This document shows positions 1-64,000 of a stretch of DNA of 64,000 bases, one piece after another; within the stretch, counting starts at the first letter, position 1, and every line of letters begins with the position of its first letter. Under the pieces are notes generated by a model, which searched no databases, was not told the DNA's origin, and saw nothing but the letters and a program-made list of their open reading frames with translations. The stretch comes from Candidatus Woesearchaeota archaeon. GTDB taxonomy: Archaea; Nanobdellota; Nanobdellia; Pacearchaeales; GW2011-AR1. The position numbers were made by a program, and so were the translations under genes. The stretch spans positions 15,757-79,756 of the forward strand of contig CAZTIP010000002.1 of the NCBI GenBank assembly GCA_964613185.1. Direction: 5' to 3'.

Positions 1-857
1 TTCGTGCTGATGGAAATGAGATTAATGGGCGTTTGATTGTTTTTGCTATCTTGCCCAAAGTTACAAGTTCTTCTATGTCGGCTATTGAAAGTTTACAAAA
101 AATTGCAGATAGTGAGATTTATCATGAAGTTACTAGAAAATTTGCCCAGGGAATTTTGGAAGATTATAAAAATTTAGATAAGGATTCTAAAATTGAAAAA
201 TTGGTTGAACTTGTAGAAGAAATTTCTAATCGAAGTGATGACGAAAAGATTTTGATTTATACACGTCATCCGACTACTTTAAGATATATTGTGAATAAAT
301 TGAAACCTCTTAATTTAAAAATTATTGAATTTATGGGTGGTCTTGATAGAGAAGAAAAATCTCGGAGAATTGATTCTTTTAAAAAAGGAGAGGCAGATAT
401 TTTGATTTCTACAGATACAGGTGCAGAAGGTTTGAATTTTCAGTTTTGTCGTAATCTGATTAATTATGATTTGCCTTGGAATCCCATGTCCGTTGAACAA
501 AGAATTGGAAGGTTGGACAGGATTGGACAAAAGAGAGATATGTATATTTATTCTTTTGCGACGAAAGGAACTATGGAAGAACATGTTGTTGATTTGATTA
601 TCAATAAAATGTGTTGTGTTGGGATGGTGATTGGAGAATTGCCAATTATCCTTTTTAATCTGGGATTAGATGGTGAAGGAGATTCTGGAAAGAATAAAAT
701 TGAAGAACGTTTGATGAATTCATTTATTGATTCAAAAGGAAATTTAGATTTGTTTAGTAAGGAAGTTGATGAAATTGCAGGGGTTGTTTCAAAAGGAATG
801 AAAGATTATGAAGAAGACAAAAAAAATAATGAGAATTTTTTAGATAAACCTCTTTGA
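1..857 (+). CDS. SNF2/Swi2-family helicase, C-terminal fragment. The frame is open to the left edge of the window, so this is a partial CDS.
   Basis: Helicase C-terminal motifs are present (DLPWNP and QRIGRLDRIGQ). No stop codon lies in frame upstream to position 1. Confidence 0.7.
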   Translation, partial: RADGNEINGRLIVFAILPKVTSSSMSAIESLQKIADSEIYHEVTRKFAQGILEDYKNLDKDSKIEKLVELVEEISNRSDDEKILIYTRHPTTLRYIVNKLKPLNLKIIEFMGGLDREEKSRRIDSFKKGEADILISTDTGAEGLNFQFCRNLINYDLPWNPMSVEQRIGRLDRIGQKRDMYIYSFATKGTMEEHVVDLIINKMCCVGMVIGELPIILFNLGLDGEGDSGKNKIEERLMNSFIDSKGNLDLFSKEVDEIAGVVSKGMKDYEEDKKNNENFLDKPL

Positions 858-908
858 ATAATCACATTTTAACACAATAATCCCTTTAAACTTAATAGTC
901 TCAAATTT

Positions 909-2306
909 TTGATGGTTGAACAGATTGAAAAATTTACTAAGGAATTTTTTGAAAATTTAAAAAGTTCTCTTACTTTTGAAGGAGATATTTTAGTTGTGAG
1001 TAATGTCCCTAAAAGTTTTGAGGATATTTTTGGTAAATCTGCCCCTTATAGGCTGAGTTTTGAAAAAGATTTTGAAGGCGGAGAGTTTGTTGGAAAGGGA
1101 AGTCAGTTTTTTTCTGCGATGATGAAATATTTGGAAAATTCTGGAAAGACTACATTACTTAAAATAGATTTTGATGTTGACCCCTTGAAAGAAATTGAGA
1201 AGGTTATTTCTTTGAAAAATTGTGAAATAGATAACTTGGTTAAAAAACATAAAAATAATTTTATTTCTCGTTTTACTTTTATGACTTCGTTTCAATATTT
1301 GAATGAATCTGAGAAAGTTGTTAATGAAATTTATGTTCATGAAAATTCTGTTGTTGAGGGAAATTTGGAAGGATATAAAATTATTGAAGGGATGGGGAAT
1401 GAAGCGACTTCAAAAAATTTGGAAAATGATTATTCTTTGGCAAGAAATTTCTTGAAAAATCTTTTGAAAATTAAAACTGAAGAAGTTGGAAAAATTCTTG
1501 AGGAAAAATTGGGGGAAGAAGTTGAACGAATTAGAAAACATTATGGTCATTTGATTGGAGAACTTGGAGGAGATTTATCTGAACGTTTAGGGAAAATTAA
1601 AGAGGTTGAATTGCAATTGAGAACGTCTGATGGAGAAGATGCCGAAGTTTTGAGACAACGATTGGAGAGATTGCAAAAAGGAATAGTTAAGGTGGGTGAT
1701 GATGATGCTAAGGAGAGAATATTAAAAGAACAAGAATTTACTATTAAAGGTGCGAGACACAAATATAGCTTGAATATTAATAATAATTTAGTTAATACGA
1801 CTATTATTTATTATCCGGTTTTTTTGTTTAATTTATTTTTGAAAGGGAAAAATTCTAAAAGATTTATTGAAATGACTTATGACCCTTTAATTAAGAAATT
1901 GAATAATTTAAAATGTGAGTCTTGTGATGTTTCTGTTGAGGAAATTAATCTTTGTTCTAATGGGCATATTACTTGTGAGAATTGTTTTGGTGGGTGCGGA
2001 GATTGTGGAAATAAATTTTGTGAAAAATGTTTGAAGAAGTCTTGTTCTTCTTGTGGGAAATTGATGTGTAAAAATTGTTCAAAAATCTGTTTTGGTTGTG
2101 GGAAATCTGTTTGTGCAGACCATTTTAGGACTGACGGAGTTAGTGGAGAAAAAAGATGTGTTAGATGTCTCCGAGCTTGTTTAAGATGTCACTGTTTGAC
2201 GAATTCAAAATATTTTGGAGAATCGTTGGATGGTTCAAAGGTTTGTCAGAAATGTTTGGGTGTTGAAAAAAGAAGAGGGGCAATGAAAAGAATTTTTGAG
2301 GAGTGA
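909..2306 (+). CDS. Hypothetical protein with an N-terminal coiled-coil-like region and a C-terminal multi-zinc-ribbon tail
   Basis: ORF of 465 aa. The last ~115 aa hold 23 Cys, mostly arranged as CxxC pairs. It lies directly downstream of the SNF2 fragment on the same strand. Confidence 0.5.
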   Translation: MMVEQIEKFTKEFFENLKSSLTFEGDILVVSNVPKSFEDIFGKSAPYRLSFEKDFEGGEFVGKGSQFFSAMMKYLENSGKTTLLKIDFDVDPLKEIEKVISLKNCEIDNLVKKHKNNFISRFTFMTSFQYLNESEKVVNEIYVHENSVVEGNLEGYKIIEGMGNEATSKNLENDYSLARNFLKNLLKIKTEEVGKILEEKLGEEVERIRKHYGHLIGELGGDLSERLGKIKEVELQLRTSDGEDAEVLRQRLERLQKGIVKVGDDDAKERILKEQEFTIKGARHKYSLNINNNLVNTTIIYYPVFLFNLFLKGKNSKRFIEMTYDPLIKKLNNLKCESCDVSVEEINLCSNGHITCENCFGGCGDCGNKFCEKCLKKSCSSCGKLMCKNCSKICFGCGKSVCADHFRTDGVSGEKRCVRCLRACLRCHCLTNSKYFGESLDGSKVCQKCLGVEKRRGAMKRIFEE

Positions 2307-2391
2307 GAATATTTATAAAGTGGAAGTTCTTTTATTTTTTAGAAAATGGAAGTAAGTTTGAAAAACTTCCGAACATTTTCGATAAACAAAA

Positions 2392-3024
2392 ATGGAAGTG
2401 AAATTTAATGTTAAAAAGTCCTTTGGGTATTTTTTATTTATGGCAGTTTTTTTATCTATGAGTTTATTTTTGGTAGGGGCTTATGGTGGAAATAATGCTC
2501 CTGTAATGGGGCACAGCGGAGGAGAGATTGAAGTTACTACTACTTTTGGAGGGTCCCAGACTCGTACTTTGAATGATTTTGGGGATGATGTTGAGACTGC
2601 AGATTATTCCCATCAATCTCAAATAGATGATTTGAAATGTACTTTTGTCAGTTTGGGTTCAAATTCTGAAGAAACTATTGAGGTTCCTCAAAAATGTTTA
2701 AAGGCAGGTTGTATTGTTAAGGTAAGTGCCAAAGATATTATAGGAAATAGAGTGACATCTTATGGAATTTATTCTCAAGATTTTTCGATAAGCAGTGTTC
2801 AAAAATTTTATTTGACAAAATTTAGAGATAATAATGTTAATGGGATTTCATTTTCTGGAGGAGATAATGGGGATTCTATAAATACTCTTCTTTTTAATGT
2901 TCATTCTACACAAGGATTAAAAATTATGGATGATGGAAATCTGGAACAGGATTTGACCAAATGGACAAAATTAGATTCTTCAGGGAGTTCTAGTTGGGAT
3001 ATTACTTCTATACAATTTTGCTAA
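2392..3024 (+). CDS. Hypothetical secreted or membrane-anchored protein
   Basis: ORF of 210 aa with an N-terminal hydrophobic segment (FGYFLFMAVFLSMSLFLVGAYG). Confidence 0.4.
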   Translation: MEVKFNVKKSFGYFLFMAVFLSMSLFLVGAYGGNNAPVMGHSGGEIEVTTTFGGSQTRTLNDFGDDVETADYSHQSQIDDLKCTFVSLGSNSEETIEVPQKCLKAGCIVKVSAKDIIGNRVTSYGIYSQDFSISSVQKFYLTKFRDNNVNGISFSGGDNGDSINTLLFNVHSTQGLKIMDDGNLEQDLTKWTKLDSSGSSSWDITSIQFC

Positions 3025-3248
3025 TTTAAAATTTTTGAATCAAACGAGACCGCATGAAATCTCCTCGTAAATCACTCTAAAATTTTCTAATCACTTCTTT
3101 GAGAAAATTCAGACAATTCACTCCCCTCCATTTTGATGGGTCTTCGAACTCCTCACGAGCTCGGAGGGAATCGGCTTCGTGTCTGAGACACTCGCTAACA
3201 TCGGTCTCGCTTTGCTCACTGCGTTGTTAAACCCAAAGGTTCGATGAA

Positions 3249-3320
3249 CGAGCTCGGAGGGAATCGAACCCCCATCAACAGGGCCGAAACCTGTTATTCT
3301 GTCCATTAAACTACGAGCTC
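3249..3320 (-). tRNA. tRNA-Arg(TCG)
   Basis: The reverse complement reads GAGCTCGTAGTTTAATGGACAGAATAACAGGTTTCGGCCCTGTTGATGGGGGTTCGATTCCCTCCGAGCTCG. It has a 7-bp acceptor stem, the anticodon loop TTTCGGC and the T-loop GTTCGATTCC. The D-arm pairing is non-canonical. Confidence 0.7.
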
Positions 3321-3459
3321 ATTTGAGCAAGTTGTTTTCTTGAAGCAATGATTTGCTACCTTAAACTACGAGCTCTTTAATATTAATGTGACTTGGAAAG
3401 AACTTATAAAATTATCTAATTTCTTTTTTCATTAGTTTTAAATAACCTTATTCCCTTTT

Positions 3460-4923
3460 TTGTTGATGGGTAAGAAAAAAACGACATTCAATATTTCTAA
3501 ATCTGAGAACTTTTCAGAGTGGTATTCTGAGATTTTGAGTAAGGCCGAGGTTACTGATATTCGTTATGGTGTTAAGGGGTTTGTTGTGATTCGTCCGTGG
3601 GGTGCAAGAATTATGGAAAATATGTATCGGATTTATTCTTCTGCATTAAATCGAACCGGACATAATCCTGCAGTTTTTCCTACTTTGATTCCTGAAGGAA
3701 ATTTTAAGAAAGAAGCTGGACATGTGGAGGGATTTGCTCCGGAAGTTTTTTGGTTGGAGAATAAACAAGGTGACGAAAAGTTGGCTTTGAGACCAACCAG
3801 TGAAACTGCTTTTTATGAAATGTATAGTCAATGGATTAGAAGTTATCGAGATTTACCTGTTAAAATTTATCAGAGGGCGAATATTTTTCGTTATGAAACT
3901 AAAGCGACTCGTCCGTTGATTCGTTCAAGGGAATTTCATTGGATTGAATCTCATAATGCATTTGCTACTAAGAAAGAGGCAGAAGCACAGGTTTTAGAGG
4001 ATATTGAAATGACGGATGCAGTTATGCATAATGTTTTTGGTGTTCCGTTTTTGCCTATGAGAAGACCTCAATGGGATAAATTCCCGGGGGCAGAATATAC
4101 TGTTGGAAGTGATTCAATTATGCCGGATGGGAAAGTTCTTCAACAACCTTCAACCCATATGCTTGGGCAACACTTCTCTAAAGCTTTTGATGTAAAATTT
4201 GTAGATGAAAAAGAAAAGGAAAAACATGTTTGGCAAACCTGTTATGGTCCTGCGATGTCGAGAATTATGGCTTCTGTAATTTCAGTTCATGGAGATGATA
4301 ATGGGTTAATTTTGCCTTATACTTTGTCTCCTGTTCAAGTTGTGATTGTTCCGATGTATTCTGAAGATTCAAAAATAAAGAAAAAAATTGATGAATTTTT
4401 GGAAAAAATTGGGGATGATTTTTTTAGAGAAAATATTGATATTGAAGTTGATGATTCAAATAAACGACCTGGAGAGAAATTTTTTAAGTGGGAAATGAAG
4501 GGAGTCCCGTTTAGAATTGAACTTGGAGAAAATGAATTGAATTCTGGCGAGGTTACAGTTTTTATTAGAGATACTAAAGAAAAAGTTTCCATTAAGTTTG
4601 AAGATTTGGTTGAAGATATTAAAAATTTGGGTGCGGAATTTGATGCTCGTTTGAAATCTCGAGCTGACGAATTTTTTGAGAATAGGATAATTGAATGTTC
4701 GAATAAGGCATCTATAAAAAAAGCTTTTAATTCTGGAAATGTCGCGAAATTTAATTTTTGTTCTGCTGATGAAGCTGGAAAAGGTTGTGCAGAATATGTT
4801 GAGAAAGAATTATCTGCTAGAATTATGGGTGTTCGTCATGATGTTGTGGAAAAAGCTAAAGGAAAATGTGAATTTTGTGGAAAGAAGGCTGGTGTCGTGG
4901 TTTATGCAGGGAAGAGTTATTGA
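3460..4923 (+). CDS. proS: Prolyl-tRNA synthetase, archaeal/eukaryotic class II type
   Basis: Class II ProRS motifs are present (YRDLPVKIYQRANIFRYE...REFHWIESH). The C-terminus has an archaeal-type zinc-binding region (CEFCGKKA). Confidence 0.9.
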   Translation: MLMGKKKTTFNISKSENFSEWYSEILSKAEVTDIRYGVKGFVVIRPWGARIMENMYRIYSSALNRTGHNPAVFPTLIPEGNFKKEAGHVEGFAPEVFWLENKQGDEKLALRPTSETAFYEMYSQWIRSYRDLPVKIYQRANIFRYETKATRPLIRSREFHWIESHNAFATKKEAEAQVLEDIEMTDAVMHNVFGVPFLPMRRPQWDKFPGAEYTVGSDSIMPDGKVLQQPSTHMLGQHFSKAFDVKFVDEKEKEKHVWQTCYGPAMSRIMASVISVHGDDNGLILPYTLSPVQVVIVPMYSEDSKIKKKIDEFLEKIGDDFFRENIDIEVDDSNKRPGEKFFKWEMKGVPFRIELGENELNSGEVTVFIRDTKEKVSIKFEDLVEDIKNLGAEFDARLKSRADEFFENRIIECSNKASIKKAFNSGNVAKFNFCSADEAGKGCAEYVEKELSARIMGVRHDVVEKAKGKCEFCGKKAGVVVYAGKSY

Positions 4924-4964
4924 GTTTTCTAAATCTTTATAAATCCTTTAATGTTTTTTATTTT

Positions 4965-5243
4965 ATGGTAATTCCTATTGAGAAACAATCAAAACAGTTG
5001 GGTGATTTGATTAAGGGAGATTTATTTTTTATTAATGGGAAAGAGATGAAAGTAGACTCTCAATATGTTTTACAAGATCATGGGGAAATGAAAGAGATGG
5101 TTATCGAAGTTTTTAATCCTGAAAATGATAGGGAATATCAAATTAGATATTTTGATGACCAAATTGATACTAGCATAGAAGTTTATGAATTACAAAACGA
5201 ATTTCAATATGTTCGACGGGAACCAAAAAATGTTGCTTGGTAA
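4965..5243 (+). CDS. Hypothetical small protein (~92 aa from the internal Met)
   Basis: The ORF 4875..5243 overlaps the proS 3' end. The more likely start is the ATG at 4965, which follows an AT-rich TATA-like stretch. Confidence 0.3.
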   Translation: MVIPIEKQSKQLGDLIKGDLFFINGKEMKVDSQYVLQDHGEMKEMVIEVFNPENDREYQIRYFDDQIDTSIEVYELQNEFQYVRREPKNVAW

Positions 5244-5299
5244 TTTGAATTTTATCAATTGGAAATTTATCTTTTAAAATTATTTTTGAGAAATTTGAA

Positions 5300-5345
5300 T
5301 TTTCCAAAACATTTATATACTAATGGTTACCATTAGTATGCTTAT
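5300..5345. promoter_or_regulatory. Near-perfect palindrome (ACTAATGGTTACCATTAGT) plus a second ATGGTAACC half-site overlapping the start of a small ORF. Candidate operator.
   Basis: Inverted repeat read directly from the sequence at 5310-5330, with a repeated ATGGT(T/A)ACC motif at 5323 and 5344. Confidence 0.4.
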
Positions 5346-5520
5346 GGTAACCTTAAAGAGAAAAGATACGGCAGTTAAAGTTAGTAAATGGTTGGATAAA
5401 AAAGTTCAACATTATATTTCTGATAGGAAAATTAAAGTAGAGTTTCCGTCTAAACGAAACTTTATTGATAAAGCGGTTATGCGTTTGCTGGAGGAAAAAG
5501 GTGTGAGGTTAGATAAATGA
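5344..5520 (+). CDS. Small basic protein, possibly a ribbon-helix-helix-like DNA-binding protein
   Basis: 58-65 aa depending on start (MVTLKRKDTAVKVSKWL...MRLLEEKG). The palindrome overlaps its start. A 41-aa ORF follows at 5532..5657. Confidence 0.3.
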   Translation: MVTLKRKDTAVKVSKWLDKKVQHYISDRKIKVEFPSKRNFIDKAVMRLLEEKGVRLDK

Positions 5521-5666
5521 TTGGAGGAAAAATGGACAAAATTGAAAAAGCAAAAGAAATGTTTGAAATTTTAGAGGGTAGAAAATCAAACCATTCTGTT
5601 GAAATTGCTAAAAGAGCTTTTTATATTCAGGAAAGACTTTCTAAACTTAAAAATTAATTTTATTTT

Positions 5667-6674
5667 TTAATTATTTTTGAAAATACCTTTTGCAAAAGTT
5701 TTAGCAACAATTAAAGGAAAGAGAATTGAAGCGTCTCCATGAACTTTGATTGTTTTTGCTTCCTTTGTAATTTTTCCCCAAGATACTGCTTCGTCTGGTC
5801 TTGCTCCGGCGTCAGAACCATCAAATTCTTGAGCATTGTTGATATAAACTGCATAATCTGCCCCATTTCTAAACATATTGGCATTACAAATGTGATGTTT
5901 TATCACTCCGCCTCCCAAAATTATCATCCCTGTTTTTTCTTTTCCGATTGTTGAATTATTGATTTCCACAATATCTTCTGAAACATCTACTTTAAATTCA
6001 GGGTGTTTTGATTTGAAAAAATAAATCATATCTCCTATTGAACCGTCAGTTATTGCGGGACAGAATACAGGAATTTTATTTTTTTCAGCCCAGTAATAAA
6101 TTGAGTTTTCATTTTTAATTGCTTTCCCCAATAAGTGAATTAATTTTTTTGGAGTTATAATTTCTCCAGTTTCTTTTTGTTTTTCGTTTTGTTTTTCTAA
6201 TAATGGGATTACAAAATCTTCAAATCTACAATATCTTGAATTTGGAATTAAAATATTTCCTGCTCGATTTATTCCAGAATTTCTTAATTCTTTCCCTGAT
6301 TTGTTAAATGAACCAATTTTGAAATCCCCCAAACATTTTATTATATCTTCTTCAATTCCTCCCGCTGTTGTTACAATTGCATCAATTAATTTGTGTTGGA
6401 CTAGAAATCTGAAAATTTCTCTTAGTCCTCCCGTCACCATATTTGAAGTATATCCCAAATAAATAAATGAATTATTTTCTCTCATCTCTTTGATTATTTG
6501 AATTGCTTTTGAAAGATTTGTTGCTTGTGCCCCCGAGGTTGCGTAACTATCAATTATTTTTTCATAATTTATCCCCTTGTTAAAATCATAACCCTTTACC
6601 GAAATTCCTTCTGCTTCCTCACTTTCTCTAAGAATATTTTCTCTTGCAATATTTTCTTTTTCTTTAGATTCCAT
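5667..6674 (-). CDS. dys: Deoxyhypusine synthase
   Basis: Deoxyhypusine synthase motifs are present (GGGVIKHHICNANMFRNGADYAVYINNAQEFDGSDAGARPDEAVSWGKI). Length is 335 aa. Confidence 0.9.
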   Translation of the reverse strand: MESKEKENIARENILRESEEAEGISVKGYDFNKGINYEKIIDSYATSGAQATNLSKAIQIIKEMRENNSFIYLGYTSNMVTGGLREIFRFLVQHKLIDAIVTTAGGIEEDIIKCLGDFKIGSFNKSGKELRNSGINRAGNILIPNSRYCRFEDFVIPLLEKQNEKQKETGEIITPKKLIHLLGKAIKNENSIYYWAEKNKIPVFCPAITDGSIGDMIYFFKSKHPEFKVDVSEDIVEINNSTIGKEKTGMIILGGGVIKHHICNANMFRNGADYAVYINNAQEFDGSDAGARPDEAVSWGKITKEAKTIKVHGDASILFPLIVAKTFAKGIFKNN

Positions 6675-7700
6675 TTATTTTTTTCTCTCTTTCATTATTC
6701 TTAATGTTGGTGGATTAGAATTTAAATATTGATTCTTTGAAGATTCTAATGAATAATTATGTCCTTTAGAAATTATTTTATCTATAGTTTCTTTATTTAT
6801 ATATCCGCTAACATCTAAGGTCCCTTCTTCATCAATTATTTTTGCAATTCCTCTTATTTCATTTTTATCCATATATTTCCGGAAATCATCTCTAATGTTT
6901 CTTATCTCTTCTGGAGAAGGATTTTTATTTTTTGATTTGAATATATATACAGGTAATGTTCGGATTCTTTTCAATTGATCTTCTAAACTGAGATTAATTT
7001 TACTTGCAATAAATTCGTAAAATAAGGATTCTTCGTTTGAAACTTTTAATGGAGATTCCCATGCCTCTTGAAAACTTGTATCTCCTTCTCTTTCCTTATA
7101 ACCCCTCATTGCATTTCTTAAAATTTCTTGATAAAAATCTCTTTCTTCTTTTTTAATTGTTGCAGGAGTATATCCTTTATTTTGAAGTAAAATGTTTTGC
7201 AAAAGTCTAGCAGTTCTTCCATTTCCATCTAGGAATGGATGTATCCTAGCTAAATGTAAATGTACTAATCCTGCCTTTTCTACTGGATGAATCTCGTTTG
7301 AATAATTTATTGTTGAAATTAATTTAGACATATCTCTCGGAATTTTTTTAAAATTTAATGGAAGCAATGGATCGCAAATTCCCCCGATTGTTAAATTTTC
7401 AGTTCTATAATTTCTAGAATTATTTCTTGAATCAATAAGATGTGCGGTTTTTATTATTAATTGGTCATTTAATTTTTCGTCTAAATTTGATGAAGCATAT
7501 CTCCAAGCATCTTCTAAACCTCCAATAACTATCCTATTTGTTTCGTCTAACTTTTTTTCTTCTTCTAAAAGATATGAATGTGCAACTGCTTCTTCCTCTA
7601 AATCTATTCTAACTAATGAAGTTAAATCTGTTCTTGGAAGAGATTCAATTTTAATTGCTTTTTTGTCAATTTCATCGAGTACATATTGGCTTATAATCAT
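6675..7700 (-). CDS. Fic/Fido-domain protein, a putative AMPylator
   Basis: Canonical Fic motif HPFLDGNGRTARLL. Its stop codon abuts the start codon of dys. Confidence 0.85.
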   Translation of the reverse strand: MIISQYVLDEIDKKAIKIESLPRTDLTSLVRIDLEEEAVAHSYLLEEEKKLDETNRIVIGGLEDAWRYASSNLDEKLNDQLIIKTAHLIDSRNNSRNYRTENLTIGGICDPLLPLNFKKIPRDMSKLISTINYSNEIHPVEKAGLVHLHLARIHPFLDGNGRTARLLQNILLQNKGYTPATIKKEERDFYQEILRNAMRGYKEREGDTSFQEAWESPLKVSNEESLFYEFIASKINLSLEDQLKRIRTLPVYIFKSKNKNPSPEEIRNIRDDFRKYMDKNEIRGIAKIIDEEGTLDVSGYINKETIDKIISKGHNYSLESSKNQYLNSNPPTLRIMKERKK

Positions 7701-7763
7701 ATTTGATAAAGGTTTTTATTACTTTTAAACTTATCTGTTTGATGTAACTTTGAAGGGGTAAAA

Positions 7764-8810
7764 TTATGAAGTTTTAGAAATCTCTTTAATATAATTTTTA
7801 AAATTATCAAATTCCTCCATTGGAATCATTGCACCAGTTGCTTCTTCATGTCCTCCACCTGTTGAACCTTCTATTTTTTCAACTATCTTTTCGGTTATTT
7901 TAAGAGCATTCTTTCCTCTAATTGAAATATTTGCCTTGGAAGGTCTTTTGAATGCCACTACAACTAATTTATCAGGGTGCATAAATGATAATTTATTGGA
8001 AATTTGGGAGGACATACTCGTTTCTCCAGAATATGAAAAAAATAATATCTTTGAATTTTTTTCTAAATTTCTTTCTGCTTTTTCAATTTGTTTTTTATAG
8101 AATTCATTTAATTCATTATATCTTTTATGAAATTGTCCGGTGTATTGATTTTCCTCTAATAAATCATATGCGTTTTTTGCCTTGAAAAGATATTTCATTA
8201 ACCTTACTACATTAGTTATTGAATCCATCAATCCAAAATTCAACATTAAAACCATCTTTCCAATTTCAGTGGAATGCAGAGCTTCAAAAGGAGTTTTTTT
8301 TGAGTTGAATAATTCTGGATATTCTTTTTCAAAATCTTTTGCGAATTCAGGCATGTAAACATCTCCAATGCATCCAATCATTGCTAACCATAAATCTTCT
8401 TTTTTGTTAAAGACCTTTTGAGCAATATAAGTTGTTGGTTCGGCAGAAGGGAGAGAATTATAATAATTTGTTTTTTCTATTAATTCTTTTTTAGTATTTG
8501 TTTTGTGATGGTCTATCCAAATTATTGGAATATTTTTTTTATCTACATCTTCTATAAATTCCTTGCTTGTTTCTGCTTTGTCTAAAATGACAACCGTATC
8601 TGGATTTAATTCATCTACTTTTCTTAAATATTGTTCTTTTAAATCCGGGAATGATTTAATTGCAACTCCTTTTCCTCTTCCAAGCGCTCTCCTTAAAATT
8701 AAAAAAGCACAGAGTCCGTCAGTGTCATTGTCAAAAAAGAATAGGGGGTTTTGAGCGTTCTCTAAATTTTCTCTTAATTCTGTAAGTTTTTCTTTTGAAA
8801 TCATTAGCAT
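7764..8810 (-). CDS. DHH-DHHA1 phosphoesterase (NrnA/GdpP-like; candidate c-di-AMP/pApA phosphodiesterase)
   Basis: DHH motif I (FDNDTDGL), DHH motif (IWIDHHKTN) and the DHHA1 GGGH motif (GGGHEEATGA). It overlaps the upstream cyclase gene by 7 nt. Confidence 0.8.
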   Translation of the reverse strand: MLMISKEKLTELRENLENAQNPLFFFDNDTDGLCAFLILRRALGRGKGVAIKSFPDLKEQYLRKVDELNPDTVVILDKAETSKEFIEDVDKKNIPIIWIDHHKTNTKKELIEKTNYYNSLPSAEPTTYIAQKVFNKKEDLWLAMIGCIGDVYMPEFAKDFEKEYPELFNSKKTPFEALHSTEIGKMVLMLNFGLMDSITNVVRLMKYLFKAKNAYDLLEENQYTGQFHKRYNELNEFYKKQIEKAERNLEKNSKILFFSYSGETSMSSQISNKLSFMHPDKLVVVAFKRPSKANISIRGKNALKITEKIVEKIEGSTGGGHEEATGAMIPMEEFDNFKNYIKEISKTS

Positions 8811-20185: not shown

Positions 20186-20233
20186 AAATTAAAGTAATAA
20201 ATTGGGTTTAAAGGGTTTTCGTTAGGACTATAA

Positions 20234-20869
20234 CTATTCTTCAGAATTATTTCTTGAATTTCCATTATTTTTATCTTCAAAAATTCCGCTTGCAAAATCT
20301 ATAATTCTCATCGTCAGTTCTATTGAAACAATAAATACCAAATAAAGAGGTATATTTGAAAATAATGCTGGAATTTCTCTTAATCTTGAAATTAACATAG
20401 ATATTTGAAAAAATCCAGGTTTTGTTAATGCTATTGCTAATAATGTGAATGGAACCATTTTTGCTAAATCTTTCGCCAAATTTTTGCTAACATAGGATGT
20501 TGTTCTAACTGATGCAACGAGTGCAGTGGTTATTAGAAGTACTGTATTCACTTCAATCCCCTCAGCTAAAATAAGAATTAAAACTGCTAAAATTGAAAAC
20601 CAAAAAAATGTTACTATTGGTAGAAAAATTATGTATTCAATTATATAGAAAATTACTGCAAAGAATTTTACAAGTGTTGGATTTTCATTACGATTATATT
20701 GATTTAAATTTAATTCTATAATATTCTTCTTAGCTAGAAATTGATAGAAGTAGAATATGAAAACAGAGTAAATTACAATTATTGTTGTGAAAAAAAGTAA
20801 AACAAAAATGGTGTTTGATTCTCCACCTAGAAATCCAACTAGATTTTCTAAAATTCTTGACATCACCAT
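20234..20869 (-). CDS. Hypothetical multi-pass membrane protein
   Basis: Several hydrophobic helices. Length is 211 aa. Confidence 0.35.
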   Translation of the reverse strand: MVMSRILENLVGFLGGESNTIFVLLFFTTIIVIYSVFIFYFYQFLAKKNIIELNLNQYNRNENPTLVKFFAVIFYIIEYIIFLPIVTFFWFSILAVLILILAEGIEVNTVLLITTALVASVRTTSYVSKNLAKDLAKMVPFTLLAIALTKPGFFQISMLISRLREIPALFSNIPLYLVFIVSIELTMRIIDFASGIFEDKNNGNSRNNSEE

Positions 20870-20912
20870 AAGTTATTTAGGAAAAGTTTCTTTTTAAATA
20901 TTTTCTAGAAAA

Positions 20913-21344
20913 TTATTCTTTTTTTTCTTCTGTTTCTGAAGATTCTTCTTTTGCAAAAAGTTCTGAAAATTTCTTTGAACCTTCTTTTAATACTTTCATA
21001 TTAATTTGAATCGTGCTTGGGGAAATTTCCTTTCCTCTAACTGTTTTTCTTAATCTGAGTCCTTTTGGTTTTGTGTTTCCGCCCCTTGTTCCTTTTGGCT
21101 TTTTTTTCATCCCTTTTCCATATCCTAAAAGAACTTTTTTTAAATTTGGCCCATCAATTTCTAAAAGTCCTGCGAAACCTGCTTTGTCGGAGGTTCCTGT
21201 AATTTCCAATTCATAACCTTCTAAAGCTTCTTCAATTTCTTTTCCGTCTATTTTTTCACCGATTGAAAGCCCAACTAATTTTTCATCCTCTTTTTCTACC
21301 TTGTAGGTTTTTCCCTTGTGAGAAATATTCATTTTAAATGCCAT
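20913..21344 (-). CDS. rps6e: Ribosomal protein S6e
   Basis: MAFKMNISHKGKTYKVE...GFAGL...KGLRLRKTVRG matches the S6e family. Confidence 0.85.
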   Translation of the reverse strand: MAFKMNISHKGKTYKVEKEDEKLVGLSIGEKIDGKEIEEALEGYELEITGTSDKAGFAGLLEIDGPNLKKVLLGYGKGMKKKPKGTRGGNTKPKGLRLRKTVRGKEISPSTIQINMKVLKEGSKKFSELFAKEESSETEEKKE

Positions 21345-21393
21345 GGTATTTTGTATTTGTGTGGGTTTTTAAGGGTTTTGATGGAGAAATAAA

Positions 21394-21942
21394 TTATAGA
21401 TTTAACATCTTATGATAAACTTTTGAAGTTATATGGCAATCTGCTAATGCATCGTGAGCTTTTGAATAGTCTATATCAAAAAAATTTGAAATTGATTGAA
21501 GATTTGCCCGGAGACTTGAAGGAACCTTTCCCGACCTTTGTAAATTTCTCCATAAATGCATTGTATCAAAAGATTCGTTATGAAATTTAGGAATTGATTC
21601 TCCTTGATCAAATAATGAATTAAGAAATCCCTTGTCAAATTGAATATTGTGACCTACTAAAGGAGTTTCATGAAGGATATTCTTTTCCAAAAATGAATTT
21701 ATTTTTCCACATGCTATTTTTGGATTCACTGCGATTTTATGGTGTTCGTTAATATTTATTTTATTTACCTTTATTGCTTCTGCACTAGTATTATAATTTT
21801 CATGTTTTATAAAAATGTGATTTTCATCTAAGATTTTCAGATGTTGATCATTTATATCTATTAGGAGCATTCCAACTGTAAGCGTTTTATTATATTTTGG
21901 GGAAAGTCCAGTAGTTTCTGTATCAATAACCAATCTCTTCAT
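21394..21942 (-). CDS. DEDDh 3'-5' exonuclease (DnaQ/RNase T-like)
   Basis: Exo I motif VIDTETTGL, plus HNIQFDKGFL and HDALADC. Confidence 0.75.
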   Translation of the reverse strand: MKRLVIDTETTGLSPKYNKTLTVGMLLIDINDQHLKILDENHIFIKHENYNTSAEAIKVNKININEHHKIAVNPKIACGKINSFLEKNILHETPLVGHNIQFDKGFLNSLFDQGESIPKFHNESFDTMHLWRNLQRSGKVPSSLRANLQSISNFFDIDYSKAHDALADCHITSKVYHKMLNL

Positions 21943-22025
21943 TTTGTTTTAGTGACGAGTGAGTATTTAAGAATTGTGATGCTGATTTCAATAATCTTTA
22001 AATACTTTCTAATTTTTTATTTATT

Positions 22026-25000
22026 ATGAAATGGAGAGGGATGTTAGTTGTTTATTTGTTTTTGATAGCGTTGTTTTCGTTTTTTATTTTTTGGGATTAT
22101 GAAGATGTTTTGAGGAACATTGATGACCCTTTAGGCCCAGATTTTTTTGATAGTTCTTCTTCAAGTTCTTCTAATGACGGGGACGATTCTCTTTGTGGGA
22201 ATACTTATTGTGATGATAATGCAGAGGAGGATGGGATTAGTTGCCCTTCGGATTGTGTGACTCAATGTAATGACGGTGTTGATAACGACGGTGATGGTGA
22301 TGTAGATAATTTGGATAGTGGTTGTGTTGATGGAAATGATAACTTGGAATCTACAAGTTCTGGCGGCGGTGGAGGTTCTTCTGGTGGTTCTTCTGGAGGC
22401 GGGGGAAGTTCTGGCGGCGGTTCTTCGGGAGGTGGTTCTCCCTGCGGTAATGGGGTTTGTGATTCTGGAGAAGACCCGTTTAGTTGCTCGGTAGATTGTG
22501 GAACTTTTAGGTGTAGTGATGGATTGGATAATGATGCTGATGGATTGATTGATTTTCCAAATGATACTGCATGTATTGATGGATTTGACGACGTGGAAAC
22601 AGAGTTTGGTTTATTTGAATGTTATGATGGATTAGATAATGATGGGGATAATTTGACAGATTATTCTAATGATTCTGGATGCTTTGATTATTTTGATGAT
22701 AATGAAAGTTTAACTAATTGTAATGATGGTTTAGATAATGATGGTGATGGTTGGGTTGATTTTCCTGCAGATATTGGATGTTTAGATTCTAATGATAATA
22801 ATGAGTCTAATGATTTTACTTCTTTTGAATGTTCAAATGGTGTTGATGATGATTTGGATGGTTTAATTGACGGTTATGACCCTATCTGTTTGATTTGGAA
22901 TGATAGTTCTGAATTTGCTGAATGTAATGATTTGTTAGATAATGATAATGATACATTGATTGATTATCCTGATGATACTGGTTGTTCTGATTTGAATGAT
23001 GATAGTGAAGATGCTGATTGTTCTGATGAATTAGATAACGACGGAGATGGGTGGTTTGATTTCCCTGATGATCCTGGTTGTGATAGTTTAGGAGATGGGA
23101 ATGAGTCTAACGATTTTACTTCTTTCGAATGCTCGGACGGTTCAGATAACGACGGAGATGGTTTAATTGACGGTTATGACCCTATCTGTTTGATTTGGAA
23201 TGACGTTTCTGAAACAGGGGAATGTAATGATTTGGTAGATAACGACGGAGACGGGTGGGTAGATTTGGGAGACCCTGGATGTAATGATGTTAATGTGGTT
23301 AGTGAAGTTAATGGAGATACAGGTTATCAATGTTCTGATGGTTCAGATAATGATGAGGATGGTTTAATTGACGGTTATGATTTAATGTGTAGTTCTCCCA
23401 TAGATAATGACGAATATTCGCAATGTAATGATGGGGTTGATAATGATAATGATACTTTGATTGATTATCCAGATGATACTGGTTGTTCTGATTTGAATGA
23501 TGATAGTGAAAATACGGAGAATAATCAAGGGGGGGATCAAAATTTAATCGCATATTATGATTTTGAGAATGATGTTTTGGATTCTTCTGGAAGTGGTTAT
23601 GATGGGGTAAATAATGGGGGAACTTTTGATGCTGATGCTAAGATTGGAAGTTATTCTTTGGGCTTAGATGGCATTTCTAGTTATGTTTCCTTGCCTTCAA
23701 ATATTGCACTTAATGGAAATCAAGCGACGATTGCTTTCTGGTTTAAGGCTAATGATGTTAATGATTGGGGGAGGTTTATTTCTAAGGCAAATGGTGTTCA
23801 GGATGATAACCATTGGTGGATGATGAGTTTGAATAATGGACAATTAAGAAATCGTTTGAAAACTTTAGGTTCTACTTCTACTTTGAAAGGGGGAAGTTTG
23901 TCGACGGGAATTTGGACTCACGGGGTGATGGTTTATGATGGTTCCGAGGTTAGAATTTATGTTGATGGTTCGCAAGTTGCGATGCAAGTGAAAACAGGAA
24001 CTATTGATGTTGATGATTCTATCGAGGTTTGGATTGGTGCTAATCCAGGAGGGACTGATTATTACGATGGATTGATGGATGATTTGAGAATTTATGATAG
24101 AGTTTTGACTGATGATGAAATTGCAAGTTTGGCTGGGACTTCTTCGAGTGGTTCGACTTGTGGAGATTCTGTTTGTGATGCTGGTGAAAATCCATTTAGT
24201 TGTTCTTCTGATTGTGGAACTTATGTTTGCTCTGATGGATTAGATAACGACGGAGATGGATGGACTGATTTGGCAGACCCTGGTTGTGTTGATGGTTATG
24301 ATACTGACGAGACTAATGGCGATTTAGGTTATCAATGTTCTGATGGTTCAGATAATGATGAGGATGGTTTAATTGATGGAAATGATTTGATGTGTAGTTC
24401 TTGGAATGATAATAGTGAGGCTACTGAATGTTCTGACGGTTTAGATAACGATGGAGATGGATTTTGCGATTGGTCTGGAGGGACTTGCACTGATGGAAGT
24501 GTTCTGGGAGATAGCGATTGTAGTAGTTCTGAAGATAATAGTGAAAGTGGAATTTTGGGATGTCCAAATGGAAAACCTGGGCCGAGTAATACTGGGCCTT
24601 TGACACCTAAAAGTCAATTGACTCAAATGGGAGGCTTAACAATAACTCAGGATAATACGGTTCTTGAAGGTGTTTATATTAATGGAGGAGTAACTATCAA
24701 GGCAGATAATGTCATTATTAGAGATTTTGTAATTGAATGTGGTGATGGGTATACAGGTGCATCGTATTGTGTTAAATCTATCGACGGAGGAAGTGTAACT
24801 CTTGAAGATGGAGAGATATTTGGTGGAATGAGTGCAGCAGTTTATGGGAGTGATTTTATTTTAAGGAGAACTGAAATGCATACTTTAAAAAGTACTGCCT
24901 TGAGGCCCGGATCTAATGTAATTGTTGAGGAAAATTGGATACATCCTCCAATTACCTTTAATGGTGGATCTGAAGTTCAAACCATTTTTTCAGGAGCTAA

Positions 25001-25349
25001 TTCAATTTTTAGATGTAATCATATTGATACTCCTTATGGTTCAAACCCTGGTCAAAGTCTAAGTGTTTCATGTAGCCTTATGAAAACTCGTAATTCAGCT
25101 ATTGATAATATGACTTTTGATTCAAATTGGTGTAATGGAGGGACTTACAGTTATTATGTTAATAGTGATAATTATGGGTGTCCTACCAATATAGCTATTA
25201 AAAATACTCAGTTTGGAAGAAATTATCGGTATGGATTATTATCTTCTAATTGTAATCCATATACTTGTGGAAATGTTTGGGAAGATACTGGAGATTTAGT
25301 TACTAGTGCTAATGGTGGTTGGGATCAAACTAGTGCCGTTTGTTCGTAA
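22026..25349 (+). CDS. Giant secreted surface protein: N-terminal TM/signal, Gly-Ser linker, >10 Cys/Asp-rich repeats, a LamG-like domain and a beta-helix-like C-terminus
   Basis: 1107 aa. The CxDGxDNDxDGxxD repeat recurs throughout (e.g. CSDGLDNDGDGWTD). A LamG/pentraxin-like segment spans SLPSN...WFKAND...RIYDRVLTDDEIASL. Confidence 0.7.
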   Translation: MKWRGMLVVYLFLIALFSFFIFWDYEDVLRNIDDPLGPDFFDSSSSSSSNDGDDSLCGNTYCDDNAEEDGISCPSDCVTQCNDGVDNDGDGDVDNLDSGCVDGNDNLESTSSGGGGGSSGGSSGGGGSSGGGSSGGGSPCGNGVCDSGEDPFSCSVDCGTFRCSDGLDNDADGLIDFPNDTACIDGFDDVETEFGLFECYDGLDNDGDNLTDYSNDSGCFDYFDDNESLTNCNDGLDNDGDGWVDFPADIGCLDSNDNNESNDFTSFECSNGVDDDLDGLIDGYDPICLIWNDSSEFAECNDLLDNDNDTLIDYPDDTGCSDLNDDSEDADCSDELDNDGDGWFDFPDDPGCDSLGDGNESNDFTSFECSDGSDNDGDGLIDGYDPICLIWNDVSETGECNDLVDNDGDGWVDLGDPGCNDVNVVSEVNGDTGYQCSDGSDNDEDGLIDGYDLMCSSPIDNDEYSQCNDGVDNDNDTLIDYPDDTGCSDLNDDSENTENNQGGDQNLIAYYDFENDVLDSSGSGYDGVNNGGTFDADAKIGSYSLGLDGISSYVSLPSNIALNGNQATIAFWFKANDVNDWGRFISKANGVQDDNHWWMMSLNNGQLRNRLKTLGSTSTLKGGSLSTGIWTHGVMVYDGSEVRIYVDGSQVAMQVKTGTIDVDDSIEVWIGANPGGTDYYDGLMDDLRIYDRVLTDDEIASLAGTSSSGSTCGDSVCDAGENPFSCSSDCGTYVCSDGLDNDGDGWTDLADPGCVDGYDTDETNGDLGYQCSDGSDNDEDGLIDGNDLMCSSWNDNSEATECSDGLDNDGDGFCDWSGGTCTDGSVLGDSDCSSSEDNSESGILGCPNGKPGPSNTGPLTPKSQLTQMGGLTITQDNTVLEGVYINGGVTIKADNVIIRDFVIECGDGYTGASYCVKSIDGGSVTLEDGEIFGGMSAAVYGSDFILRRTEMHTLKSTALRPGSNVIVEENWIHPPITFNGGSEVQTIFSGANSIFRCNHIDTPYGSNPGQSLSVSCSLMKTRNSAIDNMTFDSNWCNGGTYSYYVNSDNYGCPTNIAIKNTQFGRNYRYGLLSSNCNPYTCGNVWEDTGDLVTSANGGWDQTSAVCS

Positions 25350-25389
25350 TTTTATTTTTTTGGGAAGTTTTAAATAATCGTTTTGTGAT

Positions 25390-27093
25390 TTGAGTTCTAT
25401 GGCTGTTAAAGAAAAAAGATTGATAACTGCAGCGTTGCCTTACATAAATAATGTACCTCATCTTGGACATATTGCCGGATCTCATTTACCTGCAGATATT
25501 TTTGCAAGATATTGTCGTTCTAAGGGTTACGAAACTCTTTTTATAGGGGGGACTGATGAAAATGGTTCTGCTTCTGAAATTGCCGCAAGTCAAATTGGTA
25601 TTGATTTGAAAATTTTTTCTACGAGACTTTACAAAGAACATAAAAAAATTTATGATTGGTTTGGAATTTCTTACGATAATTTTTCTAGAACTACAAAAAA
25701 AATTCATCATGATATGGTAAAGGATTTTTTTGATAAACTCAATACGAATGGTTTTGTTAAAGAAAGAATTTCGAAAGTTTTTTATTCTTCTAATGAAAAA
25801 AGATTTTTGGCAGATAGATATATCGTCGGAGAATGTCCTAAATGCGGATATTCAGATGCAAATGGGGATCAGTGTGAGAAGTGTACTTCTATTTTGGATT
25901 CCCTTGAACTTTTGAACCCTCGTTCCAAAATTTCTGGAGGGAAATTAGAAATTAAAGAAACAAATCATCTTTTTTTATCTTTAGATAAATTATCTCCTAA
26001 ATTGAAATCATGGATTAGTTCTCAAAAAGAATGGAGATCTCAGGTAAAAAATCTTGCTCTTGGATGGATTAAAGAAGGTTTGAAGGAAAGGGGGATTACA
26101 AGGGATTTGCATCATGGTGTTAAAATTCCTCTGAAGAATTATAGGAATAAAGTTTTTTATGTTTGGTTTGATGCACCTATTGGTTATGTTTCTTTTACAA
26201 AAGAGATTAGAGAAGATTGGAAAAAATTTTGGACAGGAAATGGAAAAGTTTACAATTTTTTAGGCAAGGATAACATCCCATTTCATACTATTTTTTGGCC
26301 GGCAGTAATTATGGGAAGTGAAAAAGTTAATCTTCCTTCGAAAGTTGTTGGATTACAATTTTTAAATTATGAAGGTAAGAAATTTTCTAAAAGTAAACAG
26401 GTCGGAGTTTTTTGTGAAAAATTACCTCAACTTGAACTTAGTCCAGATATTTGGAGGTCTTATTTGACTCTGATAATGCCCGAATCTAATGACTCTGAGT
26501 TTAAATGGAAAGATTTTCGAGAACGAACAAATGCAGATTTAATCGGAAATTATGGAAATTATGTTAATAGAATTATTAAATTTGTGAATGTAAATTTTGA
26601 TGGGAAATTATCTAAGCCTTCTAAATCCAAAATAACTGAAATGGATTCTAAATTGATTAAGTTAATTTCTGAAACGAAGAAAAAAATTGAAGTTTATCTT
26701 GAAAATTCCGAATTGAGAAAAGCCTATCTTGAAGTTTTAAATTTGTGTAGTGCCGGAAATAAATATATTAATGATGCTGAACCTTGGAAAGTTATAAAAG
26801 AAGATTCCCAACGAGCAAATGATATTTATTATACAGGAGCATTATTGTTAAAAGCTGTTTCTGTTTTTTCTGCCCCTTTTCTCCCTAAGGTTTCCTTAGA
26901 GGTTTGGAAACAATTAGGACTTGAAGGAAGTCCACTTGATCATGGAATTTGGAATTCAGTTTTAATGGATTTTGGAAATGAACATTCTTTCGGAAAATCT
27001 AAAATTTTATTTAATAAGATAGGTGATGAAGATGTTAAAAAATATCGTGAAGAAGTTAGTAATGGAATTGATTTGAAAGGGTTTTTTAAGTGA
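25390..27093 (+). CDS. metG: Methionyl-tRNA synthetase
   Basis: HIGH-like HLGHIAGS, KMSKS-like KFSKSK, and a zinc knuckle CPKCGY...CEKC. The likely true start is the ATG at 25399. Confidence 0.9.
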   Translation: MSSMAVKEKRLITAALPYINNVPHLGHIAGSHLPADIFARYCRSKGYETLFIGGTDENGSASEIAASQIGIDLKIFSTRLYKEHKKIYDWFGISYDNFSRTTKKIHHDMVKDFFDKLNTNGFVKERISKVFYSSNEKRFLADRYIVGECPKCGYSDANGDQCEKCTSILDSLELLNPRSKISGGKLEIKETNHLFLSLDKLSPKLKSWISSQKEWRSQVKNLALGWIKEGLKERGITRDLHHGVKIPLKNYRNKVFYVWFDAPIGYVSFTKEIREDWKKFWTGNGKVYNFLGKDNIPFHTIFWPAVIMGSEKVNLPSKVVGLQFLNYEGKKFSKSKQVGVFCEKLPQLELSPDIWRSYLTLIMPESNDSEFKWKDFRERTNADLIGNYGNYVNRIIKFVNVNFDGKLSKPSKSKITEMDSKLIKLISETKKKIEVYLENSELRKAYLEVLNLCSAGNKYINDAEPWKVIKEDSQRANDIYYTGALLLKAVSVFSAPFLPKVSLEVWKQLGLEGSPLDHGIWNSVLMDFGNEHSFGKSKILFNKIGDEDVKKYREEVSNGIDLKGFFK

Positions 27094-27201
27094 ATATAAA
27101 TATTTTTAAATGTTTGATTTCTATTTGTTTTGTTTAGTGGGGGTAGTCCAGTTACACGATGTAAAATCGTTTCAAAAACAACCCATGTTAAAACAAAAAC
27201 C

Positions 27202-27272
27202 GCGTGGGTAGTTTAGTGGCAGAATATGACGTTGCCAACGTTGTGACCCGGGTTCGAATCCCGGCTCGCGCA
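27202..27272 (+). tRNA. tRNA-Gly(GCC)
   Basis: GCGTGGGTAGTTTAGTGGCAGAATATGACGTTGCCAACGTTGTGACCCGGGTTCGAATCCCGGCTCGCGCA. The acceptor stem pairs with two G-U wobbles. The anticodon loop is TTGCCAA and the T-arm is CCGGG-TTCGAAT-CCCGG. Confidence 0.75.
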
Positions 27273-27364
27273 TTTTTGATTTGATTGTTCGAATTGCCCG
27301 AAGGGTATGCAGTTTACTGCCGAGGCTCGCGCATTTTTGATTTTATTTTTAAAATTATTTAAAA

Positions 27365-28954
27365 TTAATCATAACCTTTCATTGAATTTAAGTTCCCTGA
27401 ATTTCCTTCATTTTTTTTTGCTGCGATTACATCATCAATTCTTAAAATCATTATCGACACTTCACTTGCTGATGAAATTGCTTGCGTTTTTATTTTTAGA
27501 GGTTCTATTACTCCTGCTCTTAATGTGTCCTCGATTTTCCCAGTTAGTAAATTTAATCCGATGTTTTGATTGTTTTCATCATGGTTTGTTTTGAGTTCTG
27601 TTAAAACATCTAAAGGGTCCATTCCCGCATTTTCTGCCAGTGTCCTTGGAATAAATTCCATTGCAGAGGCAAATTCCTCGACAGCTAATCTTTCTCTTCC
27701 CTTTAATGTCGATGCAAATTCTCTTATTCTTTTTGATAGTTCCATTTCTATTGCCCCACCTCCTGCAACAATTTTTGAATCTTTTAGAGTAGTTGAAACT
27801 CCTCCTAATGCATCGTCCATTGCCCTTTCTATTTCTGAAATAATGTGGTCTGTCCCTCCTCTTATTAAAATAGTTAATGCTTTCGGATTTTTACATCCTG
27901 TAATATATGTCATCGATTCTTCACCTGTTCTTTTTTCTTCTACTGAATTTGCAAACCCCAAATCTTCATTATGCAATTCGTTTAATTTTGAAATTATCTT
28001 TCCACCTGTTGCCTTGGATATAGATTCTAAATCTTTTTTTGAAATTCTTTTTACTGCATAAATTCCTTCTTTTGCTAGATAAAATGAAATTAGTTCATCA
28101 ATTCCTCTTTGAACAAAAACTACATTTGCTCCAGATTCTTTTATTTTTTCTACTTTTGATTTTAAAATTACTTCTTCTTGATTTAGGAAATTTTGTAATT
28201 GTTCAGGAGAGGATACAGATATTTTTGCATCCATTTCAGGAGTTCTTATTTCTAAAGCCTCTTCTATTAATGCGATTTTTGCCTCTTTTATTTTTGAAGG
28301 CATTTCTTTTGAAGTTTTTTCTAAATCTAAAACAATTCCCTTTATCAGCTCTGTTTTTTCTAATGATTTTCCTTTTTTCTTTTCAATTTTTATATTTTCT
28401 AATTCTACATTCCCATTCTCTGCAATGATTTCAATAGCATTTACAATTATTTCTCCAAATTTTTCTTTTAAATGTTCTGCCCCCTTTCCTGTCATTGCAG
28501 TTTGAGCAATTTTTATTAATTCTTCTCGCGAATCAATTTCAACTGAAATTTCTTTTAGTATTTTTTGAGATTGTTCTTCGGCCCATCTGTAACCTCTAGT
28601 GATAATAGTTGGATGAATTTTTTGATCTAATAATTTTTCTGCATTTTCTAATAATTTCCCTGCCAACATTACTGCAGTTGTTGTCCCATCTCCTACCTCT
28701 TTTTCTTGTGTTTTTGAAATTTCTATAATCATCTTTGCAGTTGGATGTTCTACTTCCATTTGTTCTAAAATTGTAACTCCATCGTTTGTTACAGTAACAT
28801 TTCCTACCCTGTCCACTAGCATCTTATCCATCCCTTTTGGCCCAAGAGTTGTTTTTACAGTTTCTGCAATTACTCTTGCAGCTAAAATATTATTTCTTTG
28901 GGCATCTTTTCCAATCATTCGATTGTCTTCTTCCGAGAAAATTTTTTCAGTCAT
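27365..28954 (-). CDS. ths: Thermosome subunit (group II chaperonin)
   Basis: [15 protein letters not shown] and the equatorial/apical domain pattern. Length is 529 aa. Confidence 0.9.
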
Positions 28955-29089
28955 ATTTTGAGAAGAATTATTCTGTTTATAATAATTATTGTTATCTAAA
29001 ATACGTTTTAATTAAAATAATTTTATGTTGTGAAGAGAAATGATATAATAAATCATCTAAATCTTTATTAATCTTTTTTTCAAATTTAG

Positions 29090-29440
29090 TTGATGGCTAG
29101 GACGTTATCTCTTTTAGATAGGCTTAATCGAGCCTTGCCAACTTCAACTTCAGATACTGAAACTGAAGAAATTTATGCATTGTTTTATCGAATAGGTTTT
29201 AATGTCACTGAAATGAATTTTGAAAATTTTTATGAGGATTTGAAAAATCAAAATCTTTCTCCATTAGAAGGTTCTGAAAAAACTAGTTATAATGTTGATG
29301 AGATTAATTTTGGAAAGAAATTATCTGAATTGTTGGGAGATATTGAATTTCCAGATTCTGATGAAAAACATTTTGGTGCTAAATATAAAAGAGCGAGGAA
29401 TAGGGAATTTAATTTGTTAAAAAAATTCTATAGGGATTGA
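29090..29440 (+). CDS. Hypothetical protein, translationally coupled to the PhoH-like ATPase
   Basis: 116 aa. It overlaps the next ORF by 4 nt. Confidence 0.3.
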   Translation: MMARTLSLLDRLNRALPTSTSDTETEEIYALFYRIGFNVTEMNFENFYEDLKNQNLSPLEGSEKTSYNVDEINFGKKLSELLGDIEFPDSDEKHFGAKYKRARNREFNLLKKFYRD

Positions 29441-30819
29441 TGGGTTTTAAAAATTATAAGGTGGAATTAGATGTTTTGGCATCTTCTGGAGAAGATGGCT
29501 TAAAAAAATTGGCTTCAAATAAAAATATAGTTTATATTGATTTTTTAGAGTTGGAAAAGGTTGCAGGAGATAGGAAACATCCACTTTGTTATGAGATTGG
29601 ATCTTTTTTAGATTTTACAAATAAAATTATTGGTGAAGGAGGGATTGCTCAACTTCCTTCTTATGGCCGAATTTCAGGAGAATCCCCTCCAGAAAATTCT
29701 ATTTATATTACTCGTTCTCCTTCTAAAACTTCAAAACTTAAAAGAGAAGGTAAATCTGTTGATTTCCCAGATTTTTTAAGGTATTCTTCTGAATTTCTTA
29801 AATCAGGATTATTAGAAGGAAATTATGGTGAATTAAAGAATATTAATCTTGAAAAACTTATGGAAGTTAATAATTGGGGGGATGAAGATATTTTTAATAA
29901 TCAGTATGTTTGTGTGAATAACCAATTAGTTTATTTGATTAATCAAAATTTAAAACCAAATAAGGAACATACACGACATGTTGGTTTTGGAAAATTTAAA
30001 TTATTTCCTGTTGATCGAAATCCTAAAAATGTTAAATCAAAATTGACTGGCTTTTACCCTAAAAACCTTGAACAATTGCTCGCTTTTAATTTGGCTAAAA
30101 GAAGTGATGTAGAAGTTTCATTTATTACTGGTGGTTCTGGTTCAGGAAAATCTGTTGTTGCTTATGCTGCTGCTCTTGAAATGATTTTAGGAAATGAAAA
30201 TCAAAAAAGAGGAAAGGGAAATCTTAAAGAAAAAATTATATTTTTTAAACCGAATAATCTTATTGGTGGAAAAATGAGAGATATTGGTTTTCTCCCAGGA
30301 ACTGCGTTTGAAAAAATCTATCCTATAATGCGAAGTTTTGAGGATGCTCATGATCTTTGTGGAATTAATCAACAAAAAATGCCGTTTAAAGAAATGCTTT
30401 ATCATCCTCAACGAAGTTTGGATAGTGGTTTTGAGATAAGAAAAAATCATAAGATTGGATTGTATTGCCTTCCTGAAAAATCGAATGCTATTGAAATTGA
30501 ACATTTACAATTTGGAAGGGGGAGAACTTTTACGAATAAAGTTATATTCATTGATGAAGCTCAAAATTATACTCCTTATGAAATGAAACAACTTGTTGAA
30601 AGGGTTGGGAGTGGAAGTAAATTATTGATAGTTGGAGACCCTGAACAGGTAGATGGTAGCCAAAATGATTTAAGTTCCGAATTTAATGGTTTGTTGTGGG
30701 CTGCGAAAGCTTTTAGAAATAGCAGTCATCCTGGAGTCTCGTTTATGCATTTAGATCAAAATTTTAGATCTCAGGCAGCTGAAGTTATGAGAAGGGTTAA
30801 TGCCCCAAGAACTTATTGA
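29437..30819 (+). CDS. PhoH-like ATPase with a ~200-aa N-terminal extension
   Basis: Walker A ITGGSGSGKSVVA, and IFIDEAQNYTP...LIVGDPEQVD, which matches the PhoH signature. Confidence 0.7.
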   Translation: MMGFKNYKVELDVLASSGEDGLKKLASNKNIVYIDFLELEKVAGDRKHPLCYEIGSFLDFTNKIIGEGGIAQLPSYGRISGESPPENSIYITRSPSKTSKLKREGKSVDFPDFLRYSSEFLKSGLLEGNYGELKNINLEKLMEVNNWGDEDIFNNQYVCVNNQLVYLINQNLKPNKEHTRHVGFGKFKLFPVDRNPKNVKSKLTGFYPKNLEQLLAFNLAKRSDVEVSFITGGSGSGKSVVAYAAALEMILGNENQKRGKGNLKEKIIFFKPNNLIGGKMRDIGFLPGTAFEKIYPIMRSFEDAHDLCGINQQKMPFKEMLYHPQRSLDSGFEIRKNHKIGLYCLPEKSNAIEIEHLQFGRGRTFTNKVIFIDEAQNYTPYEMKQLVERVGSGSKLLIVGDPEQVDGSQNDLSSEFNGLLWAAKAFRNSSHPGVSFMHLDQNFRSQAAEVMRRVNAPRTY

Positions 30820-30877
30820 TTATTACTACCCAAAAAAAGTTATAAAATTATTTAAAGAATAGACTCCTTTTTTTTGT

Positions 30878-31441
30878 ATGGATACTGGAATAAAAGTTGG
30901 CGATATTATGACACGAAATTTAGTTTTTGTTACTCCCGAAACTAATTTAATTGTTTGTGCTAAAACTATGGTTAAAAAACGGGTAGGAAATTTGTTGATA
31001 AAGGAAAAAGGTTCCGATAAATTAAAAGGTATTCTTACTGAAAAAGATATTGTTTGGGCAGTTGTTAAAAAATCTAAAAAAGATTTGAAAAATATTTTGG
31101 CCAAGGATTTAATGAAAAAAAGAGTTGTTACGATAAAACCTTTTGCAGATGTTACTGAAGCTATGCGTCGTCTTAAAAAGAAAAAAGTAAGAAGATTACC
31201 TGTTGTTGAAAGGGGAAAATTAATTGGAATCTTGACGGATAAAGATATTTTTAGGATGGACCCTGGACTTTTTCAGATGATTGCTCAGACTATTCAAATT
31301 CGTGAAGAAACTGAAAAACTCAAAAGAAGAGATGTTAATTCCTTTGGAAAAGAAGGAATTTGTGAAGAATGCGGGGTTTTTGCTATCTTAAACAGCGACG
31401 ATGTTCAAGCTATTTGTGAAACTTGCTTTAGTAAAAGATAA
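30878..31441 (+). CDS. CBS-pair domain protein with a C-terminal zinc ribbon
   Basis: Two CBS repeats, then CEECGV...CETC. Confidence 0.65.
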   Translation: MDTGIKVGDIMTRNLVFVTPETNLIVCAKTMVKKRVGNLLIKEKGSDKLKGILTEKDIVWAVVKKSKKDLKNILAKDLMKKRVVTIKPFADVTEAMRRLKKKKVRRLPVVERGKLIGILTDKDIFRMDPGLFQMIAQTIQIREETEKLKRRDVNSFGKEGICEECGVFAILNSDDVQAICETCFSKR

Positions 31442-31533
31442 TTTTTCTTTCTCGTAACATTTAAATAGATAATTATAATTTAATTATTATAAAAGGTGGT
31501 GCAAATTAAGTACCTAAATATAAAAATAATATA

Positions 31534-32028
31534 ATGGCACAAAAAAGTAATGTATTAAAACAATCTATAAAACAAAAAGGTTATTGGAATTACAATGATT
31601 TGTATATTTTTTGTTTTGATTGGTTAAAGGATAATGGATATCACGTTGCTGAAAGTGAATATACTGAAAAACTTTCGGGATTTGGAAAAGAAATATTAAT
31701 TACGTGGGAAGGTGCTAAAAAAGTTTCTGATTATTTCAAAAATACTATCTCGGTTAAATGGCATATTTTGGGTATGAATGACGCAGAGGTTGAACAAGAG
31801 GGTGTTAAGATAAAAACTAATAAAGGTGAAGTTAAAATTGTTGTTAGTGCTGATTTGGAAAGGGATTATGAAGATAAGTGGGGGAATAAGCCAATTTGGA
31901 AATTTTTAAGAGGAATTTATGATAAATATATTATTAAAACTACTATTGATGAATATGAAGGTCGATTAGAAAGTGATGCTCAAGAATATGTGAATCAAAT
32001 TAAATCTTTTTTATTGTTGAAAAAATAA
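31534..32028 (+). CDS. Hypothetical protein
   Basis: 164 aa with no recognisable motif. Confidence 0.3.
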   Translation: MAQKSNVLKQSIKQKGYWNYNDLYIFCFDWLKDNGYHVAESEYTEKLSGFGKEILITWEGAKKVSDYFKNTISVKWHILGMNDAEVEQEGVKIKTNKGEVKIVVSADLERDYEDKWGNKPIWKFLRGIYDKYIIKTTIDEYEGRLESDAQEYVNQIKSFLLLKK

Positions 32029-32079
32029 CTAAGATTTAATCACAATAATCTTTATAAGATAATCCTTGCTTTCCTTTTT

Positions 32080-33438
32080 ATGAAAAAAATTATATTTTTA
32101 TTAATGGTTTTGACCATGGCTTTTCCAGTTTCTTCTTTAGAATTTTCGGTAGATTATGATTCAAATGTTGTTGTTAGGGGAATTAGTAGTGAAATTGATT
32201 TTGCTTTGAATGTTGAAAATGCATCCTCCGGAGTTTATAATTTGTATTCTCTTGCAGATGTTTTTATTGAACCTTCTGCTAATTTTAATATAAATGAAGG
32301 TTCTATCGAAAAAGATTTTGTTTTGAAAACTGTTAAAAATTTGGATGTTTTGGGATATTATACTTTTGTTTATACTTTAAATCAACGAGGAGTTGAAAAA
32401 TTTAATGAACAATTTACAATTAATATTTTGGAATTAGAAGATGTTTTGGAAATTAGTTCTGAGGCAATAAATCCTGATTTAGATACTTTAAAATTTTATG
32501 TGAAAAATAAAGAAAATGTTAAATTAGAAAATCTTTCTGCGAAGTTTTCTTCTATTTTGTTTGATGTTGAAGAAGTTTTTGATTTGGAACCTTTTGAAAA
32601 GAGAGAGTTTTCTGTAAATGTTGGTGGAGACCTCATGAAAAAAACTAAGGCTGGAGTTTATATTATCGAAACTTTTTTTGATACTGATGATGGAACAAAA
32701 AGGGTAGATGGTAATTTGTATCTTGGGGAGAAAAAGGGAATTTCTACTGCGGAAGATGTTTCAGGTATTTTAATCAGAACTCAAACGGTTATGAAGGTGA
32801 ACGCTGGAAATGTTTTAGAAACTGTAGAAATTAAAATTAAGAAAAATATTTTTTCTAGGTTATTTACTAATTTTAATATTGAACCTTCTATAGTGGATAG
32901 AAAGGGATTTTTTGTAGAATATACTTGGATTAAAGAAAGACTTGGCCCTACTGAAAATTTTGTTATTAAGGCTAAAACTAGTTACATTATTCCATTTTTT
33001 ATTTTTATTCTTTTAGGATTTGCATTGATGGGTTATGAAAGATATGCGAAAACAAAAATTGAAGTCAAGAAGAGTGTTTCTCCAGTTAAAACGAAAAATG
33101 GGGAATTTGCTTTGAAAATAAAACTTTCTGTGATGGCTAGAAATAATGTTGAAAATGTTTCTGTGATTGATAGGGTTCCTGCGATTGTTAAAATTTATAA
33201 TAAATTTGGGATGATTAAACCCGATAAAATTGATGCGGTTAATAGAAGAATTCATTGGAATATTGGAGATTTAAATGCTGGTGAAGAAAGAGTATTCAAT
33301 TATATTGTTTATTCTAAAGTCGGAGTTGTAGGAAAATTTTCTCTTCCAAGCACTCTTGCAGTTTTTGAAAAAAATGGACAGATTCATGAAGTTGAATCAA
33401 ATAAAGTTTTTTTTATGAATGAACAAATAAAGGGTTAA
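32080..33438 (+). CDS. Hypothetical surface protein (signal peptide, TM near residue 295)
   Basis: 452 aa. It has an N-terminal signal-like segment and a hydrophobic IIPFFIFILLGFALMGY stretch. Confidence 0.4.
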   Translation: MKKIIFLLMVLTMAFPVSSLEFSVDYDSNVVVRGISSEIDFALNVENASSGVYNLYSLADVFIEPSANFNINEGSIEKDFVLKTVKNLDVLGYYTFVYTLNQRGVEKFNEQFTINILELEDVLEISSEAINPDLDTLKFYVKNKENVKLENLSAKFSSILFDVEEVFDLEPFEKREFSVNVGGDLMKKTKAGVYIIETFFDTDDGTKRVDGNLYLGEKKGISTAEDVSGILIRTQTVMKVNAGNVLETVEIKIKKNIFSRLFTNFNIEPSIVDRKGFFVEYTWIKERLGPTENFVIKAKTSYIIPFFIFILLGFALMGYERYAKTKIEVKKSVSPVKTKNGEFALKIKLSVMARNNVENVSVIDRVPAIVKIYNKFGMIKPDKIDAVNRRIHWNIGDLNAGEERVFNYIVYSKVGVVGKFSLPSTLAVFEKNGQIHEVESNKVFFMNEQIKG

Positions 33439-33441
33439 AAT

Positions 33442-33765
33442 TTAATTTATTTTTACTGCTGTTCCGTATGTTAGCATTTCTGAAGCTCCTTGCATTATCA
33501 TTGAAGTTGTAAATTTAACTCCTATAATTGCGTTTGCTTTCATATCAATTGCTTCGTTTACCATTCGATTATAGGCTTCATCCCTTGCGTTCATTGTCAT
33601 TTCTGTGTAAGTTTTTATTTCTCCTCCAACGATACTTTTAATATTTGCACCGATATCCCTTCCAAGATTCCTTGCCCTAACAGTACTCCCTTTAACAATT
33701 CCTAATATTTCGATTATCTTTTTTCCAGGAATTTCATTTCCTGTTGTAACAATTATGTTTTTCAT
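33442..33765 (-). CDS. YbjQ/UPF0145 (DUF74) family protein
   Basis: 107 aa with the GGEIKTYTEMTMNARDEAYNRMVNEA pattern typical of the YbjQ family. Confidence 0.65.
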   Translation of the reverse strand: MKNIIVTTGNEIPGKKIIEILGIVKGSTVRARNLGRDIGANIKSIVGGEIKTYTEMTMNARDEAYNRMVNEAIDMKANAIIGVKFTTSMIMQGASEMLTYGTAVKIN

Positions 33766-33965
33766 TTAAGTTTACCTCCTTTTATTTTTTCAATTTTATC
33801 TTCTTTTTTATTAAAGAAAATAAAAATTCCTATTGTCATTAGAGGTATTCCGTAAAGTAATGCTACATTATAGTTTTTTGAAAAGTTTTTTATGAAAATA
33901 TAAATTCCTAATGTTGTGATAATTGCCCCAGTAATATTTCTACTTAAGATATTTGTTTTTTTCAT
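33762..33965 (-). CDS. Small hypothetical membrane protein
   Basis: 67 aa with two hydrophobic helices. It overlaps the YbjQ start by 4 nt. Confidence 0.3.
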   Translation of the reverse strand: MKKTNILSRNITGAIITTLGIYIFIKNFSKNYNVALLYGIPLMTIGIFIFFNKKEDKIEKIKGGKLK

Positions 33966-34062
33966 AAACTCTTTTGTTTTTGAAACTTTATAATACTTTT
34001 CTTCTAAAAATTAATTTTTTTATCTTTGAAAGACTTTTATACCCTTTTTTTCTGTTTATTTT

Positions 34063-35247
34063 ATGAAAGAAATTGAAAAAGTCATTGGAAAATTTAAATA
34101 TCTTGTTGAAGATTTTATTGTCGAGGAAATTGGAGATAAATGGGATTGTAAGGTTTCTAAAATTTTTAATTCTGATAAAACCCCTGATTTTGGAAATTTA
34201 GATTTTAATTCACCAAAAGATTTTTTGTGGTGTGAAATGGAGAAGAAAGATATAGATCATTTTCAGGCTATTAAAGATTTGGCTAGTAAAATTGGAAAGT
34301 GGAACGATTCAATTGGTTATTCTGGTTCAAAAGATAAACGTGCAATTACCTCTCAGAGAGTTTCTATTTTTCAACCAAATTTAGAACTTTTAAAAAAATT
34401 TAATCATCCAAATATTTTTCTTAAAAATTTTAAATGGGCTAAAAGAAAAATTAAAATAGGTTATTTGAAGGGTAATCATTTTAGGATAATTATTAGGGAT
34501 TTGGATAAAAAAGATGCGATTAAAATTTCAAATAAAATTCGTGGATTGGAATGGTTTCCAAATTATTTTGGTCCGCAGAGATTTGGTTCTTTGAGAAAAA
34601 ATAATGTTAAGATTGGTAAATTAATTCTTAAACGAAAATTCGAGGAAGCTGTTTGGACAATTTTAACTGATGTAGGAATTAATGAAAGTTCAGATATAAA
34701 ATTTGCTAGGGAAAAATTATTGAAGGAAAAAGATTTTGACTCTGCTGCAGGATATTTTCCGAATTATCTCAAACTTGAAAAAGGAACTTTGAATTATCTT
34801 TCTAGAAATCCTGGAGATTTTATAGGAGCAATTAAAAAAGCTGAAAGAAAAAATATGTTGATGTTTGTTCATTCTGTTCAAAGTAAAATTTTTAATGAGG
34901 TTTTGGAAATTGCGTTGGATGAAGGAATTGATTTTACTAAAAAGGGTCTAGAAAGTTGTATTTTGGCAGGATATAAAACTCGATTTTATGATGGGCGATT
35001 GGGAGAAATTGAAAGAGAAGTTTTGGAAAATCATGGACTTCAATTAAATGATTTTGATGTTAGTGAAATTCCTTATCTTCGTATTAAGGGATCTTTTAGA
35101 AAAGCTGTGGTTAAAGTTGATGATTTGGAAATTTCAGTAGAAGATGATGAAGTTTTTTCGGGTTCTCGAAAGGTTGTTTTGAGTTTTACTTTACCGAGTG
35201 GAGTTTATGCTACGACTTTTTTGGAGAAATTTTTTGATTTTGAATAA
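34063..35247 (+). CDS. truD: tRNA pseudouridine synthase TruD/Pus7-like
   Basis: GYSGSKDKRAITSQ matches the TruD catalytic GxKDxxA motif. Confidence 0.7.
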   Translation: MKEIEKVIGKFKYLVEDFIVEEIGDKWDCKVSKIFNSDKTPDFGNLDFNSPKDFLWCEMEKKDIDHFQAIKDLASKIGKWNDSIGYSGSKDKRAITSQRVSIFQPNLELLKKFNHPNIFLKNFKWAKRKIKIGYLKGNHFRIIIRDLDKKDAIKISNKIRGLEWFPNYFGPQRFGSLRKNNVKIGKLILKRKFEEAVWTILTDVGINESSDIKFAREKLLKEKDFDSAAGYFPNYLKLEKGTLNYLSRNPGDFIGAIKKAERKNMLMFVHSVQSKIFNEVLEIALDEGIDFTKKGLESCILAGYKTRFYDGRLGEIEREVLENHGLQLNDFDVSEIPYLRIKGSFRKAVVKVDDLEISVEDDEVFSGSRKVVLSFTLPSGVYATTFLEKFFDFE

Positions 35248-35264
35248 TCATTAAAAAAAGAGTT

Positions 35265-35300
35265 AGCTAAAACTTTATAAATTCTTTAAGACGTTTAAAT
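35265..35300 (+). promoter_or_regulatory. TATA-like box (ctttataaat) upstream of tRNA-Tyr
   Basis: About 25-30 nt upstream of the tRNA 5' end. Confidence 0.3.
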
Positions 35301-35305
35301 TTAGT

Positions 35306-35376
35306 CCCCCCATAGCTCATTGGTAGAGCAGGCGGTTGTAGCCCGCTGTGGCCCGGTTCGATTCCTGGTGGGGGGA
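35306..35376 (+). tRNA. tRNA-Tyr(GTA)
   Basis: CCCCCCATAGCTCATTGGTAGAGCAGGCGGTTGTAGCCCGCTGTGGCCCGGTTCGATTCCTGGTGGGGGGA. The D-arm is canonical (GCTC/GAGC) and the anticodon loop is TTGTAGC. Confidence 0.8.
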
Positions 35377-35392
35377 TATTTTATTAGAATTA

Positions 35393-36124
35393 TTAATTTA
35401 ACGAACTTGCTTTAAACTTTCTATTAACTTCAACATCTTTTGCAAATCCCCTTAATGTTAGGTGCGGTCGTTTTATTCCGAAGATATTTGTAGTTAACCC
35501 ATTTGTTAAATCGCCGTAGAATTTTTCAATGATTATGCTTTCGTTTGTTAATTCCATTTTCAATTTATCTCCGTCTATCTCTATAGTTCCACTTTTCATT
35601 TCATTATATTCCCTTAATGAAATTTCTTTTAGAGTTATTAATTTGTATTTTAATTCCCCTTCAATAAGAATTTTTGAATTCGCTGACGTTGAAGATGATG
35701 GCAAACCATTTATGATTATTTTTGTTGCCTTCCCATTTAAATTAGTTATTTTTTCCCCATTGAAAGAAATTTTCCCTCGGAATCCAGTAATTATAATCTC
35801 TGACCTTTTTTGTGTGGATAGATTGAATGAATTTTCCCCAAATAATAATTTTTCTTGAGAGTCTTCTATTTCCAGGACAATCTCTGAAATTTCTTGATTT
35901 AAGGATAGTTCTTTGTTTAAATCATCTAATTGTGCTTTTATTTGAAATGAATTTTCTCCTGACAAACTTTCACTATTTCCGATTGCATTTCCAGTAATTG
36001 AACCGCCTTCGAATGCAAAAAAGAAAAGTAAAGATAGGATAAAGAGAAAAGTACTAATTAGATATACCTTTTTTTTGATTGTCTTTTTTGGTTTTCCCGG
36101 TGAGATTCTTATTTTTTGATCCAT
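35393..36124 (-). CDS. Hypothetical membrane-anchored extracellular protein
   Basis: 243 aa with a single N-terminal TM. Confidence 0.35.
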   Translation of the reverse strand: MDQKIRISPGKPKKTIKKKVYLISTFLFILSLLFFFAFEGGSITGNAIGNSESLSGENSFQIKAQLDDLNKELSLNQEISEIVLEIEDSQEKLLFGENSFNLSTQKRSEIIITGFRGKISFNGEKITNLNGKATKIIINGLPSSSTSANSKILIEGELKYKLITLKEISLREYNEMKSGTIEIDGDKLKMELTNESIIIEKFYGDLTNGLTTNIFGIKRPHLTLRGFAKDVEVNRKFKASSLN

Positions 36125-36564
36125 TAGATTCTTTTGGTTATCTCTTCTAAAAACTTATTAGGTTTATTAATGTTTTTAATTAGTAAATTTTCTGCAAATT
36201 GTGAGACCATTAAATCTCCAGTGTTTAGGACTCTTTGCCAAGGCGATTGAATTACCCCCACATCACTAATTGAACCATAAGTTATTCTTTGAACGTTTTT
36301 CATAACAATTCCTGTTGAAAATTCTAATGCAGTGGGAGTTAATGTGTAAGAAGTAAGTAACCTATGAACTTCGGTGTATTTTAATAGGAAAAATACAAAT
36401 AATAAAGAAATTATTAAAACAATTTTGTTTAAAATTAAATCTTCTTTAAAATAAATAAATGCGATTGATGCAAGAATTATTAATGCCATTAAATAATAAA
36501 AAATATATGCCTTTCTCGAACATCTTCTTTTTATGTCTTGACTGAATTTCTCTTTTTTTGCCAT
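36124..36564 (-). CDS. Membrane protein with a bacterial PH-like (YdbS/DUF304-like) domain
   Basis: Two TM helices, then the LTPTALEFSTG...ITYGSISDV pattern. Confidence 0.4.
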   Translation of the reverse strand: MAKKEKFSQDIKRRCSRKAYIFYYLMALIILASIAFIYFKEDLILNKIVLIISLLFVFFLLKYTEVHRLLTSYTLTPTALEFSTGIVMKNVQRITYGSISDVGVIQSPWQRVLNTGDLMVSQFAENLLIKNINKPNKFLEEITKRI

Positions 36565-36680
36565 ATTCTTTTAATAGTTAGTTGATATTTAAATTTATTG
36601 AGCTTTGGTTAAATTTAAAAAGCTATTATTGTAGGTTAATTTATCAGGCCTCGACTTCGGTCGGGGTTCGATCCCTATTT

Positions 36681-37478
36681 TTATTTTAAATTTATTTTTC
36701 CCTCTTGCCAATCTCTGATTATTTTAATTGCAGTTCTATTTTCATCTACTTCCCCGCCTTTAATTAAATAATTCATTTTCCTTCCTATTTCTAAGAAAAG
36801 TTCGTTATCTGTTTTTTGTTCTCTGACTTTGTAAAATTTTTCCAATGTTTTATCATCCCTTTTTTTTAAAAATTCAATTATTCTTGTTGCAACTTTTTCA
36901 GGATTTTTTATTTTATGAGGGTCTTTTGCCGAGGTTATCCCCATTTTTGTTTTTCTGTCTTCGAATGGGATAACGCCTGGAGAATCCATAATTCTAATTT
37001 TTTCAACTCTTATCCATTGTGTTTTTTTTGTTGTTCCCGAAACTGGAGAAACTTTTGCTTTTGCCGAAGGAGCTAATAAATTAACTAAGGTAGATTTTCC
37101 AACATTTGGATACCCTACTAAGCCTACTCGGAGAGTTTGACTATTCCAATTTTCAGAAAGATTTACCAAATAATTTTTTAATTTTTTAATCCCCGTTTTT
37201 CTTTTTCCAGAAATAAAATATGCTTGAGGATATTCTTTTTTTAATTTCTTTATTTCTTTATTATTTATTAAATCTGATTTGTTAAAAACTAGTGTAAGCC
37301 TTTTTTTCATTTTTGATGCCTTTTCTATTATCTCAGAATTCCTAGTTATTTCTGGCATTCTTGCATCAACTAATAAAAGTATTATGTCCGAATTTTTTAG
37401 AACATTCAAAACAACTGGCCAAAATCCCATTTTATTATTATGTAACTCTAATTTATAAAATGCTTGGTTAGAAAACAT
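36681..37478 (-). CDS. Circularly permuted GTPase (YlqF/RbgA/Nog2-like ribosome biogenesis GTPase)
   Basis: G4 (FNKSD) precedes G1 (GYPNVGKSTLVN). G3 is DSPGVI. Confidence 0.75.
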   Translation of the reverse strand: MFSNQAFYKLELHNNKMGFWPVVLNVLKNSDIILLLVDARMPEITRNSEIIEKASKMKKRLTLVFNKSDLINNKEIKKLKKEYPQAYFISGKRKTGIKKLKNYLVNLSENWNSQTLRVGLVGYPNVGKSTLVNLLAPSAKAKVSPVSGTTKKTQWIRVEKIRIMDSPGVIPFEDRKTKMGITSAKDPHKIKNPEKVATRIIEFLKKRDDKTLEKFYKVREQKTDNELFLEIGRKMNYLIKGGEVDENRTAIKIIRDWQEGKINLK

Positions 37479-37507
37479 TTAAATAGTTGGATTTTTTTTT
37501 GGTTTAG

Positions 37508-38341
37508 ATGAAAAAAAAGGTGGCATTAGTTACTGGGGCCTCTTCTGGACTTGGAAAGAATATTGCTATGCTTCTTTGTGGTCGTGGAGATGTTGTTTAT
37601 GTGACTGCAAGAAGAAAGAATTTGCTCGAACAATTGAAAAAAGAGTGTTCGAAATTTTCCGGTAAAATTATCCCTGTTGTTGGAGATTTGACTGTGAAAG
37701 ACTTTAGAACTCGTTTGATTTCAAAAGTTATTAAGGTTGAAGGTCAAATTGATTATCTTGTGAATAATGCAGGATTTGGAAGGTCGATTGCTTATGAACG
37801 ACAAGACTCCGATGAAATCCAAAATATGATTAATCTTAATGTGGTTGCTTATGCCCACCTTAGTAAACTTGTTCTTGAACAGATGAAGAAGCAAGATTTT
37901 GGTCGCTTGATTCATGTAGGTTCTGTTGTTGCATTTACACCCTTACCTTATTTTACATTGTATAATTCGACGAAATCTGCAGTTTATGGTTTTAATCGTT
38001 CTCTTCGTTATGAATTGAAGAATTCTAAAATAACTTCTACAGTAGTGTTACCTGCTCGAATGAAAACCGGGTTTGCTAAAACTGCTTATGATTGTTATGA
38101 GAAAAATGGGAGTATTGTTTGTGTTGATAGGTTTAATAGTTCTGCGGGAGACCCATTAGTTGTTGCTCGGCAAATTGTGAATAAGATTGATAAGGGGCAC
38201 GAGGTAATAACTCCCACTGCCAAGGCTAAATTGTGGTATGCTATGCGTTATTTTGGATTTCTTGTAGATTTTATTATGGGTAATTTTTTAGGACCTAGGG
38301 AGCTTAAACATATTAATGAAGCCGAACTAGTTAAAAAATAA
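37508..38341 (+). CDS. Short-chain dehydrogenase/reductase (SDR)
   Basis: TGASSGLGKNIA Rossmann motif and NNAG. Confidence 0.85.
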   Translation: MKKKVALVTGASSGLGKNIAMLLCGRGDVVYVTARRKNLLEQLKKECSKFSGKIIPVVGDLTVKDFRTRLISKVIKVEGQIDYLVNNAGFGRSIAYERQDSDEIQNMINLNVVAYAHLSKLVLEQMKKQDFGRLIHVGSVVAFTPLPYFTLYNSTKSAVYGFNRSLRYELKNSKITSTVVLPARMKTGFAKTAYDCYEKNGSIVCVDRFNSSAGDPLVVARQIVNKIDKGHEVITPTAKAKLWYAMRYFGFLVDFIMGNFLGPRELKHINEAELVKK

Positions 38342-38836
38342 CTAGAATAAGTCTATTAACCAATTAGGAAAAACTCCTGTGTCGTTACAATGGTAGGTTT
38401 TATGAAATATCTGATTGAGTCTTAAATCTATTTCAAAATCTTTTTTCATCCAATTATTCTCCCCTGTCCATCCAAGATTTGGTGGTTTAAATTTTTCAGG
38501 ATTATATCCAAAACATTTTTTGAAAATTTCTTTCCCTTCGAAAACATATTCTTCATTTCTAGTTGTTTCAAATTCTTTGTAAGTGTGATAAACTCCATGC
38601 ATTGCTAGTTCTTTATTAAATGTTAAAATTTCTGAACACCATTCTTCATCTCCCGAAATGTTTATCCCATTGAAAGATGGGACAATATAAAGAATATCCG
38701 ATTTTTTTATTAATTCTTTATCGCATTCAATTCCAATTGTTAAATCATCAAGTTGTCTTTCTGAAAATAAACGAATAAAAAATAATGTTGAAATTAAAAT
38801 TAAAATTATTGTTAGAATTATATTTATTTTTTTCAT
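38342..38836 (-). CDS. Hypothetical secreted protein
   Basis: 164 aa with an N-terminal hydrophobic signal. Confidence 0.3.
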   Translation of the reverse strand: MKKINIILTIILILISTLFFIRLFSERQLDDLTIGIECDKELIKKSDILYIVPSFNGINISGDEEWCSEILTFNKELAMHGVYHTYKEFETTRNEEYVFEGKEIFKKCFGYNPEKFKPPNLGWTGENNWMKKDFEIDLRLNQIFHKTYHCNDTGVFPNWLIDLF

Positions 38837-38908
38837 TTGAATTTATAATAATTATAAAATATATAAACCTATACTATTTTATAATTTTCTTGAAGACCTG
38901 ATTTTTAA

Positions 38909-39598
38909 TTAAAAATCTATATGAATTTTTTTTGTAGAATATTTATGAGCTTGACAAACAAAACATTCGGGAATCTTTAATTCTTTTATTGTTCTTACGT
39001 AGGTTTTAATTAAGGAATTATCTGCTGAAAATATTCCTGTATTCTTTCCATTATAAACTGCACCCCGAATTAATTCCTGATCTGCAAATGAGACTCCATC
39101 ACTTTTTTCAAAGAAATAATTTAGACAGTCCTCTATTTCATAATTTTTTTTTAATGGCATTTCGGTTAAATTTTTTTCTAATAAATTGTATATTTTTCTT
39201 GATTTATGAAGAATTCTTTTGTTAATTTTTCTTTCTTCATTATATAATTTTGGAAGTGCTAAATTTTTTGGTTTTTTATGTTTGCTGTTTTTCCCTCCCC
39301 TTCCCAAAGACCTTAAACTTCTTTTTCTTTTTCTAAATTCTTTTTCTAAATTCCCAAAAAAATTAACGCCCTCTAAAATTTCTTCAAGAACTAAAGGTGT
39401 TGTAGAGATTCCCCCCTGCCTTAATTTAAAGATTGAATTTAAATCATTATATCTTTTTTCTATAATGTGTGAATCTCTCCAATTTTCTCCGTTATTTGCC
39501 CCTGTCCAAGAAATTGCACTTGTATCTATAAATAAACTTCCAGTTAATGGGACATAATCTGCCCCTTGCTGATATTCACGGGGTTGTGGGAATTTCAT
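38909..39598 (-). CDS. Hypothetical protein
   Basis: 229 aa with a basic central region. Confidence 0.3.
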   Translation of the reverse strand: MKFPQPREYQQGADYVPLTGSLFIDTSAISWTGANNGENWRDSHIIEKRYNDLNSIFKLRQGGISTTPLVLEEILEGVNFFGNLEKEFRKRKRSLRSLGRGGKNSKHKKPKNLALPKLYNEERKINKRILHKSRKIYNLLEKNLTEMPLKKNYEIEDCLNYFFEKSDGVSFADQELIRGAVYNGKNTGIFSADNSLIKTYVRTIKELKIPECFVCQAHKYSTKKIHIDF

Positions 39599-39928
39599 AA
39601 TTAAATTAGATGGTTGATTGTTTATAACTTTTATTATATGCGACTTACTACTTTTTAATAACTCAGCACTACTTGGAAGTCAAACTCTATATAAATGAAA
39701 TTATTGTTTCAAGTATATCTTAGAATTCATAATTCTATATAAAGAAAAAAATCTTCTTTTGTTTAAGGAGGTAAAAATGATAGTTGAGGTGAATATTATG
39801 TATGATAACTTGGAAGAGAATGGCTCTCGTGAACGAGATAAGGTCATAAGAGCGATAGATTCTGCAATGAATGGTGCGTCGTGGGAATCTGAAGGTGAAG
39901 GTTGGATTGCTAGAAGATAATTAAAAAT

Positions 39929-40771
39929 TTATTTTATTTTAATTTTTCCTTCTTGCCAATCTCTTAAAATAATTCGGGAAGTTCGGTCGATATCGACCTT
40001 CCCCTTTTTCTTTAAGAAATTTCTTTCATGACCTAATTTTTCGATTAATATTTCTGAATCCCCCTCTGAATCTATTTTGTAATATTGTTCTATTTTTTTT
40101 GAAAAATCTTTCATTAAGTGGTGGACTATGTCTTCAGGATCTTTAACATCATTATAACTTCGTGCACCTACTTTTGCGTCTTCCGAGAAAGTCATTTTTG
40201 CAGAACTAGAATATTTTGATTCTGGAATTACTCCGGGAGTATCTAAAATTAAAATTCCTTCACTCATCTTTATTTTTTGCATTCCTTTTGTGTATCCTGC
40301 CTGTCTTGAAGTCCCAGTTACTCCCCTTCGAGTTATTAAATTTATTATTGAACTTTTTCCAGAGTTAGGATAGCCAATTACCCCAATATGAACTCTTTTT
40401 TTCTCACCAATATCTGCTCTTTTAGATTCAATTTTAATCTTGTTTCTTAAATTGTTTGAACCTTTTCTTGTTTTTGCAGATACGAACACATAAGGTTTCA
40501 AATCTTTTGGGAGAGTTTTTTCAAGTTTTTCTGAATCTATAAGGTCTGCCTTGTTTAAGACAAAAATTATTTTCTTTCCCTGTTTTTTAATTTCTTCTTC
40601 GATTTCTTTATTTCTTGTTTCTTCAATATACCTTGAATCCAAAATTTCTAAGATTACCTCTGAAATCCCGATTACTTCCCTCATTACATCAGGATACTTT
40701 TTCTTTTGTTTTTTTATGTTTTCAATTCTTCCAGTATGTCTTGAACCAAAACTATAACGAACTCTTACCAT
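39929..40771 (-). CDS. Circularly permuted GTPase, a paralog of 36681..37478
   Basis: LNKADL precedes GYPNSGKSSIINL. DTPGVI is present. The C-terminus RDWQEGKIKIK matches the other paralog's RDWQEGKINLK. Confidence 0.75.
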   Translation of the reverse strand: MVRVRYSFGSRHTGRIENIKKQKKKYPDVMREVIGISEVILEILDSRYIEETRNKEIEEEIKKQGKKIIFVLNKADLIDSEKLEKTLPKDLKPYVFVSAKTRKGSNNLRNKIKIESKRADIGEKKRVHIGVIGYPNSGKSSIINLITRRGVTGTSRQAGYTKGMQKIKMSEGILILDTPGVIPESKYSSSAKMTFSEDAKVGARSYNDVKDPEDIVHHLMKDFSKKIEQYYKIDSEGDSEILIEKLGHERNFLKKKGKVDIDRTSRIILRDWQEGKIKIK

Positions 40772-40792
40772 TTAAGAATAGATTTTCTCTGT

Positions 40793-42526
40793 TTAAAAAC
40801 TTGTAGAATTTCCCTTTTTTATGAATTCGTATAAATATTTGAAGTAATCTTGGTCGCTTGAATTTGCCATTTTTTCGACGATTAATTCAGGGGTTGAATG
40901 TGCTAATCTTCCGAGTACAGGGTTGTGATTTATGATTAAATTAAAATTTTTATCTAAACCCTTTGCTTCGATTCCATCAATTCTGGCATTGCTAGGCAAA
41001 TTTTTTTTTATTTCTTGTCCTAAATGTGTTGCAAGAACCATAAAACAATTCTTTTTGATGAAGTAATCTGCTGTTGCAGATATTATTTTTCCTGCTACTC
41101 CTGGTTCTGTAACTGCCTCTATTTCATCTGCTAAAATTAGTGTTTGCTTTCCAGGTTTTATTTTTGACATTTGAGTTAAGAGTGTTTCAAATGCACCCTT
41201 GGAAGCAGAACCTTTGTTTTTTGCGAAATAATAAATATCTGTGAAAATCGGAAGATGAATTTCTCCATTTATTGGGAGTCCTAATTGAAATAAAGAAATA
41301 TTTTGTAGGAGGTGTTCTAATAAGGTTGTTTTTCCACCCGAATTTGCACCCGTTAAAATCGAGCATTTATTGAAAGAATCTAATTGAAAACTTATCGGTT
41401 GTGCATTTTTAAGAAATATGTTTGATGCGTTTGAAAGATGAAGATTTTCCGAACTTGTAGGGTAACTTTTTCCTTCTTGAATCCATTGACTTATCCCGCA
41501 ACAAAAATCTTCTAATAATAATGATGTAGAAAGTTTATCTAAGAGGAAAGGTATTTGTTTTAACTCTTCTGCACTTTTTTTTACACGTTCTGCTAAATTT
41601 GTAAATTCTGTTGCACTTTGCCTTTTTATTTGAGCATCTAATTCTTGATGGTCGATTGTTACCGGAATTTGTAAATTAAAAATATGTTCTCCCAAATTAC
41701 TTTCTTGAATTGATTTTTGAACAATTTCTAAAATTGCAGGGGGCATTTTTCCTTCACCTAACATTTTCAAAAGCCCTTCTCCAGAAATTGTCATTTCCTT
41801 TACTTTTTCCGAAATTTTTTCATTTATATCCCCTAAAATTTTTTCAACTTCTTCTTCTGAGATTATTTTTCCTTCTTTATTATCTAATAAATCAAATAAT
41901 GGTACCAAATTTTCTAAAATTTTTTCAACTTCTTGAGAATTTTTTGATTTTTTTAAAATATTAAAATTTTTCCTCCATCCAGATAATATTTCTAAGTATC
42001 TTTCTAGATAAACATTTTCTATTGAATCTAAAAAAACCGTTTGAGGAAGTCTTTCTAAAAGTATTCTGAAATCGTCACAATCTACTACCTGAACTATATC
42101 ATATCTTTCTAAATCTATTACATCATTTTCTGAAATTAAAAGTTGGGCTGTACACCCTAGTTTATTTAATTGAATAAATGTAGATTCATCTTCGGTAACT
42201 GCGATAATATCGTATCTTGGTTTCCATTTTTGTCTGGGAAGTTCCAATTCTTTTAAAAAATCTCCATTTTTTATTGAAAGATTTTTGAAAAATTCTTGTC
42301 TTTGAATAATCTCTGAAAGATTTTCTGTGAAATTAAAAAATTCCCAAATATTGCTTGTTTCTTTAAAAATAAAGTTTGAAGAAATGCTGGTTAAAACTTT
42401 TTGATGTATTTTTTTTGCATCTCTTGTTTTGAAAATTGAATTTTTTGAATCTTTTATAAAACTCTTTGAACTATTAAATGGAGATAACTTTTTTTCCGAA
42501 ATAAATTTTTGTATCCTCTCTTTCAT
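40793..42526 (-). CDS. MutS-family ATPase (domain V; MutS2-like)
   Basis: Walker A TGANSGGKTTLLE, then DEIEAVTEP...ATH, which is MutS-like. Confidence 0.65.
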   Translation of the reverse strand: MKERIQKFISEKKLSPFNSSKSFIKDSKNSIFKTRDAKKIHQKVLTSISSNFIFKETSNIWEFFNFTENLSEIIQRQEFFKNLSIKNGDFLKELELPRQKWKPRYDIIAVTEDESTFIQLNKLGCTAQLLISENDVIDLERYDIVQVVDCDDFRILLERLPQTVFLDSIENVYLERYLEILSGWRKNFNILKKSKNSQEVEKILENLVPLFDLLDNKEGKIISEEEVEKILGDINEKISEKVKEMTISGEGLLKMLGEGKMPPAILEIVQKSIQESNLGEHIFNLQIPVTIDHQELDAQIKRQSATEFTNLAERVKKSAEELKQIPFLLDKLSTSLLLEDFCCGISQWIQEGKSYPTSSENLHLSNASNIFLKNAQPISFQLDSFNKCSILTGANSGGKTTLLEHLLQNISLFQLGLPINGEIHLPIFTDIYYFAKNKGSASKGAFETLLTQMSKIKPGKQTLILADEIEAVTEPGVAGKIISATADYFIKKNCFMVLATHLGQEIKKNLPSNARIDGIEAKGLDKNFNLIINHNPVLGRLAHSTPELIVEKMANSSDQDYFKYLYEFIKKGNSTSF

Positions 42527-42567
42527 TTATTGGGGAATTAAAATTCGTTTATAAGAACTATTGCGAT

Positions 42568-44031
42568 TTAATGTCTATCTTTTCTTTTGAAGGTATTTCT
42601 ACCTCCGCCACGAAATCCATCCTTAGATTTGACTCTTTTGTTTCTTTCACCTCTGTCTTCTCTTCCAAATGAATTAGTTCTTTTTTTGTTTGGAGAATGC
42701 CTTCTAGAATCTGGCCTCCGGGATTTATTTCCCCCGAATCTTGAATTTCTTGAATTATTTCCTCCAAACCTTGAATTTTCGGAGCTATTTCCGCGATTAT
42801 TTGGTCTTCCTCTATTTCCTTGAGACCTTCCTCTATTTCCTTGAGACCTTCCTCTATTTCCTTGAGACCTTCCTCTGAAATTTCCCATTCTCTTTGGCTC
42901 ATCCCATTTTACATAAACCTTTTCAAATTTTGGGGTCATTTCTCTTTTTATTACGAAAGATGTGTTGTGTTTTTGAACATTTGAAAAATTATCATAATCT
43001 CTACTTGCTAAAATATTTATTGCGATACCTTCTTTTCCTGCTCTTGCCGTTCTTCCAATTCTATGAACGTAATCTTTTGCATCTGCTGTTACATCGTAGT
43101 TATAAACATGCGAAACATTTGGAATATCTAAACCTCTTGCTGCAACATCAGTACAGACTAAAACATTGACTTTCGAATTGTCAAAAGATTTTAAGACCCT
43201 GTTTCTTTTGTTTTGTTCCATCCCCCCATGAATTGCTTGAGAATTTATTCCTTTTTCTTTTAAATTTTTTGCAACAAAATCTGTATTTCTCCGAGTATTA
43301 CAAAAAATCATTACTAGGTGTGCACTTTCCCCTTTTAATAAATGAACTAACAATGAAAACTTTTCATTATCCTTTACATCATAATAAATTTGTTTTAATT
43401 TTGAAGCATCAACATAACTTTCTACTGAAATTTCCAAGGGAGATTTCATATATTTCCCTGAAAATTCTGCTAAATCTTCAGAAATTGTTGCCGAAAATAA
43501 TAACGTTTGTTTTTCTTTTGGACATGATTTTACAATTTTTCCAACATCTTCCTTAAATCCCATATCCCACATCCTATCTGCTTCATCTAAAACTAAAAAA
43601 TCTATTTTGCTTAAATCTATAGAGTTATGTTTTAGATGGTCTAATAATCTTCCAGGTGTTGCAACAACGATTTCTGAATAGGCGAGTTTTTTTGTTTGAT
43701 TTATCATTGAAACACCACCATATACAGAAGTTATTTCTAATTTTTTATGATATGAAAATTCTTCCATTGAATTTGCAACCTGTTCTGCTAGTTCTCTTGT
43801 TGGTGTCAAAATTAATGCTTGGATTCCTTCTCCTTTTTTAACATTTTTTATAATTCCTGAACCAAAAGCTAATGTTTTTCCAGAACCAGTTGCTGAGCCA
43901 GCTATGATGTCCTTTCCTTCAAGAATTAACGGGATTGTTTTTTCTTGAATTTCGCTTGGCTTTTTGAACTTTTTTGCTGAAATAATTTTCAACACATGCT
44001 CGCAAAGTCCTAATTTTTCGAACTTTTCCAT
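42568..44031 (-). CDS. DEAD-box RNA helicase with a C-terminal RG/RGG-rich tail
   Basis: Q-motif, GSGKT, DEAD and HRIGRTAR motifs. The tail contains RGRSQGN repeated three times. Confidence 0.9.
   Translation of the reverse strand: MEKFEKLGLCEHVLKIISAKKFKKPSEIQEKTIPLILEGKDIIAGSATGSGKTLAFGSGIIKNVKKGEGIQALILTPTRELAEQVANSMEEFSYHKKLEITSVYGGVSMINQTKKLAYSEIVVATPGRLLDHLKHNSIDLSKIDFLVLDEADRMWDMGFKEDVGKIVKSCPKEKQTLLFSATISEDLAEFSGKYMKSPLEISVESYVDASKLKQIYYDVKDNEKFSLLVHLLKGESAHLVMIFCNTRRNTDFVAKNLKEKGINSQAIHGGMEQNKRNRVLKSFDNSKVNVLVCTDVAARGLDIPNVSHVYNYDVTADAKDYVHRIGRTARAGKEGIAINILASRDYDNFSNVQKHNTSFVIKREMTPKFEKVYVKWDEPKRMGNFRGRSQGNRGRSQGNRGRSQGNRGRPNNRGNSSENSRFGGNNSRNSRFGGNKSRRPDSRRHSPNKKRTNSFGREDRGERNKRVKSKDGFRGGGRNTFKRKDRH
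42809..42871. repeat. 3 x 21-nt perfect tandem repeat (cctctatttccttgagacctt) encoding the RGRSQGN repeats of the helicase tail
   Basis: Direct reading of the sequence. Confidence 0.9.
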
Positions 44032-44189
44032 ATTAAATTTTTAAGAAAAATCTTGAACGCGAATCCCTACGACTTTCGCCCAAGGACTCAGACTGATTTA
44101 TCTGATTATTTTATATTAATTAAGTTGAATTTTGGTTTATAAGTCTTTGTATTGGAAAGATTTATAATTTTGCTAACTTTTATTTTGTT

Positions 44190-44318
44190 ATGAAAAAATG
44201 TCCTGTTTGTAATAGTATCCGTTACGAAAATGTTGAAGGTAATTACTGTTGTTCTCGTTGTGGATTTGTGAATAAATCCTCTGAAAATTTTGAAAAAGAT
44301 TTTGCAGGAGATAGTTAA
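44190..44318 (+). CDS. Possible 42-aa zinc-ribbon mini-protein
   Basis: CPVCNS...CCSRCGF. It is preceded by a TATA-like tttataat about 25 nt upstream. Confidence 0.25.
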   Translation: MKKCPVCNSIRYENVEGNYCCSRCGFVNKSSENFEKDFAGDS

Positions 44319-44415
44319 ATTTAAAAGACTTATTAGGTGTTAATTGTAATTGATTTGGCCCCGTAGGCTAAAGTAACATCGAAAATGTTCCGAGTATCCT
44401 ACTTTGCTAAAGTTT

Positions 44416-44486
44416 GGCCCCGTAGGCTAGTGGTAGACCATCTCGTTTACACCGAGAATGCAGCAGTTCGATTCTGCTCGGGGCCA
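44416..44486 (+). tRNA. tRNA-Val(TAC)
   Basis: GGCCCCGTAGGCTAGTGGTAGACCATCTCGTTTACACCGAGAATGCAGCAGTTCGATTCTGCTCGGGGCCA. The acceptor has 7 bp. The anticodon arm is TCTCG-TTTACAC-CGAGA and the T-arm is AGCAG-TTCGATT-CTGCT. Confidence 0.8.
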
Positions 44487-44523
44487 TTTATTGATGTATA
44501 GTAATAACATTTAAATAAAGGAT

Positions 44524-46392
44524 TTGATAATAATAATTATGGATGAAAATCACAAAGCTTCTTCTGAAAGTGAATCTGTAGAAAAAAATCTTTCTAAGGA
44601 TTATGTACCTAAATCTAAACTTGGAGCAATACCGATCTCTAATCAACTTGATGATGCCTTGAAAGAAAAACAAAAAAAGATTAATAAAGATATTGAAGAA
44701 TTTAGGGAGGAACTCAATAAAAAATTTAAATTTACTGAAGCATTTGGTTTAATCCCTTCTCAGGCCTCAAAAAAAATTGAAGAAGAATATGGAATTTCTG
44801 AAGAAGATTCAAAAAAAGAACTTATACATTTATTAATGGTTATTCCTGAAAAACAATTTAAAAATATTGGGAAAATTAAGCTAGAGGTTATTGAACTTTC
44901 TAAAAAAATTAATGATAAATTTTGGATTCATGTAGTTACTCCGATTGACATTTGGAATCTTGGACTTGATTCTAAGTTTGATATTATGGAAGCACTTGCA
45001 ATGTCTTATCCAATTTTTGATAAGGGAATTCTGAGTTCTATCCGAGTTTCTCAAATACATAAATCATTAGTTTTGAGAAAATTTGAAAAATATGTTACGA
45101 GTTATGTTGTCGGGGGATCGCTTGTTCGTGGAGAAACTTTGAAAACTTCTGATATTGATGTATTTATAATTATTGATGATACTGATGTTAAACGAATGTC
45201 TCGTTTAGAATTGAAAGAAAAACTTAGAGGAATAATTCATTCTTATGTTGCAGAAGCTGAGGCAATGGCAGGGGTTAAAAATAAACTTTCTCCACAAATT
45301 TATTTGATGACTGACTTTTGGGAAGCTGTAAAGGATGCACATCCAGTTATGTTTACATTTATTCGTGATGGAATTCCGCTTTATGATAGGGGAGCATTTT
45401 TACCTTGGAAATCTTTACTTAGGATGGGAAAAATAAAACCTAGTCCAGAAGCTATTGATATGTTTATGAGTTCAGGGAATAAATTAAAAACTACTATTGA
45501 AAAAAGAATTTTTGATGTTGCAACTATGGATCTTTTTTGGGGAATTTCAACACCTACCCAGGGACTTTTAATGTTATATGGTCAATCTCCTGGAAATGTT
45601 TATGATACTGTGAAGGCATTTAGAAAAACTTTTGTAGATAAAGAAAAACTTATAGAAAAGAAATATGCAGATATTCTTGATGAAATAATGATAAAAGTTT
45701 GGAAAGCTTATGAACATGGGAAATTAAAACCTGGAGATATTGATGGAAAAGAATTAGATAGGTTGTCTAAAGATGCATTGGATTATATTAAAAGAATTAA
45801 AAAATTAAGAGAACAAATTGAAAAAAGAATTCAAGAAAAATCTATTGAAAAAACTTATGAAGATACTTTTGGAATGGTTGGAGCTTTCTTGAAGAAAAAA
45901 TCTGAAAATGATATTTTGAAAGCTTTTGATAATGAACTTATTAGGAAAGGTAAATTTCCTCAAAGGTTTCTTAAGAATTTGAAATTTATTTCCAAAATTC
46001 GAACTGAAATAAAAAATAAAAATATTAAAAATATTAAAAAACCGATTTTAACTTCTAAACAAAGTCGCGATGTGGAGGATGCACGCAAATTTTCTGCAGA
46101 AATTATTGAATCACTTATAGAATATACTCAACGATGCGAATTTGCTTCAATGGAAAGATCTAAATTCTTAATTAATGGGAAAGATTCAAATGCCGAAGTT
46201 TTCTTTTTGAAAAATCTTTTTTTGGTTCAAGGTTCAAATATACAAAAGCTTTCTGGAGAAAAATTGATTAAATCGGATTCTGAAGAATTGAAAGAACAAC
46301 TTTTGGAACATGCAGATAATGATGGAAAAATTAATTTTAAATCCTTGGAAGTTTTAAAAAAGATTTTTGGTGATTTTGAATTGATTTATTAA
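44524..46392 (+). CDS. Large minimal-nucleotidyltransferase (Pol-beta superfamily) domain protein with N- and C-terminal extensions
   Basis: GGSLVRGETLKTSDIDVFIIIDD is a GS...SDxD NTase motif. The helical domain downstream is homologous to the one in 53378..54250. Confidence 0.5.
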   Translation: MIIIIMDENHKASSESESVEKNLSKDYVPKSKLGAIPISNQLDDALKEKQKKINKDIEEFREELNKKFKFTEAFGLIPSQASKKIEEEYGISEEDSKKELIHLLMVIPEKQFKNIGKIKLEVIELSKKINDKFWIHVVTPIDIWNLGLDSKFDIMEALAMSYPIFDKGILSSIRVSQIHKSLVLRKFEKYVTSYVVGGSLVRGETLKTSDIDVFIIIDDTDVKRMSRLELKEKLRGIIHSYVAEAEAMAGVKNKLSPQIYLMTDFWEAVKDAHPVMFTFIRDGIPLYDRGAFLPWKSLLRMGKIKPSPEAIDMFMSSGNKLKTTIEKRIFDVATMDLFWGISTPTQGLLMLYGQSPGNVYDTVKAFRKTFVDKEKLIEKKYADILDEIMIKVWKAYEHGKLKPGDIDGKELDRLSKDALDYIKRIKKLREQIEKRIQEKSIEKTYEDTFGMVGAFLKKKSENDILKAFDNELIRKGKFPQRFLKNLKFISKIRTEIKNKNIKNIKKPILTSKQSRDVEDARKFSAEIIESLIEYTQRCEFASMERSKFLINGKDSNAEVFFLKNLFLVQGSNIQKLSGEKLIKSDSEELKEQLLEHADNDGKINFKSLEVLKKIFGDFELIY

Positions 46393-46411
46393 ATATTTTT
46401 AGTCTGATTTT

Positions 46412-46435
46412 ACGAATTGGTTAAATTTATAAATG
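46412..46435 (+). promoter_or_regulatory. Putative BRE/TATA promoter (ttggttaaatttataaat)
   Basis: About 25 nt upstream of the ATG at 46454. A nearly identical motif occurs at 47479-47497. Confidence 0.35.
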
Positions 46436-46453
46436 TAATTTTTAGAAAATTAT

Positions 46454-46930
46454 ATGGGAAATATAATGTATGTTAAAGAAGTTGCAAAAAGAGTTAGAGG
46501 TTTAGAAGATAATGTAACTTTATTAGGTAAGAGAAATTTTACATCTTTTGAAGGAGAGCCTTATGACTTAGTTTTTCATTGTTTGCCTATTAAATGTCCA
46601 CGTACAACTTTGAGTAAAGATGATCTTGTTATTCCCATGATTCCTTCATCCACTTCTCACGAATTCCCTAAAAGCGAAATTTTAAAATTTAATATGAATG
46701 AATTAAGAGACGGGGTCTTTTCATATAATTCTAGATCTAAAAAAGGTTCTTTATTAAAATTTATTCAAATGAAAGAATTTTCAGATGGATTTGATATAGA
46801 AAAATTATCTTCTTCAGAGGTAAATGAAGAAGTTTTGGAAGAACATGGATATCTTGATGAAATTCGATATTTAAGGGGAGATTTTAACTTAAATTATACT
46901 GGCATTTTAAATTTTCCTAATTTTTCTTAG
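46454..46930 (+). CDS. Hypothetical protein
   Basis: 158 aa with no recognised motif. Confidence 0.3.
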   Translation: MGNIMYVKEVAKRVRGLEDNVTLLGKRNFTSFEGEPYDLVFHCLPIKCPRTTLSKDDLVIPMIPSSTSHEFPKSEILKFNMNELRDGVFSYNSRSKKGSLLKFIQMKEFSDGFDIEKLSSSEVNEEVLEEHGYLDEIRYLRGDFNLNYTGILNFPNFS

Positions 46931-46934
46931 TCCT

Positions 46935-47477
46935 ATGGGGAGAATTGAAAGAAATAATGTTTCTGAAAAATTATTTTATTTTTCTGATTTGAAGATTCCT
47001 GCAATTGAACGTTCTCATAAAGGTCCTGGAACTTTGTTCGGAATACGTGAAAAAGTGATAAATGGAAACTATATTGGAGATATTTTATTTTCATATAAAC
47101 CTTTCCTTCCTCCAAAAAATTTTGAAAGAGACGATTTATTCTTTGTGGAAGTTCTTCGTCCAAGTTTACCTACTTTGAATGATTTTATTGATGCATTGGA
47201 AGAAACAGAATATACTAATCGTATTGTTGCTTATTTTAATAAATTGAAATATCTTTCTTTTGAAAATAATTCTGAAAAATTTCCCTCATTAGAATTTATT
47301 CACTGGAAATCTGTAGATCCTGAAAGAATTTTTGAAACTGATAAATTGGAATCTTTTGAATCTCGAAGAATTGTCTCATTAGATTCTTTTGAAATTAATC
47401 GAAAAAATTTAAATGGGTTAGAATCTGAATTAAGACTTTTAAAATCTGAAATTGACGATGTTTATGGGTTGCTTTAA
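46935..47477 (+). CDS. Hypothetical protein
   Basis: 180 aa with no recognised motif. Confidence 0.3.
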   Translation: MGRIERNNVSEKLFYFSDLKIPAIERSHKGPGTLFGIREKVINGNYIGDILFSYKPFLPPKNFERDDLFFVEVLRPSLPTLNDFIDALEETEYTNRIVAYFNKLKYLSFENNSEKFPSLEFIHWKSVDPERIFETDKLESFESRRIVSLDSFEINRKNLNGLESELRLLKSEIDDVYGLL

Positions 47478-47478
47478 T

Positions 47479-47500
47479 TTTGGTTAAGTTTATAAATCGT
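47479..47500 (+). promoter_or_regulatory. Putative BRE/TATA promoter (ttggttaagtttataaat) upstream of rpl35ae
   Basis: About 25 nt upstream of the ATG at 47518. It shares 17 of 18 nt with the motif at 46412. Confidence 0.35.
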
Positions 47501-47517
47501 TTTTTCACATAATTAAC

Positions 47518-47847
47518 ATGGTTATTGCTAAAGTTATACAGTTTAGAAGGGGAAGAAAGAATTATACTCCTAGACACTTCCTTATTGAAATTGATGGTTC
47601 TGCCTCTCGGGAAGATGCCTCTAAGTTTGTTGGGAAAAATGTCTCGTGGACGAGTACTGGAAAAGAACCCAAGATTATTTCTGGAAAAATTTCGTCTGCA
47701 CACGGAAATAATGGTGTTGTAAGGGCTATTTTTGAAAGAGGTTTACCTGGACAATCTATTGGAACTGAGGTAAAAATTGATGAAAGTTCTCAAGAAAATG
47801 TTAAAAAATTAAATGAATCTGATTCAGATTCTAAGAAAAAGGAATAA
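47518..47847 (+). CDS. rpl35ae: Ribosomal protein L35Ae
   Basis: VIQFRRGRKNYTPRHFLIEIDG...AHGNNGVVRAIFERGLPGQSIGTEVKI matches the L35Ae pattern (HGNSGVVRAKF...). Confidence 0.7.
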   Translation: MVIAKVIQFRRGRKNYTPRHFLIEIDGSASREDASKFVGKNVSWTSTGKEPKIISGKISSAHGNNGVVRAIFERGLPGQSIGTEVKIDESSQENVKKLNESDSDSKKKE

Positions 47848-48380
47848 TGGCTTTAAGGAAAAGTTCTGCTTACACTAAAAAATATGCTCGCCCATATACT
47901 CGTAAATCTAAAAAAAGAAAAAAATCTTATATTAAAACAGTCCCTAATTCTAGAATTGTCAAATTTAAAATGGGCGATTTGAAAGGTTACGATTCTGATA
48001 AATATCCGATTTGTTTAGAAATAATCTCTAAAGAACGAGTTCAAATGAGAGACAATGCTATTGAGGCTGTGAGACAATATTTGAACCGATTTCTTCAAGC
48101 AAGAGTTGGAAAAGAATTTTACTTAGAAGTTAAAATGTATCCTCACCATATTTTAAGAGAAAATAAAATGCTTACTGGTGCTGGAGCTGATCGTATGCAA
48201 ACAGGTATGAGTCGTGCTTTTGGAAAATCTATGGGACGTGCAGCTTTAATTCGACCAGGACAAACACTTTTTATTATTGGAGTTAAGAAATCTGCTGATG
48301 AAATTGAGGCAAGAAAATTAATTCGTTCTGCGAAGTCGAGATTACCTTGTAAAGTTTCTATAATGAATGCTTCTGATTAA
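47847..48380 (+). CDS. rpl10e: Ribosomal protein L10e (uL16)
   Basis: MALRKSSAYTKKYARPYTRKSKK..., with an L10e/L16 core. Confidence 0.85.
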   Translation: MALRKSSAYTKKYARPYTRKSKKRKKSYIKTVPNSRIVKFKMGDLKGYDSDKYPICLEIISKERVQMRDNAIEAVRQYLNRFLQARVGKEFYLEVKMYPHHILRENKMLTGAGADRMQTGMSRAFGKSMGRAALIRPGQTLFIIGVKKSADEIEARKLIRSAKSRLPCKVSIMNASD

Positions 48381-48392
48381 AATTTAATTTTT

Positions 48393-48767
48393 TTAATCAA
48401 GAGGATTATATCCCAAATCATCATCTGCACTTGAATCATATTTTGGTAACCCTTCAAAATCTTTAAGTTCGGAGGCATCTTCTAAAGTAACTTGTTCATC
48501 GTAAAGAATAATGTCTTTAGAATTTCCATATAATTTTGCGTGATCATGATTTTCATCAACCATTCTGTCTAAATTATCTGCTTCATTAATTAAATATTCC
48601 ATTTCAGAATTATGGAATATGTCTTCAAGGTTTCCATTTCTTATTGAAATTTTAGAAGTTTCCTCTCTAGAAAGATTTAATCCAGTTCTTAATCTATATT
48701 TTGCAGAAATACTATTTGCTAAATCTAATAATTTTTTTAATCTGTCCTTTGGTTTTCTGTTTTCCAT
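48393..48767 (-). CDS. Hypothetical acidic protein
   Basis: 124 aa with a D/E-rich C-terminus. Confidence 0.3.
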   Translation of the reverse strand: MENRKPKDRLKKLLDLANSISAKYRLRTGLNLSREETSKISIRNGNLEDIFHNSEMEYLINEADNLDRMVDENHDHAKLYGNSKDIILYDEQVTLEDASELKDFEGLPKYDSSADDDLGYNPLD

Positions 48768-48856
48768 TTTTGAGCAGATTTAGCAAATAACTTTTCTTTA
48801 AAAACTTTATGGAAGATTAGCGAAAGATTTAACAACCCGATTAAAGTTTTAAAATT

Positions 48857-49939
48857 ATGAAATGGTTTTTTATTTTGGGAAGAAATCCGAAGTTATCTCG
48901 TGAAGAAATTCTCGCTTATCTTCTTGCGAGGTCAAGGAAATATGAAGAGATTTTTTTTGATGAGAATCTTTTAGTGATTGAAACCTCTGAAGGAGAAAGA
49001 TTTAATATTCAGGAATTTGGAGGGGTTTTGAAACTTGGTGAAATTAGTTTTGAAGGCGAGGAATCTGAATTTAAGAATTTTGTTTTAAATAATGAATTAG
49101 TTCCTTCAGATAAATTTACTTATGCTGTTTTTGGAAATCTTGAATTGGAAATCTTGAAAGAGAAGTTTAAGAAAGAAAAGAAAAAAGCTGTTTTGAAACA
49201 TGGGAGAAATCAAATGGAGTTAGAAGGTGGGAAAAAAATAAATGTTCCCATAAATTCTGATTTTTCTATTTTTCTTTATGGTTTTGGTGGAAAGATTTAT
49301 TTTGGTTTGGCGAGTCAGAATTACAATTCTTTAGAAATTCGTGAAAGAGATATGGAAAAACCTATTCGTCGGGAAAGTTTAGCGATTTCCCCTCGTCTTG
49401 GGAAAATTTTAGTTAATCTTTCTGGAACTAAACCAGGAGATTTGCTTTTAGACCCTTTTTGTGGTGTTGGAGGAATTTTACAAGAAGCATTATTAAAGAA
49501 AATTAAAGTTTATGGAATTGATAAAGATGCTGATGCGATTAAAGGTGCAAAAGAAAATTTGAATTGGATTAAGAAAAAATATGGATTTAAAGAATCGTTT
49601 GTTTTGAAAGTTGGAGATTCCCGAAAGGTTGATGATTTGCAATTTGGTGCTATTGCTACTGAAACTCCTCTTGGAAAAGTTCTTAAGAAAAAACCAGATA
49701 ATAATGAAGCTAAACAAATAATTCAAAATTTTGAAGCTTTTATTATACCGATTTTGAATCGTTTAAAAAATTCTAAAAGGTATTCTGCGAAGATTGCAAT
49801 TACTTTTCCTGTGATTAGGAATTTTCATGTTGATGTTAAAAAAATTGCTAAAAAGGTTGGGATGAAAATTGTTTTTGAACCTATTAAGGAATCTCGGAAG
49901 GACCAGTTTATTAGTCGTGATGTTGTTGTTTTTATTTAG
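48857..49939 (+). CDS. Putative RNA methyltransferase (THUMP-like N-terminus plus a class I SAM-MTase; UPF0020/Trm14-like)
   Basis: LLDPFCGVGGILQEA is SAM-binding motif I, typical of UPF0020 tRNA m2G methyltransferases. Confidence 0.5.
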   Translation: MKWFFILGRNPKLSREEILAYLLARSRKYEEIFFDENLLVIETSEGERFNIQEFGGVLKLGEISFEGEESEFKNFVLNNELVPSDKFTYAVFGNLELEILKEKFKKEKKKAVLKHGRNQMELEGGKKINVPINSDFSIFLYGFGGKIYFGLASQNYNSLEIRERDMEKPIRRESLAISPRLGKILVNLSGTKPGDLLLDPFCGVGGILQEALLKKIKVYGIDKDADAIKGAKENLNWIKKKYGFKESFVLKVGDSRKVDDLQFGAIATETPLGKVLKKKPDNNEAKQIIQNFEAFIIPILNRLKNSKRYSAKIAITFPVIRNFHVDVKKIAKKVGMKIVFEPIKESRKDQFISRDVVVFI

Positions 49940-49949
49940 AGTTTAGGAT

Positions 49950-49975
49950 AATAAACTTTATATAATCCGTCTTCT
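49950..49975 (+). promoter_or_regulatory. TATA-like box (ctttatataat) upstream of the PEP synthase gene
   Basis: About 25 nt upstream of the ATG at 49984. Confidence 0.3.
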
Positions 49976-49983
49976 AAAAATTA

Positions 49984-52434
49984 TTGATGGGTGATAATTA
50001 TATTAAATGGCTTTCAAATCTTTCTAAAAAAGATATTCAGCTTGCTGGGGGGAAGGGCGCGAATTTAGGAGAAATTTTTAATGCAAAATTTCCGGTACCT
50101 CAGGCATTTATTGTAACTACAGATGCTTTTTTTAAATTTTTACAGGATGCAAAAATTAAGGATGATATTAGTGCAATTTTAAATAGGATTGATGTAGATA
50201 ATACTGAAGACCTTGCAAAAAAATCTGGAGAAATTAGAGAAATTATTAATTCTGCCGAAATGTCGGAAAATCTTCAGAAGGAAATTTTGGAAGCTTATGA
50301 CCATTTTAATGTTGATTTAGATGAACTTAAAGGTTCTCCAGGTGCTTTAGCAATTCTTAAATCTGCTCGAGAACCGATTTTTGTTTCTGTTCGCTCTTCT
50401 GCAACTGCTGAAGATTTGGAAGACTCTAGTTTTGCAGGACAACAAGAATCTTTTATTAATGTTAAGGGTAATCCGGAATTAATTGAAAAAATTAAAAGAT
50501 GTTTTTCTTCTATTTTTACAGCTAGATCTATTTATTATAGGAAGAAAAAAGGTTTTGAAGATTTGGTAGGAATTGCAGCAATTGTTCAGAAGATGGTTAA
50601 TTCAGATAAATCTGGAGTTATTTTTTCTAAGAACCCCGTCAATAATGATGAAAATGTTTTGATTGAAGCTGTTTTTGGCCAAGGAGAGGGAATTGTTTCT
50701 GGAAAAATTAAACCTGACCAACATACAATTTCGAGAGATCTTGAAATTATTGATGAAAAAATTTCAGATAAAAAAATTGCTATTATTCGGACTGCGGGTG
50801 GTCAAACTAAAACTATACAATTAACTCCTGAAAAATCTTCTGAACGTGTTTTGAAGACTTATGAGGTTAAACAACTTGCAGAATATGCAATTAAACTTGA
50901 GGACCATTATGAAAAACCTCAAGATATTGAATTTGCTGTTGAGGGAGAAAATATTTTTATTTTACAAACTCGTCCCATAACTACTTTGGAAAATAAAATT
51001 TCTGAAAAAGCTGATTTGGATGGACAAATTTTAACTGAAGGTTTTGCAGCTTCTCCAGGTGTTTCTTCGGGAATTGTTAAAATTATTAATTCTATGGATG
51101 ATTTAAATAAAATTAGGGATGGAGATATTTTAGTTACTACTATGACTAATCCTGACATGGTTGTTTCAATGAAAAAAGCTGCAGGAATTGTGACTTCTGA
51201 AGGAGGAGTTACTGCCCATGCTGCAATTGTCTCTCGTGAAATGGGAATTCCGGCAGTTGTTGGAACTGGAAATGCTCTTGAAGTTTTAAAGGAAGGGCAA
51301 GAAATTACCGTCGATGGATTTAATGGAAAAATATTTGCAGGCCATGCAGAAAATAAAAAAGTTGAAATCCTCCCCATTGTTGAAACTAAAACTAAGATAA
51401 AAGTTCTTGTTGATTTGCCTCAATTTGCTGAAAGAGCGGCTAAAACTAAAGCAGATGGAGTGGGTTTGGTTCGTCTCGAAGGTTTGATTTCTTCTGCAGG
51501 AAAACACCCCTTGAAGTATGAAGCTGAAGATAAGTTGGGAGATTATCAGAATATGCTTAAAGAAGGGCTTGGAAAAATTGCGGAGACATTTATTGGAAAA
51601 CCTATTTGGGTTCGTTCTTCGGATATTCGAAGTGATGAATATTCTAATTTGGAAGGAGCGCCTAAAGAAATAGAAAAAAATCCTATGTTGGGAAATCATG
51701 GAATTAGGTTTTCATTGAAACATCTAGAAATTTTGAAAGCAGAACTTGGTGCGATTAAAGAACTTGCAAGTAAAGGGCATAAATTTGGCGTGATGTTTCC
51801 TCAGATTATTTCTGTTGAAGAAATTAAAAAAACTAGAAAGATTTTTGATGAAATGAATATGGGTTCTGTTAAGTTTGGTGTAATGATTGAAACTCCTGCT
51901 TCTACAATTTTGATTAAAGATATTTGTGAAGAAGGTATAGATTTTATTTCTTTTGGGACTAATGATTTAACCCAATATACTTTGGCAATTGATAGGGGAA
52001 ATGAAGATGTTCAATATATTTATGATGAAATGAATTGGGCTGTTTTGAAACAAATTTCCAGAGTGATAAGGGAATGTAAAAAACAAAATGTTGAAACTTC
52101 TATTTGTGGACAGGCGGGTTCTAAAAAAGAAATGGTAGAGTTTTTAGTTAAACAAGGAATTGATTCTATTTCTGTAAATGCTGATGTCGCTAAAGAAATT
52201 TCGGAAGTTGTTTTAAAACTAGAAGGCGGTGAAAATTCTTTAGAAAATAAATTTGAATCTTCTGAAACTGAAAAAGAATCTTCTGAAACTGAAAAAATTA
52301 TTGAAGAAGATAGTTCTAAAATAGAAACTATTGATAATCGTGAATCTGTTGAAAAAGAAATAGATGAACGGGAAGGAATTGAACAAAAAAGAATTAATGA
52401 ACATCAAAATAATGATGTCAATATTTTTGATTAA
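49984..52434 (+). CDS. ppsA: Phosphoenolpyruvate synthase (pyruvate, water dikinase) with an acidic repetitive C-terminal tail
   Basis: PPDK N-terminal ATP-grasp (IQLAGGKGANLGEI). Phosphohistidine domain (TSEGGVTAHAAIVSREMGIPAVVG). PEP-utilising TIM barrel. The tail carries an ESSETEK tandem repeat. Confidence 0.85.
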   Translation: MMGDNYIKWLSNLSKKDIQLAGGKGANLGEIFNAKFPVPQAFIVTTDAFFKFLQDAKIKDDISAILNRIDVDNTEDLAKKSGEIREIINSAEMSENLQKEILEAYDHFNVDLDELKGSPGALAILKSAREPIFVSVRSSATAEDLEDSSFAGQQESFINVKGNPELIEKIKRCFSSIFTARSIYYRKKKGFEDLVGIAAIVQKMVNSDKSGVIFSKNPVNNDENVLIEAVFGQGEGIVSGKIKPDQHTISRDLEIIDEKISDKKIAIIRTAGGQTKTIQLTPEKSSERVLKTYEVKQLAEYAIKLEDHYEKPQDIEFAVEGENIFILQTRPITTLENKISEKADLDGQILTEGFAASPGVSSGIVKIINSMDDLNKIRDGDILVTTMTNPDMVVSMKKAAGIVTSEGGVTAHAAIVSREMGIPAVVGTGNALEVLKEGQEITVDGFNGKIFAGHAENKKVEILPIVETKTKIKVLVDLPQFAERAAKTKADGVGLVRLEGLISSAGKHPLKYEAEDKLGDYQNMLKEGLGKIAETFIGKPIWVRSSDIRSDEYSNLEGAPKEIEKNPMLGNHGIRFSLKHLEILKAELGAIKELASKGHKFGVMFPQIISVEEIKKTRKIFDEMNMGSVKFGVMIETPASTILIKDICEEGIDFISFGTNDLTQYTLAIDRGNEDVQYIYDEMNWAVLKQISRVIRECKKQNVETSICGQAGSKKEMVEFLVKQGIDSISVNADVAKEISEVVLKLEGGENSLENKFESSETEKESSETEKIIEEDSSKIETIDNRESVEKEIDEREGIEQKRINEHQNNDVNIFD

Positions 52435-52497
52435 TTGTTACTTCTTTAAAGATACAACGGGGGAAATATTTATAAACTGTTTATTGTTCTTTAAATT

Positions 52498-53376
52498 ATG
52501 AGTTTAGATGATGTGTTAAATAATTTGAGTGTGAAAGGTGAAAATGGTAGCATTGCTAATCCAGATTACAATTCTGTGAATTTATTAGAAGCCCAAAAAG
52601 ATTTGGCAAAATTAAGTTCTCTCGATATGAATACCATTGAAGGAATATCCTCTTATCAAATTTTAACAGGGGAAGATGTTTCGGCATATTCTGCTGATAT
52701 GATTGATTATAGAAAACAAAGTAGGATTTCTGGAGGTCAAAATGATATAGCTGTTTATATCCGAGAACATTTTGATAATTTAATTGACGAAATGGATGAA
52801 GATTCCCAAACAAAAATTGCTTATACTTTCTGTCCTAATCAGGATTCTCACGATAATCCTAATGATTATAATTTTACAAGAAATATAGTTTATGAGAGTA
52901 ATGAAATTTTAAAATCCATTAATGAAAATCCTGAAAATTTTCTTAATGAACATTTGAAAAATGAATCTTCTTTGATTGGAAGATATATTTCAAATTCTCC
53001 TGAAGAATTTCTTAAAATTTCTCAATCCGATGCTCAAAGGACTGCATTATTATCTATTAAGAAATATGGCGCAAGTGATTTCTTGAAAGAGAGTCATAGT
53101 ATCCTTGAAAATCAAAAAAATACTTATGCTTCTGAAGAAAGAAGAATAAGTGAAGAAATGAATACTAAGTTGAATGATAAGGCTGTTGAACTTGGAAGAG
53201 TTTTGAATGGACAAGAAAGGGCTGATTTAATTTCTTCAGATATTGAAAATCTTTCTGCATTAAGTGAAAGATATTCTGGAGCTCAACAACTTGGACAATT
53301 TACCAGGGAAGTTTTCCAATATGCCTTAGCAAATATTGAAAGAAATCTTGAAGAAAACTCTGAAGAAAATAATTAA
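52498..53376 (+). CDS. Hypothetical protein
   Basis: 292 aa with no recognised motif. A TATA-like tttataaac lies about 25 nt upstream. Confidence 0.3.
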   Translation: MSLDDVLNNLSVKGENGSIANPDYNSVNLLEAQKDLAKLSSLDMNTIEGISSYQILTGEDVSAYSADMIDYRKQSRISGGQNDIAVYIREHFDNLIDEMDEDSQTKIAYTFCPNQDSHDNPNDYNFTRNIVYESNEILKSINENPENFLNEHLKNESSLIGRYISNSPEEFLKISQSDAQRTALLSIKKYGASDFLKESHSILENQKNTYASEERRISEEMNTKLNDKAVELGRVLNGQERADLISSDIENLSALSERYSGAQQLGQFTREVFQYALANIERNLEENSEENN

Positions 53377-53377
53377 A

Positions 53378-54250
53378 TTATTTATTTGTTTTTTCTTCTA
53401 TTAATTCATCAACGAGTTTAGCCATTTTTCCTAAAAATTCATCTGCTTTACTAAACCATTCATCTAAATTTTTCCCAGTAACTTTGGTTATTTCTCCATG
53501 AGTTATATCTTTTGAAACTTTATGAATCTCGTCATAATATTTTACATATTTTTTATTTAATCGTCCTTTTTTTACAAAACTATTTGTTAAAACTTGTGAA
53601 ATTTCTTCAGGAGATGCAGGGGTTATTTTTGCAGTTATTAGTGCTGCGTGTGCTGAATCTACCATTGTCCAATATAATCCGTCAACTACAGCTAACATTG
53701 ATTGTCTTGCCCTTGTAAGATGTTGTGGAGCCCTTTGTAATAGTGTATAGATTGATTCTGGTGTCGATTTTATCTTTCCATTTTTTAATAATATTTTTAG
53801 TGGAGTGAAAAATCCTCCAAAGTCAACAACTGCGTCTCCATATCTTAAAATATTAATAACTACTGGATCTCCCCTCATCATATCACTCCACCAAGTTGTT
53901 AATTTTACGGTATTTATGTGCAAGGGTTTTATGTAAGGATTTTTTCTTATTAATTTTCCTAATTCTTCACGATACCATGCTATCAATTCTTGATTCCAAT
54001 TTATTGAAACGTCGTCAATTATAATTATAATATCTATATCTGATTCACTCGTTGCAGTTTGTTTGGTTGAAGAACCGAAAAGAATTACTGATTTAATCAT
54101 TTGATCAAATTCTTGATAAACTTTTGTTCCAAAATCTGTTGCAATTTCCCTTTCATTTGAAAATTTCATTGTTAATGGTTTTGAAATAATTTTATCCTTA
54201 GAATTTTTTTTATTTACAGAACTCTTACTTTTTTTTATTATTTTCACCAT
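53378..54250 (-). CDS. Minimal nucleotidyltransferase domain protein with a C-terminal helical (HEPN/KNTase-C-like) domain
   Basis: ILFGSSTKQTATSESDIDIIIIIDD is the NTase motif. Its C-terminal half is homologous to the middle of 44524..46392 (LLKNGKIKSTPESI versus LLRMGKIKPSPEAI). Confidence 0.55.
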   Translation of the reverse strand: MVKIIKKSKSSVNKKNSKDKIISKPLTMKFSNEREIATDFGTKVYQEFDQMIKSVILFGSSTKQTATSESDIDIIIIIDDVSINWNQELIAWYREELGKLIRKNPYIKPLHINTVKLTTWWSDMMRGDPVVINILRYGDAVVDFGGFFTPLKILLKNGKIKSTPESIYTLLQRAPQHLTRARQSMLAVVDGLYWTMVDSAHAALITAKITPASPEEISQVLTNSFVKKGRLNKKYVKYYDEIHKVSKDITHGEITKVTGKNLDEWFSKADEFLGKMAKLVDELIEEKTNK

Positions 54251-54287
54251 CTTGTTAATATTTGGGAATTATATTTTATAAAGGTTT

Positions 54288-56186
54288 TTAAGCCATTGGA
54301 GCTCCACCAAATCTAGATTGGTTTCCTGCCATTTGCCCGCCCAATTCCATCGGCATGGTTGTAAATCCTGAACCATACATGCTGTGATGTAATTCAGGAT
54401 TTGTTGTTCCGTAACCCCCAAAATAATTTCCTTGCATTGAAATTGATTCATTCCAATTTTGTCCTTCTCCAATCCCATAAGTTCCACTTCCAAAGGCGGT
54501 TAATGACAATGAGTGAGGAGATTTTTTAAAATGTTCTACGAATCCTCCTGCTTCTACAATCATTTTCATTTCCTTGATTTTTCCATGTTTTTCTAATTGT
54601 TCCATTACTTTTTTTATTGGAACATTCCCCATTCCAGGTGCTAAATGTGAATCTGAGAATCCGAAGTTATCTGTTACGTGAACATGTTTTACATAAGGCG
54701 CTATTTTTTTTGTTTGCTCTACAACATATTCTTCTCCAAAACCTTTACTCCTCGCCATATTTATATGCCCCATATCCCATGTAGCTCCAATTCTATCTGA
54801 AGAAATTTTTTTTGCCTCTTTTTCATTTACACCTTTTTTTTCAATAAGATATTTGCTAAATTCTTTTCTTGAATCTTCAATTAATTTTTTATGATCTTCT
54901 GCCCTTGAAAATCCTAATCCCTCAAAAATATTTTCTATTGCAATTGTTGGAGCCGTTTTTCCAAATTCGTCGTATGAACGTTTTGCTAAATTGCTAAATG
55001 TTTTTGTTGCTTCTTTCATTGCGAAATCAGATGCATTTACATAAATTTCTGGAGCTTTCTCCCGAGTTACATAATTTAATTCATTAATTGCATCTCCTAA
55101 AATCTTTTTTTTGTGTAATGGTTTTAAAATAAGTTGCCCTTTCCAGGGAGTTTTCTCATCTTTTAATTCTAAATTTTTCAAATTTTTGGAATATTTTTCT
55201 GAAAGTTCTTTTAATCTTTCTCTTTGGTTTTTATCTCCAAATTTATAAGCTTTATGAAACATTGAATCAAAATTTAATCTAACGTTATCTAGAAAGATAT
55301 CTGCATTGTGCATTTTTTTGTATCCTTCGATTTGTTGACTTGAAAGATCTGGCAATTCTTCTCCATTTTTTCTATCATAAATTTTTCCTCCTTCTCTGAT
55401 TTCTGCATTTTCCCAATCGATTTCTTTTCCTATTTCATCTTTTCTAAAATTTAGTGGCGAGTTTCCAATTATTTCATCTGCATGTTTTGAAAATGTGGCT
55501 AATTCGGTCATACTATTCTCCCATTCACTTGCATTAATAGATTCTAACTGTTCATTTAATCCAAATTTTTTCCCTTCTTCTTGAAGGCTTTCTGGCCGAT
55601 GGGCATAATATTTTTCTTTTACTTCTAAAGGTTTTAATGATTGATTTGTTTCTAAATTTATTACTGGAAGACTTGTAAGTTTATCTTTAGTTTTATCTTT
55701 TTCATCCGGAACATATCCTTTGCTATATCCTCCTGCATTTCCTGTATGAAATACTACTGGGAGATTATCTTTTGGATCTAAAATATGGGCTTTTTCTATT
55801 GCATCAAACATTCTCCTTTCGTTACTCGCCCTTTCATCTTCTCCTGCCCATCCTCCTTGCCCAAATCCTGCTGCGTCCATTAAAGGTCCATGTAAACTTG
55901 GTTTCACTCCAGTTAATTTCATTAAAGCTCTTATCTCGTGAAAATGTTGTTTTGGAAGTGCCTGATCTGCATCCTTCATTGCTGGACCAAGCATAGTTAC
56001 TTCGAAAACTTTTGTTCCTTGTTTGATTGCATTTATAGTTTCCCCTAATTGATTTCCTGTAAATGGGGAACCTGGAAAACCAATCTGAGATCCTGCTAAT
56101 CTGTTAAATCCAGTGTAGTTGCTGAATTCAGAATTGAGAAAACTGTCTCCCCCCTGATAAATAGATTCACTACTATAATCAACCAT
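54288..56186 (-). CDS. Xylose-isomerase-like TIM-barrel (sugar-phosphate isomerase/epimerase fold) protein with a ~200-aa charged insertion
   Basis: N-terminal half: EVTMLGP...HGP...VFHTG. C-terminal half: IAIENIFEG...WDMGHIN...HVHVTDNFG...HLAPGMGNVP. These are the usual hallmarks of the fold. Confidence 0.4.
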   Translation of the reverse strand: MVDYSSESIYQGGDSFLNSEFSNYTGFNRLAGSQIGFPGSPFTGNQLGETINAIKQGTKVFEVTMLGPAMKDADQALPKQHFHEIRALMKLTGVKPSLHGPLMDAAGFGQGGWAGEDERASNERRMFDAIEKAHILDPKDNLPVVFHTGNAGGYSKGYVPDEKDKTKDKLTSLPVINLETNQSLKPLEVKEKYYAHRPESLQEEGKKFGLNEQLESINASEWENSMTELATFSKHADEIIGNSPLNFRKDEIGKEIDWENAEIREGGKIYDRKNGEELPDLSSQQIEGYKKMHNADIFLDNVRLNFDSMFHKAYKFGDKNQRERLKELSEKYSKNLKNLELKDEKTPWKGQLILKPLHKKKILGDAINELNYVTREKAPEIYVNASDFAMKEATKTFSNLAKRSYDEFGKTAPTIAIENIFEGLGFSRAEDHKKLIEDSRKEFSKYLIEKKGVNEKEAKKISSDRIGATWDMGHINMARSKGFGEEYVVEQTKKIAPYVKHVHVTDNFGFSDSHLAPGMGNVPIKKVMEQLEKHGKIKEMKMIVEAGGFVEHFKKSPHSLSLTAFGSGTYGIGEGQNWNESISMQGNYFGGYGTTNPELHHSMYGSGFTTMPMELGGQMAGNQSRFGGAPMA

Positions 56187-56227
56187 CTTATAAAATATAA
56201 ATTAAATGATTATTTAAATTTAATGAG

Positions 56228-56806
56228 TTAACCAAATGTCGAACTTCCCGTGTACCTTTTATCATCTTCTTGTATTAATGCTGATTTTCCAAAACTTGAC
56301 ATTGATTTTTTTTCGAGATTGTTTTTTTCTTCAAAACTTTTTAATCTTCCTTCATTTCCATTTTCATTCCCTATGTTTCCTGCGTATGCTGGATCTTCTG
56401 AATTTTGAGAATACTGGATTCCTGAATTTGTAGAGTATGCATCACTTCCTGAATTTTTTCCCGAATATAAATCTCCATTTCTAGAAGTTTCATAATTTAC
56501 TTCTCGATTGTTTGTTTTATTTTCTTCGGATGTGTAAGTTGAAGAAATTGGATTATATTGATTTTCTTGAATATTATTTGAGATATTCTCGTTTTCATAA
56601 ATAGATTCTTCTAGATTTTTACTCTCCGATTCTTCAATTTCTTCTTCATTTTCATTAAATTCTTCTTTGGATTGAAGTTCTTCTTGAAAATTTTTTATTT
56701 CCTTAGGACCTTCCTCATTTTCATCTAAAACTTTTTCAAGATTTTTTTCCCCATCTTCTTCAATTTCTTCATCTAAATTTTCTTCAGATTTTTTATCTTT
56801 ATCCAT
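56228..56806 (-). CDS. Hypothetical acidic E/N-rich low-complexity protein
   Basis: 192 aa with strong compositional bias. Confidence 0.3.
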   Translation of the reverse strand: MDKDKKSEENLDEEIEEDGEKNLEKVLDENEEGPKEIKNFQEELQSKEEFNENEEEIEESESKNLEESIYENENISNNIQENQYNPISSTYTSEENKTNNREVNYETSRNGDLYSGKNSGSDAYSTNSGIQYSQNSEDPAYAGNIGNENGNEGRLKSFEEKNNLEKKSMSSFGKSALIQEDDKRYTGSSTFG

Positions 56807-56847
56807 TTAACTTTTAAGAAGATTAGATTTAAATATTTTCTGAATAA

Positions 56848-58335
56848 TTAATTCCTTTCTTGCCCCTTGAAGATGTCTTTAAATTTGGTTCCTGGTTCTT
56901 TTGTTTTTCCCAAATCTTGATTATCAAATGCGGTAGGTGATGAGGCCATTCCATGAGATTTTTTGTAGATATCATAAACAAGATAAATTCCTGAAGCCGC
57001 ATTCTCTGCACTCTCTGCCCTTACTACTTTTTCAATAAAATTATCGGGTTTAATTTCCAAAATATTTTTTATTTCTTCAGCTTTCTTTTTATCTCTTCCT
57101 TCAGATTTTTTAAATAATCCTAAAATTGCAGTGAATGGATTTATATCTTCTGTTTTTGTTTTTTTTGTTAATTCCTTTTTATCTTCTTCATTGTTTAGAA
57201 ATCTATCTAAATCTTCTTTTAAATCTTTTAATGCTTCTTCTGCGACATTTCCCTGATAATTCATGCTTTCCGCAACATCCTCTTTTTTTAATTCTTCTTC
57301 GATTAATTTTAATTCTTCTTCGTTTAAAGAGTATGCATCGAAAGTCATATCAATTCTTCCTCCCATTGCGAAACCTTGATCCCCTTTTTGTGTAACTCTT
57401 TGTGAAACGTGTCCCCGGTATTTTAATGTGATGAGCATACATGAATTGTATTTTCTTTTTAGATTGTAATCTCCGAATTTTTCTGGAACTTTTGCACCTT
57501 TTTTTGCTAAAAGAGTTAATTCAAACATAGATGTACTGAATGCATTTACTAGTGCCGAATCTCCTTCAAAACCTTTTTGTCTTAATTCTTCTGCAGATCT
57601 TAAATAAGGTTTCATCCATGCAGAATAAAGTTTTATTGTTTCAACCTGAGATTTTAAATAATTTTTTTCTATACTCATCCTTTTTCTTAATTCTTTTTCT
57701 GAATATTCCTTCCATTTTTTGAATTCGTTTATTCTTGGAATTAAAATTCGCATTACTTGTTCGTTTATTATTCCACCTCCATTATCGTCATTCATTTTTT
57801 TTAAAGATTCTCTTGAATCTGCCATCATAAAAGCTTCCCTAATTGTTGTAAATCCTAATTCTGTTGCCATTTGATGAATTGAACCTCTCCCCCTCTTTAA
57901 ATCTACATTATCTAACCAAATTTGTTTTAATGCCAAATTTCCATCTGAATTTTTTTGTTTATCTTCAGATTTTGCATCATTGTAAGATTCCAATCTTATT
58001 TCAAATTCTTTTAAATCATAAATTAAATTTAAAATTGATTTTATTATTTGATTTATGCCTCCTAAAATCTTCATCCCTTCTTCTTGCATTTTTGTTGCTC
58101 GTTGCCCCATTTCTGCAAAATGTCCGGAACCTGGGCTTGACATAAAATTATCAGTTATCTTGGTTGTTTTCCATCCCATATCTTGAATGAAATCTAAAAT
58201 CCAATAATAAATAGGTTCTAATTGTGCTTGTTGGGAATCAAAAGTCATTTTGTAAGATGCTGTTGGATCTCCCCAAATTCCGTTGGTTTTACTTTTTGAT
58301 AAGACTTCCTTAATCACCTTTTTTATTTCACTCAT
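56848..58335 (-). CDS. Hypothetical protein, 495 aa
   Basis: Long ORF with normal codon usage and no recognisable motif. Confidence 0.35.
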   Translation of the reverse strand: MSEIKKVIKEVLSKSKTNGIWGDPTASYKMTFDSQQAQLEPIYYWILDFIQDMGWKTTKITDNFMSSPGSGHFAEMGQRATKMQEEGMKILGGINQIIKSILNLIYDLKEFEIRLESYNDAKSEDKQKNSDGNLALKQIWLDNVDLKRGRGSIHQMATELGFTTIREAFMMADSRESLKKMNDDNGGGIINEQVMRILIPRINEFKKWKEYSEKELRKRMSIEKNYLKSQVETIKLYSAWMKPYLRSAEELRQKGFEGDSALVNAFSTSMFELTLLAKKGAKVPEKFGDYNLKRKYNSCMLITLKYRGHVSQRVTQKGDQGFAMGGRIDMTFDAYSLNEEELKLIEEELKKEDVAESMNYQGNVAEEALKDLKEDLDRFLNNEEDKKELTKKTKTEDINPFTAILGLFKKSEGRDKKKAEEIKNILEIKPDNFIEKVVRAESAENAASGIYLVYDIYKKSHGMASSPTAFDNQDLGKTKEPGTKFKDIFKGQERN

Positions 58336-58425
58336 ATTTTATATTGGGATTGAGAATATATAAACGTTTTTACGTTTTAGTTTTTTCTTGCAAATATTTA
58401 AATAAAGTGCCTCCTTATTTAATTT

Positions 58426-58827
58426 ATGATTTTCAAAAAGAAAGTTGGAATGGTAGATGTTAGGGAATTGCAAAAACGAGGTGTTGTCCGGATTCCTCGA
58501 AACGATATAGTTATTCCAAGAAGTTCTGATGGATTTGTTAATTTGAATCCAGATTCTAAAACTTCTTCTTCTGTTGTCGAGAGTAATTTATCTGGAAAAG
58601 ATTCTACTTGTGCAACTGATTTTTTAGGATTTACAGATTCTTCTAATCTTTCTTCCGATGATTCTTTTTCATCTTCTTCTGAAGGTTATGATAAAAGGGA
58701 AGTTGATTCTAAAATTTCAGATTTAGATAATAAGATTTACAAATTGGAACAAAGAATTGAACTTCTTGAAAGAAAATTAGATGTTAATCAACCTAACGAT
58801 AATAATGTTGGAGTTATGGGTTGGTAG
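58426..58827 (+). CDS. Hypothetical protein with a Ser-rich middle and a coiled-coil C-terminus
   Basis: 133 aa. Confidence 0.3.
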   Translation: MIFKKKVGMVDVRELQKRGVVRIPRNDIVIPRSSDGFVNLNPDSKTSSSVVESNLSGKDSTCATDFLGFTDSSNLSSDDSFSSSSEGYDKREVDSKISDLDNKIYKLEQRIELLERKLDVNQPNDNNVGVMGW

Positions 58828-58867
58828 TCTCCAATATATTTAAAACCACCAAACACTTATAGAATTT

Positions 58868-60562
58868 ATGGGGGATATATCTGAAAATGTTATAAGAGCT
58901 TATGCTCTTGAAAATGCTATAAAATATGGGGGTAAGGCAAATCAAGGAGCTGTATTGTCTGGATTATTTGCAGAGGGGCTTGAAAAATCTGAAGTTAAAA
59001 ATTTTATTCCCAAAATTCAAGAAATTTTGAAGGAAGTTAATTCTTTTAATTTAAATGAACAGAAAAAAAGATTTGAACTTCTAGAAAATAAAACAAGTAA
59101 ACGTGAAGTTCGTGAAGGTTTGCCTGAATTGAATGATGTTGAAAAAGGAAATGTAGTTATGCGATTTGCTCCTTTTCCCTCTGGCCCACTTCATATTGGA
59201 AATGCACGTCCTTTAATTTTAAATGATGAATATGTAAAAAAATATGATGGAAAATTAATTTTGGTTATGGATGATACTATTGGTTCCGAAGCAAAACCGA
59301 TTGAACCTGAAGCTTATAAGTTAATTGAAGAGGGAGTCAAATGGTTAGGTGTTGAATATGATGGAAAGATTATTTACAAATCAGACAGAATAGAAAAATA
59401 TTATGATTATGCTTATGAATTAATTAAGAAAGGTTATATGTATGTTTGTTCCTGTCCTCAAGAAAAAATTCGAGACTTAAGGATTAAGGGCGAGGAATGT
59501 TCTTGTCGTCAATTTCATTCTTCTGACAATTTAAAAAAATGGGGCGAAATGTTTGAGGCAGAAGAGGGTTCAATGGTGGTTAGATTAAAAACCTCAATGA
59601 GTGATCCCGACCCCGCATTTAGAGATAGGGTAATGTTTAGAATTTCAGATAGGCCTCATGCTCGTTTTGGAAAAAGATATAGGGTTTATCCTCTTTTGGA
59701 TTTTTCCTGGGCAATTGATGATCACTTTTTAGGGATTACCCATATTTTGAGAGGTATGGAACTTGCAATTGAAACTAGGGTTGAGAAATTTATTTGGGAC
59801 ATATTTAAATGGAAACATCCAGAAATTATTTACAATGGACATTTTGAAATTGAAGGTGTTAAAATTTCTAAATCTAAAGGTACAATTGAAGTTAAATCTG
59901 GAAAATATTCTGGGTGGAATGATCCTCGAACATGGTCAATACAATCTTTAAGAGATAGGGGATTTTCCCCAAAAGCTATTCGCCAATTTATTTTAAATAT
60001 GGGATTAAAAAAAACAAATATAAAAATTCCTGTAGATGTTCTTTATTCCTTAAATAAAAAAATGTTGAATGAATCTCCGAGATATTTCTTTGTTGAAAAA
60101 CCTGTAAAAATTAAGATTAATGGAAGTCCTCTCTTAAGTGTAGATATCCCTTTCCATCCTAATGGAAAAAGCGGGAGTAGAAAATTTAATACTTCTCAGG
60201 ATTTTCTGATTTCTGAAAATGATTATAATTTAATGGTTGATGGTGATTATCGTTTGACACATCTTTTTAATTTTAAATCGGATAAAATTCAGAGAATTAA
60301 GCCTCGCGAATTTTCTTTTTCAGATGAAGAATCTGAGAAAAATTTGAAAATCAAATTTATGCAGTGGCTTGTTTCAAATTCTAAAAATGTTAGGATTAAA
60401 ATTATGATGCCTAACGGTTCTTTTGTTAATGGGCTTGGAGAACCTAGTTTAAAGAATTTGAAACTTGGTTCAGTAATTTATTTTGAAAGAGTTGGTTTTG
60501 TTAAATTTCATAAGGTTGATAAAAGTAGTGGTGAAATGGAATTTTGGTTTGGACATTTTTAA
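58868..60562 (+). CDS. gltX: Glutamyl-tRNA synthetase (archaeal class I GluRS)
   Basis: HIGN (a HIGH variant) in FAPFPSGPLHIGNARP, and VKISKSKG (KMSKS). Confidence 0.85.
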   Translation: MGDISENVIRAYALENAIKYGGKANQGAVLSGLFAEGLEKSEVKNFIPKIQEILKEVNSFNLNEQKKRFELLENKTSKREVREGLPELNDVEKGNVVMRFAPFPSGPLHIGNARPLILNDEYVKKYDGKLILVMDDTIGSEAKPIEPEAYKLIEEGVKWLGVEYDGKIIYKSDRIEKYYDYAYELIKKGYMYVCSCPQEKIRDLRIKGEECSCRQFHSSDNLKKWGEMFEAEEGSMVVRLKTSMSDPDPAFRDRVMFRISDRPHARFGKRYRVYPLLDFSWAIDDHFLGITHILRGMELAIETRVEKFIWDIFKWKHPEIIYNGHFEIEGVKISKSKGTIEVKSGKYSGWNDPRTWSIQSLRDRGFSPKAIRQFILNMGLKKTNIKIPVDVLYSLNKKMLNESPRYFFVEKPVKIKINGSPLLSVDIPFHPNGKSGSRKFNTSQDFLISENDYNLMVDGDYRLTHLFNFKSDKIQRIKPREFSFSDEESEKNLKIKFMQWLVSNSKNVRIKIMMPNGSFVNGLGEPSLKNLKLGSVIYFERVGFVKFHKVDKSSGEMEFWFGHF

Positions 60563-60578
60563 CTAAAATTATAAGTAA

Positions 60579-61175
60579 CTAAATCTTTCCAACTAAATCA
60601 AGTCCTGGTTTTAAGGTTTCTTTTCCAGGGGCCCAATTTACAGGACAAACTTGTTCTCCGTTTTCGTTTACGAATTTTGCTGCTTGTAACTTTCTGATTA
60701 ATTCCTCAATACTCCTTCCTACAGAATTATCATGAATTTCAACAGTTCTTAAAATTCCTTCAGGATCAATTATGAAAGTTCCTCTTAATGAAAGTCCTTC
60801 TCCCTGAATGTAAGTTCCATAATCTTTGGAAATTTTTCCGGTAGGATCTGCAATCATTGGAAATTTGATTTGTTTTATTGATTCAGAATTATCGTGCCAT
60901 GCCTTATGAACAAATGCCGTATCTGTTGAAATGCTTAAAACTTCTGCACCCAATTCTTTAATTTCTTGATATTTCTTTGCAAGTTCTTCTAATTCTGTTG
61001 GACAAATAAATGTGAAATCTGCAGGGTAAAAGAATAAAATTACCCATTTCCCCCGATAATCTCTTAAGGATATTTTTTTTATTTCTTCTTCATGAAATGC
61101 TTCTGTTGTGAAATTAGGTGCATGTTTCCCTGGAAAACAAACCTCTATATTGTTACAACATCCGTGACCTTCCAT
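60579..61175 (-). CDS. Peroxiredoxin (2-Cys Prx, AhpC/TSA family)
   Basis: Active-site motif FTFICPTEL. Length is 198 aa. Confidence 0.9.
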   Translation of the reverse strand: MEGHGCCNNIEVCFPGKHAPNFTTEAFHEEEIKKISLRDYRGKWVILFFYPADFTFICPTELEELAKKYQEIKELGAEVLSISTDTAFVHKAWHDNSESIKQIKFPMIADPTGKISKDYGTYIQGEGLSLRGTFIIDPEGILRTVEIHDNSVGRSIEELIRKLQAAKFVNENGEQVCPVNWAPGKETLKPGLDLVGKI

Positions 61176-61220
61176 TTTATTATTTTATATTAAAGAGTTT
61201 ATAAATTTTGGTAATCGGCG

Positions 61221-61592
61221 TTACCCTTCAAAGATATTTCCAGTCTTTTTGAACCTCTCAATCATTTCTTCGTTTTGTTTTAATCCCTTCCTTTTTAGGA
61301 CTAATGCTTCCCTTGCTTTTTGAATTGCATCACAAATTTTGATATTTATCGGACATTTTTGTTCGCATGCCTTACACATAGTGCATTCATAAATTACTTT
61401 ATCTAGAATTTTATCGGATAAAAGTATTGCATGTCCTCTTGGCGAAACTCTTTCTTCCATTAACACTTTGAAAGTAGGGCATAAAGATTTGCATAAACCA
61501 CAGCTAGTACATTTTTCAAATATTTCGCAAGCTTCTTCAATTAAATTATTCGCTTCAATTAATTCCTGTTCTGTTGGCTTTTCATTACTCAT
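61221..61592 (-). CDS. 2x[4Fe-4S] ferredoxin-like subunit (GlcF N-terminal-like)
   Basis: Cluster motifs CTSCGLCKSLCP and CTMCKACEQKCP. Confidence 0.7.
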   Translation of the reverse strand: MSNEKPTEQELIEANNLIEEACEIFEKCTSCGLCKSLCPTFKVLMEERVSPRGHAILLSDKILDKVIYECTMCKACEQKCPINIKICDAIQKAREALVLKRKGLKQNEEMIERFKKTGNIFEG

Positions 61593-62710
61593 ATTAATTT
61601 TCCTTGATTAAATTTATTCAGAGGATCTGTTCTTTTTTTGATATTTCTTAAAATTTTTTGATCGTTAATTTCCACAAATTCTTTTTTTAATATTCCTACT
61701 CCATATTCTTTAGAAATTTGACCCCCTAATCTTTTGATTAATTTTACCATTTCGGGAATTAATTTTTCCTGTGAATTATTGAAACAAGGATTTAAATTTC
61801 CTGTAGAAATTTCTCCAAATGAATGAATATTTCTTTCCTCTAACCACCTAATTAATATTGGAATCTTATCGATTAATATTTTTGGATCTTCAATTCTTAG
61901 ATATTCTTCTTTTACCATTATTGAATAAATCTTATCAATTAATTCTAAAATATTTTGATAATCTTCTCCTTTTAAATTTCCTGAATCATCTTCATATTCA
62001 ATAATTAAATTATATCCTTCTTCAAGATTTAATTTTTTACTAAGCCATTTATCCAAAAATTTTGTCATAGAAATATTTGAATTTCTTTTTAGATTCTTAA
62101 CTATCGAAATTATTTCTTCAAAACTTTCCACAGTTATTATTGACGCGGTTCTTTCTTTTTTTCTTGTTAATTTTAAACAAGCCTTAACAATTACTCCTGT
62201 AATTCCTTCCATTCCAGAATAATCACTTATCTCAGTTACCCCTTTTTTTTCAAGCTCTCCTTTACAGTTTATGATTTCAATCCAATTTATCCAATTTTCA
62301 GTTTTACCATATTTTAAACTTCTATTTCCTGTTGCATTTGTCGCAATCATTCCTCCAATTGTTGCAATCTCATTACTTGAAGGAATTACTGGAAATTCTA
62401 AATTGTAATCTTGTAAATAATTTTGTAAATCTTTTAAGATTACTCCCGCATCTACTTCGATAGTTTTTCTTTCTTTTTCTAATTTCCCTATTTGATTTAA
62501 TTTAGATAAATCGAGAACTATATCTAAACCACTTTGGGGAATTGCACCTCCTACGAATCCACTTCCTCCACCTCTAGGAACTATCCTTTTAGAATTTTTT
62601 ATTATGCCTTTTATTTCCTGAATAGATTTCGGATTTTTGATATCTTTCGCATTCCCTTTTAATCTTGAAGCATCCGCTTCATAAATTTTTTTTAAATTTT
62701 TTAAATTCAT
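61589..62710 (-). CDS. FAD-linked oxidase (GlcD/D-lactate dehydrogenase-like)
   Basis: FAD_binding_4-type motif RIVPRGGGSGFVGGAIP. It overlaps both neighbouring genes by 4 nt. Confidence 0.8.
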   Translation of the reverse strand: MNLKNLKKIYEADASRLKGNAKDIKNPKSIQEIKGIIKNSKRIVPRGGGSGFVGGAIPQSGLDIVLDLSKLNQIGKLEKERKTIEVDAGVILKDLQNYLQDYNLEFPVIPSSNEIATIGGMIATNATGNRSLKYGKTENWINWIEIINCKGELEKKGVTEISDYSGMEGITGVIVKACLKLTRKKERTASIITVESFEEIISIVKNLKRNSNISMTKFLDKWLSKKLNLEEGYNLIIEYEDDSGNLKGEDYQNILELIDKIYSIMVKEEYLRIEDPKILIDKIPILIRWLEERNIHSFGEISTGNLNPCFNNSQEKLIPEMVKLIKRLGGQISKEYGVGILKKEFVEINDQKILRNIKKRTDPLNKFNQGKLI

Positions 62711-63438
62711 ATTTTTAATCCTCTTAATTTTCCTAAAACAAATGTTGAAAACTCAGTACTTTTTTCGGTGACTAATTTTAAATTTGAATGTGATAATTCA
62801 CAGGGGGAAATAACCCTCGAAATATCTTTTGGAATTGTAGAAATTTTCTTTTGAGCCATTTTTTTTGAGAGTTCTTTAAAATTTTCTCGCATTCCTGCCC
62901 CTGCACAACAACAAAGAGAATTTTCCCTGTTTAATTTCATTTCTAAAATTTCTCCTCCAAGAATTCTTATTATCTCTCTTGGTTCCTCATAAATCTTTGA
63001 ATATCTCCCTAACTTACATGAATCATGATAAGTTACAATTTCTTTTTCCCCTTTTTTTATTCTTATTTTCTTTAACCCGTTTAATATTGAAATTGTTGCA
63101 TGTTCTACTTCAATATCCCATTCCCTAACAAATTCTGGATAAATATTTTTCAACATATAATAGGTTGATGGAGAATTTGTAATAATTTTTTTTATTGAAT
63201 TTTTTTTGAATTTTTCAAAGTTCTGATTTGCAATTTTTCTTGCTTCGTTTTTGTATCCTGCATTTAAAATTTCGTGCCCACATGAAAAATTTTCTTCAAT
63301 AGTTATAAAATTTATTTTTAATTTCTTGAAAATTTCCTGATAGTTTTCAAATTCCCTATTTAAAAAAGTTCTTGTAAATTGGCCTGGAAAATAAAGTGTT
63401 TTTCCCCTTAAATTTTTCCCCCAGTTTAAAATGTTCAT
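62707..63438 (-). CDS. Cysteine-rich CCG-domain protein (HdrB/GlcF C-terminal-like)
   Basis: Two CCG-type motifs, one near YHDSCKLGR and one near CCCAGAG. Confidence 0.75.
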   Translation of the reverse strand: MNILNWGKNLRGKTLYFPGQFTRTFLNREFENYQEIFKKLKINFITIEENFSCGHEILNAGYKNEARKIANQNFEKFKKNSIKKIITNSPSTYYMLKNIYPEFVREWDIEVEHATISILNGLKKIRIKKGEKEIVTYHDSCKLGRYSKIYEEPREIIRILGGEILEMKLNRENSLCCCAGAGMRENFKELSKKMAQKKISTIPKDISRVISPCELSHSNLKLVTEKSTEFSTFVLGKLRGLKI

Positions 63439-63500
63439 TTTTTAAAAAGAGTCTTTGTATATTTAAAATTAATTATGGTTGACATAACTATTTAAAAATT

Positions 63501-63773
63501 TTAATTTATTTTTTCAACAATTTCTTCAGCTAATTTTTCTAATTTGCTGTTTTTTCTCACTAGTAAAACATCTCTTAAATCTTCGGTGAATTTTTTAGTG
63601 CAGTGTATATAATATCCTTGTTCTTCATTTTCATTATCTGAAATTCTTGAACCATAGTTATCGGTTATAAATTTAAATCCTTCAGACATTAATTTTTCTC
63701 CGATTATTGACCTTTTATAAGCCCCTTGAATTTTGTAAATAATGAATTCTTTAGTCTTTTTTATTTCCCTCAT
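63501..63773 (-). CDS. Hypothetical protein
   Basis: 90 aa. Confidence 0.3.
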   Translation of the reverse strand: MREIKKTKEFIIYKIQGAYKRSIIGEKLMSEGFKFITDNYGSRISDNENEEQGYYIHCTKKFTEDLRDVLLVRKNSKLEKLAEEIVEKIN

Positions 63774-64000
63774 AAATTTTTTAATTAAAATCTATTTTTA
63801 AAATTTTTGGACGTTTATTGATTAATGGAGTGAAATAAATCCCCAGATTGCTACGAAAACTGCCCATAAATAATTTAATGACGAATTCCAACCATTATTT
63901 GTTGTAAGTACAATTAGTACTGAAAGAATTATTGCTCCCCACCCCATTACTTTTTTAGAGACCATTTTATTGTTTATTTATAAGGAAATTGGATTATTTA

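Follow-up and report, generated by a model that had tools for sequence, protein, structure and literature searches.

Partial copies of tRNA ends and small foreign modules at tRNA genes of a Woesearchaeota archaeon: possible scars of serial insertion

The tRNA-Arg gene and the partial copies of its ends

The window, that is, the whole stretch of 64,000 nt analysed here, has a G+C content of 30.5% and contains four tRNA genes (Arg, Gly, Tyr, and Val), as identified with ARAGORN and Rfam. The tRNA-Arg(TCG) gene is located at positions 3249–3320 on the minus strand (Rfam RF00005, 63.9 bits; ARAGORN 3248–3321, minus strand) and reads as an intact functional gene. Housekeeping genes lie nearby, encoding a prolyl-tRNA synthetase (ProRS), a deoxyhypusine synthase, a Fic protein, and a DHH/DHHA1 protein. 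The ProRS shares 82% identity with that of L001, a Candidatus Woesearchaeota genome bin, and further neighbouring proteins match proteins labelled Nanoarchaeota or Pacearchaeota (names as given by the sources). Scanning metagenomes with the 3' 23-mer of tRNA-Arg gave 18 loci; the tRNA-Arg sequence is nearly identical across all of them.

Both ends of the gene occur more than once. The 5' end, GAGCTCGTAGTTTAA (15 nt, 3306–3320), has an exact second copy at 3361–3375, with a period of 55 and 40 nt between the two. The 3' end, CGATTCCCTCCGAGCTCG (18 nt), together with one T (3248–3266), has an exact second copy at 3155–3173, with a period of 93. A third copy of the 3' end is found at 3044–3062 in decayed form, with 13 of 19 positions matching. 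Exact repeats of at least 14 nt within 300 nt were counted in the window and in its base shuffles: 0.34 such repeats are expected from shuffled windows and the real window has 20, four of which are at tRNA ends and G+C-rich. The copies of the tRNA-Arg ends are real and not due to chance. The first two had been recognized in a preliminary description of this DNA. The 5' copy is confirmed, its coordinates there (3360–3374) being one base off, and the 3' copy, given as 3156–3173, is confirmed at 3155–3173 (18/19 nt). The third copy, the antisense segments, and the conserved foreign cores described below had been overlooked.

Repeats of other kinds are present in the window as well. A 21-nt tandem unit at 42806–42855 (50 nt exact, period 21) falls within the minus-strand open reading frames 42558–42902 and 42568–44031 and encodes EEGLKEI repeats in the first of these frames. 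Clustered direct repeats of up to 47 nt, spaced 93–300 nt and unrelated to tRNAs, occupy positions 22355–23180.

The 5' module and the tRNA-Arg promoter

The 5' module is composed, in order, of an outer sense copy of the tRNA 5' end, a hairpin (hp1), a purine triplet, a stretch partially antisense to tRNA nucleotides 1–13, and an A-rich linker that leads into the tRNA. The outer copy (S; 3361–3375, minus strand) corresponds to nucleotides 1–15, is present in L001/L013 and L012 too, and contains the predicted start of the primary transcript. Hairpin hp1 (3339–3360, minus strand) has the sequence GGTAGCAAATCATTGCTTCAAG and the stem AGCAA/TTGCT, the pairing of which is kept through two-sided changes in L012. 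The antisense stretch (AS; AAAACAACTTGCTC, 3325–3338, minus strand) is partly complementary to nucleotides 1–13, with mismatches at 5, 6, and 9. The linker AAAT (3321–3324, minus strand) separates AS from tRNA +1; related modules have linkers of 4–20 nt. The same layout is seen at tRNA-Val and tRNA-Gly of the window, at tRNA-Arg of L001 and L012, at tRNA-Val of L024, and at tRNA-Ser of L010. Selection on the outer copy was considered and rejected: the flanks of the window and of L001 are about 85–90% identical, and 15 unchanged bases in two such closely related loci are unsurprising.

A TATA-like promoter box, TTTTATAAG, is positioned at 3403–3411 on the minus strand and is kept in 14 related loci. 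The distance from its end is 27 nt to the outer copy and 82 nt to tRNA-Arg. Where the outer copy is absent, as in 11 related tRNA-Arg loci, the box ends 24–28 nt before tRNA +1, and in three other loci with an outer 5' copy it ends 23–24 nt before the copy. Given the spacing in the copy-free loci, the proposal that the box serves the upstream partial copy holds, although the box is not near 3395, where it had been placed. Transcription of tRNA-Arg should start at the outer 5' copy and, because the promoter is ahead of this copy, tRNA-Arg would be made with a 55-nt hairpin leader.

In the minimum-energy fold of the leader (-13.5 kcal/mol, z = -3.1), AS pairs with the outer copy and hp1 forms the apex of the predicted hairpin. 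RNAalifold gives an alternative fold in which the inner copy is the partner of AS. One long-hairpin topology is predicted for five leaders, which come from four tRNA species (z = -3.1, -4.9, -2.1, -0.3, and -0.8). The complementarity of AS to the tRNA has a p value of 0.29 in the tRNA-Arg module of the window and 0.0055 in that of L012, the range over all 5' modules being 0.005–0.7. Since these matches are individually weak, we grade the antisense stretch of the 5' modules as a likely genuine feature and no higher. Inspection of the leader and the type B core (see below) by eye revealed no C/D-box, H/ACA, or K-turn motif, and Rfam, both at gathering scores and at E values up to 10, recognized the tRNA and no other RNA family.

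The 3' modules of tRNA-Arg

The 3' modules have a general layout of their own: first a T after the tRNA, next a stretch that is antisense to the T-loop and to the 5' strand of the T-stem, then a turn of 3–4 nt, a short sense stretch, a foreign core, and a copy of the tRNA 3' end. Of 12 modules, 8 have a significant antisense match (p = 0.001–0.01). The modules bear end signatures, AATCGAACCC-loop-GGGTT on the left and CGAAGG plus the copy on the right. In the window, two modules are arranged in series, type A with a perfect copy and then type B with the 13/19 copy.

The type A module (3174–3248, minus strand) aligns at its ends with the type A modules of L007, L009, L012, and L019 and differs from them in its interior. 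It starts with T, followed by the antisense ATCGAACC (3238–3245, minus strand), which is the reverse complement of T-arm nucleotides 52–59 (p = 0.06 for the match in the window and 0.004–0.008 in the relatives). After a ttt loop comes the sense stretch GGGTT (3230–3234, minus strand); the rest is a foreign core with the hairpin GTGTC-TCA-GACAC and then the end motif ACGAAGC. The first displaced 3' copy (S'2; 3155–3173, minus strand), an exact repeat of nucleotides 56–73 plus T (19/19 identical), closes the module. All five type A modules close with a copy that begins at C56.

The type B module (3063–3154, minus strand) forms with the tRNA an inverted repeat of 27 nt that is 74% complementary. 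Its antisense stretch, GAGGAGTTCGAAGACCCATCA (3134–3154, minus strand), is approximately the reverse complement of nucleotides 45–65. Beyond it are a sense stretch, TGGAGGGG, and a foreign core containing the block GAATTTTCTC...TAGAAAATTTTAGAGTGA, of which the 18-mer TAGAAAATTTTAGAGTGA is identical in L009 and L011. The second 3' copy, AGATTTCATGCGGTCTCGT (3044–3062, minus strand), was located by the repeat search and can be aligned with the copies that terminate the type B modules of L009 and L011.

Degraded tRNA copies were considered as a source of the cores and rejected (local alignment to sense and antisense tRNA, p = 0.1–1.0). The module cores are foreign and not derived from tRNA.

Modules at the other tRNA genes of the window

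A repeat search over the window bears out the earlier observation that the pattern recurs at tRNA-Gly and tRNA-Val but not at tRNA-Tyr, which has no flanking end copies. The 5' module of tRNA-Gly (27137–27201) is made up of a diverged outer copy, GTGGGGGTAGTCCAGT (27137–27152, 12/16), a hairpin, ACGAT-GTAAA-ATCGT, and an antisense stretch, AACAACCCA, which matches the true tRNA better than the outer copy. On the other side of tRNA-Gly, a 20-nt copy of the 3' end (27263/27324) accompanies a 3' module (27273–27343) with the core GCCCGAAGGGTA.

The 5' module of tRNA-Val (44354–44414) has a 17-nt copy of the 5' end (44354/44413) and an Arg-like architecture; the duplication begins 3 nt upstream of the tRNA. 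In L024 (7560–7626), the outer copy of tRNA-Val is missing GGCC and carries a C-to-A change that gives better pairing with the antisense stretch. Between the window and L024, the tRNA-Val genes are 100% identical, the flanks 90–95%, and the modules about 65%, and a protein neighbouring tRNA-Val in L024 is 86% identical to that of the window. Downstream of tRNA-Val, at 44539–46389, the window encodes a highly conserved 617-aa nucleotidyltransferase-domain protein (3771 matches at E values up to 1e-20, the best 120 at 65–86% identity), which is also syntenic with tRNA-Val in L024–L027.

Distribution and polymorphism among related loci

Modules of the same families are found in related genomes. 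Type A modules are present in L007, L009, L012 (as a perfect tandem), and L019, with conserved ends and variable interiors, and type B modules in L009 and L011. The core GCCCGAAGGGTA of the tRNA-Gly module in the window also occurs at tRNA-Val of L025–L027, and an E core is found at tRNA-Arg of L003, at tRNA-Val of L027, and, inverted, in L009; the flanks of these core families are specific to the tRNA concerned. L001, the closest relative, has the 5' module in common with the window and an unrelated 3' module, types A and B being found in more distant loci. At tRNA-Ser(GCT) of a marine-sediment contig (L010, 711–831), two 5' modules stand in tandem, each after an exact 14–15-nt copy of the tRNA 5' end. 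These comparisons show module families spread over tRNA-Arg, tRNA-Val, tRNA-Gly, and tRNA-Ser genes of archaea that appear Woesearchaeota/Pacearchaeota-like. Away from tRNA loci, a search for the core motifs with mismatches allowed found none in 228 kb of related DNA, a small sample, beyond a few weak matches in coding DNA. On the L010 contig, an opposite-strand tRNA-Arg is situated about 110 nt from tRNA-Ser(GCT).

The order of modules differs between arrays: A precedes B in the window, and the order is B, A, and then a third module, F, in L009. In the arrays of the window, L009, and L027, it is the most distal copy that has decayed. A difference in occupancy is seen between L017 (empty) and L019 (occupied), which are 95.8% identical over 1 kb and differ solely by a clean 104-nt type A module plus the duplicated end. 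This difference could arise from an insertion or from a deletion between direct repeats; we infer the former.

The duplications are 10–32 nt long on the 3' side and 14–17 nt on the 5' side, and some of them reach into the host-specific trailer (11 nt in L001, at least 10 nt at tRNA-Gly). In L001 (2960–3111), the duplication at tRNA-Arg is 22 nt long with the 11 nt of trailer included, and the hairpin after each copy has the same arms and an inverted loop (TAAAT versus ATTTA), as if flipped.

Individual loci have features of their own. In L011 (approximately 60–160, minus strand), a degenerate second tRNA-Arg begins within the 3' acceptor strand of the intact gene, with the palindrome GAGCTCG common to both; directly behind its nucleotide 37, where introns canonically lie, it has a type B/E core, and its anticodon stem is unpaired. 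In L020 (approximately 1660–1810), a tRNA-Arg-like sequence with a GAGTTCG acceptor is interrupted by about 85 nt after nucleotide 36 and is missing nucleotides 37–48; about 150 nt downstream (1960–2001), an apparently normal copy with its own TATA box is cut by the contig end. In L027 (9560–9715), a run of N, from masking or an assembly gap, separates two identical tRNA-Val copies with identical promoters, possibly a scaffolding artefact.

Integrative elements at tRNA genes of related genomes

A search of the window and the tRNA-Arg loci with the integrase of the clade (tblastn) found no integrase or transposase. Integrases are located only beside tRNA-Tyr and tRNA-Asp in other genomes, where a tyrosine integrase of 390–400 aa is encoded directly 3' of the tRNA on the same strand (L025, 2207–3573; L028, 7424–8790; L030, 6611–7941; L031; L032). 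The family has 2170 matches at E values up to 1e-10. The integrase gene is followed by genes for a TrbC/T4SS pilin, a VirB4/TraC-like ATPase, DNA methylases, and a restriction enzyme, and by their gene content these regions look like integrative conjugative elements of Pacearchaeota/Woesearchaeota. In L027, only an N-terminal remnant of the integrase is left at the same place. The far repeat of the integrase-bearing elements falls beyond the sequence covered.

Contigs L006 and L016, from sister assemblies, have tRNA-Arg, a mini-module (C), and the copy in common. In L006, an island of at least 3.5 kb follows that opens with the first 38 nt of module C, and in L016 the sequence passes into host DNA after 10 nt. 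The island encodes a 141-aa open reading frame (HIT-like, as judged by eye) and then a GmrSD/DUF262 nuclease. A search for its far end through homologues of the nuclease led to contigs L033–L036, which are without the tRNA or from another organism.

Origin of the modules

The duplicated tRNA ends are what serial insertion of miniature, non-autonomous elements could have left behind as att-type duplications. This is the reading that we prefer, and we give it an even chance of being correct. Small non-coding modules would insert serially into both ends of tRNA-Arg, each insertion regenerating the intact tRNA while a copy of the recombined end is moved away from it. On the 3' side, the modules next to the tRNA would be the newer ones, and older ones would drift distally and decay, as the perfect copy of module A and the 13/19 copy of module B suggest. 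On the 5' side, the module would land between the unchanged promoter and the gene, giving a 55-nt leader in the form of one hairpin, with the outer copy paired with the antisense stretch. RNase P would presumably remove this leader. Nearly all Archaea, DPANN among them, reportedly have RNase P proteins (PMC6380272), so such removal would require no special pathway. The integrase machinery of the clade, together with the likeness between the L006 island and module C, leads us to read the modules as, most likely, miniature and non-autonomous: either relatives of integrative elements or what deletion has left of them, set in motion in trans by tyrosine integrases like those next to tRNA genes of related genomes.

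The preliminary description had listed micro-insertions and attL/attR-like scars among its options, and the general idea gains support from the comparative data, the polymorphism, the tandem arrays with their age gradient, and the integrase elements near tRNA genes of relatives. Exact terminal repeats of 15 and 19 nt surround the intact tRNA-Arg, as expected of att sites, and L017 and L019 provide an empty and an occupied site that differ by the 104-nt indel. Several findings speak against att-type scars. The window encodes neither an integrase nor a transposase, and no excised form was observed. The left ends of the integrase-bearing elements (AATACCTTCTTGGCA...) are unlike the module ends, modules of 40–130 nt are very small for site-specific integration as circles, and simple att scars do not predict antisense stretches beside the tRNA, which are strong on the 3' side and weaker on the 5' side. 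The duplications that run into the host trailer fit duplication in place as well as att identity. Searching viral contigs for the att sequence ATTCCCTCCGAGCTCG yielded chance matches only, inside high-G+C phage genes.

The modules may instead represent an undescribed class of miniature mobile element specific to DPANN tRNA ends. Their single-stranded sense and antisense arms would mimic a double-stranded target, and the recombinase would act on the folded hairpin, as with integron attC and CTX phage; or else the antisense arms may serve as RNA-level switches of pre-tRNA folding. We consider this unlikely, although if either version were true, these lineages would have in the modules a major cause of disrupted tRNA genes that has been overlooked until now.

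The sense-antisense-sense layout could alternatively reflect a hairpin-type recombination site or template switching. According to the latter, local replication or repair would switch templates at the hairpin-prone D- and T-arms and produce sense-antisense-sense micro-triplications with no mobile element involved. The layout does appear on both sides of the gene, the type B antisense copy mirrors nucleotides 45–65 about the palindromic acceptor CGAGCTCG, some duplications extend into the host-specific trailer, and L012 has its perfect tandem of type A. Template switching does not account for the foreign cores between the tRNA-derived pieces or for the family-specific copy boundaries. Moreover, the cores are homologous between genomes and between tRNA species, so random template switches cannot be their source, and we hold this explanation to be improbable.

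Transposition in the manner of MITEs would have a transposase or casposase-like enzyme make long staggered cuts in tRNA genes, leaving target-site duplications of 10–30 nt. Exact duplications of 14–17 nt at four different tRNA 5' ends, always closing at nucleotide 14–15, would fit such cuts, as would the E core, whose terminal inverted repeats are imperfect and which is found in either orientation, and the existence of tandem insertions. The 3' duplications, however, have no fixed length (10–32 nt), the 5' modules have no conserved terminal inverted repeats, no copies off tRNA genes were seen in the small 228-kb sample, and no transposase or Cas1 gene was found. We regard MITE-like transposition as improbable too.

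We attach an equally small probability to a functional RNA, that is, a leader hairpin and antisense trailer selected to control the folding, processing, or stability of the pre-tRNA. The 5' module is within the transcription unit, the hp1 stem retains its pairing through double changes, the 5' module of tRNA-Arg is kept in the window, L001, and L012, and streamlined genomes should readily lose DNA flanked by direct repeats. The single topology of the five leaders from four tRNA species is backed by z scores of -3.1, -4.9, and -2.1 in three of them, but the other two (z = -0.3 and -0.8) are no better than shuffles. Against selection, 11 of 15 tRNA-Arg loci do without the module, the modules change faster than the flanking promoter and trailer, the outer copy decays (tRNA-Val of L024, tRNA-Gly of the window), T-runs in type A modules argue against transcription of the distal half, and Rfam has no matching family.

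Introns and split genes

DPANN archaea have tRNA introns at non-canonical positions (PMC5829648), and their endonucleases with an L3 loop have been associated with many disrupted tRNA genes (PMC5829648). Applied here, such introns would make the outer copies the true exons, with the splicing endonuclease removing the module and the inner copy. The boundaries of the copies are compatible in that position 15/16 and the T-loop are known archaeal intron sites. The promoter suits the outer 5' copy and precedes it, as one transcript through copy and tRNA would have it, and in the RNAalifold structure the 3' acceptor strand is the pairing partner of the outer copy.

A bulge-helix-bulge (BHB) motif was defined as two 3-nt bulges around a 4-bp helix, or its relaxed form, at the exon-intron junctions. 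No strict or relaxed BHB was found for any tRNA-restoring deletion at tRNA-Arg, tRNA-Gly, and tRNA-Val of the window and at seven related loci. None of the candidates had flanking helices as well as a paired central helix. The best candidates have a mismatched and wobble-rich central helix and flanking helices of 0–4 bp, and the best conserved one has one Watson-Crick pair, two wobbles, and one mismatch. ARAGORN, run with introns of up to 300 nt, returned no additional or alternative tRNA.

The window and every full-length related locus contain an intact, high-scoring tRNA, which rules out a split or permuted tRNA gene. The would-be exon copies are not conserved: GGCC is missing from the outer tRNA-Val copy of L024, the outer tRNA-Gly copy matches at 12 of 16 positions, and the second 3' copy of tRNA-Arg at 13 of 19. 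The missing GGCC belongs to the acceptor strand, so the L024 copy cannot be an exon. In addition, most related loci and type A modules have terminator-like runs of T5–T8 between the tRNA and the 3' copy, the type A module of the window itself being free of such a run. With no BHB, decayed copies, and an intact tRNA throughout, non-canonical introns are very improbable; of the earlier suggestion of an intron or leader, the leader part holds by the promoter position and the intron part is not supported. In annotation, the tRNA should be assigned to the intact inner gene, and none of the flanking copies should be treated as an exon.

Comparison with known systems

DPANN archaea are known for an unusual degree of disruption in their tRNA genes, and predicting their sets of tRNAs is difficult. 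Continued insertion of modules at both tRNA ends, if it takes place, could explain stray tRNA fragments, long structured leaders, and mis-annotated pseudo-tRNAs, and possibly the origin of introns and split genes. It would also allow site-specific insertion into tRNA genes to be studied in a compact natural setting, in organisms that have yet to be grown alone.

Archaeal BHB introns resemble the modules in their patchy distribution among related tRNA genes and in that related inserts occur in different tRNAs. They differ in that here BHB motifs are absent, the tRNA is complete without splicing, and the flanking 'exons' are decaying.

CIMEs (cis-mobilizable elements) of Streptococcus thermophilus, as Pavlovic et al. 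reportedly described in 2004, arise by accretion and deletion of integrative conjugative elements. They are said to be kilobases long, experimentally mobilised, att-flanked, and arranged in tandem at one attachment site, with an integrase acting in trans. CIMEs are like the modules in being non-autonomous, att-flanked DNA in tandem arrays served by a trans-acting integrase. The archaeal modules, which would follow a comparable logic, are only about 100 nt long, and their mobilisation is so far a proposal.

Integration of archaeal elements at either the 5' or the 3' end of a tRNA gene, with tRNA fragments left behind, is documented (PMC3293823, PMC9897764). Elements with SSV1-type or pNOB8-type tyrosine integrases likewise target tRNA genes and regenerate an intact tRNA, with a partial end copy bounding the insert (PMC3293823). 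The pNOB8-type layout is seen in the relatives of this organism, with an intact integrase gene directly 3' of the tRNA on the same strand. Unlike these elements, the modules are only 40–130 nt long, non-coding, and without integrase, and they are found on both sides of one gene. The 5' one is inside the transcription unit, and the modules begin with an antisense copy of the adjacent tRNA arm.

At tRNA-Thr of Caldiarchaeum subterraneum, a 5' fragment is found upstream as a direct repeat, close genomes are heterogeneous, and a mobile element has been proposed, as is the case here (Sugahara et al. 2012, PMC3293823). There, however, the inserted DNA measures 1.8 kb and carries a recombinase gene, and the additional sequence within the tRNA is a spliceable intron (PMC3293823), whereas the insert described here is 40 nt with no splice motif. 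In Thermococcaceae, partial non-functional tRNA copies near or away from the canonical gene also stem from integration (van der Gulik et al. 2023, PMC9897764). The elements flanked by those fragments measure kilobases, and no antisense segments or recurrent mini-cores have been described for them (PMC9897764). For the DNA analysed here, the insertion-scar reading is supported in outline, and the comparison with relatives extends it to tRNA-end modules throughout the lineage.

Follow-up and report, generated by a model that had tools for sequence, protein, structure and literature searches.

A modular surface protein of a DPANN archaeon, built from acidic two-cysteine repeats, a LamG domain, and a beta-helix tip, with a putative role in adhesion

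Introduction

DPANN archaea need to touch the cells of their hosts, and few of the molecules through which they do so have been identified. LamG surface proteins have been proposed as DPANN host-interaction factors (PMC5498576, PMC7443923), and those described from the "ARMAN" archaeon Mia14 and from Nanohaloarchaeota are large, organism-specific, secreted, and Con A-like/LamG in type, encoded in small genomes (PMC5498576, PMC7443923). The protein that we describe here would be another of this sort, but it keeps different company: where the described proteins have PKD or beta-propeller partners and some of their genes sit in pilus loci or genomic islands, ours has Ca-type repeats and a beta-helix, and its gene has housekeeping neighbours.

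The repeats are those of the NF033662 proteins (NCBIfam acid_disulf_rpt, acidic double-disulfide repeat), which are large and extracellular, occur in Woesearchaeota/DPANN, Patescibacteria, Myxococcota, and Xanthomonadales-type bacteria, and share with our protein a unit of ~32 aa. Among solved structures, the comparison that matters is with the C-rich domain of teneurin-4 (PDB 7PLP; Meijer et al. 2022), in which D840, D843, N844, D845, D847, D851, and D854 coordinate Ca2+ (PMC9058538), C838 and C857 form a disulfide, and Ca sites I/II are thrombospondin-T3-like (PMC9058538). The teneurin motif, ExxCx(D/N)xxDx(D/E)xDxxxDCxxx(D/E)CCxxxxCxxxxxC, has six Cys (PMC6425310), and its likeness to bacterial metal-binding motifs has been noted previously in the literature. 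For the C-terminal part, the described relatives by fold are beta-helix CAZymes and adhesins (6KFN, 1DBG, AlgG 4OZZ, phage tailspike depolymerases, and the pneumococcal adhesin PfbA 4MR0).

What, then, might a protein assembled from such parts be for? We have addressed this question for one gene in a 64-kb stretch of DNA (the window, by which we mean that whole stretch), and we give a probability of roughly 0.6 to the answer that it encodes a modular DPANN cell-surface protein, most likely for Ca2+-dependent adhesion to glycans of a host cell or surface.

Gene and Modular Layout

The open reading frame occupies positions 22026-25349 of the forward strand. It opens with an ATG and its product is 1107 aa long, in full agreement with an earlier note on this DNA. 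This product, of 117 kDa with 16% Asp, a pI near 4, and a net charge of about -194, has an even number of Cys residues in every module (6, 24, 12, and 10) and 10 N-x-S/T sequons, 9 of which lie inside the ten-repeat array at aa 163-497. The order of parts proposed in that note (anchor or signal, Gly/Ser linker, acidic Cys/Asp repeats, LamG, and beta-helix) is borne out by profiles, hydropathy, and a structural model, and the features are these:

21997..22004, + strand: TATA-like element TTTAAATA, ~25 nt 5' of the ATG (read off the sequence)
22026..22097, + strand: N-terminal export/anchor segment, aa 1-24, MKWRG plus an 18-residue hydrophobic stretch (Kyte-Doolittle, translation)
22098..22193, + strand: acidic Ser-rich membrane-proximal linker, aa 25-56 (translation)
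22194..22256, + strand: four-Cys connector mini-module 1 (CGNTYCDDNAEEDGISCPSDC), aa 57-77 (alignment of three copies)
22266..22355, + strand: acidic two-Cys repeat 1, aa 81-110 (NF033662, regular expression, alignment)
22356..22439, + strand: Gly/Ser flexible linker, aa 111-138 (TRF arrays 22358-22432, translation)
22443..22499, + strand: four-Cys connector mini-module 2 (CGNGVCDSGEDPFSCSVDC), aa 140-158 (alignment)
22512..23516, + strand: array of ten acidic two-Cys repeats (2-11), putative Ca2+-binding stalk, aa 163-497 (NF033662, alignment, teneurin match)
23321..23371 and 24326-24376, + strand: copies 1 and 2 of the longest exact direct repeat, 51 nt (exact-repeat comparison)
23541..24143, + strand: LamG/concanavalin-A-like jellyroll, aa 506-706, Pfam core 548-700 (PF13385, PDB sequence matches)
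24159..24215, + strand: four-Cys connector mini-module 3 (CGDSVCDAGENPFSCSSDC), aa 712-730 (alignment)
24228..24521, + strand: acidic repeats 12-14 (the fourteenth a variant with extra Cys), aa 735-832 (regular expression, alignment)
24561..25349, + strand: right-handed beta-helix domain, aa 846-1107 plus stop (AlphaFold, Foldseek, homologues, conservation)

The position of the TATA-like element would fit a leaderless archaeal transcript.

The Acidic Repeats

More than ten Cys/Asp modules had been claimed, and a regular expression (C-x-[DN]-x-x-D-[ND]-D-x-D-x-x-x-D, with the second Cys 19-20 residues past the first) counts 14, the fourteenth being a variant whose next Cys falls at +12 and a further one at +19. 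In a six-frame translation of the 64-kb window, the acidic repeat occurs nowhere outside this gene. NF033662 matches 13 stretches (E=1.1e-50) and the protein belongs to that family, with a whole-protein score of 169 bits against a curated cut-off of 41 and multiple repeat matches; the best stretch spans profile positions 4-26 of 32, and the repeats here carry two Cys each, a form also present in the top NF033662-repeat homologues. When the copies are aligned, C1, D6, D8, D10, D14, and C20 of the ~32-aa unit are invariant and D3, N7, D17, and E28 are nearly so, and the pattern C-x-D-G-x-D-N-D-x-D-G-x-x-D-x(4-5)-C-...-D-x-x-E is common to this protein and the NF033662 proteins.

With a query of two repeats, teneurin C-rich domains head the PDB matches (7plp, E=0.0085; 6cmx, E=0.044). 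The teneurin match is short and marginal, E lying between about 0.01 and 2. In the alignment (feCsDgsDNDGDGLiDgyDPiC against taCgDskDNDGDGLvDcmDPdC), C1, D3, D6, N7, D8, D10, D14, D17, and C20 of the repeat fall on the Ca2+ ligands and the C838-C857 disulfide of teneurin-4. The two share the motif C-x-(D/N)-x-x-D-x-(D/E)-x-D-x-x-x-D...C (PMC6425310), and both are without regular secondary structure, teneurin being stabilised by Ca2+. However, the teneurin module occurs once and has six Cys, paired in three disulfides, whereas our protein has 14 tandem copies with two Cys each. That the repeat simply is the teneurin C-rich domain is ruled out: agreement extends to the acidic ladder and to the first and third Cys of the teneurin motif, and the other four Cys are missing. 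Going by this alignment, the repeat would work like the teneurin C-rich domain, yet it is a different domain.

The same comparison bears on the relatives that the earlier note had named. Thrombospondin type 3 is sensible as a working analogy, in that the Ca-ligand positions align by way of teneurin, but not as a family, Pfam TSP_3 (PF02412) leaving the window protein unmatched at E<=1. The resemblance lies only in the shared D-x-D-x-D-G-x-x-D Ca-site logic, as in teneurin (PMC9058538). Membership in a MopE-like family fell away, the MopE motif model PF11617 giving no hit at E<=1 in the window protein, although one homologue, P0031, is listed with it. The MopE-like form, which we take to be C-D-G-x-D-N-D-C-D-G with an inner Cys, is absent from the window protein and, among the matches listed, from 119 of 120 homologues.

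We describe the repeats as putatively Ca2+-binding, and the support for this comes from sequence, because AlphaFold models the repeat array with low confidence (pLDDT 57, pTM 0.21), in a model that carries no ions, and Foldseek finds no fold match for it. The homologues have 10-30 NF033662-type copies, in fusions with PKD, DUF11, Ig, LamG, protease, and further extracellular domains, and the best whole-protein matches cover just 30-40% of the query; set against the NF033662 proteins, three connectors, a mid-array LamG, and this beta-helix tip form a combination that was not found elsewhere.

Since the repeat is present, at 10-30 copies per protein, in >2000 otherwise unrelated archaeal and bacterial extracellular proteins, it acts as a generic module, and one could imagine the whole protein as a structural or ion-handling part of the envelope (S-layer-associated or matrix), its ~200 net negative charges gathering divalent cations with no specific ligand. 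The extreme acidity, the abundance of Asp, and the 14 Ca-type repeats would all suit such a part, as would the LamG relative 4qvs, an S-layer-domain protein. But LamG and beta-helix heads typically bind or process ligands, the tip is under purifying selection (below), and Pfam and NCBIfam profiles detect no S-layer or lattice-forming domain; we regard a purely structural role as very unlikely.

N Terminus, Linkers, and Connectors

The sole hydrophobic segment of the protein, and its only Kyte-Doolittle peak, lies at ~aa 3-24. K2 and R4 precede the 18-residue hydrophobic stretch, acidic residues follow it, and no clear A-x-A site is seen; in other words, the positive n-region and the h-region of a Sec-type signal are present, and by eye a small-x-small cleavage site is not evident. 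The segment is probably an uncleaved signal-anchor, and it is from this segment that we infer export, the earlier note having called the protein secreted.

The same residues may instead be a class III (prepilin-like) signal, R-G before M-L-V-V, in which case we would be dealing with a large adhesin associated with pili: prepilin peptidase would cut after R4-G5, and the hydrophobic N terminus of the mature protein would lie in a pilus-like filament or in the membrane. As a string of letters, R4-G5/M6-L-V-V matches the pattern [K/R]-[G/A] directly before a hydrophobic domain (class III, PibD/FlaK-processed), and MKWRG/MLVVYLFLIALFSFF, in which position -2 is basic, position -1 is Gly, and the hydrophobic H-domain comes right after, resembles the archaeal pilin processing sites KG/Q, RA/L, and RA/V (PMC4371748). 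Moreover, PMC5498576 describes a link between some LamG-like genes of the DPANN archaeon Mia14 and type IV pilus loci. But so short a motif will occur by chance in a sizeable share of those N-terminal anchors whose n-region is positive, 1107 aa far exceeds typical pilins, and a pilus ATPase, a platform protein, and a prepilin peptidase are all absent among the window genes scanned. We find this processing quite doubtful and keep to the signal-anchor.

Beyond the anchor, the tandem repeats at 22358-22432 agree with the Gly-Ser linker DNA that had been claimed at 22354-22440. The three copies of the four-Cys connector mini-module can be aligned with each other; the module also flanks domains in the metagenomic protein P0020 and in an archaeal protein, L001, and it is found in 1 of 120 homologues among the whole-protein matches listed.

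The LamG and Beta-Helix Heads

The suspected LamG-like domain is a member of Pfam Laminin_G_3 (PF13385), matched at aa 548-700 over model positions 1-151 of 151 (E=1.5e-31, 110 bits against a gathering threshold of 27.6). Its PDB sequence matches include 5hon_A (E=2.6e-12) and 4qvs_A (E=1e-11), and a domain of an extracellular arabinanase is among the nearest solved structures by sequence.

The beta-helix tail, too, stands up as a fold. AlphaFold models the 262-aa tip domain as stacked short strands in a right-handed beta-helix (pLDDT 87.9, pTM 0.88), Foldseek matches the model to numerous solved beta-helix proteins (lyases, hydrolases, and adhesins) with a probability of about 1.0, and 11 of 17 aligned sequences (the query and 16 homologues) match PF13229 (Beta_helix). 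The window tip sequence itself matches no Pfam beta-helix model, PF13229 included, even at E<=10. The top Foldseek matches (PL31 alginate lyase 6kfn, chondroitinase B 1dbg, GH87, GH28, phage depolymerases, and AlgG) are generic, at ~10% identity, E about 3e-4, and TM 0.3-0.58, and they take in the non-enzymatic adhesin PfbA (4mr0); that is, the tip has its fold in common with the beta-helix CAZymes and adhesins introduced above (TM <=0.58), and no kinship at the level of sequence was found. Membership in a pectate or polysaccharide lyase family was rejected: the window protein matches no Pec_lyase or PL-family profile, no solved structure related to the tip by sequence was found in the PDB, and the His, Asp, and Asp that mark the tip's own family are missing.

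That family is large (>2000 cluster representatives) and has no dedicated Pfam or NCBIfam model. In 121 members, a D is conserved at 93%, an H at 95%, a second D at 96%, a Q at 94%, and an N at 93%. In the window tip, the D of xDGxK, the H and D of HADGxQ, the Q, and the N are all replaced, in an alignment that may be shifted near a 3-residue gap; the motifs EDGEI, RR..H, NW.NGG, and GNVWEDTG are kept. A syntenic orthologue at 81% identity has identical replacements, and with dN/dS at 0.16, the tip domain is under purifying selection. To call the H/D/D of the family "catalytic" is a guess. Because the tip and this orthologue both lack them, the sequence suggests that the tip binds rather than catalyses.

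Could the protein nonetheless be a surface or secreted polysaccharide-degrading enzyme? The beta-helix would then be active, as a lyase or a hydrolase, and would represent a new CAZyme family, with LamG as its carbohydrate-binding module and the repeats as a spacer; the archaeon would breach or harvest with it the envelope glycans of a host or polysaccharide from its surroundings. It is polysaccharide lyases and hydrolases that head the tip's Foldseek matches, and the arabinanase domain among the LamG kin and the four retained motifs point the same way. Family members elsewhere are secreted and are found in marine polysaccharide degraders, one of them adjoining GH31 and GH13 genes and having a T9SS secretion tail (sorting domain). 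But residues that 93-96% of the members keep are gone both here and in the orthologue, the fold matches are generic enough to include an adhesin, and no activity is known for any member of a family that lacks a curated model and a PDB sequence relative. We consider an enzyme unlikely, and we favour adhesion.

Genome Context, Relatives, and Internal DNA Repeats

The neighbouring MetRS has DPANN archaea as its named relatives, which makes the genome that of a DPANN archaeon, in keeping with the small-genome episymbiotic archaea that the earlier note had in mind. The gene is flanked by housekeeping genes and is not beside pilus, secretion, or other surface-protein genes. P0020 (858 aa) shares the connector, acidic repeat, Gly/Ser linker, connector, acidic repeat, LamG, and connector, its LamG being 55% identical to that of the window; it differs in having another C-terminal domain and, for a relative of like layout, 2 acidic repeats against 14. 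The L001 protein (1668 aa, archaeon isolate SI039_bin59) has LamG and the connector module in common with ours, as well as the beta-helix domain, which is 42% identical, and differs in having no acidic repeats, extra domains, a C-terminal TM anchor, and a HADAEQ motif that is kept.

At the DNA level, the "near-identical ~200-nt" repeats were overstated: 22790-23000 and 23090-23300 are 68% identical, and shorter pairs are closer (22800-22945 and 23100-23245, 83%; 22902-23017 and 23403-23518, 85%). The 51-nt exact copies lie 1005 nt (335 codons) apart on either side of LamG, and 60-nt windows at an offset of 1005 reach up to 95% identity. Homologue searches found no strain-level orthologue spanning the repeats.

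Discussion

How might such a protein work? The N-terminal hydrophobic segment would cross the membrane and probably remain there as an N-in/C-out anchor, with Ser- and Gly/Ser-rich flexible linkers and small disulfide-bonded connectors joining the folded parts. In each of the 14 repeats, an Asp/Asn ladder would hold Ca2+ and one disulfide would act as a clamp, as in the teneurin C-rich domain and thrombospondin type 3, so that the Ca2+-loaded repeats might form an extended, protease-resistant stalk without regular secondary structure. This stalk would present two ligand-binding heads, a lectin-like LamG jellyroll midway and the right-handed beta-helix at the distal tip, where the loss of the near-invariant His/Asp/Asp would make binding of a glycan or surface polymer likelier than its cleavage. 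Of all this, the analysis shows the ORF, which domains and repeat family it encodes, the tip's fold and its purifying selection, and the DPANN setting; the topology of export, the binding of Ca2+, the behaviour of the stalk, the loss of catalysis, and adhesion are what we infer.

One might go further and join all of this into a single picture, in which the tip is a dead pseudo-enzyme, descended from the large family of secreted beta-helix proteins and reused in this DPANN lineage as a host-glycan-specific adhesin on a Ca2+-rigidified stalk, and the 51-nt repeats permit in-frame loss or gain of LamG by recombination. We think this full conjunction rather improbable. If it were true, loss and gain of LamG through those repeats would give variable adhesin forms within a population.

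The individual parts were all known already, and together they make no new kind of system; host attachment is, by analogy, a plausible role and the field's default hypothesis for DPANN LamG proteins. It is for these reasons that the value of the gene is that of a candidate and not of a discovery. As a candidate for host contact it is well delimited, with an anchor, a Ca-type stalk, a lectin head, and a beta-helix tip, and it brings to notice a large beta-helix family, as yet without a dedicated curated model, whose conserved polar residues have apparently been lost in this lineage.

Results

The protein that concerns us is encoded at 22026-25349(+), an open reading frame whose translation of 1107 aa agrees with the earlier note, and a TATA-like element (TTTAAATA) lies ~25 nt upstream of its ATG, a position that fits a leaderless archaeal mRNA. 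Its composition is 16.4% Asp, 13.5% Gly, 11% Ser and 4.7% Cys, with a calculated pI of ~4.05 and a net charge of ~-194; the sole hydrophobic segment is aa ~3-24. From the N terminus, the parts are as follows (window positions on the forward strand):

aa 1-24: N-terminal hydrophobic segment
After that segment, before connector 1: acidic, Ser-rich linker
aa 57-77, window 22194-22256: connector 1, a four-Cys mini-module, CG-x3-C-x10-C-x3-C
Between connector 1 and the Gly/Ser linker: acidic repeat 1
aa 111-138: Gly/Ser linker
aa 140-158, window 22443-22499: connector 2
aa 163-497: acidic repeats 2-11
aa ~506-706: LamG domain
aa 712-730, window 24159-24215: connector 3
aa 735-832: acidic repeats 12-14
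aa 846-1107: C-terminal domain (the tip)

Every module holds an even number of cysteines (6, 24, 12, 10), and nine of the ten N-x-S/T sequons fall in the main repeat array, two features expected of a disulfide-bonded, probably glycosylated protein outside the cell. The DNA of the Gly/Ser linker, placed by the earlier note at 22354-22440, is itself repetitive, with tandem repeats detected at 22358-22432. An 81-aa antisense ORF (23308-23553) was set aside as a side effect of GAT/GGT-rich repetition in the coding strand.

Repeats of ~200 nt had been described as near-identical; related DNA copies do exist, but their identity was overstated, at a measured 68% (22790-23000 vs 23090-23300), 83% (22800-22945 vs 23100-23245) and 85% (22902-23017 vs 23403-23518). 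The longest exact direct repeat, 51 nt at 23321-23371 and 24326-24376, suggests that the gene recently underwent an internal duplication or gene conversion. Because its copies, with a spacing of 1005 nt (335 codons), lie within acidic repeats 10 and 13, the pair flanks the whole LamG domain, and recombination between them would delete that domain in frame.

More than ten Cys/Asp modules had been claimed, and a regular expression, C-x-[DN]-x-x-D-[ND]-D-x-D-x-x-x-D, finds 14, with zero copies in other frames or genes of the 64-kb window. In 13 of them, the second Cys stands 19-20 residues past the first; repeat 14 is a variant that has additional cysteines, at +12 and +19. Thirteen stretches of the protein match NCBIfam NF033662 ("acidic double-disulfide repeat"; E=1.1e-50, far over the cut-off), and so the repeat is an already curated family; a literature search on that name found no paper. 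A full-length search gave more than 2190 proteins sharing the repeat, from Woesearchaeota, Patescibacteria, Myxococcota, Tahibacter and others, with PKD, DUF11, Ig, LamG, subtilase, fungalysin and other extracellular domains as fusion partners; among the homologues listed, copies number mostly 10-30, in the same two-Cys form.

What might such repeats do? When the 14 are aligned, C1, D6, D8, D10, D14 and C20 are invariant, and D3, N7, D17 and E28 are nearly so. The top PDB matches of a two-repeat query are teneurin C-rich domains (7plp, E=0.0085; 6cmx, E=0.044; and further teneurin entries). At 1.5 Å, that domain binds three Ca2+ ions through E835, D840, D843, N844, D845, D847, D851, D854 and D856, has a C838-C857 disulfide and, in its Ca sites I and II, resembles thrombospondin type 3 (T3) repeats (PMC9058538). 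These ligands and the disulfide align onto D3, D6, N7, D8, D10, D14, D17 and C1/C20 of our repeats, which makes it plausible that the repeats work like T3/teneurin Ca2+ sites without belonging to those families. The teneurin consensus has been published as ExxCx(D/N)xxDx(D/E)xDxxxDC..., and its likeness to bacterial metal-binding motifs was noted previously (PMC6425310); teneurin has six cysteines, however, of which four are missing here. Of the proposed likeness to thrombospondin-3 or MopE repeats, a T3-like pattern of putative Ca ligands survives, by way of teneurin, but a Pfam search with TSP_3 and the MopE motif model matched nothing in the protein. Calmodulin/EF-hand matches (E 0.004-0.2) were rejected as likeness in the DxDxDG loop, with no helix-loop-helix. 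AlphaFold of aa 138-500 (13-sequence alignment) gave a low-confidence model (pLDDT 57) with no secondary structure, and Foldseek found no match for it in the PDB, an outcome that does not speak against Ca binding. A purely structural, cation-binding envelope protein is a reading that these repeats bring to mind and one that we think very improbable; two further domains stand between and beyond the repeats.

The first is the LamG-like domain, recognized correctly from the start: the match to Pfam Laminin_G_3 takes in the whole model (E=1.5e-31), and PDB sequence relatives are 5hon (an extracellular arabinanase domain) and 4qvs (an S-layer-domain protein). A TafC match limited to this region (36 bits vs a cut-off of 410) was rejected, and the protein is not a Tat-fimbria subunit. 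The connectors belong to a ~20-aa mini-module, CG[DN]xxC-x(7-10)-C-xx(x)-DC, that in every instance marks a domain boundary, whether in this protein, in an 858-aa metagenomic protein (P0020) or in a 1668-aa archaeal protein of isolate SI039_bin59 (L001 1689-6695); no Pfam or NCBIfam model matches it, and among the 120 listed proteins with the acidic repeat just 1 has it.

The second, the tip, has no Pfam or NCBIfam match and no PDB match by single-sequence or profile search; a Caud_bapl16_2nd match (E=0.027) was dismissed as noise. A word-indexed search gave 16 homologues (30-53% identity), Pfam Beta_helix is matched by 11 of the 17 aligned sequences, and AlphaFold with that alignment returns an all-beta stack (pLDDT 87.9, pTM 0.88). 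Foldseek places the model among beta-helix polysaccharide lyases, hydrolases, epimerases, phage depolymerases and the adhesin PfbA, at only ~10% identity and E ~3e-4 or weaker, matches so generic that we assign the modelled fold, a beta-helix, without a specific family. At the level of fold, then, the beta-helix tail proposed earlier holds.

In an exhaustive profile search, the tip family had 2021 cluster representatives at E<=1e-30, a number that rises to 6435 at E<=1e-10; the domain is usually C-terminal, in proteins of 250-1500 aa. Genomes with it are mainly of Planctomycetota, Flavobacteriaceae (common in marine ones, with secretion by T9SS) and Actinomycetota, and a single archaeal MAG has it too. 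In Tamlana, the gene for a homologue with a T9SS sorting tail adjoins GH31 and GH13 genes. Family motifs are EDGEI, RR..H..D..K, WIH, HADGxQ, NWLNGG, FGRDY and GNVWEDTG, and this family of more than 2000 representatives is without a dedicated Pfam/NCBIfam model or a solved sequence relative.

Is the protein, then, an active polysaccharide-degrading enzyme? The lyases and hydrolases among the Foldseek matches invite the thought. Across 121 unique members, conservation of polar residues is highest at D of xDGxK (93%) and at H (95%) and D (96%) of HADGxQ, together with Q (94%) and N of NNRFGRD (93%); all are kept in the closest relatives (P0001-P0003) and the L001 protein, and the target departs at every one (KSTALR, NGGS--EVQ, KNTQFGRN). 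We consider an active enzyme unlikely, the catalytic capacity of the tip having probably been lost.

The neighboring MetRS has a relative of 90% identity on a sister-lineage contig, L089, where the order target gene, MetRS, thermosome, PhoH-like, CBS is kept. At its start, that contig carries the orthologue's final 263 codons, 81% identical to our protein and with the same substitutions at the conserved tip positions; over 262 codons of the tip, dN/dS is 0.16. From the shared substitutions and this ratio, we infer that the divergent tip is a maintained, functional variant.

Two independent sister-lineage assemblies (L089 1-793, L090 1-643) break inside this gene. Both contigs, which carry the only close orthologue in the collections searched, begin past the repeat region (L089 at the first codon after it), as would happen if assemblers failed in the repeats; metagenome assemblies may therefore contain too few full-length alleles of such genes. 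The exact protein is absent from the protein collection searched, and scans of genomes and metagenomes gave tip relatives of 42-44% identity at best, which have no acidic repeats.

Two relatives speak to how such proteins are put together. P0020 shares the target's N-terminal layout, and its LamG domain is 55% identical to the target's, but it has only two acidic repeats and another C-terminal domain; the L001 protein joins LamG, the connector module and the same beta-helix (42% identity) with other domains and a TM anchor at its C terminus. Their layouts argue that heads and spacers are shuffled among related archaeal surface proteins.

The gene's neighbors are housekeeping genes: ribosomal S6e, aIF2-gamma, DEDDh exonuclease, gyrase A/B, MetRS, thermosome, ProRS, GluRS, a PEP-utilising enzyme (PPDK_N + PEP-utilizers domains) and TruD. 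Named relatives of the MetRS are from Pacearchaeota, Nanoarchaeota and Nanobdellota, all DPANN. The MetRS ORF, 25390-27093(+), is listed from TTG (MSSMAVKEK...); the alignment with orthologous contigs starts at the ATG of MAVKEK/MVVKEK, and the sequences diverge upstream, so its true start is probably the ATG at ~25399. This archaeal genome encodes a DNA gyrase of bacterial type, with subunits B (12541-14445(+)) and A (14762-17329(+)) in tandem. A DisA-like diadenylate cyclase (DAC + DisA-linker, 8804-9847(-)) directly adjoins a DHH/DHHA1 phosphoesterase (7764-8810(-)), and the two could be a c-di-AMP synthesis/degradation pair in a small-genome DPANN archaeon. A Fic/DOC-domain protein (6675-7700(-), E=1.6e-15) lies between the deoxyhypusine synthase and phosphoesterase genes.

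Discussion

How might the parts work together? The N-terminal helix would export and anchor the protein, the acidic repeats would bind Ca2+ and form a rigid stalk, and LamG and the beta-helix tip would bind glycans of a host cell or surface. LamG-type surface proteins have been described as abundant in DPANN and proposed as mediators of host interaction (PMC5498576, PMC7443923). One could also imagine a pilus-associated adhesin with a class III signal: the N-terminal R-G|M-L-V-V fits known processing sites, no pilus or secretion genes are adjacent to the gene, and we hold this rather improbable. Apart from the overstated identity of the DNA repeats, what the earlier note observed is confirmed, and its interpretation is partly supported. 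The modules and the protein belong to kinds already known; the protein is a testable candidate DPANN adhesin, of modest interest.

Follow-up and report, generated by a model that had tools for sequence, protein, structure and literature searches.

Four minus-strand genes in the 64,000-nucleotide stretch of DNA analysed here (the window) form an operon that is kept across hundreds of genomes of Pacearchaeota and Woesearchaeota (DPANN archaea). The set is undescribed and functionally linked, and it behaves as vertically inherited core genome. Our tentative proposal is that it encodes a housekeeping module in which a metallo-phosphoesterase and a nucleotidyltransferase, mounted on a coiled-coil platform, would probably process ends or lesions of nucleic acids. 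In order of transcription, the genes and the candidate promoter are:

58357..58364 (-), TATA-like box TTTATATA, 22-29 nt upstream of the U495 ATG, read from the sequence
56848..58335 (-), U495, a 495-aa soluble protein and the first gene of the block (ORF)
56228..56806 (-), X, a 192-aa acidic protein (ORF)
54288..56186 (-), TIM, a 632-aa TIM-barrel protein of the xylose-isomerase-like superfamily (ORF, PF01261)
53378..54250 (-), NTase, a 290-aa Pol-beta-superfamily nucleotidyltransferase (ORF, PF01909 and PF18765)

Gene order and inheritance of the block

A previous reading of this DNA from its letters alone (the sequence-only reading) had placed four minus-strand genes with short gaps here, between ppsA and gltX. 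The ORF list agrees, with the same coordinates and intergenic gaps of 37, 41 and 41 bp, and Pfam matches on homologous loci identify the flanking genes as ppsA-like and gltX-like. That reading could assign none of the four genes to a characterised pathway, and none has been matched since. The 495- and 632-aa ORFs are real genes, given their length in a genome of 30% GC and the hundreds to thousands of full-length homologues that each of them has. GC content is about 30% across the block with no compositional break, and all four products are soluble, without transmembrane segments. The TATA-like box is a possible but weak candidate for the promoter of a leaderless operon transcript in a genome that is 70% A+T; archaeal promoters fall outside the coverage of the promoter scan tool.

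Linkage was assessed in 60 related loci with sufficient flank. In 50 of them, the TIM gene lies at most 5 kb downstream of U495 and on its strand, and NTase lies no more than 4.5 kb from TIM in 45/47 loci and directly beside it in 32/47. The NTase orthologues beside or near the TIM gene are 36-75% identical. The order U495-X-TIM is retained in all six distant Woesearchaeota loci (U495 ~25% identical), and an orthologous NTase is adjacent or 2-4 kb off in four of the six. The sequence-only reading would have been undone by genes never found together elsewhere; the block is co-localised in at least dozens of species from two deep lineages. Translation and core genes consistently surround it, and most Pacearchaeota loci also have a divergently transcribed gene for a small protein with a DivIVA-like coiled coil.

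Four unrelated core genes might happen never to have separated, but we regard synteny of this kind, free of shared function, as very improbable. In Pacearchaeota synteny does extend further, with gltX, ppsA and a Prx/FAD-oxidase cluster also conserved nearby, and TIM is absent within 5 kb of U495 in 10 of the 60 loci (in 9 of these, ORF listings and tblastn found no TIM anywhere in the locus sequence). However, the Woesearchaeota flanks all differ from those of Pacearchaeota (S7/S12 and L16, AsnC, YhbY, a Na/H exchanger), yet U495, X and TIM remain adjacent there, with intergenic gaps of 2 bp or 4-bp overlaps. NTase was never seen without TIM among the surveyed homologous loci.

The percent identity of U495 correlates with that of TIM (r 0.90), NTase (0.88), GluRS (0.85) and PpsA (0.92), and mean identity is 53.9% for U495 versus 54.6% for GluRS. 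It is this divergence in step with GluRS, together with the lack of a GC break, that identifies the block as vertically inherited. The sequence-only reading saw here the best place in the window for an undescribed system. A linked gene set without a description is indeed present, but the mobile or accessory picture fails because inheritance is vertical and core-like. Its proposed search for viral and plasmid relatives came back empty: no phage, plasmid, IMG/VR or defence-system relatives turned up. A mobile defence or toxin-antitoxin island around an MNT-type NTase is therefore largely refuted, and we give it almost no credence. NTase does match generic PADLOC NTase models (PDC-S09, E 4e-11), and one Woesearchaeota locus has a separate MNT and HEPN gene pair after TIM. 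Against this stand the absence of any PADLOC match for U495, X and TIM, in addition to the empty searches and the unexceptional divergence and composition.

The 495-aa protein and the acidic protein

U495 founds an unannotated protein family that is specific to Pacearchaeota and Woesearchaeota. It has more than 2057 homologues (707 representatives at 50% clustering) in at least 581 GTDB species genomes, labelled in the database only as 'hypothetical protein'. It is the best-conserved protein of the block, on par with a tRNA synthetase; the 120 best homologues from beyond its own species cluster share 57-67% identity with it. The sequence-only reading had asked for remote homology and structure prediction on all four proteins; U495 still matches no known family, nor any fold in the two libraries searched. 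Sequence searches found no match in Pfam, NCBIfam, PHROG, PADLOC or PDB sequences, and profile searches likewise found none in Pfam, NCBIfam or PDB. The AlphaFold2 (AF2) model is of moderate confidence (pLDDT 71, pTM 0.49); Foldseek against PDB and BFVD returned nothing at E≤1e-3, its matches being of coiled-coil type only. U495 contains neither a transmembrane segment nor an enzymatic motif. The model distinguishes three segments:

57973..58125 (-), long helix 1, aa 71-121 (AF2 secondary structure, pLDDT 75-89)
57583..57762 (-), long helix 2, aa 192-251 (AF2 and conservation)
57076..57189 (-), K/E-rich disordered linker, aa 383-420 (pLDDT below 50)

The two helices are predicted to pair, forming a coiled-coil hairpin within a beta-sheet domain. 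Helix 2 carries the invariant residues W208, R219, E223, Y226, W240, P243 and Y244. The linker contains the motif D-[IV]-N-P-F (aa 397-401), in which P400 is invariant; D397, N399, F401 and, just beyond, A403 are at least 90% conserved.

X fits its earlier description as a 192-aa E/N-rich acidic protein (E 20%, N 14%, pI 4.25, no Cys); it is low-complexity and probably disordered. An acidic ORF of ~150-240 aa (D+E ~0.16-0.35) occupies the position between U495 and TIM in nearly all loci, and a related charged family is present in Woesearchaeota loci. X has no class-wide conserved core. Its C-terminal motifs differ between lineages (SMLE[VI]AGF[ER]D, LPF[EQD], [LM]PWE) and are almost confined to these ORFs. 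One motif, E[VLIM][AGS]G[FQ], is common to the tails of TIM and X; among 2834 ORF tails, 49 of its 50 occurrences fall in TIM or X.

Such motifs would also suit a self-assembling cytoskeletal, scaffold or compartment protein, with U495 recruiting TIM and X as clients via their terminal peptides, much like the cargo-loading peptides of other systems. The biology would then be the assembly itself and the enzyme chemistry secondary. We think this unlikely but not negligible; a cytoskeletal identity was one that the sequence-only reading had counted against itself. U495 is very highly conserved for a protein without an enzymatic motif, its model contains two helices of 50-60 residues each, short motifs are conserved in disordered regions of U495, X and TIM, and the divergently transcribed DivIVA-like protein is present in most Pacearchaeota loci. 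However, capsid, encapsulin, ESCRT-III/PspA, SMC and intermediate-filament folds were all unmatched, leaving generic coiled coils, and oligomerisation is purely hypothetical. An assembly would in any case be compatible with the two-enzyme module on a platform, not exclusive of it.

The TIM-barrel protein and its active site

By sequence, Pfam PF01261 covers only the C-terminal half of TIM, but AlphaFold2 (pTM 0.76) and Foldseek give one complete eight-stranded barrel:

56097..56186 (-), N-terminal tail, aa 1-30, disordered; the aromatic pair in [FY]Y.G is conserved
55746..56096 (-), N-terminal half of the barrel, aa 31-147, β1-β4 (AF2, alignments)
54948..55745 (-), inserted region, aa 148-413 (AF2 pLDDT, 56 orthologues)
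54513..54947 (-), C-terminal half of the barrel, aa 414-558, β5-β8 (alignments, conservation)
54291..54512 (-), C-terminal tail, aa 559-632, predicted disordered (pLDDT below 50) but conserved in sequence

The C-terminal tail follows the pattern G.YFGGYGT.NP..HHS.YGAGFTTMPVELGGQ...SRFGGTPMA, and the last four residues fit [TVA]P[ML][AE] in both lineages.

All motifs quoted in the sequence-only reading (EVTMLGP, VFHTG, IAIENIFEG, HVHVTDNFG, HLAPGMGN) are present, and the interruption it saw between the barrel halves is real. The insertion is larger than the ~200 aa it gave, at 266 aa (225-322 aa in 56 orthologues, median 269). Nor is it distinctively Lys/Glu-rich: K+E content is 25% versus 26% in the C-terminal barrel half. 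The insertion is predicted to be a folded domain, not a linker, of beta hairpins and a helical bundle, including a helix (aa 385-411) that leads into β5; ten-residue blocks have mean pLDDT values mostly of 75-96, with one block at 58. Scanned alone, it has no Pfam match. The insertion leaves the barrel at the catalytic end of its strands, immediately behind H147, the ligand of β4.

At the level of sequence, the active site of TIM has the nine metal ligands of the DNA-repair nuclease endonuclease IV (Endo IV; Nfo) rather than the four found in sugar isomerases and epimerases. In a nine-sequence Nfo alignment (28-65% identity, bacteria and haloarchaea), H69, H109, E145, D179, H182, H216, D229, H231 and E261 are invariant. 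hhalign pairs all nine with TIM residues (E 0.038 and 0.009, low probability): H69 and H109 with H99 (end of β3) and H147 (end of β4); E145, D179, H182 and H216 with E418, D471, H474 and H503; and D229, H231 and E261 with D512, H514 and E545. In a joint MAFFT alignment, H-H-E-D-H-H-D-H-E appears in 9/9 TIM and 9/9 Nfo sequences. The E. coli sugar epimerases YcjR and UlaE each match 4/9 ligand columns and lack five to six of the nine Endo IV ligands. Seven of the nine are conserved in 56/56 TIM orthologues, H99 and H147 among them, with H474 listed as 55/56; D512 and H514 are conserved in 44/56. The AF2 model puts the ligand residues at the ends of β3-β8, and local Foldseek matches to Endo IV have 3.1-3.5 Å rmsd at 16-22% identity. 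The best PDB sequence match is MJ1311 (3wqo, E 1e-7 to 2e-9), which PMC2770678 lists as the Endo IV homologue predicted for M. jannaschii. An HMM against Nfo scores only 2.7 bits. TIM as a canonical AP endonuclease was rejected, as the Nfo-invariant non-ligand residues H7, Y72 and N75 are not kept.

The sugar-isomerase-like label thus holds for the superfamily fold but not for the active site. A carbohydrate pathway would make TIM a metal-dependent sugar or sugar-phosphate isomerase/epimerase and NTase a KNTase-like enzyme that nucleotidylates a sugar hydroxyl, in envelope or glycan synthesis or salvage. Ketose 3-epimerases are the best whole-barrel Foldseek matches (2ou4, E 9.5e-4; target-normalised TM 0.6-0.65), TIM has an E-D-H-E core, and the database annotates its family as 'sugar phosphate isomerase/epimerase'. 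Kanamycin nucleotidyltransferase (KNTase)-type enzymes adenylylate sugar hydroxyls of aminoglycosides, and NTase has weak ANT matches. We nevertheless consider this pathway rather improbable. Beyond that core, TIM keeps H99, H147, D512 and H514, the four ligands that mark out the Endo IV site as multi-metal; YcjR and UlaE lack these four, but for a single aligned His in UlaE. The sugar-enzyme models of NCBIfam fall far short of their cut-offs (e.g., 24 versus 305 bits), and the examined Pacearchaeota and Woesearchaeota loci have no conserved glycosyltransferase or sugar-kinase neighbours.

Iron oxidases that modify peptides (DUF692/MNIO) share the ligand geometry of Endo IV. By analogy with MbnB/MbnC/MbnA or TglH/TglI, TIM could be an iron-dependent oxidase whose precursor substrate is X, and U495 would be the partner that binds the peptide. 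The gene order (partner, small protein, TIM enzyme) and the shared nine-ligand geometry suit this, and TglH (8hci_B) is among the partial Foldseek matches of TIM (probability 0.97). It is a very doubtful reading even so: DUF692 is unmatched in Pfam at E≤1, and X has no Cys, no class-wide core and 150-240 aa where a short peptide would be expected. An O2-dependent universal core gene also seems unlikely for lineages often found in anoxic groundwater and sediment.

The nucleotidyltransferase and the proposed module

The earlier assignment of NTase is borne out by Pfam (PF01909, E 3.9e-8; also PF18765) and a Pol-beta-type catalytic motif:

54032..54076 (-), hG[GS]x(10)DhD, aa 59-73 (G59, S60, D71, D73; conservation)

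Among 12 orthologues (34-66% identity), G59, D71 and D73 never vary, and conservation of S60 is at least 90%. Profile matches among structures are MNT, HalB and KNTase, with MNT-type in the lead. NCBIfam gives the MntA adenylyltransferase antitoxin as the best match, with E 3.4e-6 and a score under the family cut-off.

In the module that we tentatively favour, TIM would be a three-metal phosphoesterase, as its ligand set suggests, and its inserted domain would cap the active site and set a new substrate specificity. NTase and TIM would share one substrate: one enzyme would cleave or clean a phosphodiester or phosphorylated end, and the other would add a nucleotide. U495, going by a model of pTM 0.49, may be a non-enzymatic coiled-coil platform to which the enzymes and X attach by their short motifs. 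The likeliest substrate would be nucleic acid, with DNA or RNA end or lesion processing as a lineage-specific housekeeping function.

The same two enzymes could instead run a nucleotidylylation cycle, in which NTase puts AMP or another NMP on a Tyr, Ser or Thr of a disordered tail in X, U495 or TIM and three-metal TIM removes it. The module would then regulate U495 rather than process nucleic acid. We judge the odds of this to be low. We know of no TIM-barrel de-AMPylase, no conserved acceptor residue was found, X motifs vary by lineage, and the HEPN toxin partner is absent from the window. On the other side, MntA, the best NCBIfam match, AMPylates its partner protein, and MNT-type structures top the PDB profile matches. 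Tyr, Ser and Gly abound in the tails, and the motif common to TIM and X could reflect a substrate/pseudo-substrate pair. Beyond its catalytic core, NTase is Lys-rich in its N-terminal tail and extended at its C-terminus by ~170 aa, probably helical, an architecture that matches KNTase.

Gene order, linkage and inheritance of the block

Four minus-strand genes with short intergenic gaps (37, 41 and 41 bp) make up the block, just as the sequence-only reading had placed them. The ORF listing gives, in transcription order:

56848-58335, minus strand: U495, 495 aa, first gene of the block
56228-56806, minus strand: X, the acidic protein, 192 aa
54288-56186, minus strand: TIM, the TIM-barrel protein, 632 aa
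53378-54250, minus strand: NTase, the nucleotidyltransferase, 290 aa

The block is flanked by a PEP-utilising enzyme (ppsA-like) and a class-I glutamyl/glutaminyl-tRNA synthetase (gltX-like), and Pfam matches on homologous loci bear out the original assignment of both flanks. GC content is ~30% all along, with no compositional break. All four proteins lack a hydrophobic segment of membrane-spanning length, indicating four soluble products. A TATA-like TTTATATA lies 22-29 nt 5′ of the first ATG (that of U495), which is weak evidence because the genome is AT-rich. No structured RNA or tRNA was found beside the block; the window's four tRNAs sit elsewhere.

More than 2057 U495 homologues were found in a 90%-clustered collection, and the best 120 of these outside its own species cluster are 57-67% identical over the full length. 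Clustering at 50% leaves 707 representatives, and at least 581 GTDB species genomes contain relatives. The U495 matches listed are all labelled Pacearchaeota, Woesearchaeota, Nanoarchaeota, Nanoarchaeia or archaeon, with the exception of one 'bacterium' MAG, and the long-form TIM has the same labels. One contig deposited as 'MAG: bacterium' (L074, JAUUWR010000027.1) has both U495 (42% identity) and TIM, and is probably a mis-binned or mislabelled DPANN contig.

Among 60 loci where at least 4.5 kb of sequence follows U495, 50 have TIM on its strand and within 5 kb (median gap 796 bp); in between there are almost always one or two acidic ORFs of ~150-240 aa. NTase is found no more than 4.5 kb downstream of TIM in 45/47 loci and is adjacent in 32. 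A distant U495 subfamily, ~25% identical and labelled Woesearchaeota, keeps U495-X-TIM in 6/6 loci, with gaps of 2 bp or overlaps of 4 bp and with unrelated flanks (ribosomal S7/S12 and L16, an AsnC-type regulator, YhbY, a Na/H exchanger). Full-length NTase orthologues, 36-40% identical, are adjacent in two Woesearchaeota loci and ~2 kb off in a third; a fourth has an NTase-domain gene ~4 kb away. The check on co-occurrence across genomes, proposed when the block was first described, thus came out in favor of a linked set. The linkage is not absolute, as tblastn and ORF listings detected no TIM anywhere in the stored locus in nine cases. Those nine loci would suit a synteny that carries no shared function, an explanation we find very improbable in view of the gene order retained between different flanks.

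Across loci, U495 identity tracks that of TIM (r 0.90), NTase (0.88), GluRS (0.85) and PpsA (0.92), and mean identity is 53.9% for U495 and 54.6% for GluRS. The block is part of the core, vertically inherited genome and not a mobile system. The viral and plasmid relatives that the sequence-only reading suggested looking for did not appear in phage records, plasmids or IMG/VR: tblastn with U495 against phages and plasmids found nothing, IMG/VR scanned with the U495 and TIM alignments gave nothing, and PHROGs held nothing meaningful for the block. TIM has a single marginal phage match at 12% coverage. Given the lack of such relatives and the vertical inheritance, an origin of the block in a virus, plasmid or defence system was rejected. 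A defence or toxin-antitoxin island is scarcely credible: PADLOC recognizes a generic NTase domain and no other block protein, the NCBIfam MntA model (of the type VII toxin-antitoxin MntA/HepT) gives NTase 26.9 bits against a cut-off of 60, and inheritance is vertical.

The ligand signature of the TIM-barrel protein

TIM belongs to the xylose-isomerase-like superfamily of eight-stranded barrels. PF01261 matches its C-terminal half only (Pfam, E 1.7e-13), the AF2 model is a complete eight-stranded barrel (pTM 0.76), and Foldseek matches ketose 3-epimerases along the whole barrel, bridging an insertion. This insertion (aa 148-413) starts straight after strand β4. It had been described as Lys/Glu-rich; its composition says otherwise, and AF2 predicts a folded domain (ten-residue block mean pLDDT mostly 75-96, with one block at 58). 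It ranges from 225 to 322 aa in 56 orthologues and, scanned alone against Pfam, matches no family. Both TIM termini are predicted to be disordered, yet they are conserved in sequence: the N-terminal tail has a conserved [FY]Y pair, and the C-terminal tail terminates in [TVA]P[ML][AE] in both deep lineages. A PIP-box or HbYX reading of the C-terminus was dropped after inspection by eye because the motif does not fit.

The same superfamily fold is found in Nfo (endonuclease IV, or Endo IV; PF01261 AP_endonuc_2), a three-Zn AP endonuclease and 3′-repair diesterase. From Nfo crystal structures, we take H69, H109, E145, D179, H182, H216, D229, H231 and E261 (E. coli numbering) to be the nine ligands of the three-zinc site. 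All nine are invariant in an alignment of E. coli nfo with eight diverse homologues (28-65% identity, haloarchaea included). Comparing the TIM alignment with a single Nfo sequence in hhalign was uninformative; with the nine-sequence family alignment, hhalign pairs all nine ligands with TIM H99, H147, E418, D471, H474, H503, D512, H514 and E545. A joint MAFFT alignment has the pattern H-H-E-D-H-H-D-H-E in 9/9 TIM family members and 9/9 Nfo sequences, giving TIM the full set of nine putative ligands. In the AF2 model these residues lie at the C-terminal ends of β3-β8, the strand ends equivalent to those of Nfo, and they include the D-x-H...G-x-G-N motif after β7. Seven of the nine are kept in 56/56 orthologues, down to 18% identity; H474 is kept in 55/56, and D512 and H514 in 44/56.

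Judged by its sequence, TIM is not an Nfo orthologue, yet the two have a catalytic-site design in common. TIM falls outside the Nfo family on both similarity and DNA-contact residues. Full-length similarity is marginal by hhalign (E 0.038 and 0.009, probability <5%) and hmmsearch (2.7 bits), and tblastn with Nfo against the window and the homologous loci found nothing significant (best E 1.8). The Nfo DNA-recognition residues Y72 and N75 (also H7), invariant in the Nfo alignment, are missing from TIM, whose family has HGP[LIV].DAAGF at the Y72/N75 site, with no Tyr or Asn equivalents, and GFPGSP in place of GAHVS. TIM also differs from Nfo in the domain after β4, in its long conserved disordered tails and in being encoded in an operon with three other proteins.

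By sequence, the nearest protein of solved structure is MJ1311 (PDB 3wqo), an uncharacterised TIM-barrel protein of Methanocaldococcus jannaschii that one paper lists as the predicted Endo IV homologue of this species (PMC2770678). The match (E 1e-7 with the single sequence, 1.7e-9 with the profile) spans β6-β7 and covers WD.GH, HVH..DN and D.HL..G.GN. Unlike TIM, MJ1311 (293 aa) has neither insertion nor tails. No paper on MJ1311 function or on 3WQO was found.

The description of TIM as an interrupted sugar-isomerase-like barrel survives in part. Ketose 3-epimerases and sugar-phosphate epimerases (D-tagatose/D-psicose 3-epimerase, YcjR, UlaE) are the best whole-barrel Foldseek matches and have the E-D-H-E core in common with TIM. 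The nine-ligand, Endo IV-type site does not fit that description. These epimerases bind one metal and have no insertion. In the joint MAFFT alignment, the E. coli sugar epimerases YcjR and UlaE match four of the nine ligand columns each, lacking the β3/β4 histidines (H99/H147 in TIM; one aligned His in UlaE excepted) and the D-x-H pair (D512/H514). Where a single-metal epimerase would have the E-D-H-E core and no further His/Asp ligands, TIM keeps four more ligand positions. NCBIfam sugar-enzyme models also score well below their cut-offs on TIM, with fructoselysine 3-epimerase the best (24 bits against 305) and other equivalog models at 13-14 bits against 300-353. We therefore regard a sugar pathway as quite improbable.

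MNIO (DUF692) operons such as MbnABC and TglHI place a multi-metal TIM barrel beside a small protein and a non-enzymatic partner, as the block does, and TIM has a partial Foldseek match to TglH. Peptide maturation of the MNIO kind is still highly unlikely here. TIM has no DUF692 Pfam match at E<=1. MNIO precursors are short peptides whose modified residue is usually Cys, whereas X proteins are 150-240 aa and have no class-wide conserved core, and the 192-aa window copy lacks Cys. U495, at ~500 aa, is unrelated to the MNIO partner proteins.

Partner proteins and a proposed function

NTase matches PF01909 (34 bits against a cut-off of 21) and PF18765 in Pfam, and it carries the Pol-beta NTase motif hG[GS]x(9-13)Dh[DE]h. 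Orthologues as distant as 34% identity all keep G59, D71 and D73. A PDB profile search returned only minimal NTases (an MNT-type protein, HalB and kanamycin nucleotidyltransferase, KNTase), and the alignment with KNTase spans the N-terminal domain only. Block NTase has the G[GS]x(9-13)DxD motif and the N-terminal NTase domain in common with the KNTase/MntA/HalB type; its N-terminal tail is Lys-rich, and its C-terminal extension of ~170 aa, KNTase/MNT-like in architecture, is probably helical. It differs from those proteins in being encoded by a core gene, strongly conserved (36-75%) and linked to that of TIM, and not by a gene of resistance, toxin-antitoxin or defence.

In one Woesearchaeota locus (L084, 12251-13212, plus strand), TIM is followed by a separate 178-aa NTase with an N-terminal extension of ~95 aa and by a 142-aa gene, the pair standing where the fused NTase of 265-290 aa is found elsewhere. 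The 142-aa gene has no Pfam match and was read as HEPN-like by position and size. This split may show the origin of the fused form, or it may be an unrelated toxin-antitoxin insertion.

U495 has no known relatives outside its own family. Pfam and NCBIfam searches with the window protein and 56 diverse members gave nothing consistent, nor did Foldseek of the U495 model against PDB and BFVD. Compared with known scaffold, cytoskeletal and shell folds (ESCRT-III/PspA, SMC/Rad50, HK97/encapsulin, periplasmic adaptor), the U495 model gave generic coiled-coil matches. The N-terminal extensions of longer family members contain no known domain. The sole PDB match by sequence and profile, CAMP factor (E 0.037), was taken as chance, and a relationship with the TIM insertion was rejected by hhalign. 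The description of the block as an undescribed gene set stands: every database name for U495 is 'hypothetical protein', and no paper describing this operon was found.

X is the E/N-rich acidic protein it was first taken to be (E 20%, N 14%, pI 4.25). It has no family in Pfam or NCBIfam, and X proteins scanned alone against Pfam likewise gave none. X proteins show low overall conservation, but individual lineages have C-terminal motifs of their own: SMLE[VI]AGF[ER]D is present in 13/58 X ORFs and nowhere else among 2834 ORFs, and LPF[EQD] and [LM]PWE occur in 12 further X ORFs. A tail motif, E[VLIM][AGS]G[FQ], is found in the last 70 residues of 37/56 TIM, 12/58 X and one other ORF (49/50 in TIM or X, among 2834 ORF tails). 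It is located as follows:

window 54291-54512: C-terminal tail of TIM
window 56228-56400: C-terminal tail of X
homologous loci L003-L083: C-terminal tails

This motif could act as a docking peptide common to both proteins or as a pseudo-substrate. The disordered linker of U495 has a conserved D[IV]NPF motif. Because TIM, X and U495 all have conserved tail or linker motifs, peptide-mediated assembly of the block proteins is suggested.

We tentatively favor a housekeeping module of phosphoesterase and NTase. TIM would be an Endo IV-type multi-metal phosphoesterase capped by the new inserted domain, TIM and NTase would act on one substrate, and U495, as a coiled-coil platform, together with X, as a disordered adaptor, would organise the two enzymes. 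Nucleic-acid end or lesion processing would be the most likely chemistry. For this model we infer the number of metals, the hydrolytic chemistry, the substrate, the physical association and the scaffold role of U495. A writer/eraser pair for protein nucleotidylylation would also employ NTase beside TIM, and a pseudo-substrate in the tails would suit it; we think such a pair improbable. An assembly built on U495 with recruited clients, to which we give a similarly low probability, would fit the short motifs and is partly compatible with the phosphoesterase-NTase module.

The combination of block parts has no counterpart among known systems, and we class TIM as an Endo IV-derived enzyme whose architecture and partners are new. 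In a bolder version, unlikely as a whole, U495 would found a new fold or family, a cytoplasmic platform specific to Pacearchaeota/Woesearchaeota that recruits, via short motifs, a dedicated NTase and a three-metal enzyme, descended from Endo IV, that has acquired a new domain to cap its substrate. The result would be an essential, lineage-invented machine for nucleic-acid or protein-nucleotidyl processing, with no counterpart in other archaea, possibly replacing a universal function lost in genome reduction.

Few uncultivated archaea are as widespread as Pacearchaeota and Woesearchaeota, and lineage-specific families of unknown function make up much of the genetic identity of the two groups (PMC8204110). 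Castelle et al. 2021 defined 'Module 98', 51 protein families common to both groups and mostly of unknown function (PMC8204110). U495 is distributed exactly as these families are, a likeness of distribution alone; the main text does not describe this family or operon, and a Pacearchaeota metaproteome paper held no relevant detail. The operon is a tractable entry point, with four soluble proteins, one conserved like a tRNA synthetase and two with recognisable catalytic sites. For TIM, annotated as 'sugar phosphate isomerase', the working hypothesis shifts to a candidate multi-metal phosphoesterase of Endo IV type that bears a new inserted domain, with consequences for metabolic reconstruction from these genomes. 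Should U495 prove to be a new scaffold fold, archaeal cell biology would gain a new component.

Neighboring genes

Several other genes of the window lie near the block:

48857-49939, plus strand: 360-aa methyltransferase, PF01170 UPF0020/RMKL-like (E 2e-15), upstream of ppsA
52498-53376, plus strand: 292-aa acidic Ser/Asn-rich protein, convergent with NTase, stop codons one base apart
58426-58827, plus strand: 133-aa protein, divergent from U495
60579-63438, minus strand: peroxiredoxin (Prx), 4Fe-4S protein, FAD-linked oxidase and CCG-domain protein (glycolate/lactate-oxidase-like), beyond gltX

The 133-aa protein begins with a conserved stretch (M.FKKK.GMVDVRELQKRGVVRIP), continues through a disordered, Ser-rich middle and closes with a C-terminal coiled coil (DLDNKIYKLEQRIELLERKL) and a terminal GW; its DivIVA-related NCBIfam match is weak and below cut-off (E 5e-6). 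It adjoins U495 in most Pacearchaeota loci but was not detected in the six from Woesearchaeota; it could serve the block as a lineage-specific accessory, or its place could simply reflect linkage to gltX. The 292-aa protein shows weak conservation: six loci have it, at 23-37% identity, and in each it lies between NTase and ppsA. Other loci show no linkage of the methyltransferase to the block.

In one Pacearchaeota genome (L001, 9752-10897, minus strand), a 381-aa opposite-strand protein is inserted between U495 and X; Cys/Gly-rich with an N-terminal hydrophobic segment, it looks like a pilin or surface protein. The same locus has no NTase after TIM.

A YhbY/CRS1-type RNA-binding protein precedes the block on the same strand in two Woesearchaeota loci (L089, 6687-6959; L090, 6704-6952), and within a few kb downstream of the Woesearchaeota block lie a small DOT1-like methyltransferase (L088, L090) and TYW3 (L089, L090). 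This neighborhood has an RNA flavor, which may be only local synteny. Of the cluster beyond gltX, other Pacearchaeota contigs keep the FAD-oxidase, CCG and ferredoxin genes in synteny, and Prx and ferredoxin were confirmed in the window's contig.
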